Origin: a virus
Taxonomy: Duplodnaviria; Caudoviricetes
Virus record (IMG/VR): IMGVR_UViG_3300021514_000002
Location: 32,001-96,000 of that record
Length of the DNA: 64,000 bases
Strand: one strand, 5' to 3'
The notes beneath the pieces were generated by a model, which saw nothing but the letters and a program-made list of their open reading frames with translations, was not told where the DNA came from and searched no databases. Of this stretch, positions 1-64,000 are shown in pieces; the stretch's first letter is position 1, and each line of letters begins with the position of its first letter. Position numbers and translations under genes: made by a program.

Positions 1-561
1 AGGATCTAAGGTAAGCAGCTCGTCTATATCTTTGGTAAATTGTGCATATTCTTTTACTAAATCATTATACCCTGTGTAGTAGGTCACATGTTGTTCTCGA
101 TCCCAATTTTCAAATGTTATGTTATTAATAATACCATCATATACTTCTTTGCGAATAACAATATGTTTAATACGAACCCCATCGCGCATGTCATGCATCA
201 TTTTTTGGTTTATAATAAACAGTCTACCTTCATGATCAAGTTCAAATAATTTATCTACATCAAAATCATCTTTTCTTGCGGGAATATCATGATATTCGTT
301 TTCGCCCACTTCCATTTCAAGAAGATGATGTTGTAGTGATTCTAATAGTGTTTTGAGCGCTACACCTTCACAATTTTCTACAGCACCATAATCGTCGTAA
401 TCGCCTGAAAAGGTAAACGGCATCGGCAAATGATATGCATCAGGATGACAAAATGAAGAGTCATCATATCCAACTCTACTTTTCAATAAAACAACTTCAA
501 CCTTTTCACCAGCATAAATTGGTAAATTAGTAATTGCACATGTATGATTCCAACAACCCAT
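1..561 (-). CDS. hypothetical protein, runs off window start (MGCWNHTCAITNLPI...)
   Basis: manually translated open frame from ATG at 561 to window edge; not in ORF track. Confidence 0.75.
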   Translation of the reverse strand, partial: MGCWNHTCAITNLPIYAGEKVEVVLLKSRVGYDDSSFCHPDAYHLPMPFTFSGDYDDYGAVENCEGVALKTLLESLQHHLLEMEVGENEYHDIPARKDDFDVDKLFELDHEGRLFIINQKMMHDMRDGVRIKHIVIRKEVYDGIINNITFENWDREQHVTYYTGYNDLVKEYAQFTKDIDELLTLDP

Positions 562-562
562 A

Positions 563-889
563 TTATTCTCCCTTACCCATTTCAGTAACTATTTGTTGAT
601 CGCAATCCATCCAGACCCGATTAATATTTTTCAATAAACCAATAGCATTATCTAACCTAACCATTGGTTTTCGTTGTTCTCTTGTTACGATGGCCAAATG
701 ACATAACCTATTGCCAATTTCTGTAATAATGCCTTTGCATTTCATTCCTGCTACGTGATACTTTTCACCACCATGAGGAATAACAATTATACTATTTTCA
801 TCAACCACATCCCCGTTATCTGGAAAGCATAATTTGCCTGTTATTTCAAGCCCAGATCCTGTGATAATGTCTACATCAAATACGTTCAT
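563..889 (-). CDS. stand-alone PEP-utilising enzyme mobile (phospho-His) domain protein
   Basis: GIITEIGNRLCHLAIVTREQRKPMV matches the G..T..G....H.AIV.RE...P motif. Confidence 0.7.
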   Translation of the reverse strand: MNVFDVDIITGSGLEITGKLCFPDNGDVVDENSIIVIPHGGEKYHVAGMKCKGIITEIGNRLCHLAIVTREQRKPMVRLDNAIGLLKNINRVWMDCDQQIVTEMGKGE

Positions 890-1509
890 ATACCTACCTT
901 TTTAAGATAATGTTCATGGTGTTCAGGACTACAAAAATGTATTTTGTGTTCCACTAAAGTTTTCTTAATAAATTTGCCACAACATAAACACTTTGGATGT
1001 TTGTGTGGCTTTACAGTCGTTTCTAATAATGGAACATCAGTAGGTGCTTCATCGCCATCTTCTTCTGCAGCTTTAAATATAAGCCAATTAATAAAAAGTT
1101 CTATTGGCACATCTAATACTTCATTTTGTTTAACGCCCAACTCACCTAAATCTTTAATAAATGCTTCTAATAGATCACTTGCATTAATATGTTTGTTGAA
1201 CTCGCGTGCATTGTTACCCTTATGTGTTATTATAGCATCTTCGTCTGATATTGTAAAATTACCATCCCCATCAACATTAACAACACTACCATCTGGCAAT
1301 TTTAAACTTGAGTACGGTTTTACTTCAATATCACCTTCAAGATATTGGGTTTCACCTTGAATAACATCAGATACTGTTAATCCTGATGCCGTGCTAGTTC
1401 CCGAAGAACTAATAGTATACCACGCTGCTGTCGAAGCAGTTGTACCAATAAACGTATTATTACTGACAGTAGCATGACTTCCATTATTAATGGTAATCGC
1501 AGATGTCAT
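886..1509 (-). CDS. hypothetical protein with C-terminal Cys/His zinc-finger-like motif
   Basis: ORF track; CLCCG...HFCSPEH; overlaps neighbour. Confidence 0.6.
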   Translation of the reverse strand: MTSAITINNGSHATVSNNTFIGTTASTAAWYTISSSGTSTASGLTVSDVIQGETQYLEGDIEVKPYSSLKLPDGSVVNVDGDGNFTISDEDAIITHKGNNAREFNKHINASDLLEAFIKDLGELGVKQNEVLDVPIELFINWLIFKAAEEDGDEAPTDVPLLETTVKPHKHPKCLCCGKFIKKTLVEHKIHFCSPEHHEHYLKKVGI

Positions 1510-1818
1510 TTATCGTATCCATTTATTTCTTAAATAGTTAGCAGCAGAAGACGTTTCCATTTTCAATGATTGATGGCTCCACACACGTTCAGTCCTATCT
1601 ATAGTGTCACCCCATTTACTATCCCATCGTTCACTTGTAACTTGACCATTTTCAATTACACGACAATGTTCATGTCCACAATACGGACAAATGATAGTAT
1701 GATTACCATCAATATCAAAATCAATAGATGCGTAAAAGGTTTTATTGCAGTCGTGACAATGCATGTCCGTACGAATAATTCCTTCTGCTTTCCCATCTTC
1801 TGATATAACTTCGGCCAT
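1510..1818 (-). CDS. zinc-ribbon hypothetical protein
   Basis: CHDC...CPYCGHEHC. Confidence 0.6.
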   Translation of the reverse strand: MAEVISEDGKAEGIIRTDMHCHDCNKTFYASIDFDIDGNHTIICPYCGHEHCRVIENGQVTSERWDSKWGDTIDRTERVWSHQSLKMETSSAANYLRNKWIR

Positions 1819-1819
1819 G

Positions 1820-2308
1820 TTAATTCCTCAATTCACTAACAGCTCGTTGGATCTTGTCAATGATTGCACGCCCCTTACGCCCAACCTGTTCAACACGATG
1901 CGCCCATTTATCTTCATGGAAGGTTTCTTTGCGCAGTTTCATAGATTCTGCTACGCGCTGTGCTGCATTTAATTGGTCGGCGGCTGATGCATATCTCATA
2001 CCATCTTTACCACCAGCGGCCATAATTTTATCCCATGGGAAAGGTGTCTTATCGTGGAATACCCATCCTGCATCTACTTTTGAATTTTTATTACCAAAAG
2101 AAAATGTTTCTTTAAAGCCTTTTTCTGGCATGGCATCGCGATATTCCACGATAGGTTCTTGCGCCATATCAAAAATAGAATAAATTACCTTTCCACCTTC
2201 TGTGGATTCAACGAATAGTAAACTACCATCATTGTGTTCACCCCAAACTCCCATACATAGGGTATCGCTTTTGGCGCTACCATGACCAGGTACGTCTTGT
2301 GTACTCAT
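1820..2308 (-). CDS. hypothetical protein
   Basis: ORF track, RBS GGAG upstream, tight packing. Confidence 0.65.
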   Translation of the reverse strand: MSTQDVPGHGSAKSDTLCMGVWGEHNDGSLLFVESTEGGKVIYSIFDMAQEPIVEYRDAMPEKGFKETFSFGNKNSKVDAGWVFHDKTPFPWDKIMAAGGKDGMRYASAADQLNAAQRVAESMKLRKETFHEDKWAHRVEQVGRKGRAIIDKIQRAVSELRN

Positions 2309-2320
2309 ATTATTTTCTCC

Positions 2321-2608
2321 TTAGTAACTGTTAACAAATTGTATTTTTTTAATCTGTGGCATTTCTTTTGCCAATACTACAAGATCGATTTCAAAACCAT
2401 CTGCACAATCATGTGGACTGACATTGGTTACGAACTTATCAATATCAAATGAAACACCCGCATCATTTGGCGGTTCATTGTCAAAAAATTCCCACACTTC
2501 GCTCGGTGGATCAATGTCTGCTGCCATACAAGCATCATATATGCTTTTCATCTTTTTAAATGTTTCGTCTGGCGGTACAAAACCAATTACATATGTGCTC
2601 ATACTCAT
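2321..2608 (-). CDS. hypothetical protein
   Basis: ORF track, operon packing. Confidence 0.6.
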   Translation of the reverse strand: MSMSTYVIGFVPPDETFKKMKSIYDACMAADIDPPSEVWEFFDNEPPNDAGVSFDIDKFVTNVSPHDCADGFEIDLVVLAKEMPQIKKIQFVNSY

Positions 2609-2774
2609 ATTATTCTACCTTTTCGTTTTTAATTAATTTAAGTGCATGTTCAAATTCTTTGGTTTTTCTTGCCAATACTTTTTCGTAATTCTGTCTGACC
2701 AATGCAACCATGTCTATAGTCGAGTTGTATGAATGCCTTTCAATATCTTTAAGTTTTTCACGTAAGGATTTCAT

Positions 2775-3287
2775 TTAAAATTCATATTCTTCAATTGAAA
2801 TAATTTTATGCGCATATGCACCTTCAATGTTTCTAGCCACATTTGCACCCATTTTAATATTCCTTTCAAAACAATCCATAAAGTCTTCAACGTCGGTGTC
2901 ATTATCTATTTCAATAATCACATTAACCTTTATGCGTTTTTTATTTCCTTTATTTCTGCCTTGATATTGATAAGCGAGTTCATTGTTCGTTTCCCAGTAA
3001 AATATTTCCCAAAACCCATATAAACTATATCCAATATGTTTGTATAGTTCACGGATGCGTGGATCATTTTTATCGGCACCTTTCATAAACAAATCATTTA
3101 AATCTCTCGCACCGAACATGTCCATCATTTCCTGTTCTTTTTCGGGATCTGCAACCCAACGAATAGTTCCATGCTCGTTGACATAAAGTTCATGTCCAAG
3201 TTCTTCGGTTTCTAAAATTTCAGCATATTCTTCACTTATCGCTGCTGCATCTTCCCAACTGATTGGACCTGGTTTTAATTCACTCAT
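2775..3287 (-). CDS. hypothetical protein
   Basis: ORF track, RBS AGGT upstream. Confidence 0.6.
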   Translation of the reverse strand: MSELKPGPISWEDAAAISEEYAEILETEELGHELYVNEHGTIRWVADPEKEQEMMDMFGARDLNDLFMKGADKNDPRIRELYKHIGYSLYGFWEIFYWETNNELAYQYQGRNKGNKKRIKVNVIIEIDNDTDVEDFMDCFERNIKMGANVARNIEGAYAHKIISIEEYEF

Positions 3288-3301
3288 TTATTTTCACCTT
3301 T

Positions 3302-3529
3302 TTAATTAAACGGAAATTCTTCGTTATAATTCTCCGACATATTGTAATCTGCTTCCACTTTGATAGTTAAATCTTTACGTGAATGTGAGGTAGGAACATT
3401 ATCAGGAAGATTAACAATAACTCTGAAAACATATTCGCTTCCAATAGAATATAAAAATTCAACGTCAACCCGTTTAGGATCAACGTTATATTGAACAGCT
3501 AACATAGATTGTATTGCACGATTTTTCAT
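3302..3529 (-). CDS. hypothetical protein
   Basis: ORF track. Confidence 0.5.
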   Translation of the reverse strand: MKNRAIQSMLAVQYNVDPKRVDVEFLYSIGSEYVFRVIVNLPDNVPTSHSRKDLTIKVEADYNMSENYNEEFPFN

Positions 3530-3547
3530 TTTTCTACTTCCACCTTT

Positions 3548-3760
3548 TCATCTTTGCGACCAAAGTTCTTTCCAATGATTTCGTATATCTGCGGCATCAT
3601 CAAATTTACCTAATTTATTATATGAGATATTGTTATGCAGCTCACCTTCTTCGATCCCCATTGCAATAGCAAGATCTTCAGACATTGTTACGATCCCAAA
3701 TGCCTCGCCAAGTTCTGATAATAGAACATAAACAACTTTTGCGTGGTCACCATTATTCAT
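3548..3760 (-). CDS. hypothetical protein
   Basis: ORF track, overlap with ligase stop. Confidence 0.5.
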   Translation of the reverse strand: MNNGDHAKVVYVLLSELGEAFGIVTMSEDLAIAMGIEEGELHNNISYNKLGKFDDAADIRNHWKELWSQR

Positions 3761-4899
3761 TCTATTTCCACTTTTTCATCTTTAAGACCTAATGATTTCC
3801 AACGCTTTTTCATAACGTCTTTATAAGAAAAATCGTTGCCAATATACTTCTGCATAACTAAACCAAATTGTAATTTGTCTAGTTCTTTCTGTCCAAGAAT
3901 CGCATAATCTTTACGTTCAAGATCTTTATTACGTTCGTAAAAACGTTCAACAGTATCTACTAAATGATTATACTTAACTTCAACAAAAGTTTCCATTTCG
4001 CTAATTAATTTAATAGCAAGCGGATCATCGTGAAATAAAGAACGCATATCATCAGTAGCTTCTTCCAATACAGCTTCATACAACCGTCGTGGACAGTTGA
4101 TTGAGTCTTTTGTGTGGTGCAAAGCTAAGTACCAAGTACATTTCTTTTTCACACGCTGACCAGATGGAAGTTCAAACACAACACCTTCAACGCCCTGCAT
4201 ATCATCAATAGAATTAATGTATGCTTCTGGATCGTCAACAGTGATGATTTTAACCCAACGGTTTAATATTTCTGGAAAGTGTTCAGCATCAATATCATAG
4301 AAGCTAATGTATTCACCTGTTTTACGGTTACGCACAGCCAATACTTTCAAATGTGCTTCCATGTAAGGCAACACAATTCGGTTGTCTGGTGCACACCATT
4401 CCATGATAACAGTACAATCCAACTTTTCAGCGTGAAGCAATTCGTTTCGGAATGTATTGTTTTCATCAAGGCGTAAGTATGCATTGGCGTTTATCGCCTG
4501 ATCAGAAGTCAAAGAACCCTTTGTCTTAACTTGAAGAACACTATCGTGTAGGTATGTACTGATCATAGAACAATCAGCCTTGTCTGCAATTTCTTTAATC
4601 GTAGACAAGTCCAAGTCCATAGTATATGGATTTTCATATAAATTAAAGAATTTCTGGGGCGGTAAAGAAGCCAGACGAACAGCCATCGGATCAAGTGGAT
4701 CGACCATTTCAAACATAATACCACGACATTCCAAAGCGCTTGGTTGCAGAAACTCAGTATAAGAGGCCAAGCGATAGTTGAAGATACGATACCAAGTATC
4801 GTTAGTTTCATCTAAATCGTGGTCACTGAAAAAGAACGCTTCACTGAAAGCAACAAGGCGCATTAAGTCTTCGTATATTTTTGTTTGATATGTGTTCAC
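3757..4899 (-). CDS. rnlA: T4 Rnl1-like RNA ligase (tRNA repair)
   Basis: FNYRLASY, ECRGIMFE, KFFNL.EN, K.D.S.I, KTKGS, EG.V, KC.WY..LHHTKDS motifs of T4 RnlA; GTG start. Motif I reads KADCS instead of KEDGS. Confidence 0.85.
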   Translation of the reverse strand: MNTYQTKIYEDLMRLVAFSEAFFFSDHDLDETNDTWYRIFNYRLASYTEFLQPSALECRGIMFEMVDPLDPMAVRLASLPPQKFFNLYENPYTMDLDLSTIKEIADKADCSMISTYLHDSVLQVKTKGSLTSDQAINANAYLRLDENNTFRNELLHAEKLDCTVIMEWCAPDNRIVLPYMEAHLKVLAVRNRKTGEYISFYDIDAEHFPEILNRWVKIITVDDPEAYINSIDDMQGVEGVVFELPSGQRVKKKCTWYLALHHTKDSINCPRRLYEAVLEEATDDMRSLFHDDPLAIKLISEMETFVEVKYNHLVDTVERFYERNKDLERKDYAILGQKELDKLQFGLVMQKYIGNDFSYKDVMKKRWKSLGLKDEKVEIE

Positions 4900-4934
4900 T
4901 ATAAATACCTACGTAAAAGTTTTTCAAGATAAAC

Positions 4935-4962
4935 ATTATAGGTTATTTTTTGATAAAGTCAA
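4935..4962 (-). promoter_or_regulatory. sigma70-like promoter for RNA ligase
   Basis: TTGACT-N16-TATAAT. Confidence 0.6.
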
Positions 4963-4974
4963 GAGAAATCTACA

Positions 4975-5508
4975 TCAAAACTTGTTTTCAACACCAATTC
5001 TAATAAAATCTCTACCGTCATTAGGTTTATGTGATTCATCTAGGTTACAAATTTTTTGACAATTTGAAAAATGTGTTAATCCTACCAATACATTCCAATC
5101 ATCATTTATTTTGTATCCACCACCAATATTCACCTCAAATTGTCTGTGTCCTGTTAAGTATCCATTCTTTACGCGTCTACCATCTGGATTATCTAAATAT
5201 CCTATTCCAAAAGAACCTTCAACGAAAAATTTTGTTGATGTTCTTCCGCCTATATTAATTGAAATAATTTTTCCATTTTCAAAATCTTGTTTACCACTAT
5301 TCCAAGTAGTATATTTACCCATGAAATATAAGTTTTCATTAACATAATATCTAATACCAATCCCAAGTGATTGGTTGTTGGGACTAAGATCATTTGTTCC
5401 TGGTAAAGCATACGATGAACCAATGTCAATCGTATAGGTTACAGTTTCCTCAGCAGCAAATGTGGTAAAAGGAAAGATAAGCGACAAAAATAACCATATT
5501 GTTTTCAT
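4975..5508 (-). CDS. PagL/acyloxyacyl-hydrolase-like outer-membrane beta-barrel
   Basis: signal peptide MKTIWLFLSLIFPFTTFA, amphipathic strands, HFSN motif, PN.G.D, C-terminal Phe; start moved to ATG 5508. Confidence 0.65.
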   Translation of the reverse strand: MKTIWLFLSLIFPFTTFAAEETVTYTIDIGSSYALPGTNDLSPNNQSLGIGIRYYVNENLYFMGKYTTWNSGKQDFENGKIISINIGGRTSTKFFVEGSFGIGYLDNPDGRRVKNGYLTGHRQFEVNIGGGYKINDDWNVLVGLTHFSNCQKICNLDESHKPNDGRDFIRIGVENKF

Positions 5509-5538
5509 AGTTAATATACCGTTTTTTAATTGAACTAC

Positions 5539-5567
5539 ATTATAGGTTATTTTTTTGGAGGTGTCAA
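5539..5567 (-). promoter_or_regulatory. sigma70-like promoter for PagL-like gene
   Basis: TTGACA-N17-TATAAT perfect consensus. Confidence 0.75.
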
Positions 5568-5818
5568 GGATTTCTTGGTTTAAATTTATACCATAAGATG
5601 ATACTACCAATCAGAATATTGAAGGTATAATTGAGAATTAAAGGTAATAATCCTGTTGGTAGGATGTATATTAGGACAAATACTTCACCCCAAAACCATA
5701 ATCCAATGAAGCCCCATGAAATTCCATAACTATGTCCGTCTTTGTAGCTTTTCCATGCTTGAGGAGCACCACAGATTGCAAGCATGAAACCACCTAACCA
5801 ACCAATAATTTCTAACAT
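5564..5818 (-). CDS. PQ-loop / SemiSWEET-like membrane protein
   Basis: IGWLGGFMLAICGAPQAWKSY...GISW, three TM helices. Confidence 0.75.
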   Translation of the reverse strand: MLEIIGWLGGFMLAICGAPQAWKSYKDGHSYGISWGFIGLWFWGEVFVLIYILPTGLLPLILNYTFNILIGSIILWYKFKPRNP

Positions 5819-5819
5819 T

Positions 5820-6659
5820 TCACATTGATAAAAGATCATGCATTTTACGAAATCTGCCTAATCTTTCTTCTGCGATTGCGTAATATTCTGGTACTATTTC
5901 TGTACCTATAAAACTTCGGTTATTCTTTAACGCCATTTTACCTGTCGTACCACTACCAGTAAACGGGTCAAATATAACATCCCCTTCATTACTCCATGAT
6001 AGGATATGATCTTCTGCTATTTTTTCGGGAAATATCGCTGGATGTTTAAATGCGATTTTTTCTTCGGCAGATATACCACCACCTACAGGAACTGTCCATA
6101 CATTACGATTCTTTACGGGTTGGTCGAGATTAAGATCAACCCGCCGCGAATCAAAATTACCATCTTTATCACGTACGAAGCTTTTGTTCCGTGATATTCT
6201 TTTATCGTTCCATTTGTTGGTGCGTTTAACCATGATTGGGTTAAAGGTTTTTGGGGTGCCTTTGGAAAAGACGAACATATATTCAAACGCTTGAAAATAT
6301 CTAGTGTTGCCACCCGTTGGTACAGGATTTTCTTTTTGGTAAATCATGGTATCGTGTAAGTTAAACCCACAATCTTTGAAGTATAGTGCTTGTATGAAAC
6401 TATTACCAGTTTCACTACCATCAATAGTTGCATCATTTACTATCCAAACAACAACACCACCTTCTTTGGTTATGTTATATAAATTATCAACAACACGCTC
6501 GAATATGTTCCAGTCCCATTTAAGAGTATTTTCATAATTGCGGATATCGTCGTATGGAGGGGATGTTACAGTTAAGTCAATGGAACTAGGTTCCATTTTC
6601 TGCATATATTCAATGCAGTCACCTAGATGTAGTGTGAGATTTATAGCATTATTTTCCAT
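5820..6659 (-). CDS. DNA N4-cytosine/N6-adenine methyltransferase (beta class)
   Basis: TSPPY, HPAIFP, DPFTGSGTT. Confidence 0.9.
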   Translation of the reverse strand: MENNAINLTLHLGDCIEYMQKMEPSSIDLTVTSPPYDDIRNYENTLKWDWNIFERVVDNLYNITKEGGVVVWIVNDATIDGSETGNSFIQALYFKDCGFNLHDTMIYQKENPVPTGGNTRYFQAFEYMFVFSKGTPKTFNPIMVKRTNKWNDKRISRNKSFVRDKDGNFDSRRVDLNLDQPVKNRNVWTVPVGGGISAEEKIAFKHPAIFPEKIAEDHILSWSNEGDVIFDPFTGSGTTGKMALKNNRSFIGTEIVPEYYAIAEERLGRFRKMHDLLSM

Positions 6660-6695
6660 AGACGGAAGTATACTGCTAAATTAGGTTATTGTCAA

Positions 6696-7247
6696 TTACA
6701 ATCTTTGTAATTTTACGTGATAAGATCGTTTGATTCCCTGATAAGAGAATCTACAAGTACAGGAACTTGGATCGCGTTCTTCAACATCCATCTCAAAAGC
6801 TTTTTCACCTGCTTGCTTTCTGATCATTTCAATGACTTCTTCCATATTTCTTGCTTCTACAGTATGTCCTTTGCCAAACCTATCGCCAATTTCTTGCACG
6901 CGGACTTTGATACGTTTTTCCATTGCTTCGCGAAAAACAGTGGAAGACATTCTCCAACTTGAATCAACACCCTTACGAGCATCAGCTAATTCACCAACTC
7001 CCGTTTGAAGCAACTCTTCGTATTGTTGCCAGCCACCTTTTTCAGCAGGTGTTGGGCGTTCAACACCAGCAATCTTGTATGCTTGGTGTACCAACTCTAA
7101 CGCATTTGACCAATCTTGTTCTTGATCAGCGGCTCCTGCTTTAATATTCTTTTTCAGTTCCTTGATGATATCTTGACCAAGGACGGACAAATCACCTTTC
7201 TTAGGATTCGCTTCTGATAGCAGGTAAATACTTTTTAAGAGATCCAT
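6696..7247 (-). CDS. putative internal head protein
   Basis: N-terminal MDLLKSIYLLSEA resembles a prohead-protease-cleaved leader (inference). Confidence 0.5.
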   Translation of the reverse strand: MDLLKSIYLLSEANPKKGDLSVLGQDIIKELKKNIKAGAADQEQDWSNALELVHQAYKIAGVERPTPAEKGGWQQYEELLQTGVGELADARKGVDSSWRMSSTVFREAMEKRIKVRVQEIGDRFGKGHTVEARNMEEVIEMIRKQAGEKAFEMDVEERDPSSCTCRFSYQGIKRSYHVKLQRL

Positions 7248-7525
7248 TACGATGTTCCTTTGATAAAACTGTGGTATTTTGAAATCGCAGCCTTGAGTGA
7301 TTTTTCTGCTGCATATGCTCTGTGAGTATTTGTAATATATGTAGATTTGTCATCTTTGTTAACACTTTTCCAAACAGCTGGCGTTGCTTCACCATTATGC
7401 CCATGATGCCAAACTGCGTCTGCTTTCATAACTTGTTCGCGTTCTTCATCTGATAATGGTTTTTTATTCTTTTGAAGACTCGCAAATTCGCTTGCTTCTA
7501 TTAAAAATTCTCTAAACGTACTCAT
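7247..7525 (-). CDS. putative internal head protein
   Basis: MSTFREFLIE resembles the T4 capsid-targeting sequence MKTYQEFIAE. Confidence 0.55.
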   Translation of the reverse strand: MSTFREFLIEASEFASLQKNKKPLSDEEREQVMKADAVWHHGHNGEATPAVWKSVNKDDKSTYITNTHRAYAAEKSLKAAISKYHSFIKGTS

Positions 7526-7902
7526 TAGAAACCTATCTTGATTTGTTTTAATTCGTAATAACGACCACCGTCTGCGTATCGGGTTCTATGTAATTTGAAT
7601 TGTTTAGATTGTATCATTGCATCTACAACTCTACGTATCATTCTCTTTTCATATGGGGATTTCGCGAAGAGTTTAACCGTATTGCGTTTATTTGTTTTGT
7701 ATTGTTGATAGGCTGCTACCGCATTCACTGCAGCAGCCGCAGTTAATTTCGGATTGCTTTTAATAAAGTCTGCAATCATTTTATTATTTACCGCACCGCC
7801 GCGCTTTTGCATTTGTAATTGCTTTACGGATTGGCTAATAGCTTCCATTAACGGAAGTATTTCGCTACTATATTCTTCTGCAATTTCTTGTAGTAAATCC
7901 AT
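7525..7902 (-). CDS. putative internal head protein
   Basis: MDLLQEIAEE leader, basic body. Confidence 0.45.
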   Translation of the reverse strand: MDLLQEIAEEYSSEILPLMEAISQSVKQLQMQKRGGAVNNKMIADFIKSNPKLTAAAAVNAVAAYQQYKTNKRNTVKLFAKSPYEKRMIRRVVDAMIQSKQFKLHRTRYADGGRYYELKQIKIGF

Positions 7903-7915
7903 TTTCTACGTTTCC

Positions 7916-8158
7916 TTAATTATCGAGATCTAGTTGTTCAATGTTATCTAAAAGGTATAACATACCATCGATCCATCGATCCATACTTTCTTTCTTACTT
8001 TCTGATTCCGACACCATAACTACCTGAATATCACATTTACCCTGTTCTATTATTTTAATATCACTAGTTTCACAATCTTCAAGATAACACATGTTATAAT
8101 ATTCACAGGCAGGAGCCATATCAATTTTACTTTCTACTGTAAATGGCTCGTCTATCAT
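7916..8158 (-). CDS. hypothetical protein
   Basis: ORF track. Confidence 0.5.
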   Translation of the reverse strand: MIDEPFTVESKIDMAPACEYYNMCYLEDCETSDIKIIEQGKCDIQVVMVSESESKKESMDRWIDGMLYLLDNIEQLDLDN

Positions 8159-8520
8159 TATTTAACTGGTTCTGGTTGCTTTGCTGCTTTTTTCGCTGCT
8201 ATTTTAGCTTCTATTTTTTTGCGTTCTGTTTCATATGCTTTGTTAATTTTATTATATTCATCTAACGCCTTTTGCAATTCTTCTGAGTATCCCATGAGAA
8301 CCTTGACGGTCGCTTTATAATATTTCGCAACAACCCCATCTTCTTTTACTTGCGCTTCTGTCATTTGATGAATAGGCAATTTTGGTTGTTTAATAACAGG
8401 CGGTTTAGGTGAATATAATACAGGAACTAAAGTTTCCTTTACATCCGTGGTGAATTTTATTGGGTCTGCACCACAACCTACTAATAATAACACGAATCCT
8501 GCTAAGATTATTTTTTCCAT
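8158..8520 (-). CDS. o-spanin (Rz1-like lipoprotein)
   Basis: lipobox LLLVG-C, Pro-rich linker, overlaps i-spanin. Confidence 0.75.
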   Translation of the reverse strand: MEKIILAGFVLLLVGCGADPIKFTTDVKETLVPVLYSPKPPVIKQPKLPIHQMTEAQVKEDGVVAKYYKATVKVLMGYSEELQKALDEYNKINKAYETERKKIEAKIAAKKAAKQPEPVK

Positions 8521-8951
8521 TGTAAGTCCTTCCTGCCGTCACGGAGATAGTCAATAGCCGCTTTACACGTCTTTGGTGTCTTATCTTTTAATATGTTATT
8601 AACTTCTTTATCGGTTTTAACTCTAGCATCGTCTAGGTCTTTTTGTAATATTCCAATATCGCCTTCTAGATTTTTGGTTATATCTTTCCACTTTTTAACT
8701 TCTGCATTTCTTTCATCTATTGCAGCCGTTAAGGTTTCGTTGCCAGTCTTGCATACATTTACGGCGCGAAGCGCCGCATCTAGACGTAATTCTAAACTAG
8801 GAATGGTTTCCGCACCAAACAAAAAGCGTGTTTCGTTGAAATTTTGGTACCAGATTATAAAAGCCATGCCACCAACCAATACTTCTCGCCAATTCTTTAT
8901 AAGAAAGCCCATAATTTTTTTAACATTGAAAATCAATCCAAGAAATCCCAT
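8508..8951 (-). CDS. i-spanin (Rz-like)
   Basis: N-terminal TM, coiled coil, C-terminal Cys, paired with lipoprotein. Confidence 0.7.
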   Translation of the reverse strand: MGFLGLIFNVKKIMGFLIKNWREVLVGGMAFIIWYQNFNETRFLFGAETIPSLELRLDAALRAVNVCKTGNETLTAAIDERNAEVKKWKDITKNLEGDIGILQKDLDDARVKTDKEVNNILKDKTPKTCKAAIDYLRDGRKDLQWKK

Positions 8952-9163
8952 TATCTATTATTCCTCAATATACCATTAAGACTATTTATATCATTGGAGT
9001 TCTTTCTACTAGTTTCATAAGCCCTATTAGTCTTTTTAGATAGCATTATAACCGTTTGCTGTAGACCTGACACGACATTTTTTAAGATGCGTATCTGCTT
9101 GGCCTGCTCTTTGAGTTGTTTTTCTAATTTTACTGTTTCTGTAATCATGGCAGTATTTATCAC
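8951..9163 (-). CDS. coiled-coil hypothetical protein
   Basis: ORF track. Confidence 0.5.
   Translation of the reverse strand: MINTAMITETVKLEKQLKEQAKQIRILKNVVSGLQQTVIMLSKKTNRAYETSRKNSNDINSLNGILRNNR
8983..8990 (-). promoter_or_regulatory. T4-like late promoter upstream of spanins
   Basis: TATAAATA 32 nt upstream of i-spanin start. Confidence 0.55.
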
Positions 9164-9178
9164 TATTGATATGAAAGA

Positions 9179-9526
9179 TTACGTTATTATGTTAATATTT
9201 GATATAACTACTACCAAATATATAACATTTAGTATTCCAAATACCCATTCCATTCTTTTTGTTTGACACGCTTCTCTGAATTTCTCAATGAAAATATAAG
9301 GAATAATGAGCAAAATCCCAATAATGGCGGTTTTAAACCATAAAATTGACCAAACAGTATCTGTTTTAGCCATCAAATAGTCTAATATTGGATACGCTTC
9401 ACCATATCCATGTTGTTCAATTGCAACCCTTGTGGTTTCAAAATCAAGAATATTTAGTATAATAAGCGAGATAATTAACCATGTATTTAAGTGCCAATTA
9501 AAATTACTCTGTGTTGTTGTGTTCAT
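9179..9526 (-). CDS. small membrane protein (DUF5658-like)
   Basis: LNILDFETT...E.YPI...K motif, three TM segments. Confidence 0.55.
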   Translation of the reverse strand: MNTTTQSNFNWHLNTWLIISLIILNILDFETTRVAIEQHGYGEAYPILDYLMAKTDTVWSILWFKTAIIGILLIIPYIFIEKFREACQTKRMEWVFGILNVIYLVVVISNINIIT

Positions 9527-9692
9527 TTTTAACCTCTATAAATATTTTGGCAGCGTCAAATGCGGCAACTGCTACTCTTCTTGCGTGATGTCCGTTGAAT
9601 TTTTGTTCAACTATTATATTATTAGCATAAATTAATTTAGCCAATTCACTAATCTCATAAATTGCATTTACATCTTCATCTTTATTACTCAT
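9504..9692 (-). CDS. hypothetical protein
   Basis: ORF track, ATG overlapping upstream stop. Confidence 0.45.
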   Translation of the reverse strand: MSNKDEDVNAIYEISELAKLIYANNIIVEQKFNGHHARRVAVAAFDAAKIFIEVKNEHNNTE

Positions 9693-10167
9693 GATTTGAC
9701 GGCACCAACAATGCATGGACTAGGCCAATAGCTTCATCTAAATCATTGACAATAAATGGACAGGCTTCTCGTATCATTGGATGATCGTGGATATTACCCT
9801 CTCCCATTATTAGTACCACAGGAGTATTATTTTGTGCAGCCCATGCTATTTCCATCACGGTGCCAATACTTACACTTTGTTTTCCAGTATCGTCCGCAGC
9901 AAGATCAAGTAAATTGACCAGTACCACATCTGCCCGATGACAATCAAATCTATCACGAGCGTAAATTCCACGTTGTGTAGATAATGGCCAGTTTTCATAT
10001 GTTCCTGTTAGATTATCCTGATCTTTAAGATATGGTTTTTTTCGCAACGGCGAAAGACCTTCAATCACGGGATCAAGATTATCAATTACGTATTGTCGCC
10101 AATCAGTACTTTCTTTAAAATTAAGACCTGCGATTGGCCCTGCTAAGTATATTAAATAATTTGTCAT
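9685..10167 (-). CDS. nucleoside 2-deoxyribosyltransferase family protein
   Basis: IYLAGPI...D...ADVVLV...SIGTVMEIAWA. Confidence 0.8.
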   Translation of the reverse strand: MTNYLIYLAGPIAGLNFKESTDWRQYVIDNLDPVIEGLSPLRKKPYLKDQDNLTGTYENWPLSTQRGIYARDRFDCHRADVVLVNLLDLAADDTGKQSVSIGTVMEIAWAAQNNTPVVLIMGEGNIHDHPMIREACPFIVNDLDEAIGLVHALLVPSNHE

Positions 10168-10183
10168 TCTGTAACCTATATTA

Positions 10184-10396
10184 TTATTTTTGGCAAGCTA
10201 TTAGCCAATTTGGTATTTCTTTTTTATTTCTTTGAAAATGTGCCACTAGTGCGCAAGCAGCATCGCAATATGGCGTCTTCCCATCGTCTTTTTCGCGATG
10301 CCAATACTTTGTCGCTCGGGGGTCGTACCGTTGCTCATCGTCAGTTTCTGCTAGGAATACTTCTTTACCACAGGCATTGCATTTAGTTCTTATCAT
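10184..10396 (-). CDS. hypothetical zinc-binding protein
   Basis: CNAC...CDAAC. Confidence 0.5.
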   Translation of the reverse strand: MIRTKCNACGKEVFLAETDDEQRYDPRATKYWHREKDDGKTPYCDAACALVAHFQRNKKEIPNWLIACQK

Positions 10397-10692
10397 CGTT
10401 TTCTCTTTCTTTTTCGTTCACATGTATCTTTGTGCGACGAATAAAAATCAGGAGGTTGTTTACTTACCCATTTTACGAATTTTTGTATTTCTTCATGCTC
10501 CAACAGACGTTCTATCGTGTGATAATGGTGTTGCATTTCTCTTTCAGATATCGTGTGGTGTAATTTATCATGACAGACGATATGTAATGTTATTTTTTCT
10601 TTACCTTTAAAGGTAGCAGGTATCAGATGATGCTCATTGTATGAACCTTCTGGCATTGGTCTTTTACATAAGGGGCAAATTTCTTCAGTCAT
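10393..10692 (-). CDS. small HNH endonuclease-family protein
   Basis: CPLC...EHHLIP...LHIVCHDKLH. Confidence 0.75.
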   Translation of the reverse strand: MTEEICPLCKRPMPEGSYNEHHLIPATFKGKEKITLHIVCHDKLHHTISEREMQHHYHTIERLLEHEEIQKFVKWVSKQPPDFYSSHKDTCERKRKRKR

Positions 10693-11170
10693 TGTCTTGG
10701 TGATGTTTAATAAGTTGTTCTAAGTTATCAAGAGCGTCTGATAACTTATCATCGAATCGTATTCCGTGATAATCGCAAAAAATTTCTACGTTGCCTTTTC
10801 GGAAATACCCATCAGGACAACATACCATCATTTTTCCATCTTCGCAATGTGCACCCAGTTCTAATAACGATATTGGTGAAATTGTATCAGGATCAAAATA
10901 CATGAAAATATATGATGCAGCAGAAAGATTTTCTAGTTCCCATAGTACTTGTTCTTCAAAACATGGATTATCAGCTGATTGTCTTTGCAGACTATCCCAA
11001 TAATTGCGCCTTGGATTAAGAAGGGTTAAATTTTCATATTTACTAAATCTTCCTTCAACCATCGCTTGCCAATTATCCGCTTTATCCATTTCAATTGAAC
11101 CAGCAAGAAAAATAGATATTCCAGTTTCGGTACATTGATCAAATACTTCTGGAGCTTTTATCACTTTCAT
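10685..11170 (-). CDS. nucleoside 2-deoxyribosyltransferase-like (NDT2) protein
   Basis: IFLAGSI...NWQ...NPRR...Q..WE...SPISLLELG. Confidence 0.8.
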   Translation of the reverse strand: MKVIKAPEVFDQCTETGISIFLAGSIEMDKADNWQAMVEGRFSKYENLTLLNPRRNYWDSLQRQSADNPCFEEQVLWELENLSAASYIFMYFDPDTISPISLLELGAHCEDGKMMVCCPDGYFRKGNVEIFCDYHGIRFDDKLSDALDNLEQLIKHHQDND

Positions 11171-11493
11171 AGTTTTTTAACGTCCTTTATATCCACACTA
11201 TATTTCGTCTTAACGCCTGAATGAAAACTGTCAGCCACAAGTTGAAAATATTTCCCCTTATAATAAAGCGGTGTTTTATAATCTTCTTTGTTGTTATAAA
11301 TGCCATCTGCGAGTTGTTTACATACTTCGTTGCGCTTCTTCTCGAGTCTTTCACCGTTTGCCCATAATCGTTTTTGTGTCTCGTATATTTTCTGTTTTTC
11401 TTGATCATATACAAGAAGCGTATCCATCAACGCTTTCTTTTCTCTTACTAACATGCGTCGTTTTTTTGTTGCTGCTTTATTAACCATTACCAA
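11167..11493 (-). CDS. hypothetical protein
   Basis: ORF track. Confidence 0.5.
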   Translation of the reverse strand: MVMVNKAATKKRRMLVREKKALMDTLLVYDQEKQKIYETQKRLWANGERLEKKRNEVCKQLADGIYNNKEDYKTPLYYKGKYFQLVADSFHSGVKTKYSVDIKDVKKL

Positions 11494-11750
11494 TCTTCCC
11501 CTGCATTCTCTTCAAACCGTTCTTGATTAAGTTCAGCAACATCTAATGTTATTATTTTTTCAACTATATCCAATACCGATTCAGTATATGTAATGTATAA
11601 ACTAAAATACGATGATTCGAATTTATCAGACCACCAACAATCGTTGGTATCTGTAACTAATTTCATTCCCATAGTTTTTAATATCAGAGGTGTTATTTTA
11701 CTATTTGGATTATCACGCAATATATTAAATAAGGTATTATAATTATACAT
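11487..11750 (-). CDS. hypothetical protein
   Basis: ORF track. Confidence 0.5.
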   Translation of the reverse strand: MYNYNTLFNILRDNPNSKITPLILKTMGMKLVTDTNDCWWSDKFESSYFSLYITYTESVLDIVEKIITLDVAELNQERFEENAGEDW

Positions 11751-11751
11751 A

Positions 11752-12219
11752 TTAAAATTCCATAAATTGTGCTGCCTTTAACTTAGCACGAATTTTCATT
11801 AATCTGGAACAGAATTCTTGTTTAGTCAAGACGGTTTCGTTCATCTTACTACGTCCGATACTATGTGTCAAGTTTGCATCACCAGACGCTAATAGAGTCT
11901 TTTTTGCTTTTTCGTTGGTAGTGTATAATGTTTCATATGCTTCATCTAAAAGTTGTTGGTATTCATCAGAATCACGAGGGATGGCTTCGCCTTGCCACCA
12001 AAGGGTTTGAGTTCTTTGCCAGTTCTTTTTTGAACCAAATTTTTTAGCTTTAAATCCGACTAAAGTGCAACAATGTTTTTGCATTTCGGGATCTTTGAAT
12101 TTGACTGCTTGTAATAAACCTTCCATGGAATTGCATTCCACACCCCTAAATATAAAGGGTCGTGGCGTGAAATTAGATAATTTTCCACTTGGGCCTGATT
12201 TTTTTGAACCTATATCCAT
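11752..12219 (-). CDS. NADAR family protein (T4 gp30.3-like)
   Basis: LSNFTPRPF...SMEGLLQAVK...W...TLWWQG. Confidence 0.8.
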   Translation of the reverse strand: MDIGSKKSGPSGKLSNFTPRPFIFRGVECNSMEGLLQAVKFKDPEMQKHCCTLVGFKAKKFGSKKNWQRTQTLWWQGEAIPRDSDEYQQLLDEAYETLYTTNEKAKKTLLASGDANLTHSIGRSKMNETVLTKQEFCSRLMKIRAKLKAAQFMEF

Positions 12220-12285
12220 TTACGTAACCTTTTGAATTTTATCGAAAAGTGAGTATAGAACAATCTTTAGGTGGAAGTCAAGTAC

Positions 12286-12930
12286 TTATTTGTTAAATAC
12301 TTCCTCAACGGATAGAATATCAAATTCTGTCAAATTTGTACCTTCTGGGGTATTTACGTTAATAACATCAACCCCCGTATCAAGCAGAGGCTGCTTTATG
12401 GTTTTGTAAGAAGCACGCATTTTTTGATAAACAGCTTCACCATCAATCCGCGCATGAGGTCTTGTATTAGAATGCCAATGGGATGTAGATTTAATGTTAC
12501 GTTCCCCCCATTTCATATCTAGGCCAAGTAAATATATTCGTTTAAATCCAAGGTGAACAGCCGCCATATTAAGTGCAGCATACGACGAATTTGACCCATG
12601 TCGCATACTTCCTGCTTTTGTTTCAAGTCCTTGTTGTCCTGTTAGATGCCATCGTTTATCGACTACATCCATTTTCGTCGGTTTAGTAAGATTAAGAACA
12701 CCCTGCCAAATCAAACCTTTGAAGTCAACTAAATCCTTTTCATGATCCTTAATCCATGGTTCATCTGTACAATAAAGAATTTGGGCATTTGGTAATTTCA
12801 TGTATGAGTTATTAATGGCTATAACAAATTTACCATCAAGTAAAGACCAATCAAAATCGGTTAGTGATGTACCACCACCAACTATGTAACACGTATTGTT
12901 ATATTGTAGGGGATTTATTCCTTCGATCAT
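12286..12930 (-). CDS. MptE/DUF115-like (motility-associated-factor / glycan transferase-type fold) protein
   Basis: YIVGGGTSL...IAINN...NSSYAALNMA...IYLLGLDM. Confidence 0.65.
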   Translation of the reverse strand: MIEGINPLQYNNTCYIVGGGTSLTDFDWSLLDGKFVIAINNSYMKLPNAQILYCTDEPWIKDHEKDLVDFKGLIWQGVLNLTKPTKMDVVDKRWHLTGQQGLETKAGSMRHGSNSSYAALNMAAVHLGFKRIYLLGLDMKWGERNIKSTSHWHSNTRPHARIDGEAVYQKMRASYKTIKQPLLDTGVDVINVNTPEGTNLTEFDILSVEEVFNK

Positions 12931-13442
12931 GCAGGCAATCCTATTATCGTAAATTCACGTTCGCTACCGAACGTTTCAGTTATATTAAATCTATTTTCTA
13001 GTTTTTTCAACCACCAATCTTTATCTTCTATGATTAAATGTGCATTTCGTCCATCGGCAAGTGTTTTGCACGCAGGTCGTGTAGCGATTGTTAAGAAAAC
13101 TACTTTTTTTGCTAAATCATGTAATTCATTAAGTACATCGTCTAAGCATTCGGGTTCAATGTGTTCTAATACATCAGTACAAACGACAATATCATGTTGT
13201 GTTGGTTTTTGTGAAAATTCTAATATAGCGGGATCGTATTGTGTTATATTAAATGATAGCTTTTCTTGTAATGTGCTTTTACCACAACCATAGTCAAGAA
13301 CATCCCGCGATTGGTATTTTTTTGTTAAACCATTGATGTGTGTAGCCCATTTCCAACCACCTGTTCCATATGTTTCATTGCTATCATGGAGTTGTTCGTT
13401 TAGCTCTTTATATTCTTTGGTTATCGTGTTAGACATTTTCAA
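12927..13442 (-). CDS. class I SAM-dependent methyltransferase
   Basis: VLDYGCGK, D.VVCTDVLEHI. Confidence 0.85.
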   Translation of the reverse strand: MKMSNTITKEYKELNEQLHDSNETYGTGGWKWATHINGLTKKYQSRDVLDYGCGKSTLQEKLSFNITQYDPAILEFSQKPTQHDIVVCTDVLEHIEPECLDDVLNELHDLAKKVVFLTIATRPACKTLADGRNAHLIIEDKDWWLKKLENRFNITETFGSEREFTIIGLPA

Positions 13443-13989
13443 ACATTCCGGTCTTTGGCATTATAAAATTATCATCTTCGGTTTTGATTAATCTACAACA
13501 GACTAAATGTTTTCCTTCGTCCACCCATAGATCTTTTATTTCGTACTTATTTAGTTCAGCAAAATTCTCAAAAAATGCTGGATATGGGTAGTATATGCCA
13601 GGGAAGCCGCTTGGTATGCCATGTCGTTTCCAGTATTTTGGTTGCGGTAACGCACACGATAATTGCCCACCAATCTTTAACATGTTATGAATATTGCGCC
13701 AACATGCCGCTTGGCCATCCACTGTTTGTACGTGTTCAGTGAACCCGAAATTAGTCACCACATCCACTGGCAAAAGATCGCTGATTTTTTTGGGTGGTTC
13801 CCTTCGTATATCCCACCCAATTGCGCCATTTTCTGCATTTATATCTGTGCACCAGTATTCTATCCCTTTGGAAATATACCAATCACGATATAATCCCGTT
13901 GGGTTCTTTTTATTACCAAGTTCCAATAGTCGTGTTCCTGCTGGTAAATCGCCAAGTGTACGGAGTTCACCTAATGGTATGTCTGTCAT
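13429..13989 (-). CDS. methyltransferase-like protein
   Basis: LLELGN...D...DVVTNFGFTEHV...GG. Confidence 0.6.
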   Translation of the reverse strand: MTDIPLGELRTLGDLPAGTRLLELGNKKNPTGLYRDWYISKGIEYWCTDINAENGAIGWDIRREPPKKISDLLPVDVVTNFGFTEHVQTVDGQAACWRNIHNMLKIGGQLSCALPQPKYWKRHGIPSGFPGIYYPYPAFFENFAELNKYEIKDLWVDEGKHLVCCRLIKTEDDNFIMPKTGMFENV

Positions 13990-13990
13990 T

Positions 13991-14731
13991 TTATTTCCAA
14001 TTGTCCTTAATATAATCTTCTGTTGCTTCGTGTGGTTTTGGTTGTCCATGAAATACTATAATTGCCGTGTCTTCATTGGCATGTTTCCACTGTGGAACTT
14101 TCTCGTATTTGTATGAGACTACCCAACTTTTTGGATAATTGTATATATTATCCCTTAGAACGCGCCAAATATAACATTGATCGCCGTGTAATTGTTTCAT
14201 TACATCTGCGGAAAATTTATTGTGTATATTTTTAGTACTTTCTGATGGTGTCCAAACCATTATAGACGAATTGTGTGCTGCATGTCTTTTATTTGGGCCA
14301 TAATTTTCAATCATGCAGAAAGGTTCTTGTACGCTGACAATATTGTCCAGTGAACCAACAATCACCACATCTAAATCCAAATAAAGAATTCTACTATCAG
14401 AAGGAAATAAATCTGGATGGAATAGTCCTACCTTCTGCCACCACCCCTTACTTGCGTCTGATAATGGCGGTTTTATTTTTATTACACCTTCTGGTACTTC
14501 ATTGTTAGTAATACAAACAAATTCATGTGGAATAGAAAGATTTCGTTTAACTGAATTCTTTAATTTTTCAACATATTCTACGGGGTATAATGTTCCCCAC
14601 CATACACATACTACAATTAATTTTTCTGGTGGTGTGCCGACTGTTACTCTTGGTGGCGGCTCTAATAAATCTGGGGTTTTAAGATCAATACCATTTACGG
14701 TTAAGGTAGACTGTGTAATCATTCTAGACAT
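13991..14731 (-). CDS. GT-A glycosyltransferase (GT8-like)
   Basis: GWWQKVGLF, ILYLDLDVVI (DxD), NSSIM, GDQ, FHGQPKP. Confidence 0.85.
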   Translation of the reverse strand: MSRMITQSTLTVNGIDLKTPDLLEPPPRVTVGTPPEKLIVVCVWWGTLYPVEYVEKLKNSVKRNLSIPHEFVCITNNEVPEGVIKIKPPLSDASKGWWQKVGLFHPDLFPSDSRILYLDLDVVIVGSLDNIVSVQEPFCMIENYGPNKRHAAHNSSIMVWTPSESTKNIHNKFSADVMKQLHGDQCYIWRVLRDNIYNYPKSWVVSYKYEKVPQWKHANEDTAIIVFHGQPKPHEATEDYIKDNWK

Positions 14732-14829
14732 ATTATTTCCTTATTTTCTATGGGTTGTATTGTATTTATTATCTTATGAAAGTCCAATTTATAAGATAAT
14801 AAATACTGTAAATATAAAAGGAGATAATA

Positions 14830-15402
14830 GTGGAATACGATATAGAAACTTGGAATAAAAATAAAGCTAAACCGACTATAGATGTGCCTGCTAACTGGGG
14901 GCGTGAAAGATGGATAGCGCACATGGCAAATGAAAATAAATGGACACGTGGTGCGGAATTGGGCGTTTGGAAAGGTCGCACATTTTTACATGTTTTGGCT
15001 TCCTGTCCTCAAGTTAAACTAATTGGTGTTGATGCATGGACGCCGCAAGCAGACAACGAAGGACCTGAAAATTATCTTGATTGGCCACATCATGAAAACG
15101 AACGTATGGTACGGGAAGGCGCAAAACGATTTGGCGATAGAGCAATTATTCATAAGATGTTTACACATGAAGCTGCGGAATTAGTAGAAGATAATAGTTT
15201 AGATTTTATTTTCATAGATGCAGATCATGGAACAGATGCGGTACGAAATGATATTTTAACATGGATGTCTAAAATAAAAGATAATGGTACGATTATTGGT
15301 CATGATATAAATTGGCCAACTGTTAAAGTAGTTGCTGATGAATTATTACCTGGATATGTAATTGGTCCAGATAATGCATGGTGTAGAAAGAAAATCGTAT
15401 GA
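14830..15402 (+). CDS. class I SAM methyltransferase (Methyltransf_24-like)
   Basis: GAELGVWKG, LDFIFIDADH, GHD. Confidence 0.85.
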   Translation: MEYDIETWNKNKAKPTIDVPANWGRERWIAHMANENKWTRGAELGVWKGRTFLHVLASCPQVKLIGVDAWTPQADNEGPENYLDWPHHENERMVREGAKRFGDRAIIHKMFTHEAAELVEDNSLDFIFIDADHGTDAVRNDILTWMSKIKDNGTIIGHDINWPTVKVVADELLPGYVIGPDNAWCRKKIV

Positions 15403-15962
15403 TTAAACATAGAGATTTTTGGCAAGGTCAGCGAGGGTTAAATAATATAAAACCTAAACGTATTGGTCTACTCTGGGAGAGTTTCAATGCCATTGATTTG
15501 GTCGTTGACTTCGTAGGCGATAACACCGTAGTCGAAGTTGGATGTGGGAACGGAAGATTTTCGCAAGGGTTTACCCCTGAGCAATATGTAGGGGTAGACT
15601 TAAACGTAGATGCTATTAATGTTTCACGTGAAAATTATCCAAAATACCAATTTAATATATTAGAAAAATATTCAGAAATTCCAGCCCGCGATGTAATGTT
15701 GCTACATTCTGCTGCATTGTATGTACCAGATGATGAAATTGCAGATGTATTTGCACAGGCAAAGAAACGTATTGTCTTGGCTGAGACTATGGGCGTAAGA
15801 GTAATTAAAGATCGTGAACAACCAGAGAATTTGGCATATCACTATGCAAGAACTGCCGATGAGTATGAGGCAATACTTAAAGATTGGAAACTGGTTGATA
15901 CAATTAATAAGAGAGATGCTAATAGCGGGAAAACGTTTACATATATGGTATTTGAAAAATAA
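15399..15962 (+). CDS. class I SAM methyltransferase-like
   Basis: VVEVGCGNGR, YVGVDLN. Confidence 0.75.
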   Translation: MIKHRDFWQGQRGLNNIKPKRIGLLWESFNAIDLVVDFVGDNTVVEVGCGNGRFSQGFTPEQYVGVDLNVDAINVSRENYPKYQFNILEKYSEIPARDVMLLHSAALYVPDDEIADVFAQAKKRIVLAETMGVRVIKDREQPENLAYHYARTADEYEAILKDWKLVDTINKRDANSGKTFTYMVFEK

Positions 15963-15972
15963 TTGGTGATAT

Positions 15973-16773
15973 ATGTCTAAAATCGTTATACATATGCGCC
16001 CAACTATTCCATGGCATAAACGCTGGGTTAAATTTTTTGTTACAGGGTTTAAAAAACATGGTATTGATGTTGTAGTATCATCATCGGCTCAAGTAACAAG
16101 AGGTTGTGATATTGCAATATTGTTTGGTCCTAATATGTGGAAAGCCATTGAATCATCAGGCGTATCATATCTTATGGTTAACCGAAAATTTTTTGGTGTT
16201 GAGGAACACGTAGCTGGTGATATTGTTGCAATGGGATGGAATGGTTTTAATGGTCCAGCAACATTTTGTGTCGAAGATGTATCACCTGATAGGTTACGTA
16301 AATTTTTAGATCCTGAAAAAGAAATCCAAGAATGGAAATCTGGTGGAACTAATATTTTAATTTGTGGTCAAGCTGACTTAGGTAGGTGTACTAGTTATAG
16401 TAACTTAGAAAAATGGTATAATCAAGTAAAGATTACAGTGAATTCACTAGTTAAATTTAGATCACATCCTACGCGTAAGAAACTTATACCATTAGATGAA
16501 GAATTAGAAAATGTAAAAGTTGCAATAACATTAAATTCTTTAGTCGCAATTGAAATTCTTATGGCTGGCATTCCGGTAATTTCAATGGATGAAAATAGTC
16601 CAGTGTACGGTGTCACAGGACATTCACTTAATGATATTAAATATCCTAATCGTTTAGAATTATTTCAGTATTTGGCACATTGCCAATGGTACTATACAGA
16701 AATTGAGAGTGGAAAATTTTGGGAACAGTTATATCCCAAAAGGGGATTACCCCTCAAGGAATATGCGCAGTAA
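15973..16773 (+). CDS. capsule-synthesis / GT-B-like glycan transferase-like protein
   Basis: FRSHP...VAITLNSLVAIEILMAGIPVI. Confidence 0.55.
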   Translation: MSKIVIHMRPTIPWHKRWVKFFVTGFKKHGIDVVVSSSAQVTRGCDIAILFGPNMWKAIESSGVSYLMVNRKFFGVEEHVAGDIVAMGWNGFNGPATFCVEDVSPDRLRKFLDPEKEIQEWKSGGTNILICGQADLGRCTSYSNLEKWYNQVKITVNSLVKFRSHPTRKKLIPLDEELENVKVAITLNSLVAIEILMAGIPVISMDENSPVYGVTGHSLNDIKYPNRLELFQYLAHCQWYYTEIESGKFWEQLYPKRGLPLKEYAQ

Positions 16774-16776
16774 GTT

Positions 16777-17775
16777 TTATTTTTCTTTGCCGTAATTTAA
16801 AAAGTTAAGAGTTGCTAAGTTTTTACTTTGTCCATATTCACGCCCTTGAATATCGCACCATACTAATGCTTCTGGTGTTTCTATTAATTGATCACAACCT
16901 TTACAATATGGTATGTCATCAAAACGTTCTTCTTCGTGTGCTTTTCGTAGTTCTATAAATTCTGGACTGTTAACAACTTCTTCAATTGTAGTTGTATCAA
17001 GATGTCCCAGTACGCCTTGACTATCTTTCCCCAATACCATACAACAGGCGACCACAGCCGCCATATGACCATCTAAACCACCCGCGCGCACTTGTAATAG
17101 TGGTGCGAATGGTCTACCACAAGTTCGTAGTTTAGGTGCTTCTTGTTTTTCGTCGCGACCATAATTAAGTTCAACTTTATCACTATCACTCCAGTTGTGC
17201 ATTAACCAAATTTCAGAAGAAGCACCAGTATATTCACCCCAATTTTTACGATACATTTCTATTTCATAATCAATATTATCGCGGTCTATGATAAGATGGT
17301 TTATGTGCATCTCTGTTGAGGTTCCTTTTGTTAGTTCGACAAAGCGTTTAGCGTTTTCACGAACAATGTTATAGTCACCTTTTTCCATCCATTCGACGTA
17401 AGTTTCTTCATTATAACCAATACAAGAAAGACGTAGAATATCAATACCTGCATTAATTAATTCTTTTGAAAGTTTTTCGGTAAGTTTTAAACCATTTGTA
17501 AAACTAATACATGTTAATCCACGTTCCTTTACCACACGAACGAAATCAGGCATGTCGCGATTAAGAGTTGGTTCACCACTACCATGTAATGTAACAGTTT
17601 TTAAACCATACTGCATAGCATCATCGATTGTTTTTATAAACGTGTCAAGGGAAAGCTTTTTAAGAAATTCTTTCTCACGGCTAATAGACTGTGGACACAT
17701 TTTACATTTGTAATTACAACCACCATTAAGTTCCATGTCAAGAACATGTACTTGGATGTCTTCTGATACTGGCAT
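16777..17775 (-). CDS. radical SAM/SPASM-domain protein
   Basis: CNYKCKMC, HGSGEPTL, C-terminal CGRPF...CC...CKGC. Confidence 0.9.
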   Translation of the reverse strand: MPVSEDIQVHVLDMELNGGCNYKCKMCPQSISREKEFLKKLSLDTFIKTIDDAMQYGLKTVTLHGSGEPTLNRDMPDFVRVVKERGLTCISFTNGLKLTEKLSKELINAGIDILRLSCIGYNEETYVEWMEKGDYNIVRENAKRFVELTKGTSTEMHINHLIIDRDNIDYEIEMYRKNWGEYTGASSEIWLMHNWSDSDKVELNYGRDEKQEAPKLRTCGRPFAPLLQVRAGGLDGHMAAVVACCMVLGKDSQGVLGHLDTTTIEEVVNSPEFIELRKAHEEERFDDIPYCKGCDQLIETPEALVWCDIQGREYGQSKNLATLNFLNYGKEK

Positions 17776-17786
17776 ATTTTTTCCTT

Positions 17787-17990
17787 TTATTTTGATACCA
17801 TAATTTAATCGTTACCAATCTGATGCTCGAGATGGCGGGCACGCTTAATGAGCCAGGATTTTGCGTCATTAACATTTACACCAAATGTTCTCATTTGTGA
17901 TAACCAATGTTGTTCAATTACAACTACAGGTTTAAATTCTTCAATAACATTTTCACCACTTTGTAAACATTTAACTTCATAATTCTTCTT
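17787..17990 (-). pseudogene. C-terminal remnant of an FkbM-family methyltransferase
   Basis: startless frame NYEVKCLQSGENVIEEFKPVVVIE...IGND*IMVSK* resembling the FkbM EG.E...L.G....I....PV..IE motif. Confidence 0.55.
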
Positions 17991-18750
17991 CTAATGTAGA
18001 CATATGAAAACTAGTTAGTGCAGAACCTGGTGTACAATTAATAACTTCCATATCAAGTGCTTCAAGTTGTGGAACCATTTTATCGTAGGCTTCAATTAAT
18101 CCATCCAAAACACCTGGTTTAGATAATCCAACCTTAACACTAGGCCAATGTTGTAGTGGTTTAGGGTATTCTTGGAAATAATGCCGTGGTTCAGAACCTG
18201 CTTGTTGTTGTTGGCCGTTATAATCAGGCGCGAATTTCATATCATGTCCAATTAACAACACACGCTTGACACCATAATGTAATGCAAGATTAATACACAT
18301 TGGTCCACTACCATGATTAATGTGGATAATACTTGGATCTGTAGATAGTCCATGTTTTTCTACACCACCAATATAATTAATATTAAATTGTTTTGCTAGT
18401 TTAGGATACCAAGTATACTTAGGACATGATAATTCACGAAGTTCTTTTGACCGTGGATAGTACCAATGCCACCAAGGACCATCACATGAAAGATGGATAT
18501 CTGTCCATGGCACCCGCTGATATACATTGTTTATTGTGAAAACCCTGCAGTTGCCAGCTGCTTGATGTTGTTTAATAAGATCCAAATGTTCATCTGTTAG
18601 ACTTGGACCTGTTGCAATTATAACCGCAGTTTCGCCAGCAAATACTGGTTCAATTGGGGTTGCAGTTTTCTGTGCAGGTGGTATTCGCAAATCCGCCAAT
18701 TCCTTAAGCTCACGTGGTGTTAAATTTTTAACTTCTTCTTCAAAACTCAT
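17977..18750 (-). CDS. second MptE/DUF115-like protein
   Basis: VIIATGPSL...TINN...GSGPMCINLALHYGVKRVLLIGHDM...VINCTP. Confidence 0.65.
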   Translation of the reverse strand: MSFEEEVKNLTPRELKELADLRIPPAQKTATPIEPVFAGETAVIIATGPSLTDEHLDLIKQHQAAGNCRVFTINNVYQRVPWTDIHLSCDGPWWHWYYPRSKELRELSCPKYTWYPKLAKQFNINYIGGVEKHGLSTDPSIIHINHGSGPMCINLALHYGVKRVLLIGHDMKFAPDYNGQQQQAGSEPRHYFQEYPKPLQHWPSVKVGLSKPGVLDGLIEAYDKMVPQLEALDMEVINCTPGSALTSFHMSTLEEEL

Positions 18751-19328
18751 TTCGTTATCGCCATTTTCGCTGCTTCCTTATGGTATGTGAGGTTGCAATA
18801 TTCAATTGCTTGTTGTATTTCAGACATGTCCCCAGCTATAATTTTGTCAGTATCAACAAACACCCCACCATCCTTCGCAGCCAGTTGTTTCATGTAGTTA
18901 AATCTCCACAAGGTCACTTCCAGTGAATATTTATAATCCGCGTCTTTTCGCTTTTGGCAAATTGAATTCGCCACATCTTCTGGTTTTCTTGTAATAAAAA
19001 CGTTAAAGGGATTTAATCCACTATACGCTGGATAGTATTCAATACCCGTTTTCATTGACCATATTTGATCGGAGGGAACGATTTGTTTAATTCTATCATG
19101 AAACAGTTCAAATATTTCTGGGTTAGCATCGACAGCTCGCATGTGTGCACTCCCCCACAAAGGCTTAAACTCTTTTTGTAGAATCTTTATGTTATTGTTT
19201 TCGTATGTATCATAACCTGCCGATTTTACTTGTCTTTCACCCCAGAATATTCCATGCGCGGCAAAAATAGCTGATACCATTGATGAACGACTGCGTGATG
19301 TCATCCAAAGTAATATTGGTCTTGTCAT
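18747..19328 (-). CDS. sulfotransferase-like protein
   Basis: PAPS-binding-like TSRSRSSMVS, WSMK, ITRKPEDVANS. Confidence 0.55.
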   Translation of the reverse strand: MTRPILLWMTSRSRSSMVSAIFAAHGIFWGERQVKSAGYDTYENNNIKILQKEFKPLWGSAHMRAVDANPEIFELFHDRIKQIVPSDQIWSMKTGIEYYPAYSGLNPFNVFITRKPEDVANSICQKRKDADYKYSLEVTLWRFNYMKQLAAKDGGVFVDTDKIIAGDMSEIQQAIEYCNLTYHKEAAKMAITK

Positions 19329-19330
19329 TA

Positions 19331-19621
19331 TTATAATTCTTTTATTTGATTGTTATAATCTTCCAGTGCTTTTTTCTCTTGCATTGTAAGACATTCTTTT
19401 TTAGTTTCCCAACCATTATGGCGTGGATTGCAACACATTAGACACGAACAAGGCGTTGGTGTACTTGCAACGATTCCTGCAGTTTTTGCTGGCATTTCTA
19501 TTATACCGTGAATACAATAACTACGATGACCATATTTACCGTATCCCCAATAACCCTGACGGTTATGTTTTATACGTGCACGCTGATGGCGGCGGTTCGC
19601 ACGAGCCATATTTTTGAACAT
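19331..19621 (-). CDS. basic hypothetical protein
   Basis: TPTPCSCLMCCNPR motif. Confidence 0.6.
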   Translation of the reverse strand: MFKNMARANRRHQRARIKHNRQGYWGYGKYGHRSYCIHGIIEMPAKTAGIVASTPTPCSCLMCCNPRHNGWETKKECLTMQEKKALEDYNNQIKEL

Positions 19622-19748
19622 ATTTTACTCCAGACCCACGTCCAGCACCCAACACAATTGTTAGTAGCGGCGTGGGCTTTATATGTTTAATGTTGACATG
19701 ATATGTTTCTCCTTTCATAAATACGTAGAATATAAGGTATATTATACT

Positions 19749-20456
19749 ATGTTTACTACTATTTATCAACGAAAAAACGACTGGAAACGTGCAGTTAATG
19801 AAACCCATAATGATTTTTATGACTATTCTTCTGTTGATTATATAAATGCTAACATAAAAGTTACCATTATATGTCCAAAACATGGCAAATTTCAACAAAC
19901 CCCACATGATCATAAAAATAAAAGACATGGATGTGCAAGATGTTTCGGTAACGCAAAGTTGACCAATAAAGATATAGACGAAAAAATTATTACTACAAAA
20001 AAACCAATACGTCGTATTGGTGATGTGCAGAACGCGATGACAAATTTAAAATGGTTGTGTTTAGACGATAAGTGTGGTGGAACATGGAATGCAGCACCAG
20101 ATAATGTGTTGAATAAGAATACGGGATGTCCATATTGTAAAATTGGTTACATTTCAAATCATTATGGGATTTTATATTTTGTTAAAATTGTTGATAATGA
20201 AACAAAATATGAATTTTTGAAAATTGGTATAACTAAAAAAGAAATACATGATAGGTTTTCTGGAAAACGATTTAGGGTAACGAAAGAAATTTTTATAAAA
20301 TCTTTGCCCCTTAGTGAAGCATATGGGATTGAACAAGAAATTATCAATAGCATGAAAGAATATGCTTATCTTGCGCCAATGTCATTTGGTGGGAGAACAG
20401 AATGTTTTATAAATTCAACACTGGTGGAAGAACATATTGCTGTTTTATTAAAATAG
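19749..20456 (+). mobile_element. free-standing endonuclease (Zn-finger repeats plus GIY-YIG/T5orf172-like domain), homing-endonuclease-like
   Basis: CPKHG, GCARC, GCPYC repeats; LYF...KIGIT...GRTECF; antisense to neighbours; CATAAATA at 19716-19723. Confidence 0.7.
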
Positions 20457-20483
20457 AAGGCAGATTATTATCTGCCTTCTATT
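20452..20483. terminator. bidirectional hairpin between convergent genes
   Basis: 14-bp perfect inverted repeat AATAGAAGGCAGAT/ATCTGCCTTCTATT. Confidence 0.7.
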
Positions 20484-20487
20484 AATA

Positions 20488-21858
20488 TTATCGCTGCATA
20501 GGTTTACAAACTTTATTCTTCATATCCAAGTACCATAAACGTACTGTACGTTGTTTTGGTGGAATTAACTTAATATCTGGTACAAGGTTTAACTCGTCTT
20601 TTGGACATAATAGTTCACGAATTTCTGTATAGTCGTTATTTTCTGGTGCAACAGTATATATGTTATTTAATCGTTCAATAATAGCTTCACCATATACCAT
20701 TAATAATACCATAACTATTAGAACGGGTACTAGAAAAATCCCAACAGTTATGAATATACTAGAAAATGTAATTACTATTGTAGCGATAATACTATATCCA
20801 AACCATTTTAAATATTTCCAACGGTTATTTTCATCAAGATATTCTACCATTGCACTAATTTTATTAACAACATCCTCGAACATTTTTCCAAATAACTCAG
20901 TTTTTTCAAGCCAGTGTTTTAATACTACACCAAGATCCCAAAGTACCCCAATAAAGAAAATAATTGCTGTAACGATAAGCATGTTCTGTGCAAAATGTTC
21001 TGCTGCTGCCCACACGATAAATGTTTGTATTAGCAATATTAATGGATTAAATGCCATAGTAAAGAACATTAGGGTCGTTTGCTCATCGCCGCTTTTATCG
21101 ATACGTTTTCGTTTAACCAAAAATGGATTGTCCGCAGGTTTGTTAATCTCATCTAATATATGATATTCTAAACTGCCCCATTTATAAGGTCTAAAGGAAC
21201 GCCAAAATTTATTACCTTTATAATATCCAGCTAATGCTACTGCACCAGCTACACCAACTCTAAACATGATTAACATTGCTGCCCAAATTAAAACTGGAAG
21301 CCATTTTAATGAAAATGCAATCATTACACGGCGGTTATAGTGACATTCATCAACAACTTTACTGCGGCTGTTGTGCCATAAATTTACAAACCATTTCATC
21401 CATGGACCTGGTTCTTTACCAAATACATCCGCTGGAATACTTACCGTTACTTCGGTACGATCATGTACGAAGGGAAGGTAATCATGTGGCTGACCTGTAT
21501 AATAAAAAATAATATCAGTCGCATACTCATTAGCAATGAATTGCATATACGTACTGTGGAGTTTTTTACGACCACATGCTCCATCAACAATAAAACCATA
21601 TAGTTTCATATCACCAGCTTTAGTAAACCGCACATATGTCATTAATTCCGCAATTGGTACTAATTGTCGTTGCATTTCTTGAGCATCGTCAGTTACAGTA
21701 ACTAAAAGGATATGAGGGTCTTTAATGTCATCATCTTCTAATTGTTTGACGAGTTCTGGTGTAACACACCATCGTACAGGAACGTCACCATTCATTATTT
21801 CGCCAGTTTCACTACCGACGATTAATTCAAATGGGAGTTTGTGTTCTTTAGTTTCCAT
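20488..21858 (-). CDS. multi-pass membrane protein
   Basis: 456 aa with several hydrophobic segments. Confidence 0.7.
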   Translation of the reverse strand: METKEHKLPFELIVGSETGEIMNGDVPVRWCVTPELVKQLEDDDIKDPHILLVTVTDDAQEMQRQLVPIAELMTYVRFTKAGDMKLYGFIVDGACGRKKLHSTYMQFIANEYATDIIFYYTGQPHDYLPFVHDRTEVTVSIPADVFGKEPGPWMKWFVNLWHNSRSKVVDECHYNRRVMIAFSLKWLPVLIWAAMLIMFRVGVAGAVALAGYYKGNKFWRSFRPYKWGSLEYHILDEINKPADNPFLVKRKRIDKSGDEQTTLMFFTMAFNPLILLIQTFIVWAAAEHFAQNMLIVTAIIFFIGVLWDLGVVLKHWLEKTELFGKMFEDVVNKISAMVEYLDENNRWKYLKWFGYSIIATIVITFSSIFITVGIFLVPVLIVMVLLMVYGEAIIERLNNIYTVAPENNDYTEIRELLCPKDELNLVPDIKLIPPKQRTVRLWYLDMKNKVCKPMQR

Positions 21859-21950
21859 ATTTTTATACCTTTATATTAAAAGTTAACATTGATTGCAGAA
21901 ATATTAACATAAAAGGGTTAAAAAGTAAAGAGGTTATTTGGATTTTTTAA

Positions 21951-22778
21951 TTAGACGAGCTTTTTAGCATCAAAATATTTTATGGCGCGATTCAGAAGTT
22001 GACGATAATCCTTATTATCCAATGGCTTAGAAGGCATTCCTGCCGCATATCCTGCGATTTGTCTACTGCTTTGCCTAAGTGCATTCTCTTTTTCATCTTT
22101 AGTTGGGTATATTTCGCCCAAATCTCTATGATGCAAAAGATTATACAATTCGCTCATGAAGTCTTTAATAGACAAGGTTTCATTATTTCGTATCTTTGAT
22201 TTTATTAAAATTGTTATATCACGTTGGACTTGCGAAAACCGTGCGTTTATTTCGTGTGGTGATGCCAGATATTCGTAATCGCCGCCACCTTGAACCTCAT
22301 TGCGTTTATTCAATGGATGTGTTGTATCTTTTGCACCCTTTTTGTTTCTTGGGGTACTCCAAAGTGCCCAACCCGCCGATATTGAACTATCAAGGGCATG
22401 TCTAAGTTCATGAACAAGTGTAGATTCCATATCACTCATCATATTTTTGGCATTGGCAGGATAGTTAAGTTCTATTGATTTCTTTTCAGTATCAAAAACC
22501 CCTTCAACTTCTTTGGCTTCTTTGCCATAATTGACATCAATTTTAATTTTTCCCAATCGGTTAAATAGATCACTTAGTGCTTTTGAAGGAATAAGATCTT
22601 TAATAAACCCCAATTCAACATAAGGTGGCTCAGGGGGAAGCCCCCGCTTCACATCTTGTATGTGATATTTCTTTTCTTTTTCAACTTCTTTGCGTATTGT
22701 GCGTATCAGGTGTTTGGCAATGAGTTGAAGACGGTGCTCGTCTTTTGTGGTTTCATTTAATAATTCATTAACTTTCAT
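21951..22778 (-). CDS. putative virion-internal zincin-like protein (HExxH)
   Basis: MKVNELLNE leader, LVHELRH, E..A; CATAAATA at 22784-22791. Confidence 0.55.
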   Translation of the reverse strand: MKVNELLNETTKDEHRLQLIAKHLIRTIRKEVEKEKKYHIQDVKRGLPPEPPYVELGFIKDLIPSKALSDLFNRLGKIKIDVNYGKEAKEVEGVFDTEKKSIELNYPANAKNMMSDMESTLVHELRHALDSSISAGWALWSTPRNKKGAKDTTHPLNKRNEVQGGGDYEYLASPHEINARFSQVQRDITILIKSKIRNNETLSIKDFMSELYNLLHHRDLGEIYPTKDEKENALRQSSRQIAGYAAGMPSKPLDNKDYRQLLNRAIKYFDAKKLV

Positions 22779-22794
22779 ATTATTATTTATGATT

Positions 22795-22869
22795 TGGAGC
22801 TTGATGGCGGAGTCGAACCGCCTTCCGCATCCTTACGAGGGATGGCTTCACCAGCAAAGTTTATCAAGC
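22795..22869 (-). tRNA. tRNA-Thr(CGT)
   Basis: cloverleaf, CATCC-CTCGTAA-GGATG, encoded CCA. Confidence 0.9.
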
Positions 22870-22873
22870 ATTT

Positions 22874-23158
22874 TTATCGGGCATCTTCAAACAACCATTC
22901 GGGCGTATCTTCTATCCAAATATCTGGATTTCCACCATATTGTATACGAAACGCGATTTTTTTAGCCTTTCTATTAGTATAGATTATTCTATCTACTTTA
23001 TCCCCAAGATTTTCTTCAACTTCTTGATTTTCTTTATCCGCATAGCGCATGGTTACACAAAATACTTTGTGACCTCTTTGTTTTGCTTGTTTAATAAATA
23101 AATCCCATAAAATAGGGTCTGCTGTATATGTGTCATCATAATCTAGTGCAATTATCAT
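22874..23158 (-). CDS. HAD-superfamily small phosphatase-like protein
   Basis: IALDYDDT (DxD), VFCVTMR, DIWIED. Confidence 0.65.
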   Translation of the reverse strand: MIIALDYDDTYTADPILWDLFIKQAKQRGHKVFCVTMRYADKENQEVEENLGDKVDRIIYTNRKAKKIAFRIQYGGNPDIWIEDTPEWLFEDAR

Positions 23159-23400
23159 TATTCACCTACTATTGCTTCAATTCTTCTTTCATATATCAGA
23201 TTAAGACTGTACCACATAGAATTGCGGTAAGTACGCCATGACATACACTCTTCATTGTAATCATCAATCATATTATTTTCAATCCATTCCCGTTCAGGTT
23301 CTAACAGATGAACAACCTTTTCCAATTGTTCATCTGTAACATTACCAAAGAAAGAATCTTCAACGAAAAATTCTAGTGTATATTCATCGCAGCTTGACAT
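23158..23400 (-). CDS. hypothetical protein
   Basis: 3' part of track ORF; start moved to ATG 23400 after GGAAGG. Confidence 0.5.
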   Translation of the reverse strand: MSSCDEYTLEFFVEDSFFGNVTDEQLEKVVHLLEPEREWIENNMIDDYNEECMSWRTYRNSMWYSLNLIYERRIEAIVGE

Positions 23401-24031
23401 TTCTTTTTTCCTTCCACTGATGGTTGTGTTTGCTTTGTGTTTTCCAAGATTTATCGCCGTGGCGATGATAATCATCCCAAGAATCTGGTAAGTTGCCTCC
23501 TTGCCGCGCAGCACGCACTTTTGGTGCGAACTCTTCATCATCCCAAGCATGTGCCCATTTACGTTCTTGGTGGGTTTTTATACTACGAAAACCACCCCAG
23601 ACTGATTTCTTGCAACCATTACGTCTGAACCAACGTTGTTTGTAGAGATTACTTGGTCTATTTTTTACCCATTCACGATAAAGACCAATTAAATGATCGG
23701 GTGTATATAATTCACGAAGATGATCATAAACCGCCCATGCTAAACGATATTCATTGTGTTCATGGCAATTTATTTTCCCACAATGGTGTGTATGTTTAAC
23801 ATAACGCCGTTTACAATAACCCCTACCGTAATCGATATGTGTAATACCAGTGCAAATTTTATCATTAATAGAATAACCTACATATTCTTTAATAATATAT
23901 TCATTTTCGTGTTCAAAAAAATCTTCTAACGACTTATAATAAGAAGCAATGATTTTTCTAGTCGCAAAGGTTTCGTAGTATACTACTTTATAGCGATATA
24001 CGTAAATACCTGGTTCGTTCTGATAGTACAT
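23384..24031 (-). CDS. basic hypothetical protein
   Basis: C-terminal R.AR...NLPDSWDD...KSWK.Q. Confidence 0.6.
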   Translation of the reverse strand: MYYQNEPGIYVYRYKVVYYETFATRKIIASYYKSLEDFFEHENEYIIKEYVGYSINDKICTGITHIDYGRGYCKRRYVKHTHHCGKINCHEHNEYRLAWAVYDHLRELYTPDHLIGLYREWVKNRPSNLYKQRWFRRNGCKKSVWGGFRSIKTHQERKWAHAWDDEEFAPKVRAARQGGNLPDSWDDYHRHGDKSWKTQSKHNHQWKEKRNVKLR

Positions 24032-24120
24032 TGTTTTCTCCTCTTAGTTTAACTAAGATCGAAAACCATGCCCCTTTTGAAAAAATAAAATTATAATATT
24101 CATCTGCTTCTTCTTTAAAT

Positions 24121-24197
24121 TGGTTGGTCTGGTCGGATTCGAGCCGACGACTTCTGCCATGTCATGACAGCGCTCTGACCTACTGAGCTACAGACCA
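24121..24197 (-). tRNA. tRNA-Val(GAC)
   Basis: cloverleaf, CTGTC-ATGACAT-GGCAG, CCA; T-loop CTCGAAT. Confidence 0.85.
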
Positions 24198-24221
24198 CTT
24201 GTATTCTATTTACTCGTTGTG

Positions 24222-24581
24222 TTAATTTGTTTTACCCGCTTCCATTAAGAAATTACGAAACATATCGTTGCAGTCTTCGCTTGGAAATCTGAGATCTTCT
24301 AACATTTCTGTAACTAACGCAATGCCTACTTCCTCATCACTGTCGCCCGTTCTTCCAACTTCAAAAGTTCTTCCAACTTCAAAAGTACAAATGTCATTTA
24401 TCAAGACCCGTTCTTCATCAGCATTTTCTACCTCGACAAACACGAATTTGGAAAGTGACAAGTCTTCATAAATTCCATCAAAATCGGATAACGGTCCAAA
24501 CTCACGGATTGTATCTTCTTCATACAACCCAAGCCAGATCCCATTATCACCATCATTAAATATTAAACCGTATGAATCCAT
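24222..24581 (-). CDS. acidic hypothetical protein
   Basis: ORF track; internal 18-nt tandem duplication (TFEVGR x2). Confidence 0.55.
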   Translation of the reverse strand: MDSYGLIFNDGDNGIWLGLYEEDTIREFGPLSDFDGIYEDLSLSKFVFVEVENADEERVLINDICTFEVGRTFEVGRTGDSDEEVGIALVTEMLEDLRFPSEDCNDMFRNFLMEAGKTN

Positions 24582-24590
24582 AATTTATTC

Positions 24591-25094
24591 CTAAGCACAA
24601 TATCCCGTACGTAATGCATTGTAGTCATTAATATTCTTTGCTAAGCTGACAGCAAGTTTCTTCATTTCTGCTAATGAATCGACAACAAATACATTAGGAT
24701 GTTTCACGCCAAGCAACTTACTTTTGACCAGTTTGCGTGTTCTTACACTCGTTTTTCTTTCATCTTCGGTTTTTCTATCATCGGTACAATCATCGTCAAT
24801 CATAATGATTAGATGTTGATTACTACCATTCGCGATATTGCGAAGAATATTTAGAATTGAGAATCCGATTTCGCCAAGTGAGCCAAGACCCAAGCTGTCT
24901 TTTAAGACAGGAAACAAAATAATATCATCTTCCATAAGATGTCGATTTTCATCATCAATCATTCCAGGGTGCCAGTTATCGCCAGCATCAGGATTGAAAA
25001 ATTCAATGTCGTTATTATTGAACGCAGAAATAAAACTGTTGCGCCATGTAATATTGTCACATGTTCCGAATAGTCCTATACATAAATTCTTCAT
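24591..25094 (-). CDS. NDT2/TIR-like fold protein
   Basis: IGLFGTC...WR...FFNP...W...E...GSLGEIG. Confidence 0.55.
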   Translation of the reverse strand: MKNLCIGLFGTCDNITWRNSFISAFNNNDIEFFNPDAGDNWHPGMIDDENRHLMEDDIILFPVLKDSLGLGSLGEIGFSILNILRNIANGSNQHLIIMIDDDCTDDRKTEDERKTSVRTRKLVKSKLLGVKHPNVFVVDSLAEMKKLAVSLAKNINDYNALRTGYCA

Positions 25095-25489
25095 AATAAT
25101 TGTAAATCCCCTGTGATTTTGTCAACTTCTTCTTTTAGTGCAGGACCAACCGCAACCGCAGTATATGTAGGAACCCCACCAAACTCAGTTAAGCCTGCGT
25201 CTTTTATCAAACTGCACACTAAACCTGCATCTATTGCTTGCCTGTAGATGCAGATAAGCTCTTCTTCACTATCTACTCTAACGCAAATTTTAGTGAAAAG
25301 CCCTGCTAACCACGAATCCATTTCGGGCGTCATTGGTATAATATAACAAGGCAATCCAATTTCGTCGCGTTGAATATAACCATTATCTAATATAGCTTTC
25401 ATTGACGCATGGCAGCCTTGTGAAATTTCCTTCCCGCGACGCATCTTTAAATCTTTACGAATTACTATAACTTGTTTAGTATCCATCAT
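25091..25489 (-). CDS. pth2: peptidyl-tRNA hydrolase 2
   Basis: [14 protein letters not shown]...Q..HA, KI..., DAGLTE, T..A.GP. Confidence 0.9.
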
Positions 25490-25809
25490 TTTTTCAAATA
25501 TTGTAATTTATCTTCCACACCATCCCATTTTTCAGCATCTGGTAATGGGTCAATTTGCTTCGTAAGATTTGGCCAAATCATCGCCAATTCTACATTTAGT
25601 TCTATAAAATGTTCTTGTCCTTCTGGAATATCGTCTGCAGGAAAAATTGCATCAGCAGGACATTCGGGTACACACAAGTCGCAAGCTATACATTCTTCTG
25701 GATTTATTACCAAGAAATTCGGCCCTTCATGGAAACAATCTACGGGGCATATTTCTACACAATCAGTATACTTGCACTTAATGCAATTTTCTGTAACAAC
25801 AAACGTCAT
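25486..25809 (-). CDS. fdxA: 7Fe ferredoxin (FdxA type)
   Basis: [26 protein letters not shown]...[12 protein letters not shown]. Confidence 0.9.
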
Positions 25810-25810
25810 A

Positions 25811-26626
25811 TTAACCCTTTTTAATACAATTGTCAATATCTATTAATTGACTTAATAAATCTTCCATCATTGTCAATGGTAACATATTTGGGCCATCACT
25901 TAAAGCTTTTTCTGGATTAGGGTGTGTTTCTATGAATAATCCAGATATTCCAACTGCAACTGCCGCTCTTGCTAAAGTAGGAACGAATTCACTTTGTCCG
26001 CCAGATGTCGTACCATTACCACCGGGCATTTGAACAGAATGTGTAGCATCAAATACGACAGGACAATGTGTTTGTTCATGCATTATAACAAGTGACCGCA
26101 TATCAGAAACAAGAGTATTGTAACCAAAAGACGTGCCGCGTTCACAAACCATAAGTTGTTCGTTGCCTGTCTTTTCCGCTTTGACCACAACATTTACCAT
26201 ATCTGCTGGTGCCATAAATTGTGCTTTTTTAATATTAACCGGCTTGCCAGCGGCTGCAACCCTTTGAATGAAGTTTGTTTGTCTACATAAAAAAGCTGGT
26301 GTTTGTAATACATCAACAACATCTGCAACTTCATCTATTGGTGTGTCTTCATGTACATCGGTTAATACGGGTATGCCTAATTCGTCTTTTACCTTTTGTA
26401 AGATACGCAACCCTTCTTCTATTCCAGGCCCACGATAACTAACAATGGAAGTACGATTCGCTTTATCAAAAGAAGATTTGAAGATAAAAGGAATTCCTAA
26501 TCTATCCGTAACCTTCTTTAAATATTCGGCTGATTCTAAAACAATCTTTTCACTTTCAATAACACATGGACCAGCAATCAAAAAAAGCGGGCGATTAAGT
26601 CCTACTTCAAAGTTACATAATTTCAT
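25811..26626 (-). CDS. kdsA: KDO-8-phosphate synthase
   Basis: [46 protein letters not shown]. Confidence 0.95.
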
Positions 26627-26915
26627 GGTTTTTTCCCTCATGTAAAAATTTTATCAATGCACTTCTGGCTGCAGCAACGAGATATCCAAACACATTATCG
26701 TTTTTCGTTGGATCGAATGTTCGGTAACTTATCATTATTTGCATTATCGCTTGCTGTTTCATGTCTTCATTGTATGTAAGCCTTTTAAAGTGGGGAGGAT
26801 TTATTAATCGTTCCGCAATACAAACAAACATCCCTGCCAGTGCTTCCGTAATTCTTCCATTTTGTTTAGATTTTTCAATTTCAACAAGAAGATCGGCATT
26901 TATAACTTTAGTCAT
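26613..26915 (-). CDS. short gp55-like sigma-factor fragment/paralog
   Basis: IAERL...P.F...Y.EDM...FDP.K..N.F.Y resembles region 2 of T4-type late sigma. Confidence 0.5.
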
Positions 26916-27255
26916 TCCCGCCAACATTTTCACGAACGATATCATGCGCGTCAAGGTCAACCCAATAAATCTCATATACTACGGAATCTTCGAGTGATAT
27001 AAATTTGTGATAACATCCTGGTTTAACTGTCGTACTTTCACCAGCAGAAATGATAGTTGAATCAACAAGGTCATAATCATTTTGCCAAACATCAACTTGG
27101 AATTTTCCGCTTTCAACGAAGAATTTATTGAATTTATGTTCATGTTTATGTTTAGAACAAAATCCACCTTTAGTTGTTTCTATACGATGTACTTCTGAAT
27201 TACCGTTTCTGAAAATTAATTGAGTCTTACCCCAAACTTTACCTTGTATAGGCAT
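26908..27255 (-). CDS. cupin (mannose-6-P isomerase C-terminal-like) protein
   Basis: KVWG, CSKHKH..K...F.V.SG, H.F. Confidence 0.7.
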   Translation of the reverse strand: MPIQGKVWGKTQLIFRNGNSEVHRIETTKGGFCSKHKHEHKFNKFFVESGKFQVDVWQNDYDLVDSTIISAGESTTVKPGCYHKFISLEDSVVYEIYWVDLDAHDIVRENVGGND

Positions 27256-27285
27256 GTAATATCCCCTGTTTTTATTGTTATTATT

Positions 27286-27360
27286 TGGTGGAGCTAGTTG
27301 GAGTCAAACCAACGACCTCTACATTGCAAGTGTAGCGCTCTATCACTGAGCTACAGCCCC
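27286..27360 (-). tRNA. tRNA-Ala(TGC)
   Basis: CTACA-CTTGCAA-TGTAG, G3:U70, CCA. Confidence 0.9.
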
Positions 27361-27413
27361 AATACTTATTTATTCGTGCAAATGAACAGTAGTATCATCT
27401 TTTAAATATACCA

Positions 27414-27653
27414 TCATAAATTATCGCGCAATTTTTTTAATATCATAAATGCAGCAATATCATCATCGGTTGCTTTACGAAATATTCTATATTCTTGACA
27501 TTCAGGAAAATCAACCACAATATTACCATCTTTTATGTATCCAAATTCAGGCAAGTCAAATATTTCACAAAATTTTGTTAAAACAATTTCACTTATAAGA
27601 ATATCATCAATTTCAACTTCAATTTTTTTTGTATGTTTCGCGTTTACTTTCAT
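27414..27653 (-). CDS. hypothetical protein
   Basis: ORF track. Confidence 0.5.
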   Translation of the reverse strand: MKVNAKHTKKIEVEIDDILISEIVLTKFCEIFDLPEFGYIKDGNIVVDFPECQEYRIFRKATDDDIAAFMILKKLRDNL

Positions 27654-27662
27654 TTCATTACC

Positions 27663-27914
27663 TTAGTCTGTAAGAATGTGTTTTAGTGTTTGGGCATATT
27701 CTTGTGATTCGTTATCTGTTAAATTAAATTCAGCGTTTATTTCTTGAATGATTATAGATATGATTTCATCTGTTGCATCAAGTTCTGGATGATAGCTATT
27801 AAGTTCCGTAATAATTTCTGGTCGCCATTTTGCGACCGCGATTTTACCATCAACAGAAATAGTGACACCACCATTATCTTCAATTTTAACATTAAATGTT
27901 CTACTCATCGTCAT
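27663..27914 (-). CDS. hypothetical protein
   Basis: ORF track. Confidence 0.5.
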   Translation of the reverse strand: MTMSRTFNVKIEDNGGVTISVDGKIAVAKWRPEIITELNSYHPELDATDEIISIIIQEINAEFNLTDNESQEYAQTLKHILTD

Positions 27915-28097
27915 CCGACTCCTGTTCTAACGCTTCTTCCAAACACAGTTTACATAAGTCAGTATATTTTTCGCTTAATATAACTTTGGGTCTAGCGAGG
28001 TATTCAAGCTTGCAACTAGGACAAGCTTGATATACCATTTCAGTTGTTTTAGTATTCATAGTACTATCGTACCATTTTATCCTTTAATTGTCAATAA

Positions 28098-28781
28098 TTA
28101 TTCCCATAATCTATCCATGTTACCACGAAAAACCTGCTTTAGGTTGGTCTTCTGACCAGTCATATGATCAATGATTATATCTTCCTGAAAACGATAAGTT
28201 CTAATCTTATCCCCGCGCATTCCCGAACCTACCATATCATGTCTTTCGGTATTTTGGTTGGCGTGCCGCTCGCCAAATATCAAAGAATCCAACATTTTAT
28301 CTACAGCTGCACGTGCTTCTATCTTATTCTTACTCTGACTTCGGCTATCCCGTTCTTGTTTGATTCCTGTAGGTAGATGAATGCATTTTATAGCAGATAA
28401 CGTCTTATTTTTCTTTTGGCCACCACAGCCCGTGGACTTAAATAGTTCAAAGAAATAATGATGATCTTCCCGTAAGGAATATTTGGAATGTGCAGAATAT
28501 TCGTCATCAAGCACAGCTACTGTAACAGTAGACGTATGAACTCTGCCTTTTCGTTCAGTCGGAGGCACTCGTTGGATACGATGCCCACCTGCTTCATTTT
28601 TTAATTTGTTTAGATTTTTTCCGATAACTTCAAGGGATATGAAACCATCGCGCTCAGATAAGCGGCTAGACTTTCAGCCTAGTTTAGAAAAGGTTTTTTC
28701 GTAAGCAACACAAAGATTGTTCACGAATAATTTTGAGTCTTGGCCACCTTCAGCGGCACGTATTTCTATAATTTTTTTCAT
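28098..28781 (-). CDS. RF1-like class I peptide release factor lacking domain 1, with in-frame TGA at codon 36
   Basis: EIRAAEGG, E.GGHRIQRVPPTE (PxT), HTST.TVAV, GCGGQ, RTY; TGA at 28676-28674, same frame on both sides. Confidence 0.85.
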
Positions 28782-29041
28782 TTTATTTTTCCTTTTTGTA
28801 CTTATCGACTAGATGTTTAATAGCTAAGTAAGATGTTAGATCTATTTCTAATATCTTACTTATTTTAGGGTTTCTTTCTGTTTTTAATAACTCTTTAAAT
28901 AATTTAATCTTTTGATTAATTTCAAAAATAGTTACACTTCACCAGAAGTTATACCGCAACTAGAACCACCTAACTCCAGTACAATATTGCCTGTTTTTAT
29001 TTCTATATGTTTCATTCCATTTCTCCTTATTCTAGTATTTA

Positions 29042-29350
29042 TTAATAGAATACTTTCAATATTAAATCGCCCATGTCGGCATCCTTCAACATTTCACCCT
29101 TTACATGATATATAGTATTGTCTGTTTCAACGATACCATTTTCTTCATCATAAGCTATAACCAAAGACGAACGCATGTGCCAACCTATTTGGAATCTGCC
29201 AGTAGGATCTTCAACAACATTACCAGATAAAATCATAGCTTTGTCAACTTTAACATCCGGTCGTTTTTCTTTAAGCATCTCTATTGGAACCGACAATATA
29301 TTAAATGTCCAGTTTTCTATAGTTCCACCATCTTTTTTATCGTTGTTCAT
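29042..29350 (-). CDS. hypothetical protein
   Basis: ORF track. Confidence 0.55.
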   Translation of the reverse strand: MNNDKKDGGTIENWTFNILSVPIEMLKEKRPDVKVDKAMILSGNVVEDPTGRFQIGWHMRSSLVIAYDEENGIVETDNTIYHVKGEMLKDADMGDLILKVFY

Positions 29351-29598
29351 TCAATCACCTCTATAAAACAAGGCGTGCCTTCGCCAACCCATGCTCCTAT
29401 TTGATTAAACTCGTAATATTCGACCGCTTCTTCATATGTCATACCTTCGGCTATCAACGATTCAAATATTTTAGTTACATCGTATGCGACTATTGGCTCT
29501 TGTCCAAATCTTTGACAAATTCCAATAATACAATCATCAAATCCATCCATTAACATAATTTCTGGATATAGATCTGCTATTTGTTCTGCTTTAGTCAT
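29347..29598 (-). CDS. conserved phage hypothetical protein
   Basis: DGFDDCIIG...EEAVEYYEFN..GAWVGE.TP.F. Confidence 0.65.
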   Translation of the reverse strand: MTKAEQIADLYPEIMLMDGFDDCIIGICQRFGQEPIVAYDVTKIFESLIAEGMTYEEAVEYYEFNQIGAWVGEGTPCFIEVIE

Positions 29599-29786
29599 TA
29601 CGTCTTAATATTCCATACTTATAGCATTTTTCTTCTGTTAAGTTAACATCAATGTCACCACCGCCTTCATTGACAGCCCAGACACTCCAGCCTTCTTCTT
29701 CACAGAAGTAATCCCAGTCGTTACATCTGTCTAATACTTCTGATAATGTTAATGAAATTCTTATGACAATTTCCTATTTTTAAAGT

Positions 29787-30071
29787 TTAATCAATTACCG
29801 CAACAATATCTTCTTCGCGCATAACCAACAGCTCTTCACCGTCAACTTTGATTTCTGTGCCCGCGAACTTGCCAAACATGACTTTGTCGCCAACCTTCAC
29901 ATCTAAAGCACGAACGCCGTTATCTGTAATCTGGCCATTACCCACAGCAATAATTTCACCTTGTGCTGGTTTTTCAGTTGCTGAATCTGGAATGACGATG
30001 CCACCCGCTGATGTTGTTTCTTCTTCCATACGACGAACGACCACACGGTCATGTAAAGGACGGATCTTCAT
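29787..30071 (-). CDS. groES: co-chaperonin GroES
   Basis: [10 protein letters not shown]...[12 protein letters not shown]...VKVGDKV. Confidence 0.97.
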
Positions 30072-30132
30072 TTTTGTTTTCTCCTAAGTTATATTAATTG
30101 GATAGCCATATTTTCAATTTCATCTTTCATTG

Positions 30133-30411
30133 TTAATCTTCTTTTATAATTGGTCCTAAAGTAACACCAGTAGGACAATCGTCTTCTTTAGAATCTCGAA
30201 AATCCTTATAACTGTTTCCACAGAAGGAACAACGGTCATATAGTTCTATGCCACTACAATTACCACCATAATATTTTTGCTGTTTGTCTTCTGATAAAGT
30301 ATTAAAATAATCATTAAAACGTTTAACTTCTGCTTCGGCATGTTCTCTCGTCACACCAAAGTGAACCCAACCACATTTATTACATGTACGTTCGTTATAA
30401 TCAATTTCCAT
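30133..30411 (-). CDS. zinc-binding hypothetical protein
   Basis: CNKCGWVH...CSFCG...GVTLGPII. Confidence 0.6.
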   Translation of the reverse strand: MEIDYNERTCNKCGWVHFGVTREHAEAEVKRFNDYFNTLSEDKQQKYYGGNCSGIELYDRCSFCGNSYKDFRDSKEDDCPTGVTLGPIIKED

Positions 30412-31313
30412 TATATTTGAATCCCATGTTCACTAGTTCTGCTGTAATTTTCCAAGTCTTCCAACGCGGCGACAATTTTCTGACAATCGGCAGCGTAAAA
30501 ACCAGCAGAATTGATATTATTAATTTCAATAACTTTCATTCCAAGTGCAGTAACAGCAACATCCATAACAAACGCGTCTGCTGGAACACGCGTATCAGGA
30601 ATAATTTTACAATCTACCTTAGATTGCCATTCACCTATCATACGTTCACAGAACGCGTATACTTGTGGTTCAACATATTCATCTGATATTACTTGACTAC
30701 CACGTTTATATAAGCTTCCTGTTATAATGTTACCATCAACAATAAACATTCTGTATTCTGTTATAATATTTTTTGCACTAGAAATCATTATTTCTGTGTT
30801 TTTATGCAACAGGAGAAATTCATCAATCTCTTCAATTTTACTAATATCTTTTAACCATTCGTGTAATGCATCAATACTCATCACTTCACCCGAAAACGAT
30901 TTGTTATCATGAACAGGTCTTACAAATACATAATCATATGGTGGTATAGTTATATTTTTAATCAACCCAACACTTGCATCGCCATTTAAAATATTGTCTT
31001 TACCAAATCCATCACGCCATTTAGAAAAATCAAAATTTTCATTTAAATACGTACCCGGTGTCCATCCACGGGCTTTGGCTATACGTGTTAACGTTGTCGC
31101 ACCCATGACCATAATTTTCTGGTTAGTATCAATGAAAGGTTCTTCGACATCATCCACTTCTTGTGTCATGGAATCAAAGTCTGCTGGAACAAATTGATTA
31201 GTGAAAGGAATTGGTTTTATAACCAAATAATCAACTTGAAGTCGTTCTAAAGCTTCAATGAATCTAACGTAACCTGCTTCGTTGTATAAATCATTTTGTA
31301 CTACCCAAAACAT
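30411..31313 (-). CDS. ATP-grasp domain protein (DUF4343-like)
   Basis: FVRP..D.KSFSG, EYRMFIVDG, DVA...KVIEIN..N.AGFY. Confidence 0.75.
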   Translation of the reverse strand: MFWVVQNDLYNEAGYVRFIEALERLQVDYLVIKPIPFTNQFVPADFDSMTQEVDDVEEPFIDTNQKIMVMGATTLTRIAKARGWTPGTYLNENFDFSKWRDGFGKDNILNGDASVGLIKNITIPPYDYVFVRPVHDNKSFSGEVMSIDALHEWLKDISKIEEIDEFLLLHKNTEIMISSAKNIITEYRMFIVDGNIITGSLYKRGSQVISDEYVEPQVYAFCERMIGEWQSKVDCKIIPDTRVPADAFVMDVAVTALGMKVIEINNINSAGFYAADCQKIVAALEDLENYSRTSEHGIQI

Positions 31314-31316
31314 ATT

Positions 31317-31526
31317 TTATTCTGCCTTTTTTAAATTTGCCACGCGTTTCGTTTCTGTTATTAGGAATGATTCAACGATTCCAAGAACTTCATCAATAGT
31401 ATCAACTGTATTAACCTCGTGTTGCTCTCCATCTACTTGCCAACGCACGTTTACAAAATATGAACCATCTACATTTAGTGCAATATCTATGTATTTGTCA
31501 TTTCCACACATTTTAATGTATTCCAA
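31317..31526 (-). CDS. hypothetical protein
   Basis: ORF track. Confidence 0.5.
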   Translation of the reverse strand: MEYIKMCGNDKYIDIALNVDGSYFVNVRWQVDGEQHEVNTVDTIDEVLGIVESFLITETKRVANLKKAE

Positions 31527-31529
31527 TCC

Positions 31530-32015
31530 TTAACTATAAAAATGAACTAAACCGTATTGTACTTTAACAGATTTGCACTGTTTTTGCAAGGCGATAAGAA
31601 AATCTTCAAATTCAGTAGTGAAATTGGCAACCATTTCGGGGTTATTCTCAAGAACTGTACCACCCAATGATAAGTTATCCAATAAGAACGTTCCGTATTT
31701 GCCTTTGGTAAGGTTTTGTATTAACCAAGTTTTATCAGATGAATCAACATTGATATATCTAAAATCATCAATGTCTACAGGCAATAACCCATCGCTGTTT
31801 TCGTCTTCACCGTATACTAAATCAATATATGATTCTAGTTCTTCGATTGGATTGTTTGTAGATACTATTTCAGCACCACATTCACTACAAAATTTTTGTT
31901 TTGGAGATGTTACACGGTGACCATTTGGACAACTACGTGTAACATGATCAACAGTGTAAGAACGCATTTCTAATTCAATATAAGCGCCAAGGTATATTTC
32001 CTGATACATTCCCAT
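31530..32015 (-). CDS. zinc-ribbon hypothetical protein
   Basis: CPNGH...FCSECG. Confidence 0.55.
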   Translation of the reverse strand: MGMYQEIYLGAYIELEMRSYTVDHVTRSCPNGHRVTSPKQKFCSECGAEIVSTNNPIEELESYIDLVYGEDENSDGLLPVDIDDFRYINVDSSDKTWLIQNLTKGKYGTFLLDNLSLGGTVLENNPEMVANFTTEFEDFLIALQKQCKSVKVQYGLVHFYS

Positions 32016-32036
32016 TATTCTTTCCTATATGTTATG

Positions 32037-32237
32037 TTAAACGTAGTTTGGTAATATGTGTAGAAACTTTTTAAATAGATCTTCTGGCATTCCCGTCCCC
32101 ATGTATTCAAGTAAAGTATATACGTCAATTCCAAGACCGTGTGCAATTGCGCAAGTATTGCCCCGACCTTGTCGAATTGCATACTCCATTCCTTCTGGTG
32201 TATTTGGAATATCGCTTAGTTCACAGTTATTAATCAT
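32037..32237 (-). CDS. hypothetical protein
   Basis: ORF track. Confidence 0.45.
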   Translation of the reverse strand: MINNCELSDIPNTPEGMEYAIRQGRGNTCAIAHGLGIDVYTLLEYMGTGMPEDLFKKFLHILPNYV

Positions 32238-32254
32238 GTTTTTTACCTTTTATA

Positions 32255-32758
32255 TTATTCATCGATTTCTACAATGTTCATTGTTTCTTCGATACCTTTG
32301 AAAAGATTGTCATTGAGAAGTGGATTTATCACTTCTACAGTAAATAAAGACGTTTCTACACCAATGTTGACATTATCCTTTAACAGACAAGATACGGATA
32401 TAATATTTAAATCATTAACAATTTTATCGTCTGTGATTTTTCCTGATGCTGTAGGTAGAGAAACCACCTTATCTTTATCTTGACCTGTCAATATACTTTT
32501 TAACATTATCCCATGTGGCGTATCAAAAACATTCATTTTTGCCATCACATATCCATCTTCTGAATATTCTAATTTGACAGTACCTACTGTTTTGGCTAGA
32601 TCTACTTTGTCAAGTGGTAAAGGTGGATAGTTACCAAACGTGACAAAATTCTCACTAAGATTAAATTTGTCAACGGCTTTTTTTAATTCATCTTTTGGGT
32701 AAATGATTCCATTGAGGTTTGGTGTATCACTAGCATATATTTTGGATTTTACTTTCAT
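32255..32758 (-). CDS. prohead-protease (gp21)-like paralog, probably inactive
   Basis: N.NG.IYP, ..DL..., AK..VFDTPHG..LKS; catalytic His/Ser motifs not recognisable. Confidence 0.45.
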   Translation of the reverse strand: MKVKSKIYASDTPNLNGIIYPKDELKKAVDKFNLSENFVTFGNYPPLPLDKVDLAKTVGTVKLEYSEDGYVMAKMNVFDTPHGIMLKSILTGQDKDKVVSLPTASGKITDDKIVNDLNIISVSCLLKDNVNIGVETSLFTVEVINPLLNDNLFKGIEETMNIVEIDE

Positions 32759-32780
32759 ATGTTTACCTTATGTTTTATAT

Positions 32781-32855
32781 TGGAGCTTAGGATGGGGTTT
32801 GAACCCACGTTTCGACAATACCAATGTCGTGTTCTGCCAATTGAACTACCTAAGC
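32781..32855 (-). tRNA. tRNA-Thr(GGT)
   Basis: CGACA-TTGGTAT-TGTCG, CCA. Confidence 0.9.
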
Positions 32856-32860
32856 AATAA

Positions 32861-32984
32861 GTGTCATTTCGTTGGCATCGAACCAATCTTCTCCCACTGC
32901 GGAATTACGTTACCATATTCAAGGAGGAATCGAACCCCAACAACCCTCGGGCGGGTGTTTTACCCGTTAAACTACAAACAACAC
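32861..32984 (-). pseudogene. degenerate/chimeric tRNA-like element with two T-arms
   Basis: D-arm GTTT-AACGGGTA-AAAC, T-arms GGGG-TTCGATT-CCTC and TTGG-TTCGATG-CCAA, no CCA. Confidence 0.45.
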
Positions 32985-32990
32985 TGTTCT

Positions 32991-33218
32991 TTAATTTTCT
33001 ATACTAATATAATAAGCCAATGGTGGTGTTATCGCCATGCCGCTTCTTGCATCAAATTCATGCTTTTCACAACAAATAACTTTGTATGGTTCACCTGTAT
33101 TCTCATCGTACTTAGTTTTTGTTTCGGTTACAACTTCATAACCACCTTGACAAAAACCACTATCACCATCAATGTATACAACATCACCAGCTTCTATATC
33201 ACTAAAAAAATCTTTCAT
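32991..33218 (-). CDS. hypothetical protein
   Basis: ORF track. Confidence 0.55.
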   Translation of the reverse strand: MKDFFSDIEAGDVVYIDGDSGFCQGGYEVVTETKTKYDENTGEPYKVICCEKHEFDARSGMAITPPLAYYISIEN

Positions 33219-33220
33219 CG

Positions 33221-33415
33221 TTAATCTTCTCTGATTATTTTAAAACCTTTAATTTCTGAAAAATCGGGAAACTGGTTCCCGTTATAAATTAATCGCCATG
33301 TTCCATCATCTAATTGATCAAGATGGATCATTTGTTTACTGGTTTTAACTGCTGTTACTTTAGATAATTCTAAAATTTCATCAGTACCTTCTACTTCTAT
33401 TGCACGTCTTGTCAT
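33221..33415 (-). CDS. hypothetical protein
   Basis: ORF track. Confidence 0.5.
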   Translation of the reverse strand: MTRRAIEVEGTDEILELSKVTAVKTSKQMIHLDQLDDGTWRLIYNGNQFPDFSEIKGFKIIRED

Positions 33416-33702
33416 TTTAATATTTCCATCGCTCTATTAAAACTAGTAATGATATTTTTTTGTTTAACTTCTACATTTTTATCAAGATAATCTTCAACCA
33501 TTTCTTGAATGACTTCATCATATGATTCTAATTTCATTTCAGATTCAGAATCATTAATTTCTTTGATAATACTTGTTATCAATTCATCTGCGTTTTCACA
33601 ATCTCCCCGTAAAAAAACTGGGCAATCTTCACCACATTCACCACTCATGCCAACACTATGGCAGCTAAAGTTATATTGATCATCCCAATCATCATCTATC
33701 AT
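33412..33702 (-). CDS. acidic Cys-rich protein ending FNRAMEILK
   Basis: C...G.CGEDCPVF..GDC; paralog of neighbour. Confidence 0.6.
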   Translation of the reverse strand: MIDDDWDDQYNFSCHSVGMSGECGEDCPVFLRGDCENADELITSIIKEINDSESEMKLESYDEVIQEMVEDYLDKNVEVKQKNIITSFNRAMEILK

Positions 33703-33905
33703 TTCAATATTTCCATCGCATCATCGAACGCATCATGTGGATTATAATCGTCTTCAATTAAACCCCAATCAATTAATTCTTCTATCAACCCTTGTTCTTT
33801 TAGCATGTCAACGATTTCATCTTCTATTGGGCAGTCAGCTTCACGTAAAACAGGACAATCCATACCACATCCCCCATTTATACTAATTGTATCACAACTA
33901 TTCAT
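33699..33905 (-). CDS. acidic Cys-rich protein ending FDDAMEILK
   Basis: C...GGCGMDCPVL..ADC. Confidence 0.6.
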   Translation of the reverse strand: MNSCDTISINGGCGMDCPVLREADCPIEDEIVDMLKEQGLIEELIDWGLIEDDYNPHDAFDDAMEILK

Positions 33906-34171
33906 GTCATTTCCTTACTAAATTTGACTGCATTTTAGGAGTCGAACTGTACCAGTAAATTGCGTTTTATAATTCTGTTACGTATTCTAATGTAATATCT
34001 ACAATTTCTTCATTGCCATCATCAAATGTGTATATGACTATATTATTTGCGTCCATTGTTACGTCTAGCAATTTTGCATTGGGGGTAAACCCTTAGTACA
34101 TTTTCGTGCTATCGTGCTTTTACGGTATAAATCTTCAACCGCTTCATGTGTAATTTTTAACCTAAGCATTG

Positions 34172-34462
34172 TTATTCCTTATTCTTACTTTCACAGCGTG
34201 GACATTTTGCACCTGTTGGATAAGGTACACCATGAACTGCGCATTCATAGTACATTTCTGAACCAAACCCAGAGTAATAAGCTTTGTCTTGGGTTGTTTT
34301 ATAAATTTTTTCAAGTTTAATTGTAAGGTTATTTAAAGTCCTATGGATAAATTCACGATCTTTTTTGGATTCATTCATATATTCAAACCAATCATCGATC
34401 TTATTGATAGCTTTCTTATATTCTTCCAATACCAATTTCGTGTTTTTATTTTGTGTGCTCAT
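34172..34462 (-). CDS. hypothetical protein with C-terminal Zn finger
   Basis: C..HG......C..C. Confidence 0.5.
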   Translation of the reverse strand: MSTQNKNTKLVLEEYKKAINKIDDWFEYMNESKKDREFIHRTLNNLTIKLEKIYKTTQDKAYYSGFGSEMYYECAVHGVPYPTGAKCPRCESKNKE

Positions 34463-34672
34463 AAGTAATCCTATTTTATTGTAATTTCCCTTACCACCTT
34501 ATCGTGGCTAGTTAATACCATGTTAGCATATTTGATAATCTCTTCTTCTGCAGATTTTATATCATTATATCTGCCCATTATTTGTGACCACTTACCAAAA
34601 ATCCAAATGCCTTCAAATGACTGAATACAATAGGAACCATTATTTTTAATAACACGATATTTAAGTTTCATT

Positions 34673-34855
34673 TTATTTTGCCTTTGATATCTTTGTTGCA
34701 GCAACAATAATGCTTGCTACAAACGAAATAAGAAGAGTAAGAACAAATGGATACGTCCACCAATTTTCAAATACATGGCTATCTATTAATAGATAGCCGA
34801 ACCAAAAACATAACCACAAAGTAACAAATGGCAATAGCCACCATATATATTTCAT
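34673..34855 (-). CDS. small membrane protein
   Basis: two hydrophobic segments. Confidence 0.5.
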   Translation of the reverse strand: MKYIWWLLPFVTLWLCFWFGYLLIDSHVFENWWTYPFVLTLLISFVASIIVAATKISKAK

Positions 34856-34857
34856 AA

Positions 34858-35277
34858 TTAATCCTTCAAATATTCATACGCAGTGAAATACTTTTCAAGA
34901 CGTTCAAAGTCTTTTTTACGCAAACCTTTCATACGCAAGATACGAGAATTGTGATCTAGATCTTCTCTTTTAACTAAACGTGCGTCAGTATTCATTGCAA
35001 GGATTTTAATATATTCCATATAAGGCATACCATCTTCGTGTGTCAGAGCTTTAACTGCGGCAAGAACGCGTTCAGAAAATCCCATAGCTCTAAGATTTTC
35101 AATAGTATAATCAGTATCTTCAATTAAATCATGAAGTACTGCTATTGTCATAAGTTCTTCATCATCCATGCCCACTTGAAACATTACATATAAGCAATGT
35201 AATACGTAATATTTTCCGCCTTTATCTTTGCGACCTTCAAATGCCTTTGATACTAATGTGATTGCTTTGTCTAACAT
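34858..35277 (-). CDS. HD-domain (SpoT/Mesh1-like) hydrolase
   Basis: Y..H...V, AVLHDLIEDT, ALTH, VK..DL.HN. Confidence 0.8.
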   Translation of the reverse strand: MLDKAITLVSKAFEGRKDKGGKYYVLHCLYVMFQVGMDDEELMTIAVLHDLIEDTDYTIENLRAMGFSERVLAAVKALTHEDGMPYMEYIKILAMNTDARLVKREDLDHNSRILRMKGLRKKDFERLEKYFTAYEYLKD

Positions 35278-35350
35278 GTTAATTTCCTTGAGTTTTTGTA
35301 TTATAACACAATTAATTATATTTTGCAACCTAAATTGATTACACTATTAC

Positions 35351-36763
35351 TTACCATTTCATTAAATAAGATAAGAATGTACGAACCCCAAATCCAGTTC
35401 CACCTGATTGGTTTGTACCAAACGGCTTATCAGCAAAAGCAGGTCCAGCAATATCTAAATGTAAATATTTTTTCTTTCCCTCTTCGGTCAATGCATTTGT
35501 CAAGAACAATCCCGCCTTATGACATCCTTGGTATTTTGTTCCCATGTTTGACAAGTCTGCAAGTTTGTCATCAACACCATCGAGCATAAATTTATGGAAT
35601 TCCGCGTTACAGAAAATTTCACCTTCTTTAAGTCCTACGGTTTTGATTTTATCTTTCATTTCATCTGCGAATCCGACCATGCCTGCCGCTTCTGCACCAA
35701 ATGCCGCCAATGCAGCACCTGTCAAGGTAGCGAACGTATACATTTCATCAAAATCTGGATTTTCTTCTTCAGCCAATACCATGTTGTCAAATAATACTAG
35801 GCGTCCTTCTGCATCGGTATTTTTAACATGAACGGTTTTCTTGTTCTTCATAGTAAGAACATCCCCAGGTTTATACGAGTGTTCATTAATCATATTTTCT
35901 GCTAAAGCAATATAGGCAGTTACATAATATGGTGAGCCGATTTCCACAAGACCTTTCATGATTCCCAAAACAGTCATAGCACCTGCTTTATCGCATTTCA
36001 TATTAACCATGCTGTCGGTTGGTTTAATAGAAAGCCCACCACTATCGTATGTCAATCCTTTACCAATTAATACCACATGTTTTGAAAAATCGCTTCTTCG
36101 TAATCCTTGCGGCGTGTATGTTAATTTTACGGTCATGGCAGGATGCGGGGACGAACGATTGACGGCAAGGTGTCCGTTCATTTCTAACTTTGATAATTCT
36201 GATTCGTCATATTTGGTGACTGTGATATTATCTACATCTGCAAACATATCAATAATTGTGTTAGTTATCGTAACAGAAGTCATATCTTCGGCGGTGCCAT
36301 TAACCATATCACGCGTAAAACATTGCGCGTTTGCACGGTTAGTGGCTCTGTGTATACATTGTTCTATCACTTCATCGTGAGCATCTTTTAGAACATTAGG
36401 ATAAAGGATAATTTTATTAAGAATGTTACTTTTTGGTTCTGATTTGTACTTTTGAAAACTATAATCACCTAAAACCAAACCTTCTAAAAACTCTTGACAA
36501 TTTGCAGGTACTTCAATATCTACAGATTCAATATTAAGATTATTAAGATGTTGCATTAGGTTGAAACCAGATTCCCGCCAATCATCTTGCAGCATATCTT
36601 CTTTTTGTAAAACGTAAACATAGCCAGCTGTGGCATCGGTATGTATTTTGAAACTTTCGCCAAGCATTACAATACTTGGAATTGTTTTGACTTTTTCTTT
36701 AGTAAGAAATTTTACGCCTAATTTTGATTTTTTTTGGTCATCTATCGCTAATATTAATTTCAT
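35351..36763 (-). CDS. pepA: leucyl aminopeptidase (M17)
   Basis: GKGLTYDSGG, MKCDKAGA, AEN, NTDAEGRL, ATLTGA, HLDIAG. Confidence 0.92.
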   Translation of the reverse strand: MKLILAIDDQKKSKLGVKFLTKEKVKTIPSIVMLGESFKIHTDATAGYVYVLQKEDMLQDDWRESGFNLMQHLNNLNIESVDIEVPANCQEFLEGLVLGDYSFQKYKSEPKSNILNKIILYPNVLKDAHDEVIEQCIHRATNRANAQCFTRDMVNGTAEDMTSVTITNTIIDMFADVDNITVTKYDESELSKLEMNGHLAVNRSSPHPAMTVKLTYTPQGLRRSDFSKHVVLIGKGLTYDSGGLSIKPTDSMVNMKCDKAGAMTVLGIMKGLVEIGSPYYVTAYIALAENMINEHSYKPGDVLTMKNKKTVHVKNTDAEGRLVLFDNMVLAEEENPDFDEMYTFATLTGAALAAFGAEAAGMVGFADEMKDKIKTVGLKEGEIFCNAEFHKFMLDGVDDKLADLSNMGTKYQGCHKAGLFLTNALTEEGKKKYLHLDIAGPAFADKPFGTNQSGGTGFGVRTFLSYLMKW

Positions 36764-36805
36764 CTTACATCCTTTATATTGTATTTTCTCGCGTTACTAC
36801 ACTTC

Positions 36806-36834
36806 AGTATACAGGATTTAAAAAGGAATGTCAA
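36806..36834 (-). promoter_or_regulatory. sigma70-like promoter for pepA
   Basis: TTGACA-N17-TATACT. Confidence 0.7.
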
Positions 36835-36840
36835 TAATTT

Positions 36841-36916
36841 TGGTGGGAACGGTGGGAGTTGAACCCACGCCTTTCTGATTAAGAGTCAGATATACTAGCC
36901 ACTATACGACGTTCCC
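36841..36916 (-). tRNA. tRNA-Lys(CTT)
   Basis: TCTGA-CTCTTAA-TCAGA, CCA. Confidence 0.92.
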
Positions 36917-36922
36917 GTTATT

Positions 36923-36998
36923 TGGTAGTCCCGCACGGAATCGAACCGTGTGTAGTCTTCTTTGTAAGAGAAGTGCGTCGCCATTCAGCATCGGGACT
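36923..36998 (-). tRNA. tRNA-Val(TAC)
   Basis: CTTCT-CTTACAA-AGAAG, CCA. Confidence 0.88.
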
Positions 36999-37179
36999 AG
37001 TGTTTATTTTTTCTGGCTATCATTAAAGACTAAAGGTTCACCTTCATCTTTTATAACGGCTTCAAGTAATCGTTTTGCTTCTTCAAAATATTCCATGGAT
37101 GATTCATCAACGCCATCTGCAGGACAAAAATAAATATTCATTTTCTTTTTCCGTTGTTTCATTTTCGTTCTCCGTTGTT

Positions 37180-37270
37180 TGGCTCCCTCGGGTGGATTCG
37201 AACCACCATAACGCTTTCAAGTATACGCTTGTTTAACAGACAAGTCTCTTACCAGTTAGAGTACAAGGGA
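37180..37270 (-). tRNA. tRNA-Asn(GTT) with about 20-nt variable region
   Basis: CTTGT-CTGTTAA-ACAAG, G73, CCA; V region CGTATACTTGAAAGCGTTAT. Confidence 0.85.
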
Positions 37271-37277
37271 ATAAATT

Positions 37278-37353
37278 TGGCTGGCACGGTGGGATTCGAA
37301 CCCACATACACTTGTTTAACAGACAAGCCTCCTACCGGATAGAGCACACGCCA
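37278..37353 (-). tRNA. tRNA-Asn(GTT), canonical length
   Basis: same 17-nt anticodon arm as the long copy, G73, CCA. Confidence 0.9.
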
Positions 37354-37469
37354 ATAACTTTTTACTTATCAAACCATAGATGTAAAATCCTTTCAACTTC
37401 ATCTAACAATTCGTTCATTTCTTTAATTAATTCATCTTTACTTTTCATTTCTTTTCCTATCTTTCAATT

Positions 37470-37557
37470 TGGTGCCAGCAGTAGGATTCGAACCTACAGT
37501 GAGTTTTCACCCGCCGGATTACAAAACCGGTGCAATACCTGATTATGCGATACTGGC
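37470..37557 (-). tRNA. tRNA-Thr(TGT) with 16-nt variable arm
   Basis: CCGGT-TTTGTAA-TCCGG, G1-C72/C2-G71, V hairpin GTGA-AAAC-TCAC, CCA. Confidence 0.8.
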
Positions 37558-38060
37558 AATTGTACTACTTTGCGACATTTCAGCCCTCGTCAAATATAGC
37601 ACGTATTCGTTTACCTAAAGCAGCAGCCTGTTCTCTTACATGTTTAGAACTTTCAAGCTGTTCAGGTGTAATTTCTTTTTGTTCAAATTCTTTGGCACCT
37701 TCACCAACAAATTTTAAATTAGGAAACGCTTCTTTCATGTTCATGTTTTTCACCTATATAATATTTTAATCTTTTAATAACTTCTTCGCTGTATTCTTTA
37801 CCTTTAGTATCTAATAAAGACATTTCAATTTTTAAAAGAATTGTTTTAATATTCCAGTTACTGATTAAACCGTTTTCATAAAAATCGATCCAATCAATAA
37901 CCATATTTTGTTTTTCAAATTCATCAATAATAAAATCAAGGGGTAAACCATGTGTTTCTACTATTTTAAAAACACCTTTTATTACTTGTTTATTATCTGA
38001 TGTTATCCCTGAAGTGTCAAGGTGTTTCTTTTTCCTACCGCGTTTGGCGATTTCATTTCA

Positions 38061-38276
38061 TTATCCCCCGTCTTTAGATTCTTCAATAAGGTTTAAATGT
38101 TTTCTTATCCATCGCATGAATAATATTGCTTTGTCTTCACTATTAAATGCTGCAGTGCCTGCATCACTTATTGGTACAGGAAATTCAAATCCACATTCAG
38201 TAACGTACCATAATTCGCCTTCTTTATAAAATAAAAACTTTACTACTTTACCTTTAACCATATCTTTAATAGACAT
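38061..38276 (-). CDS. conserved phage hypothetical protein
   Basis: V.F..Y.EGELWY...GFEFPVP..D.G.A.F...DKAI.FMRWIRK. Confidence 0.65.
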   Translation of the reverse strand: MSIKDMVKGKVVKFLFYKEGELWYVTECGFEFPVPISDAGTAAFNSEDKAILFMRWIRKHLNLIEESKDGG

Positions 38277-38294
38277 TTTCTTCTTCCTAGTTTG

Positions 38295-38367
38295 TGGAGC
38301 AGACGGGATTTGAACCCGCCGCAGAAAATCTTGCCAGAATTTCTCGTCCCCTTAGACATACTGCCCC
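38295..38367 (-). tRNA. tRNA-Ala(GGC), CCA not encoded
   Basis: G3:U70, loop CTGGCAA, weak anticodon stem. Confidence 0.75.
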
Positions 38368-38376
38368 GTTGTTGTT

Positions 38377-38451
38377 TGGTAGCCCCGTCAAGACTCGAAC
38401 TTGACTCTAACGGTTATCAGCCGTTTGTAATCACCCATATACTACGGGGCT
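38377..38451 (-). tRNA. tRNA-Ile(GAT)
   Basis: AACGG-CTGATAA-CCGTT, CCA. Confidence 0.92.
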
Positions 38452-38615
38452 ATAGCCGTCTTTTACTGCTGTCATACAGCACCTACAAGTAGGAGGTCGA
38501 TTACAACGGTCGCCTATTTTAATATAATCTTTATTCTTCCACTCAGTCCGGTAACTAGTATGGATGTGGGAGGCTCATTCAACCTGTGTACTATATTAAA
38601 ATTCTTTTATACTAA

Positions 38616-38939
38616 TTACTTCTTATCTGGATACTGTGCATCCAGTTCATCAATGTAAGCGTAAGGACTTTGCCCTGGCTTAAATATTTTGATATTCTTA
38701 AAACCATTATCTTCGGTAATAAGACTATCTTTTTCATCAATGGAACCACGATGTTTTGCACCATATTTTCCTTCAACTTTACCAGTCGCGGGATTTAAAT
38801 CACCCCATTTAATATGAGGATCTCCCATTGGTTCTACTGCATACGTTTTTCCTGTTCTGAAAGAAACAATCATATGTCTTCCAGTATCTTCGGTTTTTTC
38901 AAAAAACTTCTTTCTAAATTCTGGTGACAACATTGTCAT
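38616..38939 (-). CDS. conserved phage hypothetical protein
   Basis: 3' part of track ORF; start moved to MTML after GGAG. Confidence 0.6.
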   Translation of the reverse strand: MTMLSPEFRKKFFEKTEDTGRHMIVSFRTGKTYAVEPMGDPHIKWGDLNPATGKVEGKYGAKHRGSIDEKDSLITEDNGFKNIKIFKPGQSPYAYIDELDAQYPDKK

Positions 38940-38959
38940 TCTCCTTTTTATTATAAATT

Positions 38960-39035
38960 TGGTGGACTGCCCCAGCCACGATCTGGGAACCTCTCGATTA
39001 AAAGTCGAGTACTCTGCCAATTGAGTTAGCAGTCC
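38960..39035 (-). tRNA. tRNA-Lys(TTT), atypical T-loop ATCGTGG
   Basis: CTCGA-CTTTTAA-TCGAG, CCA. Confidence 0.88.
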
Positions 39036-39040
39036 TAATC

Positions 39041-39664
39041 TTAATATTCTATTCCCCATTCATTTAATGTCGTTTTGACTCTGTTATAATTGTTACCCTT
39101 TGCCGCCAATCCAAGCTTTAATAAACATTGTCTAATATTACCAGTTTCTATATACGTTTTAACTATCTGCTCTGCCGTAATAGGTTCTTTAGTTACTTTC
39201 TTTTTATTTCTACCACGCCAAGTAAGTGTTAAACTATGACAATTGGGACATAACCCTTCAAGGTTCCCCCTTTCATTATTTTGATTATCCCCATCTTTAT
39301 GTTCTAGTTCAAGAACTAATGGTTGATTTAACCATCTGTCCAGTTTACATCTATTACATTTATGTTCCTGTTCAAGAAAAACTCGCTTACGAATCCTTCC
39401 AAACTTCAAACTACTAAAATCTTCCGCTAGTAGTTTAGTTTCCCAAGTCTTCTTTCGTTTTTCTATCATATTTTCTATTACTATTGGATCTAATAATGGG
39501 GTCTTCAATCTCCCCTCCTGCATAGCACTCTTAACGCTATTAGAAATTTTTCTTTTTGTTTCGGCAGTCTTGATTCTACTGTTTGCACATCCACGGGAAC
39601 AAAACTTCCCACTTCCGAACGTACCATCATGCTCTTTATTGCATTTTATATTTTTACATTTCAT
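39041..39664 (-). mobile_element. HNH endonuclease inserted in tRNA cluster
   Basis: CNRC...ELEHKDGD..NN...NL..LCPNCH; TATAAATA at 39684-39691. Confidence 0.85.
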
Positions 39665-39720
39665 ATTCGTACCCCTTTTAACTTATTTATATCAATAGTT
39701 AAAAAGTGTGCGATTAAAAT

Positions 39721-39794
39721 TGGTGGAGCTACAGGGAATCGAACCCTGGTCTTCGCGGTGCAAGCGCAACGTAATCCCGTTATACTACAGCCCC
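39721..39794 (-). tRNA. tRNA-Ala(TGC), second copy
   Basis: TTGCG-CTTGCAC-CGCGA, G3:U70, CCA. Confidence 0.9.
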
Positions 39795-39934
39795 AAAATG
39801 TAGTCCCTATCGCTGACGTACTTCACATACGCTTAGGATGATTACCATCGTCCCAGTTATGATAGGATTTACCTACACAAACTAATCTACTTGTTAAAGA
39901 ACAAATACACCATCAAGGGTATATTTTAAAAACT

Positions 39935-40020
39935 TGGTGGGGCCGCAGGGATTCGAACCCTGAATGCGTATTCCGCGCCGGATTAAAAGTCCGGTATCCT
40001 AGCCGTTAGATGACAGCCCC
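39935..40020 (-). tRNA. tRNA-Lys(TTT) with 15-nt variable arm
   Basis: CCGGA-CTTTTAA-TCCGG, V hairpin GCG-GAATA-CGC, CCA. Confidence 0.85.
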
Positions 40021-40027
40021 ATAAATC

Positions 40028-40642
40028 TTAAACTAATCTTTTGAATAATGCATCGTTACCGTTACATTTTTCTTTAAGTCGATCAATCCATTTTCTATTC
40101 TTAATCTTAAACATTCTAACAATTTTGTTTTTCTTGTTGTGATACTTACATACCACCCCTTCAAACGTCATATCTTCTAATGTTCCATTTTTAATAGAAG
40201 TAACTAAATCTTCTGTTAACACACCTTTGTATAAAACTTTGGGTATACCTACATCTTCAAATAATTCTATGAAGTGTAACGGTTCAACCATTCCACGTTT
40301 ATACACATTGACATCAATCAATGTCACTTGGTGTTCTTCGTTCATATCATGCGAGCCAGCAAATGAGCTCTCACCATGAAACTCAAAAAATACTACTACA
40401 CGTTCCCACTTCTTATTAGAAAATATTTCAGCTAATCGTTCCTGATGTTTTTCTAATATTATATCAACCGCTTCACCCAACATAGGATGTTTATTATCAA
40501 TCAGTTGATTTCTTGAACCAAATTTATAAAACCCTTTCTTCTTTGACCATTCTGCTCTTATATTAGAACCGTCAAGTTTATCAAACACTACTACTTTTGT
40601 TCTTTCTAACTTTGTACTTATTGATGGATATGATTTCATCAT
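40028..40642 (-). CDS. ATP-dependent RNA ligase-like nucleotidyltransferase (short Rnl2-like)
   Basis: motif I KLDGSN, FFEFHG, FEGVV, FKIKN. Confidence 0.7.
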   Translation of the reverse strand: MMKSYPSISTKLERTKVVVFDKLDGSNIRAEWSKKKGFYKFGSRNQLIDNKHPMLGEAVDIILEKHQERLAEIFSNKKWERVVVFFEFHGESSFAGSHDMNEEHQVTLIDVNVYKRGMVEPLHFIELFEDVGIPKVLYKGVLTEDLVTSIKNGTLEDMTFEGVVCKYHNKKNKIVRMFKIKNRKWIDRLKEKCNGNDALFKRLV

Positions 40643-40667
40643 AAACCCCTTGTTTTTTGCGGGGCAT

Positions 40668-40702
40668 AAAAAAAGCCCCTTACTTTCGCTTGGGGCTTTT
40701 TT
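40668..40702 (-). terminator. intrinsic terminator / attenuator (segments 3:4)
   Basis: AAAAAAGCCCC-AAGCGAAAGTAA-GGGGCTTTTTTT. Confidence 0.85.
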
Positions 40703-40722
40703 GAATTCTTTGGAAAATGTTT

Positions 40723-40824
40723 TTAAATAACTTTCTTTTCCTCAGTCAAAACCCCACGTTGCAGATTGGCATTAATAGCCACCGCATTCGTTTTAATTGT
40801 ATTGGTTTTGATTGTAACAAACAT
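40723..40824 (-). CDS. leader peptide MFVTIKTNTIKTNAVAINANLQRGVLTEEKKVI (33 aa)
   Basis: manually translated; AGGA RBS; lies between promoter and terminator; below ORF-track length cutoff. Confidence 0.75.
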   Translation of the reverse strand: MFVTIKTNTIKTNAVAINANLQRGVLTEEKKVI

Positions 40825-40867
40825 TTTAATTTTTCCTAAAATTTCTAATTTCGTTTAAGTTATACAG

Positions 40868-40896
40868 ACTATATATCATCGTGTTCTTAATGTCAA
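40868..40896 (-). promoter_or_regulatory. sigma70-like promoter of leader/ligase/tRNA operon
   Basis: TTGACA-N17-TATAGT. Confidence 0.75.
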
Positions 40897-40913
40897 GCAT
40901 TTTCTGCAAATAT

Positions 40914-41138
40914 TTATTTTTTTGTCTGTATTCTTATTAATGCGGTCATTGCCTTGCTCAATTCTTCTTGTACGCCCTGCATATTATTTTGCTCTAATGC
41001 ATTTTTTAACGTTCTAAGGTTGCTTAATACCATATCAATTACAAGTGATTCTTTAGATCTTTTTTTACCGTAATCATCACCATATCCAGGCAATCCTTCT
41101 GTAATACCAGCAAGTTCCTTTAATCTTCCATTGTCCAT
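40914..41138 (-). CDS. putative internal head protein
   Basis: RLKELAGITEG leader; TATAAATA at 41163-41170. Confidence 0.55.
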   Translation of the reverse strand: MDNGRLKELAGITEGLPGYGDDYGKKRSKESLVIDMVLSNLRTLKNALEQNNMQGVQEELSKAMTALIRIQTKK

Positions 41139-41230
41139 ATCTAACTCCTTAATAGTTAATACTATTTATAAGGACAATAAAAAAGAGCACGAAAATGGGT
41201 TCTGTGGCATAAATTACAGTATATTGCTTA

Positions 41231-41491
41231 TTATATTTGTGTTTCTTTATAGGCGGTTAATCGTGCCATGCCCGTTTCTTTTGTTTCTTGTTTTGGCCAG
41301 TACATACATAGAGCATCTTTAACATTTTCGGGTAACCGTTCGTTTGGTTTTACAAAAATGAGAAATTCGTCATATTTACAATTCTCGGCGGCATTTGCTT
41401 CATCGTAAAATACCCCTTCACACATCCAAGTATCGTTAACTAATACACCTATGAGCCAAACACCTTCTTTTGTTTCCATATTTGTCACCAT
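41231..41491 (-). CDS. hypothetical protein
   Basis: ORF track. Confidence 0.5.
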   Translation of the reverse strand: MVTNMETKEGVWLIGVLVNDTWMCEGVFYDEANAAENCKYDEFLIFVKPNERLPENVKDALCMYWPKQETKETGMARLTAYKETQI

Positions 41492-41532
41492 TTTTCCATG
41501 ATTTCGTCTATTTTAGATACCATATCACTATT

Positions 41533-41727
41533 TTACTTAAAAGTTATTCTATTTGAATCTTCGGTGCTAAAATATTTAACATTGAGCACTGCATCATTAA
41601 ATAACGCGGCTGCTTCAACACATCTGGCTTTTTTGCGTTTCTTATCAACATAACAAATGAATACATGTTGTATATTATTATATGTAAAAAAATCACCAAG
41701 CTTCATCTTCGGCCATATCTTCGGCAT
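41533..41727 (-). CDS. hypothetical protein
   Basis: ORF track. Confidence 0.4.
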   Translation of the reverse strand: MPKIWPKMKLGDFFTYNNIQHVFICYVDKKRKKARCVEAAALFNDAVLNVKYFSTEDSNRITFK

Positions 41728-41852
41728 CTTTCTAAGGGTATATTCTATATTATGGATTCAATTTTCTTGGAAATTGAATCCATAATATATTCTTTGTCGC
41801 TATCTAAAACATTGGATATGACTATAGTTAATTCTTTACGTTCATCCATGAT

Positions 41853-44093
41853 TTATACCCAATTAGCAAGAATTTCATCTACTTTAGAAGCCATCCCTAC
41901 ATCAAAGATGGTATCATATTCTTTGCCCTCTTGACGTTCATAGTCAATGGAATAGCCTCGTGCTTCGGCGTGTAAACGAAGTAGATCAAACATGTTAGGT
42001 TTATCAACCAACATGGATTCAATAGATTTTGCCATTAAAATAATACTTCCAGCTTTATTTTCCACGTTTGAATTGCGAAAAGAGCTTAATGAGACATCTG
42101 CCCAAATTATTTGATTTGTTTCTAAATCTAAAATCAATGGGATATTATACCTCGTATCACCATCAATATCAAATTTGTGCTTAACTGTAGTAGGTTCAAA
42201 TACTTTACCACTATTAACCTTATCGCGTCCCATAACACCTGCAAAACATTCAAAAGTATTAAATCCTTGACCAGTATATGAAATAACATTCATTACAACA
42301 TATCGTATATGATTACGACGCGCAGTGTCAATATCAATATCAATAAACTCTGCTGCGCCATTAGGTGCAGACTGAATATCGCCAGAATGTACGCCGCCAA
42401 CATCAGATAAGCGCGTATAAGATAACTGGCCTTTGTAGTTCCAATTAGCATCATAAGATACTGCGCTTAAATCAACATCAACACGATCATCTTTATTTTC
42501 TTTCCAATATAAGAACATTCTTGTTGCATTATTCTTTGCTAATGGTATATGAGAACCACGGGCAACCGTAACTAAACTTTTGCTTGCATTTCTTTGCACC
42601 AATGGCACTAAGTAACCTTTTAAATCTTTGTTAATATAAATATTACCCAAATCTTCAAGTTTAGCAAAGCGTTGTAATAATTCATTAGTGATTGTATTGA
42701 CGACATTGATTGCAAAATCCGCATCAATTGTATCACGTTCATCTTTAATAACTTGGATCTTCGCCAAGCTACCTTTAGGCATGAAGTAACGCTCGCCTGA
42801 ATTAATAGAACGATACTTAAAATGCGAAGACAATGTTAACAACATTGGCGTAGGTATTTTTTCTACCAATTCATTAAAAGTCGTTAACACGGGTACAGGT
42901 GCATCAAACGCACGCAACATCCAATCCATGCGTCGTGCAAACTCGCCGGGTCTGGTTGCCAAAATCGCAATCAAGTCCCGCTCAGCGATCCATGCATCGG
43001 AACCAGTAAGTGATTTAATAGTAACAACAAACTTTTCAACCTTGCTATTAAATGTTTCAATTGTGTCAGCACGATTTCTTAGCGTGTCACATGCATTGAA
43101 AGCATTTGGATATTTCTTGGCATACTTACCAATATGTAAAACTTCTGCAAGACGAATCCAACGCATTTTATAGCGAAGCATATCTTCTTCTGGACTATTT
43201 ACATTGTCCAGTAACCACATAATAACCCTGCGTTCTTTATTTGATAAACGGAAACGTGTAACTTCTTTCAAAGATACATCACCACCAGATAACTGAACAG
43301 CAAGACGCAATACGTCTGTTGCCGTTTTGATATAATCAATCAATATGTATGATGCTATGGTGGTGTAGTCACTATGTGAACCGTTCGGATCGTATGTATA
43401 ATCTACCGCAAGCCCAGCAATCAATGCTACGTTTTCTTTCATGGTAATCATATTTGATACACATGTAAACATGCTTGGATCTTCTTTGACTAACTTCGTA
43501 ATAATATCACGATTATCTTCTGAAATAGAAGACTTAGCTTCTAATAGATTCGTAAAGATTTGTTTAACATCTTCTACATTAATTAATTTAATAATTTTTA
43601 AAGGGGTAATATCTTCCAATACTGGACGATCATTTTCATCCGTAGTTTCATCTACTTGGCATTGACAAATTGGGCAGGCACCAAAATCATCCATATTAAA
43701 TAAACGCGTATCAATAACATGACCACATGAAAGTGGTTTAATGTCTTCTGGTACGCAATCAATTAAATTGGTCACAAATCCAATAATACGTCTGAAAAAA
43801 TATTCATCATCATCGGGAATATCCTGTGGGAAATTCTTAAATAATGGACGATACTTTACATGATCGCCAACCATTTTGGATAAGTTTTCGACTAACATTG
43901 TATGGAAATTTCTGAAATCGGTTTCAGTTAAGGTACGGATGGCACGAATAACATTACCATCTAGCGTATACCCAAGTTGAGATATATCTAATAAAAGATC
44001 GCGAATATGAACTGCTGGTGTTTTCCATGTTGATTCAGTAACTACGACAGACTGTTTGTATTGTAAAGCAATGGCATTTTGTAACACGTTCAT
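41853..44093 (-). CDS. prokaryotic RING-4 + ROT/TROVE-like helical repeats + C-terminal TerD domain protein
   Basis: SCGH...GACPIC RING-like motif; RPGEFARR..W.LR; C-terminal FLYW...DVDLSA...HSGDIQSAPNGAAEFIDI (TerD-like). Confidence 0.7.
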   Translation of the reverse strand: MNVLQNAIALQYKQSVVVTESTWKTPAVHIRDLLLDISQLGYTLDGNVIRAIRTLTETDFRNFHTMLVENLSKMVGDHVKYRPLFKNFPQDIPDDDEYFFRRIIGFVTNLIDCVPEDIKPLSCGHVIDTRLFNMDDFGACPICQCQVDETTDENDRPVLEDITPLKIIKLINVEDVKQIFTNLLEAKSSISEDNRDIITKLVKEDPSMFTCVSNMITMKENVALIAGLAVDYTYDPNGSHSDYTTIASYILIDYIKTATDVLRLAVQLSGGDVSLKEVTRFRLSNKERRVIMWLLDNVNSPEEDMLRYKMRWIRLAEVLHIGKYAKKYPNAFNACDTLRNRADTIETFNSKVEKFVVTIKSLTGSDAWIAERDLIAILATRPGEFARRMDWMLRAFDAPVPVLTTFNELVEKIPTPMLLTLSSHFKYRSINSGERYFMPKGSLAKIQVIKDERDTIDADFAINVVNTITNELLQRFAKLEDLGNIYINKDLKGYLVPLVQRNASKSLVTVARGSHIPLAKNNATRMFLYWKENKDDRVDVDLSAVSYDANWNYKGQLSYTRLSDVGGVHSGDIQSAPNGAAEFIDIDIDTARRNHIRYVVMNVISYTGQGFNTFECFAGVMGRDKVNSGKVFEPTTVKHKFDIDGDTRYNIPLILDLETNQIIWADVSLSSFRNSNVENKAGSIILMAKSIESMLVDKPNMFDLLRLHAEARGYSIDYERQEGKEYDTIFDVGMASKVDEILANWV

Positions 44094-44121
44094 ATTATTA
44101 TCCTTTATTAGACGAAAAGAA

Positions 44122-44215
44122 AACGGGAATTGGACTCTCTATTTCGGGCTACCTTTGGGCGTGAACCCGCAGGTTGCGTTAGCTGATTTAGAAGGAAGAG
44201 AATTCCATAGCCGTT
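44122..44215 (-). ncRNA. structured RNA copy 2 (Y-RNA-like candidate)
   Basis: AACGG-CTATG-GAATT-CTCTTCC-TTCTA...TAGAG-AGTCC-AATTC-CCGTT. Confidence 0.6.
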
Positions 44216-44231
44216 TATTTCAAATTTAAGT

Positions 44232-44297
44232 GTCAGGAATTGGAGACTCTAATTCACATTTAAAGTAGTTTAGAAGGAAGAGAACTTCATAGCTGAC
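44232..44297 (-). ncRNA. structured RNA copy 1 (Y-RNA-like candidate)
   Basis: GTCAG-CTAT-GAAGTT-CTCTTCCT-TCTAA...TTAGA-GTCTCC-AATTC-CTGAC. Confidence 0.6.
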
Positions 44298-44306
44298 GAA
44301 AGATAT

Positions 44307-44333
44307 ATTATAATAAAGGGGTTAAAATGTCAA
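44307..44333 (-). promoter_or_regulatory. sigma70-like promoter directly upstream of RNA copy 1
   Basis: TTGACA then TATAAT at 15 nt (or TAATAT at 17 nt). Confidence 0.6.
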
Positions 44334-44343
44334 GGGTTTTTTA

Positions 44344-45108
44344 CTAAAAATTCAAAAAATTTATAACTTGTTGATTTTCTTGAATTCTTTTCTTAGCCAT
44401 TTCTATGTATTTTTGTGACAATTCAATACCAATGAAATCACGGTGTAGTTTTTTTGCAGCCAATGCGGTAGTTCCAGACCCCATGAAAGGATCAAGAATG
44501 GTTTTTGCTGTAGTTGAAGATATAATTCGTTCAGGTAATTCTATGGGAAAAGGCGCAGGATGTTCATTATTAGATTCTTGTCCAATATCCCAGACATCCC
44601 CAAACCCGTTTGCTTTATCTGCTAATTTAAAGTCAGGTTTGCATATCATGTATATTACTTCATATGTAGGAAGGAAATAACTTTTATTGAAGTTTATCCC
44701 TCCATTTCGTCGCCAAATTATGACTTGTCGTACAGGGAATCCTTCAAGAATATCATGCCTATCCTGTAATAATCCATTTTGTACACGCCATTTGTGGTTA
44801 TAAAAAATCGCACCATTTTCAGGAATAATACGGAACATTTCAGTTAAGCAATCACGTTGCCATTGGACATATTCATCATGGGGCATATTATCATTATGTT
44901 CTGAATAACCGTCTTTTAATGCTGCGTTTGGCCATTTACTACTTTTGGTGCCAATAGAACTTAGGCCATTCCCAGATGAATTTTTTATATTATATGGTGG
45001 GGATGTTACAATTAATTCAATGCTATTATCTGGAATTTCTTTCATTACTTGCAGCGAATCACCACAAATGAAATTATTTGTGAAGTCGGAAGGATATTGT
45101 AAAGTCAT
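44344..45108 (-). CDS. DNA N4-cytosine/N6-adenine methyltransferase (beta class)
   Basis: TSPPYN, HPAPFP, DPFMGSGTT. Confidence 0.9.
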   Translation of the reverse strand: MTLQYPSDFTNNFICGDSLQVMKEIPDNSIELIVTSPPYNIKNSSGNGLSSIGTKSSKWPNAALKDGYSEHNDNMPHDEYVQWQRDCLTEMFRIIPENGAIFYNHKWRVQNGLLQDRHDILEGFPVRQVIIWRRNGGINFNKSYFLPTYEVIYMICKPDFKLADKANGFGDVWDIGQESNNEHPAPFPIELPERIISSTTAKTILDPFMGSGTTALAAKKLHRDFIGIELSQKYIEMAKKRIQENQQVINFLNF

Positions 45109-45169
45109 ATTTTCTATCTTAATACGTTACATACAACAAGTCAATATTATTTTTCAAAATCTTGCCTGA

Positions 45170-45421
45170 TTATGTTAATCTAATTTCGTATTCAGTAATT
45201 GCATCTGCAAGTGTTGCAAAAATGTCTGCATCTAAAAATTCGTCAGTGCCTGCTTCGGTACCTAAACGGATATCATATTTAACAACCGTTCCTGTTGATA
45301 ATACATTTGCCCGAACTTGAACAATAACGCCAGTTTTTACTGCACTGTTGCAACTTCCACCTGGGGTAATAACCCAAATAGCTGTTTCTGGTTCATATGA
45401 ATATGCAATTGGTGATGCCAT
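45170..45421 (-). CDS. late-expressed hypothetical (possibly structural) protein
   Basis: TATAAATA at 45438-45445, RBS GGAG. Confidence 0.5.
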   Translation of the reverse strand: MASPIAYSYEPETAIWVITPGGSCNSAVKTGVIVQVRANVLSTGTVVKYDIRLGTEAGTDEFLDADIFATLADAITEYEIRLT

Positions 45422-45638
45422 TGAAAATCTCCTAAAATATTTATAATGTATTTATGACAATTTACTTTTTATTGAATAAATCTTCAATAGAATCAAGATA
45501 ATCCTTTTCTGGATCTAATGCACGTTTAAGCATATTTTCTTGTTCAGGAGAAAGCGTTGGTTCTTTTTCAACACCAATATCGGATAGAATTTTGATTACA
45601 GCAACATCTTGTTTATTCATAGATGTATTTATAAATGC

Positions 45639-46802
45639 CTACGAAAGGCTAACCTTCCGTAGGACTTCTTTGCGTAAATCTTCGATAGCTTCGCCGATTT
45701 GTTTACCTTCCAATCTTTCCTTTTGTCCAGTTGTCAACATCTCAAACTCAACAACAATTCCTGCTTTAAACATCTTCAAGAATTTAAAGGCAATTGAATG
45801 AATAAAATGGTTATCAAAAATAATCAACGTAGTTGCTGTTTTATGAAACGTAGTAGGCAATTTCCATGCATGGACTTTGTCTAATACTTTAATAAAACCT
45901 TCCGCAGTATCAAAATCATTAGAATGATCCAAAATATCATTAATCATAGTGCAAGACATTTTTAATGCATTTTTAACAGATCTTGGAGCCTTCAATCGTT
46001 CAAGCATGTTTAATACTTGTTCAGTATTGGAGCCAGCAGCAAGAATTACCATTCGGTCAATAAAATCACTGAACAGTAAGACAGCCCTGTCTAGTGTTTC
46101 GTTGGTTTGAATTGGTAATTTGTTTTCATCAAACAATTCTGGAAACAATACATCAAGGGCATTAACATCATGTAGAACCATAAAAAACTGCATAGGAAAA
46201 TCTTCCATCACTGCTTTTTCTAATTCAGCGAAAACACGTTCTGGGGTTAATTCATCCAATTCACCAGACTTTGTTAGTTGTGCCATCAATTTGAGCGTAT
46301 CAGTAGAAACACTAAAATTGTATCGTGCTGCAAATCTTGCCACGCGAAGAACACGTACTGGATCTTCTGCAAACGCATCACTAACATGCCGAAGCAGACC
46401 GCTTTCTAAATCCTGCATCCCATTAAATGGATCAATAACAAAATGTGTACTTCGTGTCTCTTGGAATTTTTCCCAATTGTCACGGTTTACCGCCATTGAA
46501 TTGACAGTCAAATCCCGACGGAACAAGTCATCTCTCAATGTTACAGAAGGGTCAAAGTCGGTTTCAAAGCCATGGTAGCCAGAACCAATTTTCCGTTCGG
46601 TACGCGCCAGTGCAAATTCTTGACCTTTTTCGTCAAGGAAAACAGGAAAATCAGCGCCTACTTGTTGAAAGCCGTCAGCAAGCATTTCTTCTGGTGTTGA
46701 ACCAACAACAACAAAATCCATATCCTTAACTGGCCGACCGAGTAAGGTATCCCTGACGGCACCGCCGACTACGAAAGTTTCTGTGTGAGTGTGAGTTGTC
46801 AT
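45639..46802 (-). CDS. cca: CCA-adding tRNA nucleotidyltransferase
   Basis: [50 protein letters not shown]. Confidence 0.92.
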
Positions 46803-46844
46803 AATAGGATTATTATAACAAAGGGTTACGCAAATGTCAAATGA

Positions 46845-47300
46845 TTATTGACACCAATCCTGTTTAGTACCACTACCATAGTATTCTACGGCAAGACCTT
46901 CATTTATAAGGGTTTTTCCTATATCATTACCACCAACTGATACGTTGGCAATAATCCTTGCGCCGTTTCTACCCCATTTATAGTTAGTAATTTTCATACG
47001 TGTATTATAACCTACAAGGTCAATCACACGGTCTCTTACTTTTAGTGCCATTTCAGCTTCTTTAACGCATTTAGCGCGATTAAGCTTGCCAGTAGTAGCA
47101 TAACTTTTTGCAGGCAGTTCTGGGGTATCAATACCGTATATACGAATGCTTACTTTGTTTAGTGGGGTTGGTAATCGCCATGATAAATCGGTTTTAATTG
47201 TATCGCCGTCGTAAACTTCTACGATAGGCAACAACATATAATTTTGTGCCGCAGCACTTGTTGAAATTAAAAATAGCCAAAGTGTAAGACTTTTTCTCAT
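46845..47300 (-). CDS. thermonuclease (SNase-like) with signal peptide
   Basis: VYDGDT, IRIYGIDTPE, GR..A...LINEGLA. Confidence 0.85.
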   Translation of the reverse strand: MRKSLTLWLFLISTSAAAQNYMLLPIVEVYDGDTIKTDLSWRLPTPLNKVSIRIYGIDTPELPAKSYATTGKLNRAKCVKEAEMALKVRDRVIDLVGYNTRMKITNYKWGRNGARIIANVSVGGNDIGKTLINEGLAVEYYGSGTKQDWCQ

Positions 47301-47626
47301 CTTGCTATTACAAACATAGGTTTGCCGCTTGGTGCTTTACCTGCGGGTTTGAATTTGGTTCCATGTGGAAGCATTGCAGTTTTTTGTCCGCCTGCCTGTT
47401 GTACTAAGATACCATCAGGAGACATTTTTGCTACGATAAACATACCTGTTTTTGTTTGGATAACATCACCCTGTGATGGGCTTGCAGCAGTCATTTTTTC
47501 TTTAAAGCCGCCTCGGGCTTGGGCATCCGCAGCATTTGCCATATCTTGTTCCCGTGCTTGTTTTGTTAATTGCAAATCACCAACATCTACTTCTATTAAA
47601 AATTGTTTAAATGATAATTTAGACAT
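47297..47626 (-). CDS. putative internal head protein
   Basis: MSKLSFKQFLIE. Confidence 0.55.
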   Translation of the reverse strand: MSKLSFKQFLIEVDVGDLQLTKQAREQDMANAADAQARGGFKEKMTAASPSQGDVIQTKTGMFIVAKMSPDGILVQQAGGQKTAMLPHGTKFKPAGKAPSGKPMFVIAR

Positions 47627-47627
47627 A

Positions 47628-47852
47628 TTAATCCTTTAATGCTGCTTCGTTTAATAAGAATTCTCTAAAGGTTATACTTTCTGCTACTTTCGTAGGAAGT
47701 CCTTTATGTTTAGTTTCGGCAAAATCACGAATTTCTTTTTCTGTCATGTTTTCGGCGGCTTTTTTTATCGCGGCACTGGGGCATTCGCCGTCTGTTTTAC
47801 ATTTTAGCACCATGGCCATAAACTTTTGTTGGTTTTTTGATTCTGCTGGCAT
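47628..47852 (-). CDS. DUF3008-like protein
   Basis: MPAES..QQKFM...M...I.DFA.TKHKGLP. Confidence 0.6.
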   Translation of the reverse strand: MPAESKNQQKFMAMVLKCKTDGECPSAAIKKAAENMTEKEIRDFAETKHKGLPTKVAESITFREFLLNEAALKD

Positions 47853-47853
47853 T

Positions 47854-48138
47854 TTATTTTCCTTCTACCTCGTTTCCTTGAATTTCTTCAAGTTCTTCAT
47901 TGGCTTCTTGTATTGCATTAAGCATAGCTTCTACAACACCACTAGTGTATATTAAATGTCTGGCTGATTGCCAAGCTCTTGGTTCATCTGAATTTTTGAT
48001 GAAGGAAATTGCTTTTTCTAAACGCTTAATAGCTGATTTTTTTGCAGTATCCAAAGCCATTCTACCGTAACCCTGAATTAGGATTTCAGATTTTTCAGGA
48101 TTTTCTTTATTTAATTGGTAAATTGATTCAAGTAGCAT
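47854..48138 (-). CDS. putative internal head protein
   Basis: MLLES leader; CATAAATA at 48172-48179. Confidence 0.5.
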   Translation of the reverse strand: MLLESIYQLNKENPEKSEILIQGYGRMALDTAKKSAIKRLEKAISFIKNSDEPRAWQSARHLIYTSGVVEAMLNAIQEANEELEEIQGNEVEGK

Positions 48139-48440
48139 ATTAATTATTTTCCATAAAATTTCATCTGATTGTATTTATGCGGCAGGTATTTTACAAGTAA
48201 TATTTTTGCTATTCTTGTAAAGCGATGATTTCATCACGTAGTTGTTCTGCTACTTCAAGTGACGTTTTAAAATCAGGATCAATCAATCCCTGTTCTTCAA
48301 TTTTTTCAATCATAGCTTCCATATTTTCTACTAATTCTGCTATTAATGTATCTCTATTCATTCTCACCATTCCTTATTTTTAGTGGTTTATTCTTTACTT
48401 ATATATCTATTGTAATTTTTATGTAATAAATTCTGAGAGA

Positions 48441-48466
48441 GAAATGTCCCTAATAAGGGACATTTC
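48441..48466. terminator. hairpin terminator
   Basis: GAAATGTCCCT-AATA-AGGGACATTTC, 11-bp inverted repeat. Confidence 0.65.
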
Positions 48467-48504
48467 CGTTGATATCTTATTGTTTGACCCGTATTAGGGA
48501 CATT

Positions 48505-48696
48505 TTATCCTAACAATAGTTGATTTCCATCAGCAGTAACAGGTACTACTTCGGCCAGCATCATTTGCTCTTCTGGTAGGTTGCTTTTTGCCATTTCAGC
48601 CAGCATTCGTTCATTAAATGGAGCAGATACTGCTACACCATTAACCTTTACCACGTAAAACACGGTATCTACATCATCTGTAATCATATTATCCAT
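48505..48696 (-). CDS. hypothetical protein
   Basis: ORF track, GGAG RBS. Confidence 0.55.
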   Translation of the reverse strand: MDNMITDDVDTVFYVVKVNGVAVSAPFNERMLAEMAKSNLPEEQMMLAEVVPVTADGNQLLLG

Positions 48697-48738
48697 TTTT
48701 ATCTCCTAAAAATTATATACCTATTTACCATAATAATT

Positions 48739-49134
48739 TTACGAGGTACCTTCTTCTTTAAGAAAATCGTCAATAAAACTTTTTAATATTGTACAAGTTT
48801 CCATATCACATAACATACCATCAATGTGTGAACAGCCCTGTGTTTTGTATACAGCACATGATCCTACGGGGTCATTGTAAGATATATAGTAGTTGTTTTC
48901 TTCCATGCGGTTTTGTCTTACAGCTTCAGGTTGCCCTAAATTATGTGTAATATTCATATGGATGCGGTACGCTGTCCAAAAATTTTCAACGGACGATTCA
49001 ATATATTTTATTATATTTGCCCGTTCGGGTATTGTGTCTTTAATTCCCCATCCATCACTCAGCATTTGGTTAATATCGTCGTGCAATTCAGTCAAAAATT
49101 GCGTTTTTAGATGTTGGTCATTTAAATGTCGCAT
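48739..49134 (-). CDS. hypothetical protein
   Basis: ORF track. Confidence 0.5.
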   Translation of the reverse strand: MRHLNDQHLKTQFLTELHDDINQMLSDGWGIKDTIPERANIIKYIESSVENFWTAYRIHMNITHNLGQPEAVRQNRMEENNYYISYNDPVGSCAVYKTQGCSHIDGMLCDMETCTILKSFIDDFLKEEGTS

Positions 49135-49577
49135 ATGAATATATTTACATCAGGAAAATCTGAAGAGACCTTCTCAATGATAGGTTTAACTTCATCTTCC
49201 CATGAAAGTCCACCTAAACCACATCCTATCTTTGGCATATACACAGGAAGATCGAAAGCTTCTGCATATTCAACGGCAGCGTTTGTACATTTTGCAACAG
49301 CATGTGGATCGGCGTATCGTTTACCATCGCTACCATAGTTTATTTGCGTATAACCATTGGCTATAACTAATTTAGGATGTTCAGAACGCATATAAAATTC
49401 TGTAAGACCAAGCAAATGCTTTCCTGTACCATTTTCTTTATAAGATTCATAGACGAATGGCCATTTACGCATTATTGCAAGTGCAATTCCACTTCCCATG
49501 GCTCCCGATGTATTTACTCCTTGTAATATTATCCCTTCTTCTACAGTTGTAATGTTTTTTGTAATATATTCAATCAT
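49122..49577 (-). CDS. macrodomain protein (DarG/Poa1-like)
   Basis: QGVN..G.MGSGIA..I...P, MPKIGCGLGGLSW. Confidence 0.85.
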   Translation of the reverse strand: MIEYITKNITTVEEGIILQGVNTSGAMGSGIALAIMRKWPFVYESYKENGTGKHLLGLTEFYMRSEHPKLVIANGYTQINYGSDGKRYADPHAVAKCTNAAVEYAEAFDLPVYMPKIGCGLGGLSWEDEVKPIIEKVSSDFPDVNIFICDI

Positions 49578-49693
49578 TTAATTCAACCCTTGTTTTGTGC
49601 TTTATTGTATTATATAACAAATAACTATTTTTGTCAACTTTTAAGTGTAATTGTATAAATACATTTATGTGTGGTGCTGCAAAGGGGGAAAAC

Positions 49694-50593
49694 ATGGGAA
49701 CAAGAATACAAGGTAAAAAAAATACTAAATTTACAAATGACGAAATTTATAAGTTGTGTATAAAATATAATATTGAGTTATTAGATAATGAATATGTTGG
49801 TAATAATTATTGCCATACTTGGTTTTGTAAAGAACATAAAAAAGAACAGGTTCAACGTTTAGATAAAATACAGAGAAGTGGTGGATTAAAATGTTGTAGT
49901 CATGCAAAAAAATTAGCAAGTAACAAACAAGAACTTGATGAAATAGAAAAACAACTCAATATTACTTTATTATCAGAATATTTTTCAAATAGTAAACCTC
50001 TAACATGGAAATGTAATAAACATAATAAAATTTTTAATAGATCGTTGCAAATTATTCGCAGAACCTCACAACCCCCATGTTGTAAATGTGAAGAAAAATT
50101 AACCATAGTAAAAAATATAATTGAACCATTGGGGTATGTTTTATTAGATAAGGAATATAGTGGCTCGACGCATACTTGGTATTGCGTCCATCATGATAGA
50201 ACATATTACAATAGACGTACTACATATAAGGATTTTGAACATGGACAATTATTAAAATGTTGTGCAAATGAAAGAAATAGTGGTAAAAATCACCCTAATT
50301 ATAATCATAATGTGACAGATGAACAACGTGCAAATGATCGACGTTCTCAAAAAAATAAAACTTGGAGACAACAAGTGATAAAGCGTGATAACTTAACATG
50401 TCAACGTTGTAGTATATCGGAAACTAAAATAGTTGCACATCATCTTGAAAATTATTTAGAAAATCCAGAACTACGATATGAACCATCTAATGGGATAACA
50501 TTGTGTGTCCCCTGTCATATAGCATTTCATTCTATATATGGCAAGGGGAATACAACAAAAATCCAAACCGAAGAATGGATCAACGATTACTAA
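49694..50593 (+). mobile_element. HNH homing-endonuclease-like protein with Zn-finger repeats
   Basis: W.C..H repeats; CQRC...AHH...NGITLC..CH; antisense to neighbours; TATAAATA at 49654-49661. Confidence 0.8.
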
Positions 50594-51096
50594 TCAAAAC
50601 TGCCACCACTGTCACTTCCGCCACTATCATAGCTACCACCACTATCGTAAGAACTACCACTATCGTAAGATGGTTCTGGTGCTGAATAAGATGGTTCTGG
50701 GGTAGGAGCTATGTATGGTTCTGGTGCAACGTAGGTTTCACGAACTTCTTCTACTGCGGCGTCAATTGCCGACACATCATCCTCAATGCTGCTTGTTTCT
50801 TCAACAACATCGGCAGTAATTTCAGCTGCTTCTACATCTTGTGCATCAAAAACGTCAGTCAAAAGTGCGAGTAATATTAGGTCTTCAATCAGACTGTCAT
50901 CATTGACACTGTAATAACGACCACCACGACGATAATATTTCGCACGATAGTGACTGGTACTTTGGAAATGTTCTGAGTTTTTCTTTAATTGTTCAAGCAC
51001 GTCCGCCCTTTTTACCGCCTCGGTTGAAGGTGTTGGCGCAGCAAGAGTTTCTTTCTTCTTACCAAAGCCAAAAAATGATTTGATCCAATTCCACAT
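50590..51096 (-). CDS. hypothetical protein with SYDSGG low-complexity tail
   Basis: ORF track; repeated SYDSG units. Confidence 0.65.
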   Translation of the reverse strand: MWNWIKSFFGFGKKKETLAAPTPSTEAVKRADVLEQLKKNSEHFQSTSHYRAKYYRRGGRYYSVNDDSLIEDLILLALLTDVFDAQDVEAAEITADVVEETSSIEDDVSAIDAAVEEVRETYVAPEPYIAPTPEPSYSAPEPSYDSGSSYDSGGSYDSGGSDSGGSFD

Positions 51097-51187
51097 ATTT
51101 AAATCCTCTTATTTTATAGTTAACATTATTAATCTGTAATAATATTAACACAATAATAACTAAAATGCAAGCTTAATTGGTTAAAAA

Positions 51188-51535
51188 TTAACAACCTGGT
51201 AATTCATCTTCTTTTATTTCTATAACGATTTCGTCTAATGTTTCAACCACAAGATCAATTTCTATATCCCCATTTTCGAATCGCTTTTGCTCCTCAAAAG
51301 GGACAGCCATCGTTCTATAATGTTCCATCATGACACATTGTAATACACCTATCGCATCGTTTATTTCACCGTATGATTCACTATAGCACATTCGCAATAA
51401 ACGTGTAATAGAATAATTCAAATTTCCTTCCATGTTATTCAGATCATCATCTAATTCTAAATCTACTAATGCTTTATGTAAATTATCTATAACTGTATCT
51501 AGGGCATCTCTTTTTGATTGTTTAATGTATGGCAT
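51188..51535 (-). CDS. conserved phage hypothetical protein
   Basis: MPYIK...G.LNY.IT...E.YR...P.E..K...NGD. Confidence 0.65.
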   Translation of the reverse strand: MPYIKQSKRDALDTVIDNLHKALVDLELDDDLNNMEGNLNYSITRLLRMCYSESYGEINDAIGVLQCVMMEHYRTMAVPFEEQKRFENGDIEIDLVVETLDEIVIEIKEDELPGC

Positions 51536-51538
51536 GTG

Positions 51539-51961
51539 TTAATCTCCTATAACTTTCATTGCATCTTCATAATTTGTTATCGCGTGTGAAACATTAGGAA
51601 TAAATTTATCATTTAATGTATCTTTTACTAATTCCATTATTTCAAATGAACAATTGTCAGGATGTTTAATACTGTCCGCCTCTGGATTTTCTTCGCTTAA
51701 AGGATTCACTAAACATTCCCAAAGACCATATGTATTTCGTATCCACATTCCAAATCCAAGATGTTCCATGGCTAAATCACTACTATTAATACCCTTAAAA
51801 TATAATTTATCTTCTTCTGATAATCTATTAGTAATAATATCGTAAATAATCTCATCACGCGTTAGAAGCATGTCAGAAGTGAGACCAATCGTAACACCTT
51901 CTTCATATTCAAAATTTTTATCTTTTATTACATTATTTTCTTTAACTATATAATTTACCAC
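51539..51961 (-). CDS. DUF6794-like protein
   Basis: H.GFGMWIRN.YGLW...HPD..S. Confidence 0.55.
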   Translation of the reverse strand: MVNYIVKENNVIKDKNFEYEEGVTIGLTSDMLLTRDEIIYDIITNRLSEEDKLYFKGINSSDLAMEHLGFGMWIRNTYGLWECLVNPLSEENPEADSIKHPDNCSFEIMELVKDTLNDKFIPNVSHAITNYEDAMKVIGD

Positions 51962-52027
51962 TCATCTTTCTCCAAAATCACACATCATTTTTGTATTATA
52001 ACGCGTATATTAATATTTTTCAACCAG

Positions 52028-52255
52028 TTATAGAATTTCCATTGAAGCATTAAATCGTTTATCATTAATACTAGTTTTTAATATCTTAATAACATCAGGC
52101 CATAACATACCAACGGTTATTTCAATATCATATACTAGGTTTAAATAAATTCTAAGTTCTTCTAAATTTTCAAAGGTATCAATATCTAACGATGAATCAT
52201 CTTGACCAATTAGTATACCAATTTGTACTATTGAAAATTGATACGAATCTGTCAT
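52028..52255 (-). CDS. hypothetical protein ending FNASMEIL
   Basis: ORF track. Confidence 0.45.
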   Translation of the reverse strand: MTDSYQFSIVQIGILIGQDDSSLDIDTFENLEELRIYLNLVYDIEITVGMLWPDVIKILKTSINDKRFNASMEIL

Positions 52256-52827
52256 TGTCTAATACCATATTCATCTAAATTATCAAAGAAGAAATCAACA
52301 AACACATCTTCTTCATTTTCGTTTTTAAAATTGAACACAGGGATTTCCATTTCATTGGCATAAGCAATCGCTTGTCCAGTACCACCCGTTTCTTTCGAGC
52401 GGGTTTCTTTTGTGGTACATCCATCTGGTGTCCAACATAAAATAAATTTGCTTGGTTCATCTAAACCAAACCCCATAACTTGTTGCATATTTCTAGCCAT
52501 GAATTTTTTTGTTGATTGTTTTATATGTTTCCATGATGCACCATATATGTCACCTGCAACTTCAAAAGCTTCAATTGGTATATTATATAACGGTGAATCT
52601 GAACCATTAAAACATTCCCATGGAAGATATATTTCTTTTTTGCCATTTGCTTTATCGCAACCATTTTCAAATGCATGATCGGCACCATCCGCAGCACCGC
52701 TGCGAAGTGTCATACCTAATTTACCTAACCAATATCCCCATCTTCTAAGACGTGATAATGGTGTTGCTTCCAAATGATCAATCATTGGACCTGGTGTTAA
52801 ACGAGCACCGATTCCAGTATAAAACAT
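52252..52827 (-). CDS. SLOG/DprA-like nucleotide-binding protein
   Basis: YTGIGAR.TP, LRSGAADGAD.AFE, ARN, GGTGQAI. Confidence 0.75.
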   Translation of the reverse strand: MFYTGIGARLTPGPMIDHLEATPLSRLRRWGYWLGKLGMTLRSGAADGADHAFENGCDKANGKKEIYLPWECFNGSDSPLYNIPIEAFEVAGDIYGASWKHIKQSTKKFMARNMQQVMGFGLDEPSKFILCWTPDGCTTKETRSKETGGTGQAIAYANEMEIPVFNFKNENEEDVFVDFFFDNLDEYGIRQ

Positions 52828-52833
52828 TATTAT

Positions 52834-53808
52834 CTAAAACCCCATCTTCTTTTCATTATCTTCATAATAAGATACGGTTGCTTCCATCATTGACTGTAAA
52901 CGTTTAGCCGCTTCATTAACCGTTTTACCAAAACATTCCACGGATATGATAAGTTCTTTTAAATGTGCTACAGAAAATCCTTTTGATAACTCGACCCAAG
53001 TTTCTAATTCCCGCTGATTATTATTAAGTCGTGGATTTTTGCATGAAAGGTAATGTTTTCTTGCTGCGTCTGTTGGCATTCCAATTTTTATAATTTCATC
53101 GAAACGGCTTGGACGATTTATAAATCGTTTATCAAGTCTTTGTGGATAATTTGTCGTTGCAACAAACACAACGTTATCGATTTGCAATTCGCCATCTAAC
53201 ATTGCTAACACTTCCGATTCGCCATATTCCTGAACGATAGCATCTATATCTTCAAAAATACAAACCAATGGACGCTTTGGTTCAATGCGCCGTAAAATAT
53301 CTAAACCACTAGATGTTAATGATGGGTTAACACAATATACGGTGATACCACCAGCATCAACGATCTGTTTAGATAACTGTTGAACTGTCGAAGTCTTGCC
53401 ACTACCAGGAGGTCCCCATAGCATAATACCGCGCTTCCATAAAAAACCGTAATCACGGAATATATCTTCGCGTCCCCAAAACTCTTCAATATGTTTTAAT
53501 ACGTGTTCGGAATTACTATCGGGAAGTACAATGAGATTATCTAAATTAATATCACGTTTGGAAAAATACACACCTGATGATGAAGAATGTTTAACAACAT
53601 ATTGCCCCGGTGTAAGTTCATCAACAGCAGATTCGGCAGGGAAGAAATCTTGTCCAGAGGTTGCCCACATTTTAACGTCTATCCTTTTGTCCTTATCCTC
53701 GTCTGAAGCTGATTCGTCTATAGAATCAGCACGTGGCGGATATTTCGCACCTGTGGATTGTTTATTGGTGTTGACAATTTCAACAAATTCATCTATATCA
53801 TCTTTCAT
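52834..53808 (-). CDS. AAA+ ATPase
   Basis: GPPGSGKT, FEDID, TTNYP..LD.RF..RPSRFD. Confidence 0.9.
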   Translation of the reverse strand: MKDDIDEFVEIVNTNKQSTGAKYPPRADSIDESASDEDKDKRIDVKMWATSGQDFFPAESAVDELTPGQYVVKHSSSSGVYFSKRDINLDNLIVLPDSNSEHVLKHIEEFWGREDIFRDYGFLWKRGIMLWGPPGSGKTSTVQQLSKQIVDAGGITVYCVNPSLTSSGLDILRRIEPKRPLVCIFEDIDAIVQEYGESEVLAMLDGELQIDNVVFVATTNYPQRLDKRFINRPSRFDEIIKIGMPTDAARKHYLSCKNPRLNNNQRELETWVELSKGFSVAHLKELIISVECFGKTVNEAAKRLQSMMEATVSYYEDNEKKMGF

Positions 53809-53817
53809 TATTATACC

Positions 53818-54081
53818 TTAATTTATATGTGTTGTATCGAATTTATACCAGCCCATTTTATTCATTTCAGCTTCCGGTAATGATTGGACAGTTACACCAG
53901 CGCGGGTACATAATATAGTAACGTCGTCTGGTATAGTTGGTTGTAATTGTTCAGCAAACAATTGCATTTGTGTAGGATGAATATCATCGGGAAATGTTAT
54001 AACAACAACATCGCCAGCATGAGGACTTAGCGTCTGAAAAGCTATAGTAGCTTTATTATATACTTTATAATCATCTTCCAC
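53818..54081 (-). CDS. hypothetical protein
   Basis: ORF track. Confidence 0.5.
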   Translation of the reverse strand: MEDDYKVYNKATIAFQTLSPHAGDVVVITFPDDIHPTQMQLFAEQLQPTIPDDVTILCTRAGVTVQSLPEAEMNKMGWYKFDTTHIN

Positions 54082-54526
54082 TTAATAACTCCTTGACAAC
54101 TTTACTTGCCAATCCACCATCATATTGACCAGCGTAGTTATATTTTAACCACTTCATTACCGAACCCATTAACTTGGGCGAGATTTCATCAAGTGTAACA
54201 ATACGGGTTTGAACGGCGGTGCGAATATCTTCTTCTGTCATCTGTGATGGTAAATAGTGTGATAATAAATCATTTTCATCCCGTGCGTTCAGATATGAAT
54301 TTGATTCAGATTCTGCGTAACCCATTAACTCTGTATTATTTTTAACGAATTTTTTAATTACTGCGACAACTTCTTCATCCGTTGTTTCGCGATTACCTGC
54401 GTTCTTACCAATCATAATAGCCTCACCCAGTAGAGTGGTTAATAGCGTAGCTTCTACTGTTTGGCTATTTTTTCTTGCTTGTAGTTGGTCTTTTTTGATT
54501 TGTAATATAAGAGACATAGTTTCCAC
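54071..54526 (-). CDS. GatB/YqeY-domain protein
   Basis: E...L..YLP.Q...E...MG.VM...K....G..DG. Confidence 0.8.
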   Translation of the reverse strand: METMSLILQIKKDQLQARKNSQTVEATLLTTLLGEAIMIGKNAGNRETTDEEVVAVIKKFVKNNTELMGYAESESNSYLNARDENDLLSHYLPSQMTEEDIRTAVQTRIVTLDEISPKLMGSVMKWLKYNYAGQYDGGLASKVVKELLSGR

Positions 54527-54619
54527 CTATAGTTATTTGTAATAAGTATTACATAAGGAAATGCTAATGTCAAGGTTACGAATAGAAATATAGGGAAATA
54601 CTAATAGTAAAGTTATTAC

Positions 54620-55069
54620 TTACCAAGGAATCAAATCTTCGTAACAACCACCTGTATTGATTAGGTTACGAACTAGACTTGAGCTTACAAATATATTTTC
54701 AGGTGAGGGGGTTATATAAATGGTTTGTGCATTAAATCGTCGCGTGAATGTTTCATATGTCATTTCGTAATCGAAGTCGGTATTATTTCTTAAACCGCGT
54801 ACGATTACAACAGTTTGCTTCTGTTCTGTTATATAATCATTGATATTTCCAGTGAATCCTTCAACTTTAAACATATTCATATGGTGGGATAGTGTATTTC
54901 TTACCATATCAATTCGTTTATCGTGTGTAAACATATGTTCTTTAGTATCGCTATTCATTACCAAAACAGAAACAGATGTTCCCAGTGTAGTAATACTTGC
55001 TATCTTATTAATGATATCAAGATGTCCGTTAGTTATTGGGTCAAAGCTGCCGGGATATATGAATTTCAT
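54620..55069 (-). CDS. coaD: phosphopantetheine adenylyltransferase
   Basis: YPGSFDPITNGH, RGLR...DF.YE, SSSLVR. Confidence 0.85.
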   Translation of the reverse strand: MKFIYPGSFDPITNGHLDIINKIASITTLGTSVSVLVMNSDTKEHMFTHDKRIDMVRNTLSHHMNMFKVEGFTGNINDYITEQKQTVVIVRGLRNNTDFDYEMTYETFTRRFNAQTIYITPSPENIFVSSSLVRNLINTGGCYEDLIPW

Positions 55070-55082
55070 TTATGCTCTCCAA

Positions 55083-55114
55083 ATTAAAAGGGGACATGTT
55101 TGTCCCCTTTTAAT
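55083..55114. terminator. intrinsic terminator after NAMPT
   Basis: 14-bp inverted repeat ATTAAAAGGGGACA/TGTCCCCTTTTAAT. Confidence 0.75.
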
Positions 55115-55123
55115 ATTGTTGGT

Positions 55124-56608
55124 TTACGTTGTGGCTTCCACCTGTTCACGCACTTCTTCAAACGTATATTCTTTAGTAATTTTACCATTTAAGAATACAG
55201 TTTTAAGTTGTGGATTAGGATAAACACCTTCTCTGTCAGTAAAGTAATTACCATTGACAGCATTTTTATATAACATCAATCGTCCGCGTTTACTCTTCTT
55301 ATTGGTTACGCCATCAGAAGTAATAGGATCTTTATAAACGTCGACATCTTCGCCGTCAATCTTCGCCCATGATGCTTTCATTGCAAATTGATTGGTATCG
55401 CGATCAACTTGTTGAAGCAATCCACCACCTTGACCCAAGACTACATTGTCAGAACTAAATCCATACCCAACTAATGTTGATAAGATATCTTCAATACTTT
55501 CAATATTAATACCATCACCTTGTAAAATACGAACATTATTCAGTACTTTATAACCCTTACTATTAACAGTGCTACCATAAGTAGAATCAATTAACATTGC
55601 AATTTTTGAAACAACTTCTGCAGGGTTTCCACTGTCTGGACGGATAACCAATTGTGAACCACAAGCCAAAACTTCTTCTTTTAGTTCCTTGCCCCACAAT
55701 TCACCAACAGCGTTATAGATGTCATATGAATCAGAGACCACTGAAATAATAGGATATTTTCCACCGAACTGTTTAAGCATATTACGATACGCAGCCAATT
55801 CGCCTTTTTTCATCCAAGTAGTAATAGAACTATGTTCAGCCGCTGGCACAGACCATGCTAACATGTTCCGTGTGTTGTAGTATTTCATGGCATAAATGAT
55901 ACCAGTAATAGTATCTGTACCCTTGAAATTAAGTAAGTGTGCAGAACCGCCGATACCAGCACTTTCTTTTGAACTTACGCCACGTGCGCCAAAGTCATGC
56001 AGTTTAAAATCTAAACCAGCCATAGCTGCTTCATCTGCCGTTTCTTCCATGTATTGACGGATAATCTGTTTAGAAGTCCAACTATTTGACGCAACAGTCA
56101 TAGGATACCAAACGGCTCTATGAATTGAAGTTTCAATATAAGAAGTCAACCATGGCACATTATCATCAGTATTTTCAATTGTAACAACTGCATTTTTGAA
56201 TGGTAGCACTGTACCTTCTGCGACTGCTTTTACTTCAACTGGTAAGTAACCATCTAAGTTATTGACGATATAGTCCCAACCTACGCGGTTGAAAGGCTCG
56301 CCATGTAAGAAGAAGAAAACTTCTGCTTGGTCGACCATTTCTTTGGTGACGCGCTTGGCTAGATATTTCTTTAGATAAATTTGTAAACCGTAGAAAACAG
56401 TACGTTCATATTTTCCACCGCGCGATTCAATATATGAAAACACACGTGTTGTGTTTGGAGGGTATTGTAACCAGTGACTGGCTTTATAAGAATCTACATC
56501 CAGTAAAATATTTTCTTCTGGATCAAAAGAATCAAAATCTAATTCGGGTGGGTTTGTTAGCCATTCTTGTGGAAAGCTAATTGGTTGTTCTAATGTTTTA
56601 ATATTCAT
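55124..56608 (-). CDS. nadV: nicotinamide phosphoribosyltransferase (NAMPT)
   Basis: DSYK.SH..QYP, LHDFGARG, PAAEHS, SDSYD, IRPDSG, QGDG. Confidence 0.92.
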   Translation of the reverse strand: MNIKTLEQPISFPQEWLTNPPELDFDSFDPEENILLDVDSYKASHWLQYPPNTTRVFSYIESRGGKYERTVFYGLQIYLKKYLAKRVTKEMVDQAEVFFFLHGEPFNRVGWDYIVNNLDGYLPVEVKAVAEGTVLPFKNAVVTIENTDDNVPWLTSYIETSIHRAVWYPMTVASNSWTSKQIIRQYMEETADEAAMAGLDFKLHDFGARGVSSKESAGIGGSAHLLNFKGTDTITGIIYAMKYYNTRNMLAWSVPAAEHSSITTWMKKGELAAYRNMLKQFGGKYPIISVVSDSYDIYNAVGELWGKELKEEVLACGSQLVIRPDSGNPAEVVSKIAMLIDSTYGSTVNSKGYKVLNNVRILQGDGINIESIEDILSTLVGYGFSSDNVVLGQGGGLLQQVDRDTNQFAMKASWAKIDGEDVDVYKDPITSDGVTNKKSKRGRLMLYKNAVNGNYFTDREGVYPNPQLKTVFLNGKITKEYTFEEVREQVEATT

Positions 56609-56634
56609 AGGAAATCCTCCTAAGTTGTTGTTAT

Positions 56635-56655
56635 CCGCGAAGTCTATCTTCGCGG
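56635..56655 (-). promoter_or_regulatory. GATAGAC-loop hairpin in NAMPT leader
   Basis: CCGCGAA-GATAGAC-TTCGCGG; promoter TTGACT-N17-TATAAT at 56691-56663. Confidence 0.7.
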
Positions 56656-56687
56656 GTGTTGTATTATATATTACTATAGTATATTAG

Positions 56688-56915
56688 TCAAGCCTTATTT
56701 TGGCTTTGTAAATCCAATATTACTAATGCAAGATTGGCCAATTCTACATCATCTGTAAAATTATGAAGACAGGATTGTTTTGCTTCTGTTGTTACACCAT
56801 CATTTGAAAGTAACGAAAGCACATGTGGTGATGCTTTTTTTACTCTTGTGAGTAACTCATTAATTTCATCTTCGAATTCAACAAGATCAATCTGTAATTG
56901 TTTCATTTTACCCAT
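56688..56915 (-). CDS. hypothetical protein
   Basis: ORF track. Confidence 0.45.
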   Translation of the reverse strand: MGKMKQLQIDLVEFEDEINELLTRVKKASPHVLSLLSNDGVTTEAKQSCLHNFTDDVELANLALVILDLQSQNKA

Positions 56916-57151
56916 TATATTTTCCCCTTTTTAATACAAGTATAAACATCATCACGAAATTGTGTATCGTTCAGTCCCCATTCTAATGCAAGACATTGTA
57001 ATTCACTTGGTAATTCCATAAAGAAGCTTTTTAAATCTGTCTCGTCATAAGACTTTCCACATGCCTCATATATCGCATCATGGAGACCTGCCCCGTTATT
57101 ATTCGCAAAGACTTCTTTCACCATTGCAATTTTAAATTCTGGACTAAACAT
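56915..57151 (-). CDS. hypothetical protein (paralog of 57162-57404)
   Basis: LP...Q..A.EWGL.DT.F.D.VY shared. Confidence 0.6.
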   Translation of the reverse strand: MFSPEFKIAMVKEVFANNNGAGLHDAIYEACGKSYDETDLKSFFMELPSELQCLALEWGLNDTQFRDDVYTCIKKGKI

Positions 57152-57161
57152 TATAACCTTC

Positions 57162-57404
57162 CTATATTAGCGTTCCCGCTGCCTTTTGTGTTGTAATATA
57201 AACATAAACCTCGTCACCAAAGACGGTATCGCTTAGTCCCCATTCAACCGCAGTCATTTGAATACGATGAGGTAATTTTAAAAATAATGCTATCAATTTT
57301 TCTTTAGGATGTGAAATTCCACTGGCTTCGTACACAACATCATGGAAATCATCATAATCTTCATAATTTTCAAAAAGCGAATTAACTGTTGGCATCAAAT
57401 CCAT
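57162..57404 (-). CDS. hypothetical protein (paralog of 56915-57151)
   Basis: same shared motif. Confidence 0.6.
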   Translation of the reverse strand: MDLMPTVNSLFENYEDYDDFHDVVYEASGISHPKEKLIALFLKLPHRIQMTAVEWGLSDTVFGDEVYVYITTQKAAGTLI

Positions 57405-57405
57405 A

Positions 57406-58554
57406 TTATTTCTCCGGCAATCTTGCTAACATTTGTTTTATAATGTGGTAATGATCTTCAAACATTTGATCTTCCATTTTTTCAAACACGTTCAATGGAA
57501 TCCATTTTGCTTTGTCAGCGTCGTCACTACCTTTAACCTTTGGTAATTCCCCCGCAGCCAACTCAATAATATAAGTATGTGTGATAATCCTGCCGCGCAG
57601 TGAACGTTCTGGATGTTCAAATACATGTGAGCTTTTAATACTTCCCTTCAGTACAGGAACAGGAACTTTAATTTTGGTTTCTTCGCGCAATTCACGAAGA
57701 GCACCGTCTATTGACCATTCCTTGTGATTTAAATAACCACCAGGCATCGCATATAATCCACGACCAGGCTCTGCTTTACGTCGTACTAATAATACGTGGC
57801 CTGCTTGAATTACCACCACATCCACTGTATTGAAGTATGGTTTATATGGTGCTACTACATAATTACGGCGCAAACATTCAATAGCGTTTCTTACTGCCGT
57901 TTCCGAACTACCAGTATATCGGGATATTTCGTTTTCTAAGAAATAATCTAACATAGCACTCATATCGTACATGCGATCATGTCCAATTTGAAAATTATAT
58001 TCGCGTACAAGTTGTTCATATTCACGTGTCAACATGAACGATTTTAAGTAATCATGAATTCCTTTTGGAAGATTGGTTCCAATTTTTCCATCAAAATCTT
58101 CGTTTTTGAATAAAGCTTCGCGGATATCTGTCGCATGTAAATCAGCAATATTATTTACGTTAATCGTTTTCCATTGTGGAAACATCTTAAGATAATAAGA
58201 GGTTTCATCTTTAGAATATCCAATGATACCATTTTTATCTTCATCGTTAATGTGTGGCTGAACGACTTCTTGTACTTGTTTAACCCACGCAGGATCGTTA
58301 TACATAACATCACGCAATGGTAAAATAGTAACTCTATCTTGTAATTCATAAGGTAACGATGAATAAATCATCTCAGCACGTTCATGCCATAGCCACGGAT
58401 TCTTAGGTGTACGTGGTTGATTAGCGGAGCCAATCAATATAATAACTTGATTTGCCATGTTTAAAGCTCTCATGACAGTTTCAATATGTGCATTATGTGC
58501 TGGTTGAAATCTACCAATATACATAATGTTATTGTATTCGTATTTTTGGTTCAT
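57406..58554 (-). CDS. nadM: bifunctional NMN adenylyltransferase / ADP-ribose pyrophosphatase (NadM-Nudix)
   Basis: IGRFQPAHNAH, GSAN.PR..KNP, Nudix PGG...E...G.LRELREET, GSDDA. Confidence 0.92.
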   Translation of the reverse strand: MNQKYEYNNIMYIGRFQPAHNAHIETVMRALNMANQVIILIGSANQPRTPKNPWLWHERAEMIYSSLPYELQDRVTILPLRDVMYNDPAWVKQVQEVVQPHINDEDKNGIIGYSKDETSYYLKMFPQWKTINVNNIADLHATDIREALFKNEDFDGKIGTNLPKGIHDYLKSFMLTREYEQLVREYNFQIGHDRMYDMSAMLDYFLENEISRYTGSSETAVRNAIECLRRNYVVAPYKPYFNTVDVVVIQAGHVLLVRRKAEPGRGLYAMPGGYLNHKEWSIDGALRELREETKIKVPVPVLKGSIKSSHVFEHPERSLRGRIITHTYIIELAAGELPKVKGSDDADKAKWIPLNVFEKMEDQMFEDHYHIIKQMLARLPEK

Positions 58555-58580
58555 CTGGAAATCCTCCAAATAGTAATTAT

Positions 58581-58599
58581 GATTAAGTCTGTCTCAATC
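58581..58599 (-). promoter_or_regulatory. GACAGAC-loop hairpin in nadM-Nudix leader
   Basis: GATTGA-GACAGAC-TTAATC; promoter TTGGCA-N18-TATAAT at 58642-58613. Confidence 0.6.
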
Positions 58600-58648
58600 G
58601 TTATTTGTAAATATTATAACACAATTTTCTTAATTGTGCCAATTATAA

Positions 58649-59155
58649 TTAGTGTAAATTTCTGTAGTAGTTATTACATTTTGGTTGTATACAACCATCT
58701 ACAAAAAATAAATATTTTCTATGTAAACTACTACCACATTCATCACATATACTAATACTACCTTCCTTAATTATTCTACCGAGAGGTGCTATTAGCTCTG
58801 GTACGTCTGTTATTGGCTCTGGTACGTCTGGTAATTTTTTTTGTACTACACGAAGTTTTATATCCTTATAAAATAACATAATTTCTTTAGTGTGCCATTC
58901 TTTAATTAAATGTTTTAATCGTTCTGTTGTTAGTTCTGCCTTGAAATAAAAACAGACCTCGCGCTCATTATTTTCTCTATCTTTAATAGAAACATTTTTA
59001 TTGCAAAGAATCTTTAGTTCGCGACATTCCTTAAGAAAATTGACAGCTTCTGACGGTTCAAGTGAAATTTCCGCAGGCACACCACCTTTCTTTTTGGCTT
59101 CTGTAATTAGTGAATCCATTGCCAACATCATTTTATTTTTAATCGTCATTAACAT
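58649..59155 (-). CDS. hypothetical protein
   Basis: ORF track; C-terminal CDEC...C..PKC. Confidence 0.55.
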   Translation of the reverse strand: MLMTIKNKMMLAMDSLITEAKKKGGVPAEISLEPSEAVNFLKECRELKILCNKNVSIKDRENNEREVCFYFKAELTTERLKHLIKEWHTKEIMLFYKDIKLRVVQKKLPDVPEPITDVPELIAPLGRIIKEGSISICDECGSSLHRKYLFFVDGCIQPKCNNYYRNLH

Positions 59156-59417
59156 CGTTTTGCCTTTTAATGTCTTTGATTTCTTTGGTTATGTTAACGA
59201 CCGCTGCGACTGCAACATCTCTTATAATAGTTATTGTTTGTTTAATTTCCGCTTCTGTTTTTAATTCCCATTCTTTTTCCGCATCATTAAAGTTGAGAAA
59301 AAGGAATACAATAAGAGCAGTAATCAAAACAGACCAAAATAAATTATCAATTATAATGAGTTGAACCACCCAAAGTATTAATATAACAAAACAACCCGCT
59401 AAGATAATTGGAATCAT
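59139..59417 (-). CDS. small membrane protein
   Basis: two TM segments. Confidence 0.5.
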   Translation of the reverse strand: MIPIILAGCFVILILWVVQLIIIDNLFWSVLITALIVFLFLNFNDAEKEWELKTEAEIKQTITIIRDVAVAAVVNITKEIKDIKRQNDVNDD

Positions 59418-59692
59418 TGTATTACCTCATAACATGTATAGCTTTCTCTACAAGCCCATAAACTACCATCAGAATGTCGTTGCATTTTAACAGTATTATA
59501 TGAGCGCCTACTATTATCAATATGAATAGGAGGTATAGATTCAACATTTGGTGTTGAATAAGAAATATCGTCATTAATACTATTTTTTACGCTATTCCCC
59601 GCACCGATAGCAATGATGAAAAGAATTGTTATAATTGCCATAACAACAATTAATTCAATTAATGTAAATCCTTTCTCTTTCATGTCTACCAT
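59414..59692 (-). CDS. type IV pilin-like protein (prepilin cleavage/methylation motif)
   Basis: KGFTLIELIVVMAII. Confidence 0.75.
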   Translation of the reverse strand: MVDMKEKGFTLIELIVVMAIITILFIIAIGAGNSVKNSINDDISYSTPNVESIPPIHIDNSRRSYNTVKMQRHSDGSLWACRESYTCYEVIQ

Positions 59693-60543
59693 TTCATTTT
59701 TTCCGTTAACACGCTAAAGAAGTTCCAGTCCTTTGGTCTCCAAATTTTAACTTCTTGCGGATGTTTTCTAACTCTAAATTCAACTATAGTACCAGCAGGC
59801 TTAGTACAGGTAAATATTGGTTGGCCATCGGCAATAATATCAATTCTTGGAACACGGTCGGTTAGTTCAACCTGTACCGTTATTATATCACGGCCTGTTG
59901 TAATAATAGGACGAGAAGTTAATGTATGTGGAATTAATGGAACAACCTGCATGATGTTAGTAGATGGGCTTACGATTGCACCACCTGCCGATAACGTCAT
60001 TGCAGTAGAACCAGTGGAGGATGATACCAGTACACCGCTACCTAATTGTTTACTAACAAAATGTTCATTAATAAACACTTCTGTTATAAGCGGCGCATTT
60101 ATCCCATTACCACTAACCACAAATTCGTTCATTGCTTTCATTTTAAATGGTTCTTTAAAACCTTCCCCATTTATAGAGTATTGGCCTTCAAGAATCATTC
60201 GTTTTTCAAGGATAACATTATTTTCATATAAAATGTCATCAAGATACTTATTTAAATTATGGGGGATTTCTTCTGTTAAAAATCCAAGCGTGCCTGTATT
60301 TAAACCAAGTACGGTAGAATTTTTATAATTAACAGATGCGCGCAATGCACCAAGCATCGTACCATCGCCACCAATAGAAACGATTAAAGCACGTTCTTCA
60401 AAACTATCAGGATACCAAAACGTTGTTGGAATCCCACGCGATTTGCCATAAGAATAAACAAGATCTGCCACCCGCTGGGTTTCGGCATCCTCACCTGGTT
60501 TACAAAAAATCATTATACAATCAAATGTAGTAGGCATATTCAT
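59686..60543 (-). CDS. nadK: NAD kinase
   Basis: SIGGDGTML, GLN.G.LGFL, NE, SSTGSTA..LSAGG. Confidence 0.9.
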   Translation of the reverse strand: MNMPTTFDCIMIFCKPGEDAETQRVADLVYSYGKSRGIPTTFWYPDSFEERALIVSIGGDGTMLGALRASVNYKNSTVLGLNTGTLGFLTEEIPHNLNKYLDDILYENNVILEKRMILEGQYSINGEGFKEPFKMKAMNEFVVSGNGINAPLITEVFINEHFVSKQLGSGVLVSSSTGSTAMTLSAGGAIVSPSTNIMQVVPLIPHTLTSRPIITTGRDIITVQVELTDRVPRIDIIADGQPIFTCTKPAGTIVEFRVRKHPQEVKIWRPKDWNFFSVLTEKMKW

Positions 60544-60553
60544 AATAAATTCC

Positions 60554-61495
60554 TTACTTGCTAAATTCTAACATTCTTTCTACAGGTTTAATTGCAGCTG
60601 CAATCATTTCATCAGAAAGATAATCAATTTCAACACCAGCGGTACCATTAATAGATTCTTGCACCAACTCAAGCGTGTTTTGTTTCATAAACGGACATGC
60701 GTTACACTGACATCCTGTATAAGTTGGTGCCAATCTAATGTCTAAATCTGGCCGAGCTTCACGCATATTATACAGCAAACCTTCTTCCGTTGCAACATAA
60801 ATTATCGCTTGCGTATTGGATGTTTTAGGTAAATCTTTAATAAATTGTAACATCTTACTTGTTGAACCCACCATATCTGCACGCTTTAATACTGGCAATG
60901 GTGATTCAGGATGTGCAATTAAGTACTTAGGGCCGTCTGACCATGTTCCCATAGCCTTGTTAATTTCATCTTCTTTAAATTTATCATGTACGTCGCAAAC
61001 TGCATCCCATACTGTCATATCGTATCCATATTGATAATTCAAATATGCGCCCATGTTTCTGTCAGGTGAAAATATAACTTTATTTCCTTTGGCAATTTCT
61101 GCGGCAACAACATCATCAACATTACGCGATGTTACGATAATATCTGCTAATGATTTCATTTTAGCGTCAGAATTGATATACATTACGTGTGTGGTTTCAT
61201 AGCCAGCCAGTGCATTAAAAAATCGTTGGTTGGCGTCCCATATTTCTAATAGTTGGAAGTTTGTTTGTTCAACTAAAGAGCATGATGACTCTGCGCTTGG
61301 TAGGATGACTTCTGTGTCAGGCACGATCATCTTAGCCGTTTCAGCCATGAACCTAACTCCCGCGAAAACAATACGTTCAGGGTTGATTTCTTTGGCTTTC
61401 ATTGCTAATTCTAATGAGTCACCAACAAAATCTGCCATTTGTTGGACTTCTGGAATCGTATAATAATGAGCGAGAACTAAAGTATTTTTATCCAT
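60554..61495 (-). CDS. nadA: quinolinate synthase
   Basis: LAHYY, AD.VGDS, F.GV.FMAE, CSL, YINS, PD.N.G, C.VH, HPE, GST, CPFM. Confidence 0.9.
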   Translation of the reverse strand: MDKNTLVLAHYYTIPEVQQMADFVGDSLELAMKAKEINPERIVFAGVRFMAETAKMIVPDTEVILPSAESSCSLVEQTNFQLLEIWDANQRFFNALAGYETTHVMYINSDAKMKSLADIIVTSRNVDDVVAAEIAKGNKVIFSPDRNMGAYLNYQYGYDMTVWDAVCDVHDKFKEDEINKAMGTWSDGPKYLIAHPESPLPVLKRADMVGSTSKMLQFIKDLPKTSNTQAIIYVATEEGLLYNMREARPDLDIRLAPTYTGCQCNACPFMKQNTLELVQESINGTAGVEIDYLSDEMIAAAIKPVERMLEFSK

Positions 61496-61496
61496 G

Positions 61497-61841
61497 TTAC
61501 CCCTCCACGAAGGTACAAACCTTCTTCATTTTGCGAATGATAGTAATAAATTTACTGTCGATGGTATTGCTAAATGATCCGCCGAATTCTGGCTGAACGA
61601 ATTCAAAAGTTTTACGTCTTGGATTGTAAGTTCCATCGGGGTTTAATTTACGAATGGTTACAGTCCATCCTGCTGGATAGTAATCACCGGGACCATGACC
61701 ATAACCGTCCCCGTCCATTAAAGCACTTTCGACGATATACACATGACGATTAAGGTCTTTTGGAAATTTTGTAAAATGTGATGGGCTTTTAACATTGGCA
61801 AACGTAATAACATTACCAATTTGTAATTTTTGTGTGTTCAT
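61497..61841 (-). CDS. hypothetical protein heading the nadA-nadK unit
   Basis: ORF track; same RBS GGAGGATTTCC as NAD genes. Confidence 0.65.
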   Translation of the reverse strand: MNTQKLQIGNVITFANVKSPSHFTKFPKDLNRHVYIVESALMDGDGYGHGPGDYYPAGWTVTIRKLNPDGTYNPRRKTFEFVQPEFGGSFSNTIDSKFITIIRKMKKVCTFVEG

Positions 61842-61867
61842 CGGAAATCCTCCAATAAGTTGATACG

Positions 61868-61886
61868 GGTGGGGTCTATCCCCACC
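61868..61886 (-). promoter_or_regulatory. GATAGAC-loop hairpin in leader of hyp-nadA-nadK
   Basis: GGTGGG-GATAGAC-CCCACC; promoter TTGACA-N17-TATAAA at 61927-61899. Confidence 0.7.
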
Positions 61887-61923
61887 GCTTATATTATATT
61901 TATATCATATTGTAGCCATAATG

Positions 61924-62475
61924 TCAAGCTAATTCGTTACAGATTAATCCACGTGTTTCGGTAAGAACCTGACCTAGCCAATTAGTGCCTTTCCATGTAG
62001 TAGGATTAAACGCATCTGGATTATCTTCAGCCAAGCCAACGCCCCAGATTTTATCAACAGGACTTGCTTCGACTAATAAATAATTGGCAGTTTTTTCTAA
62101 TGCTTCAAATAATTCTTCATTCTGTGAGAATTTTGCAAGATTCGCCCGTAATACGAAATCACGACAGACGGCATTCCAAGCTGCAGGATTAAAGTTTTTA
62201 ACACTGCGACCAATCATTTGTTGCGCTCGTGGATATTTTATAAATCCTGATTGTTTTGTTTCTGAACCAATACAATCCATAATTTCTGCTTCAGCAAAAA
62301 AATCACCAAACATTCTTGCCTTTGATGCCATCATGTATTGTTCGGCACAATTATATTCTATGCCTTCAATTTCAAATGGTGAATAAAACCATTGACTAAA
62401 TGGTCCACGCCAGAAACATAACGTCATATATTCTTCTGATGTTGGGTATTGATTAACTAATTCTAACGGTGTCAT
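61924..62475 (-). CDS. NADAR family protein (YbiA-like)
   Basis: FSQW, AEQYMMA.KA..F.D, GR.V.NF, KFSQN, EASP.D.IWG.G, G.NWLG. Confidence 0.9.
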   Translation of the reverse strand: MTPLELVNQYPTSEEYMTLCFWRGPFSQWFYSPFEIEGIEYNCAEQYMMASKARMFGDFFAEAEIMDCIGSETKQSGFIKYPRAQQMIGRSVKNFNPAAWNAVCRDFVLRANLAKFSQNEELFEALEKTANYLLVEASPVDKIWGVGLAEDNPDAFNPTTWKGTNWLGQVLTETRGLICNELA

Positions 62476-63637
62476 CTTTTATATCCTTTCTAGTTGGGCC
62501 GTAGCTCTTGTATTGGAAACGTATGCGTTTCATTGTAAAATCTTCTATGGCTTCCATTCCGTCTTCATTTAGTTGGTCAAGACACGTAATAGTATAAGCA
62601 CGTTTCGCACCACGCGGTGCATAGTTTAGAAAATCTTTATCTGTAATGCTTTGCATTAAGCGTGAATCTAAAATACCAAATCGTAATTCGCCTTGGAATT
62701 GATTTGGAATATTTGTTTCATCTACAATATCATAATATTCTGGCATTGCAGGGCGTTCATCATCTAGTGGACCAGCACCATGGCGTGTAGTATAAGCACG
62801 TGTAACATAATTAACAGTTACATCATGTTCCCCTGGAATCGTTTTAAGTATTTCGCTTATATTTTTCATGCCGCAATTTGAGCGTGTAACATGTGGAAAA
62901 TATCCATAGTCCATGTCAAGTAATAAACCTTGTGCACCTTCAAAGATAAGTGTGTTATTTTCAAAATATGAAGCGTCAACAACTTCTATATGTTGGAGCA
63001 TAAATTTACAATCATCTACAAAATCGTACATAACTTTATCATTATATAAGATTGACAAGAAATTTTCACCAACGTTATCCATGTTGATTCTTGTTGGTAT
63101 ATAATCTTCACGAATTGCATCTTGTTCCATTAACAGTCTATTTAACATTACATCTTTAGATAAATTATAAGATGTTAATAAATCATTAACGGTTAAATGT
63201 GAAAATGTAAGTTTTCGTTCTAGTGTTTCACCGAAACCAACCCCACAACTGCCATGGGCATCATCCCCACGCATCAATTCCAAGCTTTGATTTAATAACA
63301 TATCGAAAGGTGTTGTTATAATACTTTCAGGATCAATATATATTTTAGGTTCAATCCCAAATTCCTTAACAAATAATTCATATTCTTTTCTAAACAATAT
63401 TGGATTGCTTACAAAGAAACTACTTAAAAAAGTTGGAGAACCATTAAATGTTCCTGCTCCAAAGTGTGAAAATACATGTCGTTTCCCATCTGGCGTTACA
63501 ACAGTATGACCAGCTTGTGCCCCACCATTAGAACGAATAACAACAGCATCATTATACTGCGAAGAAAAATAATCAGTCATAAGACCTTTACCACTGTCAC
63601 CATAAGCAGAATCTATTATAGCTATTACGTTACTCAT
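62453..63637 (-). CDS. purA: adenylosuccinate synthetase (phage short type)
   Basis: GDSGKG, R.NGGAQAGHT, HGSCG.G, FEGAQG..LD, Y.TRHG.GP, TCLD. Confidence 0.85.
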   Translation of the reverse strand: MSNVIAIIDSAYGDSGKGLMTDYFSSQYNDAVVIRSNGGAQAGHTVVTPDGKRHVFSHFGAGTFNGSPTFLSSFFVSNPILFRKEYELFVKEFGIEPKIYIDPESIITTPFDMLLNQSLELMRGDDAHGSCGVGFGETLERKLTFSHLTVNDLLTSYNLSKDVMLNRLLMEQDAIREDYIPTRINMDNVGENFLSILYNDKVMYDFVDDCKFMLQHIEVVDASYFENNTLIFEGAQGLLLDMDYGYFPHVTRSNCGMKNISEILKTIPGEHDVTVNYVTRAYTTRHGAGPLDDERPAMPEYYDIVDETNIPNQFQGELRFGILDSRLMQSITDKDFLNYAPRGAKRAYTITCLDQLNEDGMEAIEDFTMKRIRFQYKSYGPTRKDIKDDTVRIS

Positions 63638-63646
63638 AATATTCAC

Positions 63647-64000
63647 CTATTGAAATTGATTTATTGTTTGTATATAATTTTCTGTATTGTCAAATATATC
63701 ATAATTGAATGTTTCAGAATATCCACTTTTAATATATTTTTTTGCTTGTGTAAAAGTATTTCTTTTGTATTTTTTTAAAATATTGCTTTCCATTTTTTGT
63801 GGTATATTGCCATCTTCAAACCATTCATTAAATAATACAATAACCGTAAAATCTTTATTTACTTGTAAACGTTTAATTCTTACATCTATATCACCATTAG
63901 TAATTCCTATTTTATAAAATGTACACTCATCACTTACAAACTTAATATAGTAAAGTAATCCACCTTTTGTTGGAATGAATCCTCGCCTTGCACAATCAGG
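63647..64000 (-). mobile_element. 3' part of GIY-YIG/T5orf172-like endonuclease (paralog of 19749-20456), truncated by window end
   Basis: manual translation ...PDC.RRGF...LLYYIKF...YKIGIT...E..IL...GYSETF. Confidence 0.65.

What the first reader, a model, noticed from the sequence alone, without database searches (positions are those of the whole stretch)
41853..44333. Two covarying copies of a structured RNA upstream of a RING/TROVE-like/TerD gene: candidate Ro/Y-RNA-like ribonucleoprotein
Seen: between a sigma70-like promoter and the RBS of the 746-aa gene lie two related elements (44297-44232 and 44215-44122). Both have an outer 5-bp stem, a conserved CTAT bulge, a GAA(G)TT/AATTC stem, a pyrimidine-rich CTCTTCC internal loop, a TCTA/TAGA stem and a variable loop. 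The outer stems differ in sequence but stay paired (GTCAG/CTGAC versus AACGG/CCGTT), which is compensatory change. Established: the Prok-RING_4 + ROT/TROVE-like + TerD architecture has been proposed to act in RNA processing, and Ro60/TROVE proteins bind Y RNAs through a bulged stem, with the RNA genes often adjacent. Inference: these are the cognate RNA ligands, either trans-acting Y-like RNAs or autoregulatory operators, and may link to the neighbouring tRNA-repair machinery.
Basis: partly seen in the sequence, partly recalled or inferred. Interest (0 to 1): 0.8.

Follow-up and report, generated by a model that had tools for sequence, protein, structure and literature searches.

The report
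Y-like RNAs beside Ro-like TerD gene
Two small folded RNAs in front of a giant-phage gene belong to a widespread RNA family, absent from Rfam, that is found almost only beside genes for one Ro60-shaped protein in phages and bacteria, which points to an apparently undescribed RNA-protein particle built on the plan of Ro60 with its Y RNAs.

Summary
Both elements are real: E1 at 44297-44232 and E2 at 44215-44122, minus strand. They share a conserved "handle": a closing stem P1, a CUAU loop, a second stem P2, a single-stranded UCCUUCUA, a variable cargo, then a 3' AAUUYC loop.

Across 57 copies the helices are 93.5% paired, against 37-50% in slid controls.

A model built from phage copies found 262 matches in 71 of 79 phage loci and 131 in 77 of 80 bacterial loci. 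All lie on the gene's strand. In 101 Paenibacillaceae genomes RNA and protein co-occur: 25 both, 1 RNA only, 0 protein only.

The 746-aa protein models as a weak RING-like zinc finger, a Ro60/TROVE-like ring (Z 11-13.6) and a TerD domain (Z 13.5-16) where Ro60 has vWA.

Two more copies lie in this phage's tRNA arrays. One carries a permuted tRNA mimic that hits Rfam YrlA below threshold.

Best reading: a Ro60/Y-RNA-like particle with its own RNA handle. Binding is inferred, not shown.

It is absent from Rfam 15 and from the papers searched. This scan has already noted the same system in at least 20 other genomes.

The parts
44305..44333 (-). Sigma-70-like promoter: TTGACA (44333-44328), 17-nt spacer, TAATAT (44310-44305). 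It ends 7 nt before E1.
   Evidence: 10 of 12 matches; the count of such sites in the region is not above shuffles. The same TTGACA-17-TAnnAT site is kept at the same place in two orthologous loci.
44232..44297 (-). E1, a 66-nt Y-like RNA. P1 is 44297-44293 with 44236-44232. CUAU is 44292-44289. P2 is 44288-44279 with 44250-44242 (7 of 9 pairs). The invariant UCCUUCUA is 44278-44271. The cargo is short and the 3' loop AAUUC is 44241-44237.
   Evidence: Model R1 scores it 52.7 bits, E 2.4e-10, but this copy was among the sequences the model was built from.
44122..44215 (-). E2, a 94-nt Y-like RNA. P1 is 44215-44211 with 44126-44122. CUAU is 44210-44207. P2 is 44206-44197 with 44140-44132. UCCUUCUA is 44196-44189. 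The cargo is a roughly 45-nt hairpin that is kept in orthologues. The 3' loop AAUUC is 44131-44127.
   Evidence: R1 scores it 50.5 bits (a seed sequence). P1 reads AACGG/CCGTT here, AGCAG/CTGCT in L167 and AGCGG/CCGCT in L168, which are compensatory changes between orthologues.
44115..44121 (-). U-rich tract (UUCUUUU) directly after P1 of E2. It may be a leaky terminator or a processing tail (inference).
   Evidence: The terminator scan found no site here.
44101..44105 (-). Ribosome-binding site AAGGA, 7 nt before the ATG.
41853..44093 (-). Gene for the 746-aa protein P0001 (MXAN_6230/SCO0854-type family).
   Evidence: NCBIfam NF041916 scores 470 bits, E 1.5e-140, below its equivalog cut-off of 600. 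There are more than 2000 homologues.
43644..43742 (-). RING-like zinc finger, residues about 118-150 (C123, H125, C140, C143).
   Evidence: Pfam Prok-RING_4 scores 25.3 bits, E 1.5e-5, below the cut-off of 27. C123, C140 and C143 are at least 90% conserved.
42654..43586 (-). Ro60/TROVE-like alpha-helical ring, residues about 170-480. The C-terminal helices 678-745 are also spanned by the Ro60 alignments.
   Evidence: AlphaFold2 model with pLDDT 86.5 and pTM 0.80. Ro60/TROVE chains give Z 11.1-13.6 over 314-343 aligned residues; the next unrelated chain gives Z 7.4-7.7. Foldseek probability is 0.98-1.00.
42024..42635 (-). TerD-like beta-sandwich, residues about 487-690, at the place where Ro60 has its vWA domain.
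   Evidence: Z 13.5-16.0, rmsd 2.2-4.0, 153-166 aligned residues to TerD structures. Foldseek E 1.5e-5 to 8e-4.
40028..40642 (-). Context: RNA ligase gene downstream, next to a tRNA array (36841-40020).
   Evidence: Pfam RNA_ligase PF09414, E 1.7e-8. tRNAs.
45639..46802 (-). Context: CCA-adding enzyme / poly(A) polymerase family gene upstream.
   Evidence: Pfam PolyA_pol, E 7.8e-20, and PolyA_pol_RNAbd, E 5.1e-11.

Best explanation
E1 and E2 are genes for small non-coding RNAs of a large, previously uncatalogued family. The adjacent 746-aa protein, a Ro60-shaped ring with a TerD cap, is most likely their dedicated binding partner. Together they would form a particle analogous to Ro60 with Y RNA. 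The shared handle (P1, the CUAU/AAUUYC loop, P2 and the single-stranded UCCUUCUA) would be the protein-binding module. The variable cargo would be the effector or tethering module: a short loop in E1, a conserved hairpin in E2, and T-arm or whole permuted tRNA mimics in the two copies in this phage's tRNA arrays. In this window one promoter drives E1, E2 and the gene as a single transcript, from which the RNAs are cut out. The copies in the tRNA arrays abut tRNAs and would be released by tRNA-processing enzymes. By analogy with Ro60, and given the ligase, the CCA-adding enzyme and 45 tRNA genes in this phage, the particle probably acts in surveillance, protection or repair of tRNA-like RNAs during infection. 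What is shown: the RNA family, its fold, its genetic coupling to the protein, and the protein's fold. What is inferred: physical binding, which part of the RNA is bound, processing, and the biological role.
For: RNA fold. P1 plus P2 are 93.5% paired in 57 MAFFT-aligned copies, 13 of 15 pairs change on both sides, slid controls give 37-50%, and 0 of 500 shuffles reach this. In 84 bacterial copies that were not used to build the model the figure is 97.1%, against 43-55%. When 161 copies were picked by sequence anchors and P2 alone, P1 still pairs at 4.42 of 6 positions, against 3.39 (sd 0.07) with shuffled partners. Orthologues show compensatory changes in P1 of E2.

Coupling to the gene. R1 finds 262 matches in 71 of 79 phage loci and 131 in 77 of 80 bacterial loci, all on the gene's strand. 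A 6.6-Mb Paenibacillus genome and an 8.1-Mb Variovorax genome each have exactly two matches, both at the gene. In 101 Paenibacillaceae genomes the RNA is in 26 and the protein in 25, with 25 shared. Bacterial loci have no other conserved neighbour.

Protein. Only TerD and Ro60 chains reach Z of 8 or more among 48,161 representative chains. Ro60/TROVE chains give Z 11.1-13.6. At least 12 invariant Arg/Lys are kept across 37-86% identical homologues.

Y-RNA likeness. The genome copy at 10.85-10.97 kb has the handle plus T arm, closed acceptor stem and D arm in YrlA order. It scores 36.9 bits, E 2.4e-6, on Rfam YrlA. Seventeen of 201 distinct copies in relatives have such cargo.
Against: No experiment or RNA-seq data bears on expression, RNA ends or binding. 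The protein has no sequence-level match to TROVE. The similarity to Ro60 is by fold only, with rmsd 4-5 A, in an alpha-solenoid class where middling Z scores are common. The handle lacks the GNCGAA(N)G or GGUCCGA motif that Ro60 recognises (PMC4201824). E1 and E2 have no Rfam match. E1 and E2 lie in the gene's 5' leader, so a cis role is not excluded for these two copies. The link to RNA repair rests on loose neighbourhood in phages only. This phage has no RtcB.
Confidence: 0.72

Rival explanations
1. The RNAs are substrates or clients rather than stable partners. The protein would be a maturation, chaperone or quality-control factor that acts transiently on handle-bearing precursors. For example it might help release or fold the tRNA-like cargo.
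For: Some cargoes are tRNA-shaped with a 7-bp acceptor-like stem and an encoded CCA. The copies in this genome abut tRNAs. Ro60 itself binds misfolded RNAs as clients (PMC4201824).
Against: Most cargoes are short, unrelated hairpins with nothing obvious to mature: 110 of 201 copies are 100 nt or shorter and have no T or D motif. What is conserved is the handle, not the cargo. The one-to-one genomic coupling resembles dedicated partners.
Confidence: 0.13
2. E1 and E2 are only cis-acting leader elements of the gene's mRNA. They would be autoregulatory operators or attenuators that the protein binds to control its own synthesis.
For: Both lie between the only promoter-like site and the start codon. 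E2 ends 28 nt before the ATG and is followed by a U-rich tract.
Against: Family members also lie downstream of the gene. They come in 2-8 copies per locus and have promoter-like sites of their own in L010 and L042. In this genome two copies sit 63-65 kb away inside tRNA arrays. Some carry tRNA mimics.
Confidence: 0.08
3. The elements are repeated sequences with no link to the protein, such as transcription terminators, REP-like repeats or remnants of tRNA genes.
For: They are repeated, AT-rich and lie near tRNA genes. Dimeric tRNAs can mimic YrlA hits; the YrlA hit at genome 69223-69329 is such a case.
Against: Strand bias is complete (393 of 393 matches on the gene's strand). Whole bacterial genomes have copies only at the gene. 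Co-occurrence is near perfect. Two helices show strong compensatory change.
Confidence: 0.03

Closest known systems
Bacterial and phage Ro60 (Rsr) with Y RNAs: YrlA/YrlB of Salmonella and Mycobacterium smegmatis, Yrn1 of Deinococcus, Yrl1/Yrl2 of Thermus phage phiLo (Rfam RF02553; PMC4201824; PMC12135203)
   Same: A ring of alpha-helical repeats is capped by a second domain. One to several small RNA genes lie next to the protein gene on the same strand. The RNA ends pair into a stem-loop-stem module with a conserved 5'-strand motif. The second module is variable, and in at least one RNA per genome it is a permuted tRNA mimic (T arm, closed acceptor stem, D arm). The system occurs in both bacteria and large phages, sometimes near RNA-repair genes.
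   Different: There is no sequence match to the TROVE family. A TerD beta-sandwich replaces the vWA/MIDAS domain, and there is an extra N-terminal domain with a RING-like zinc finger. The RNA handle has GGCUAU...CUUCCUUCUA...UAG...AAUUUCC instead of GNCGAA(N)G. E1 and E2 do not match RF02553 at all. This phage has no PNPase link shown and no RtcB.
TerD-family proteins of the tellurite-resistance (Ter) system (PDB 2KXT, 3IBZ, 2QZ7)
   Same: The C-terminal domain has the TerD fold (Z 13.5-16). It keeps a VDVDLS and an HSGD...E-F-I-D pattern among its invariant residues. From memory, these correspond to the Ca-binding motifs of TerD.
   Different: Here TerD is one domain of a 746-aa RNA-associated protein. 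It is not a stand-alone roughly 190-aa protein in a ter operon, and no other Ter genes were seen beside it.
NCBIfam NF041916, MXAN_6230/SCO0854 family RING domain-containing protein
   Same: A full-length match (residues 10-724, E 1.5e-140). This is the named protein family to which P0001 is related.
   Different: The score of 470 is below the equivalog cut-off of 600. The family has no assigned function, and no paper in the library mentions either locus tag.

Membership tests
Ro60 / TROVE (Pfam PF05731) | Sequence match to the TROVE profile | tested here: not met
   PF05731 is not among the Pfam hits at E up to 1. There is no TROVE match anywhere in the phage genome, while the control genomes ring. 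A profile of 40 homologues finds no Ro60 among PDB sequences.
Ro60 / TROVE (Pfam PF05731) | Ring-shaped alpha-helical repeat fold like solved Ro60 | tested here: met
   Z 11.1-13.6, 314-343 aligned residues, rmsd 4.1-5.2, to 9KOP, 9L5Y, 1YVR, 1YVP, 9NEP, 9NEN and 2NVO. The next unrelated chain gives Z 7.4-7.7. This is a predicted model, not a solved structure.
Ro60 / TROVE (Pfam PF05731) | vWA domain with a MIDAS site closing the ring | tested here: not met
   The domain at that position (residues about 487-690) is a TerD beta-sandwich.
Ro60 / TROVE (Pfam PF05731) | Binds adjacent small RNAs on its outer surface and RNA ends in its hole | not testable with these tools
   This needs gel-shift assays, pull-down or a solved complex.
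Y RNA / YrlA (Rfam RF02553) | Score at or above the family's gathering score (69 bits) | tested here: not met
   E1 and E2 have no match even at E up to 10. The copy at genome 10858-10936 scores 36.9 bits, covering only the tRNA-like part, model positions 23-89.
Y RNA / YrlA (Rfam RF02553) | 5' and 3' ends pair into a stem that carries the protein-binding site, interrupted by a loop | tested here: met
   P1, the CUAU/AAUUYC loop and P2, with covariation.
Y RNA / YrlA (Rfam RF02553) | Ro60-recognition motif GNCGAA(N)G (bacteria) or GGUCCGA (vertebrates) on the 5' strand (PMC4201824) | tested here: not met
   The 5' strands of E1 and E2 contain no CGAA. The family consensus is GGCTAT-N7/8-CTTCCTTCTA.
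Y RNA / YrlA (Rfam RF02553) | tRNA-like module: T arm, closed acceptor-like stem and D arm, in that order | tested here: inconclusive
   Absent from E1 and E2. Present in the copy at genome 10.85-10.97 kb and in 17 of 201 distinct copies in relatives. The copy at 12.9 kb has only a T-arm-like hairpin.
Y RNA / YrlA (Rfam RF02553) | Encoded beside the gene of its partner protein | tested here: met
TerD (fold of PDB 2KXT, 3IBZ, 2QZ7) | TerD beta-sandwich fold | tested here: met
   Z 13.5-16.0 with 153-166 aligned residues. No Pfam TerD hit by sequence at E up to 1.
Prok-RING_4 (Pfam PF14447) | Score at or above the curated cut-off (27 bits), with a binuclear set of Cys/His ligands | tested here: inconclusive
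   25.3 bits, E 1.5e-5, profile positions 14-44 of 46. Only C123, H125, C140 and C143 are evident. Many homologues carry the precomputed PF14447 label. In Paenibacillaceae homologues this stretch is not matched.
NCBIfam NF041916 (MXAN_6230/SCO0854 RING family) | Score at or above the equivalog cut-off (600 bits) | tested here: not met
   470 bits over residues 10-724. This is a relative of the family, not an equivalog.

The most novel reading that the evidence does not exclude
This is a second lineage of Y-RNA-type particles, separate from Ro60, that is common in bacteria and giant phages. Its modular RNAs use one handle to load different cargoes onto a Ro-shaped/TerD protein. In this phage the cargoes include tRNA mimics that are cut out of tRNA operons by RNase P and RNase Z. 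The phage would use the particle to shield, decoy or repair its 45 tRNAs against host tRNA-cutting defences. The TerD domain would act as a metal or small-ligand switch.
Probability: 0.25. Interest if true: 0.9.

Novelty: new variant of a known kind. Interest (0 to 1): 0.75.

Why it matters
Ro60 and Y RNAs are a classic but still poorly understood RNA quality-control particle, known also as a human autoantigen. A parallel system would give an independent natural experiment on what such particles do. This one has a different cap domain and a different RNA handle. It has thousands of members across bacterial phyla and giant phages. It also has a very clean genetic signature: the RNA is the only conserved neighbour of the gene. 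The system would add a sizeable RNA family to the catalogues. It would assign a first functional context to the uncharacterised MXAN_6230/SCO0854 protein family. It occurs in easily grown bacteria such as Paenibacillus, Bacillus, Brevibacillus and Variovorax, so binding and knockout tests are straightforward. In phages, its position among tRNA genes, a ligase and a CCA-adding enzyme suggests a role in the contest over tRNA integrity.

Tried and rejected
- Rfam at gathering scores over the whole window gave only tRNAs. Rfam at E up to 10 on 43900-44500 gave only chance snoRNA hits.
- A near-identity search of phage GenBank records with 41500-45200 found no match. A close-relative locus search in IMG/VR with the single protein found none.
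- RNA-seq: no RNA holder was listed, and only DNA runs from vent, marine and seep metagenomes appeared. No read mapping was therefore done.
- TROVE (PF05731) and RtcB (PF01139) were not found in the phage genome.
- The YrlA hit at genome 69223-69329 (20.3 bits) spans two adjacent tRNA-Asn genes. I rejected it as the known dimeric-tRNA artefact.
- My first choice of copies required a perfect P1, which biases the P1 counts. I repeated the test with copies picked by sequence anchors and P2 only. Register errors make that test noisy, but P1 is still far above shuffled partners.
- Neighbour survey of 150 flanking ORFs each. Phage loci gave scattered tRNA and RNA-repair genes: 2 CCA-adding enzymes, 2 Thg1, and 1 each of the Rnl1 and Rnl2 types. 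Bacterial loci gave no recurrent partner.
- Literature: no held paper links TerD with Ro60, TROVE or YrlA beyond a one-line mention of ROT/TROVE proteins in jumbo phages (PMC7824862). Nothing was found on SCO0854 or MXAN_6230.
- The 2016 RNA-repair paper by Burroughs and Aravind is not held.
- DNA for the 85% and 64% identical homologues could not be fetched.
Full report
**Where the window lies.** The window is bases 32001-96000 of a 363,531-bp virus record. DNA runs that hold it come from hydrothermal-vent and marine metagenomes. The genome carries 45 tRNA genes and a tmRNA. Fourteen of the tRNAs are in the window.

**The observation.** Two related elements lie on the minus strand: E1 at 44297-44232 and E2 at 44215-44122. 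They sit between a TTGACA-17-TAATAT site (44333-44305) and the AAGGA ribosome-binding site of a 746-codon ORF (41853-44093). They share a 25-nt 5' block (92% identical) and a 20-nt 3' block (85%). Folded alone they are unremarkable, with z -0.9 and -2.6. Rfam 15 has nothing for them even at E up to 10.

**A first lead from the same genome.** A pattern search found the 5' block a third time at genome 10.95 kb. There the same outer stem, CTAT and second stem enclose the following, in this order:
- a T arm (GCAGG-TTCGATC-CCTGC);
- a 7-bp acceptor-like stem closed by a loop that begins ACCA;
- a D arm.

This is the permuted tRNA layout of bacterial YrlA. Rfam YrlA matches it at 36.9 bits, E 2.4e-6, below its gathering score of 69. 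A weaker YrlA hit inside the window spans two adjacent tRNA-Asn genes. It is the dimeric-tRNA artefact that the YrlA authors warned of (PMC4201824).

**The protein.**
- Pfam gives only a sub-threshold Prok-RING_4 match at residues 121-151.
- NCBIfam places the protein near the uncharacterised MXAN_6230/SCO0854 RING family (470 bits, cut-off 600).
- The family is large: more than 2000 word-index hits and 2728 representatives of 50%-identity clusters.
- An AlphaFold2 model from 40 homologues is confident (pLDDT 86.5, pTM 0.80).
- Against all 48,161 representative PDB chains, only five reach Z of 8 or more. Two are TerD proteins (Z 13.5-14.9, residues about 520-690). Three are Ro60 proteins: phage phiLo 12.9, Xenopus 11.8 and Deinococcus 11.1, with 316-336 aligned residues. 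The next chain scores 7.7.
- The re-alignment of Foldseek's list agrees: TerD up to Z 16.0 and the phiLo TROVE domain 13.6.
- No sequence-level link to TROVE exists.

The architecture is therefore an N-terminal domain with a small zinc finger, then a Ro-like helical ring, then TerD in place of Ro60's vWA domain. At least a dozen Arg/Lys are invariant across homologues of 37-86% identity.

**The RNA family.** An alignment-based scan of IMG/VR returned 79 loci with a homologue. The core CTTCCTTCT occurs 156 times on the gene's strand in the 700 nt upstream of these genes, against 10 times on the other strand. Many more copies lie just downstream. The 5' consensus is GGCTAT-N7/8-CTTCCTTCTA, and there are two to eight copies per locus.

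I aligned 57 short copies, including E1 and E2, with MAFFT and counted pairs for the fold I read from them.
- P1 (6 bp) and P2 (9 bp) are 93.5% paired.
- Thirteen of 15 pairs change on both sides.
- Slid controls give 37-50%, and no shuffle reaches the observed value.
- P1 counts are biased, because I had picked copies by a perfect P1. P2 was not used for picking and is 90.8% paired.
- A second test chose 161 copies by sequence anchors and P2 only. P1 still pairs at 4.42 of 6 positions, against 3.39 (sd 0.07) for shuffled partners.

GAA(G)TT/AATTC is 53% paired. TCTA/TAGA is 69.1% paired, equal to shuffles, with no compensatory change. AAUUC is instead a conserved loop opposite CUAU. UCCUUCUA is an invariant single strand at the top of P2.

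**Coupling to the gene.**
- The covariance model R1, built from these 57 copies (all phage-derived, E1 and E2 among them), finds 262 matches at E up to 0.001 in 71 of the 79 phage loci.
- It finds 131 matches in 77 of 80 bacterial loci. These come from Bacillota, Bacteroidota, Pseudomonadota, Acidobacteriota, Chloroflexota, Cyanobacteria and relatives, and Planctomycetota.
- Every match is on the gene's strand, and most are within 300 nt of the gene.
- The 84 best bacterial copies are 97.1% paired, against 43-55% when slid. That alignment is fitted to the model.
- Whole genomes show specificity. A 6.6-Mb Paenibacillus and an 8.1-Mb Variovorax each have exactly two matches, both at the gene.
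- In 101 Paenibacillaceae genomes the RNA is in 26 and the protein in 25, with 25 in common. Relatedness inflates such counts, but the pattern is unambiguous.
- Flanking ORFs show no recurrent protein partner in bacteria. In phages there are only scattered tRNA and RNA-repair genes.

**This locus and genome.** Two orthologous loci, with proteins 73% and 71% identical, keep the promoter, E1, E2 and their spacing. Mean column identity of the leader is 85%. P1 of E2 reads AACGG/CCGTT, AGCAG/CTGCT and AGCGG/CCGCT in the three. A pair in E2's cargo hairpin switches between A-U and G-C.

R1 and a regular-expression search find further copies in this genome:
- 12902-12997 (51.3 bits), with a T-arm-like hairpin as cargo. 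It starts 2-3 nt after tRNA-Ser.
- The YrlA-like copy at 10.85-10.97 kb. It ends 4 nt before tRNA-Leu.
- A doubtful copy at 319908-319982 (31 bits).

Near the gene lie an RNA ligase (40028-40642), a CCA-adding enzyme (45639-46802) and a staphylococcal-nuclease homologue.

**How it most likely works.** Shown: a covarying RNA handle, its near-exclusive genetic coupling to one protein family, and that protein's Ro-like and TerD folds. Inferred, by analogy with Ro60 and Y RNA (PMC4201824, PMC12135203):
- The ring binds the handle.
- The cargo recruits or mimics other RNAs or enzymes.
- The single-stranded pyrimidine tract may occupy an RNA-binding site.
- E1, E2 and the mRNA come from one promoter, and the U-rich tract after E2 may limit read-through.
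- The copies in the tRNA arrays are freed by tRNA-processing enzymes.
- A role in tRNA surveillance or repair during infection is plausible but rests only on neighbourhood.

**Comparison and novelty.** The system works like Ro60/Y RNA but fails that family's membership tests. There is no TROVE sequence match, no vWA domain, no GNCGAA(N)G motif, and no RF02553 score above threshold. The papers searched do not describe it. One review notes only that some jumbo phages carry a ROT/TROVE protein (PMC7824862).

This scan has reported the same RNA-protein pair before, in at least 20 other genomes and at another place in this genome. I reached my reading before consulting those notes. My counts match theirs, for example 77 of 80 bacterial loci.

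I rate it a new variant of a known kind, with high interest, pending a binding experiment.

Noticed in passing
G000:C1:10820-10990, minus strand (outside the window; L003 about 1390-1530): A third copy of the handle carries a permuted tRNA mimic: a T arm, a 7-bp acceptor-like stem closed by a loop that begins ACCA, and a D arm. It ends 4 nt before tRNA-Leu(CAA). It matches Rfam YrlA at 36.9 bits, below threshold.
   Followed up: yes
G000:C1:12902-12997, minus strand (outside the window): A fourth copy (R1 51.3 bits) has the same P1 (TTGTAG/CTACAA) as the third. Its cargo is a T-arm-like hairpin plus a second hairpin. It starts 2-3 nt after tRNA-Ser(UGA).
   Followed up: partly
G000:C1:319908-319982, minus strand (outside the window): A possible fifth, degenerate copy (R1 31 bits, E about 1e-4; CCAT instead of CTAT, TTCCTTCTC core). 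I did not check whether it lies in a coding region.
   Followed up: no
window 37180-37270, 37470-37557, 39935-40020 (minus strand): Three tRNA genes are unusually long for their type: Asn 91 nt, Thr 88 nt and Lys 86 nt. This suggests inserts or extra arms.
   Followed up: no
G000:C1:252271-252344 and 252952-253023; 233835-234219: ARAGORN calls two CUA-anticodon (amber-reading) tRNAs and a tmRNA with the tag AANDAFFEETRLAA in this phage genome.
   Followed up: no
window 35351-36763 (minus strand): The phage encodes a full-length M17 leucyl aminopeptidase (Pfam E 5.5e-87).
   Followed up: no
L072:2640-2760: Upstream of three handle RNAs in this relative lies another roughly 110-nt GC-rich stretch. 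It is closed by a long inverted repeat (GAATTCGGCCTACAATTCAA ... TTGAATTGTAG) and has no handle motif. It may be a different RNA.
   Followed up: no
Paenibacillaceae genomes G001-G103: In these bacterial homologues the profile matches positions 4-116 and 152-736 within one ORF but skips the zinc-finger stretch, so the RING-like part is not universal. One genome (G082) has the RNA but no protein match at E up to 1e-20. Several genomes have two or three paralogous gene-RNA sets.
   Followed up: no
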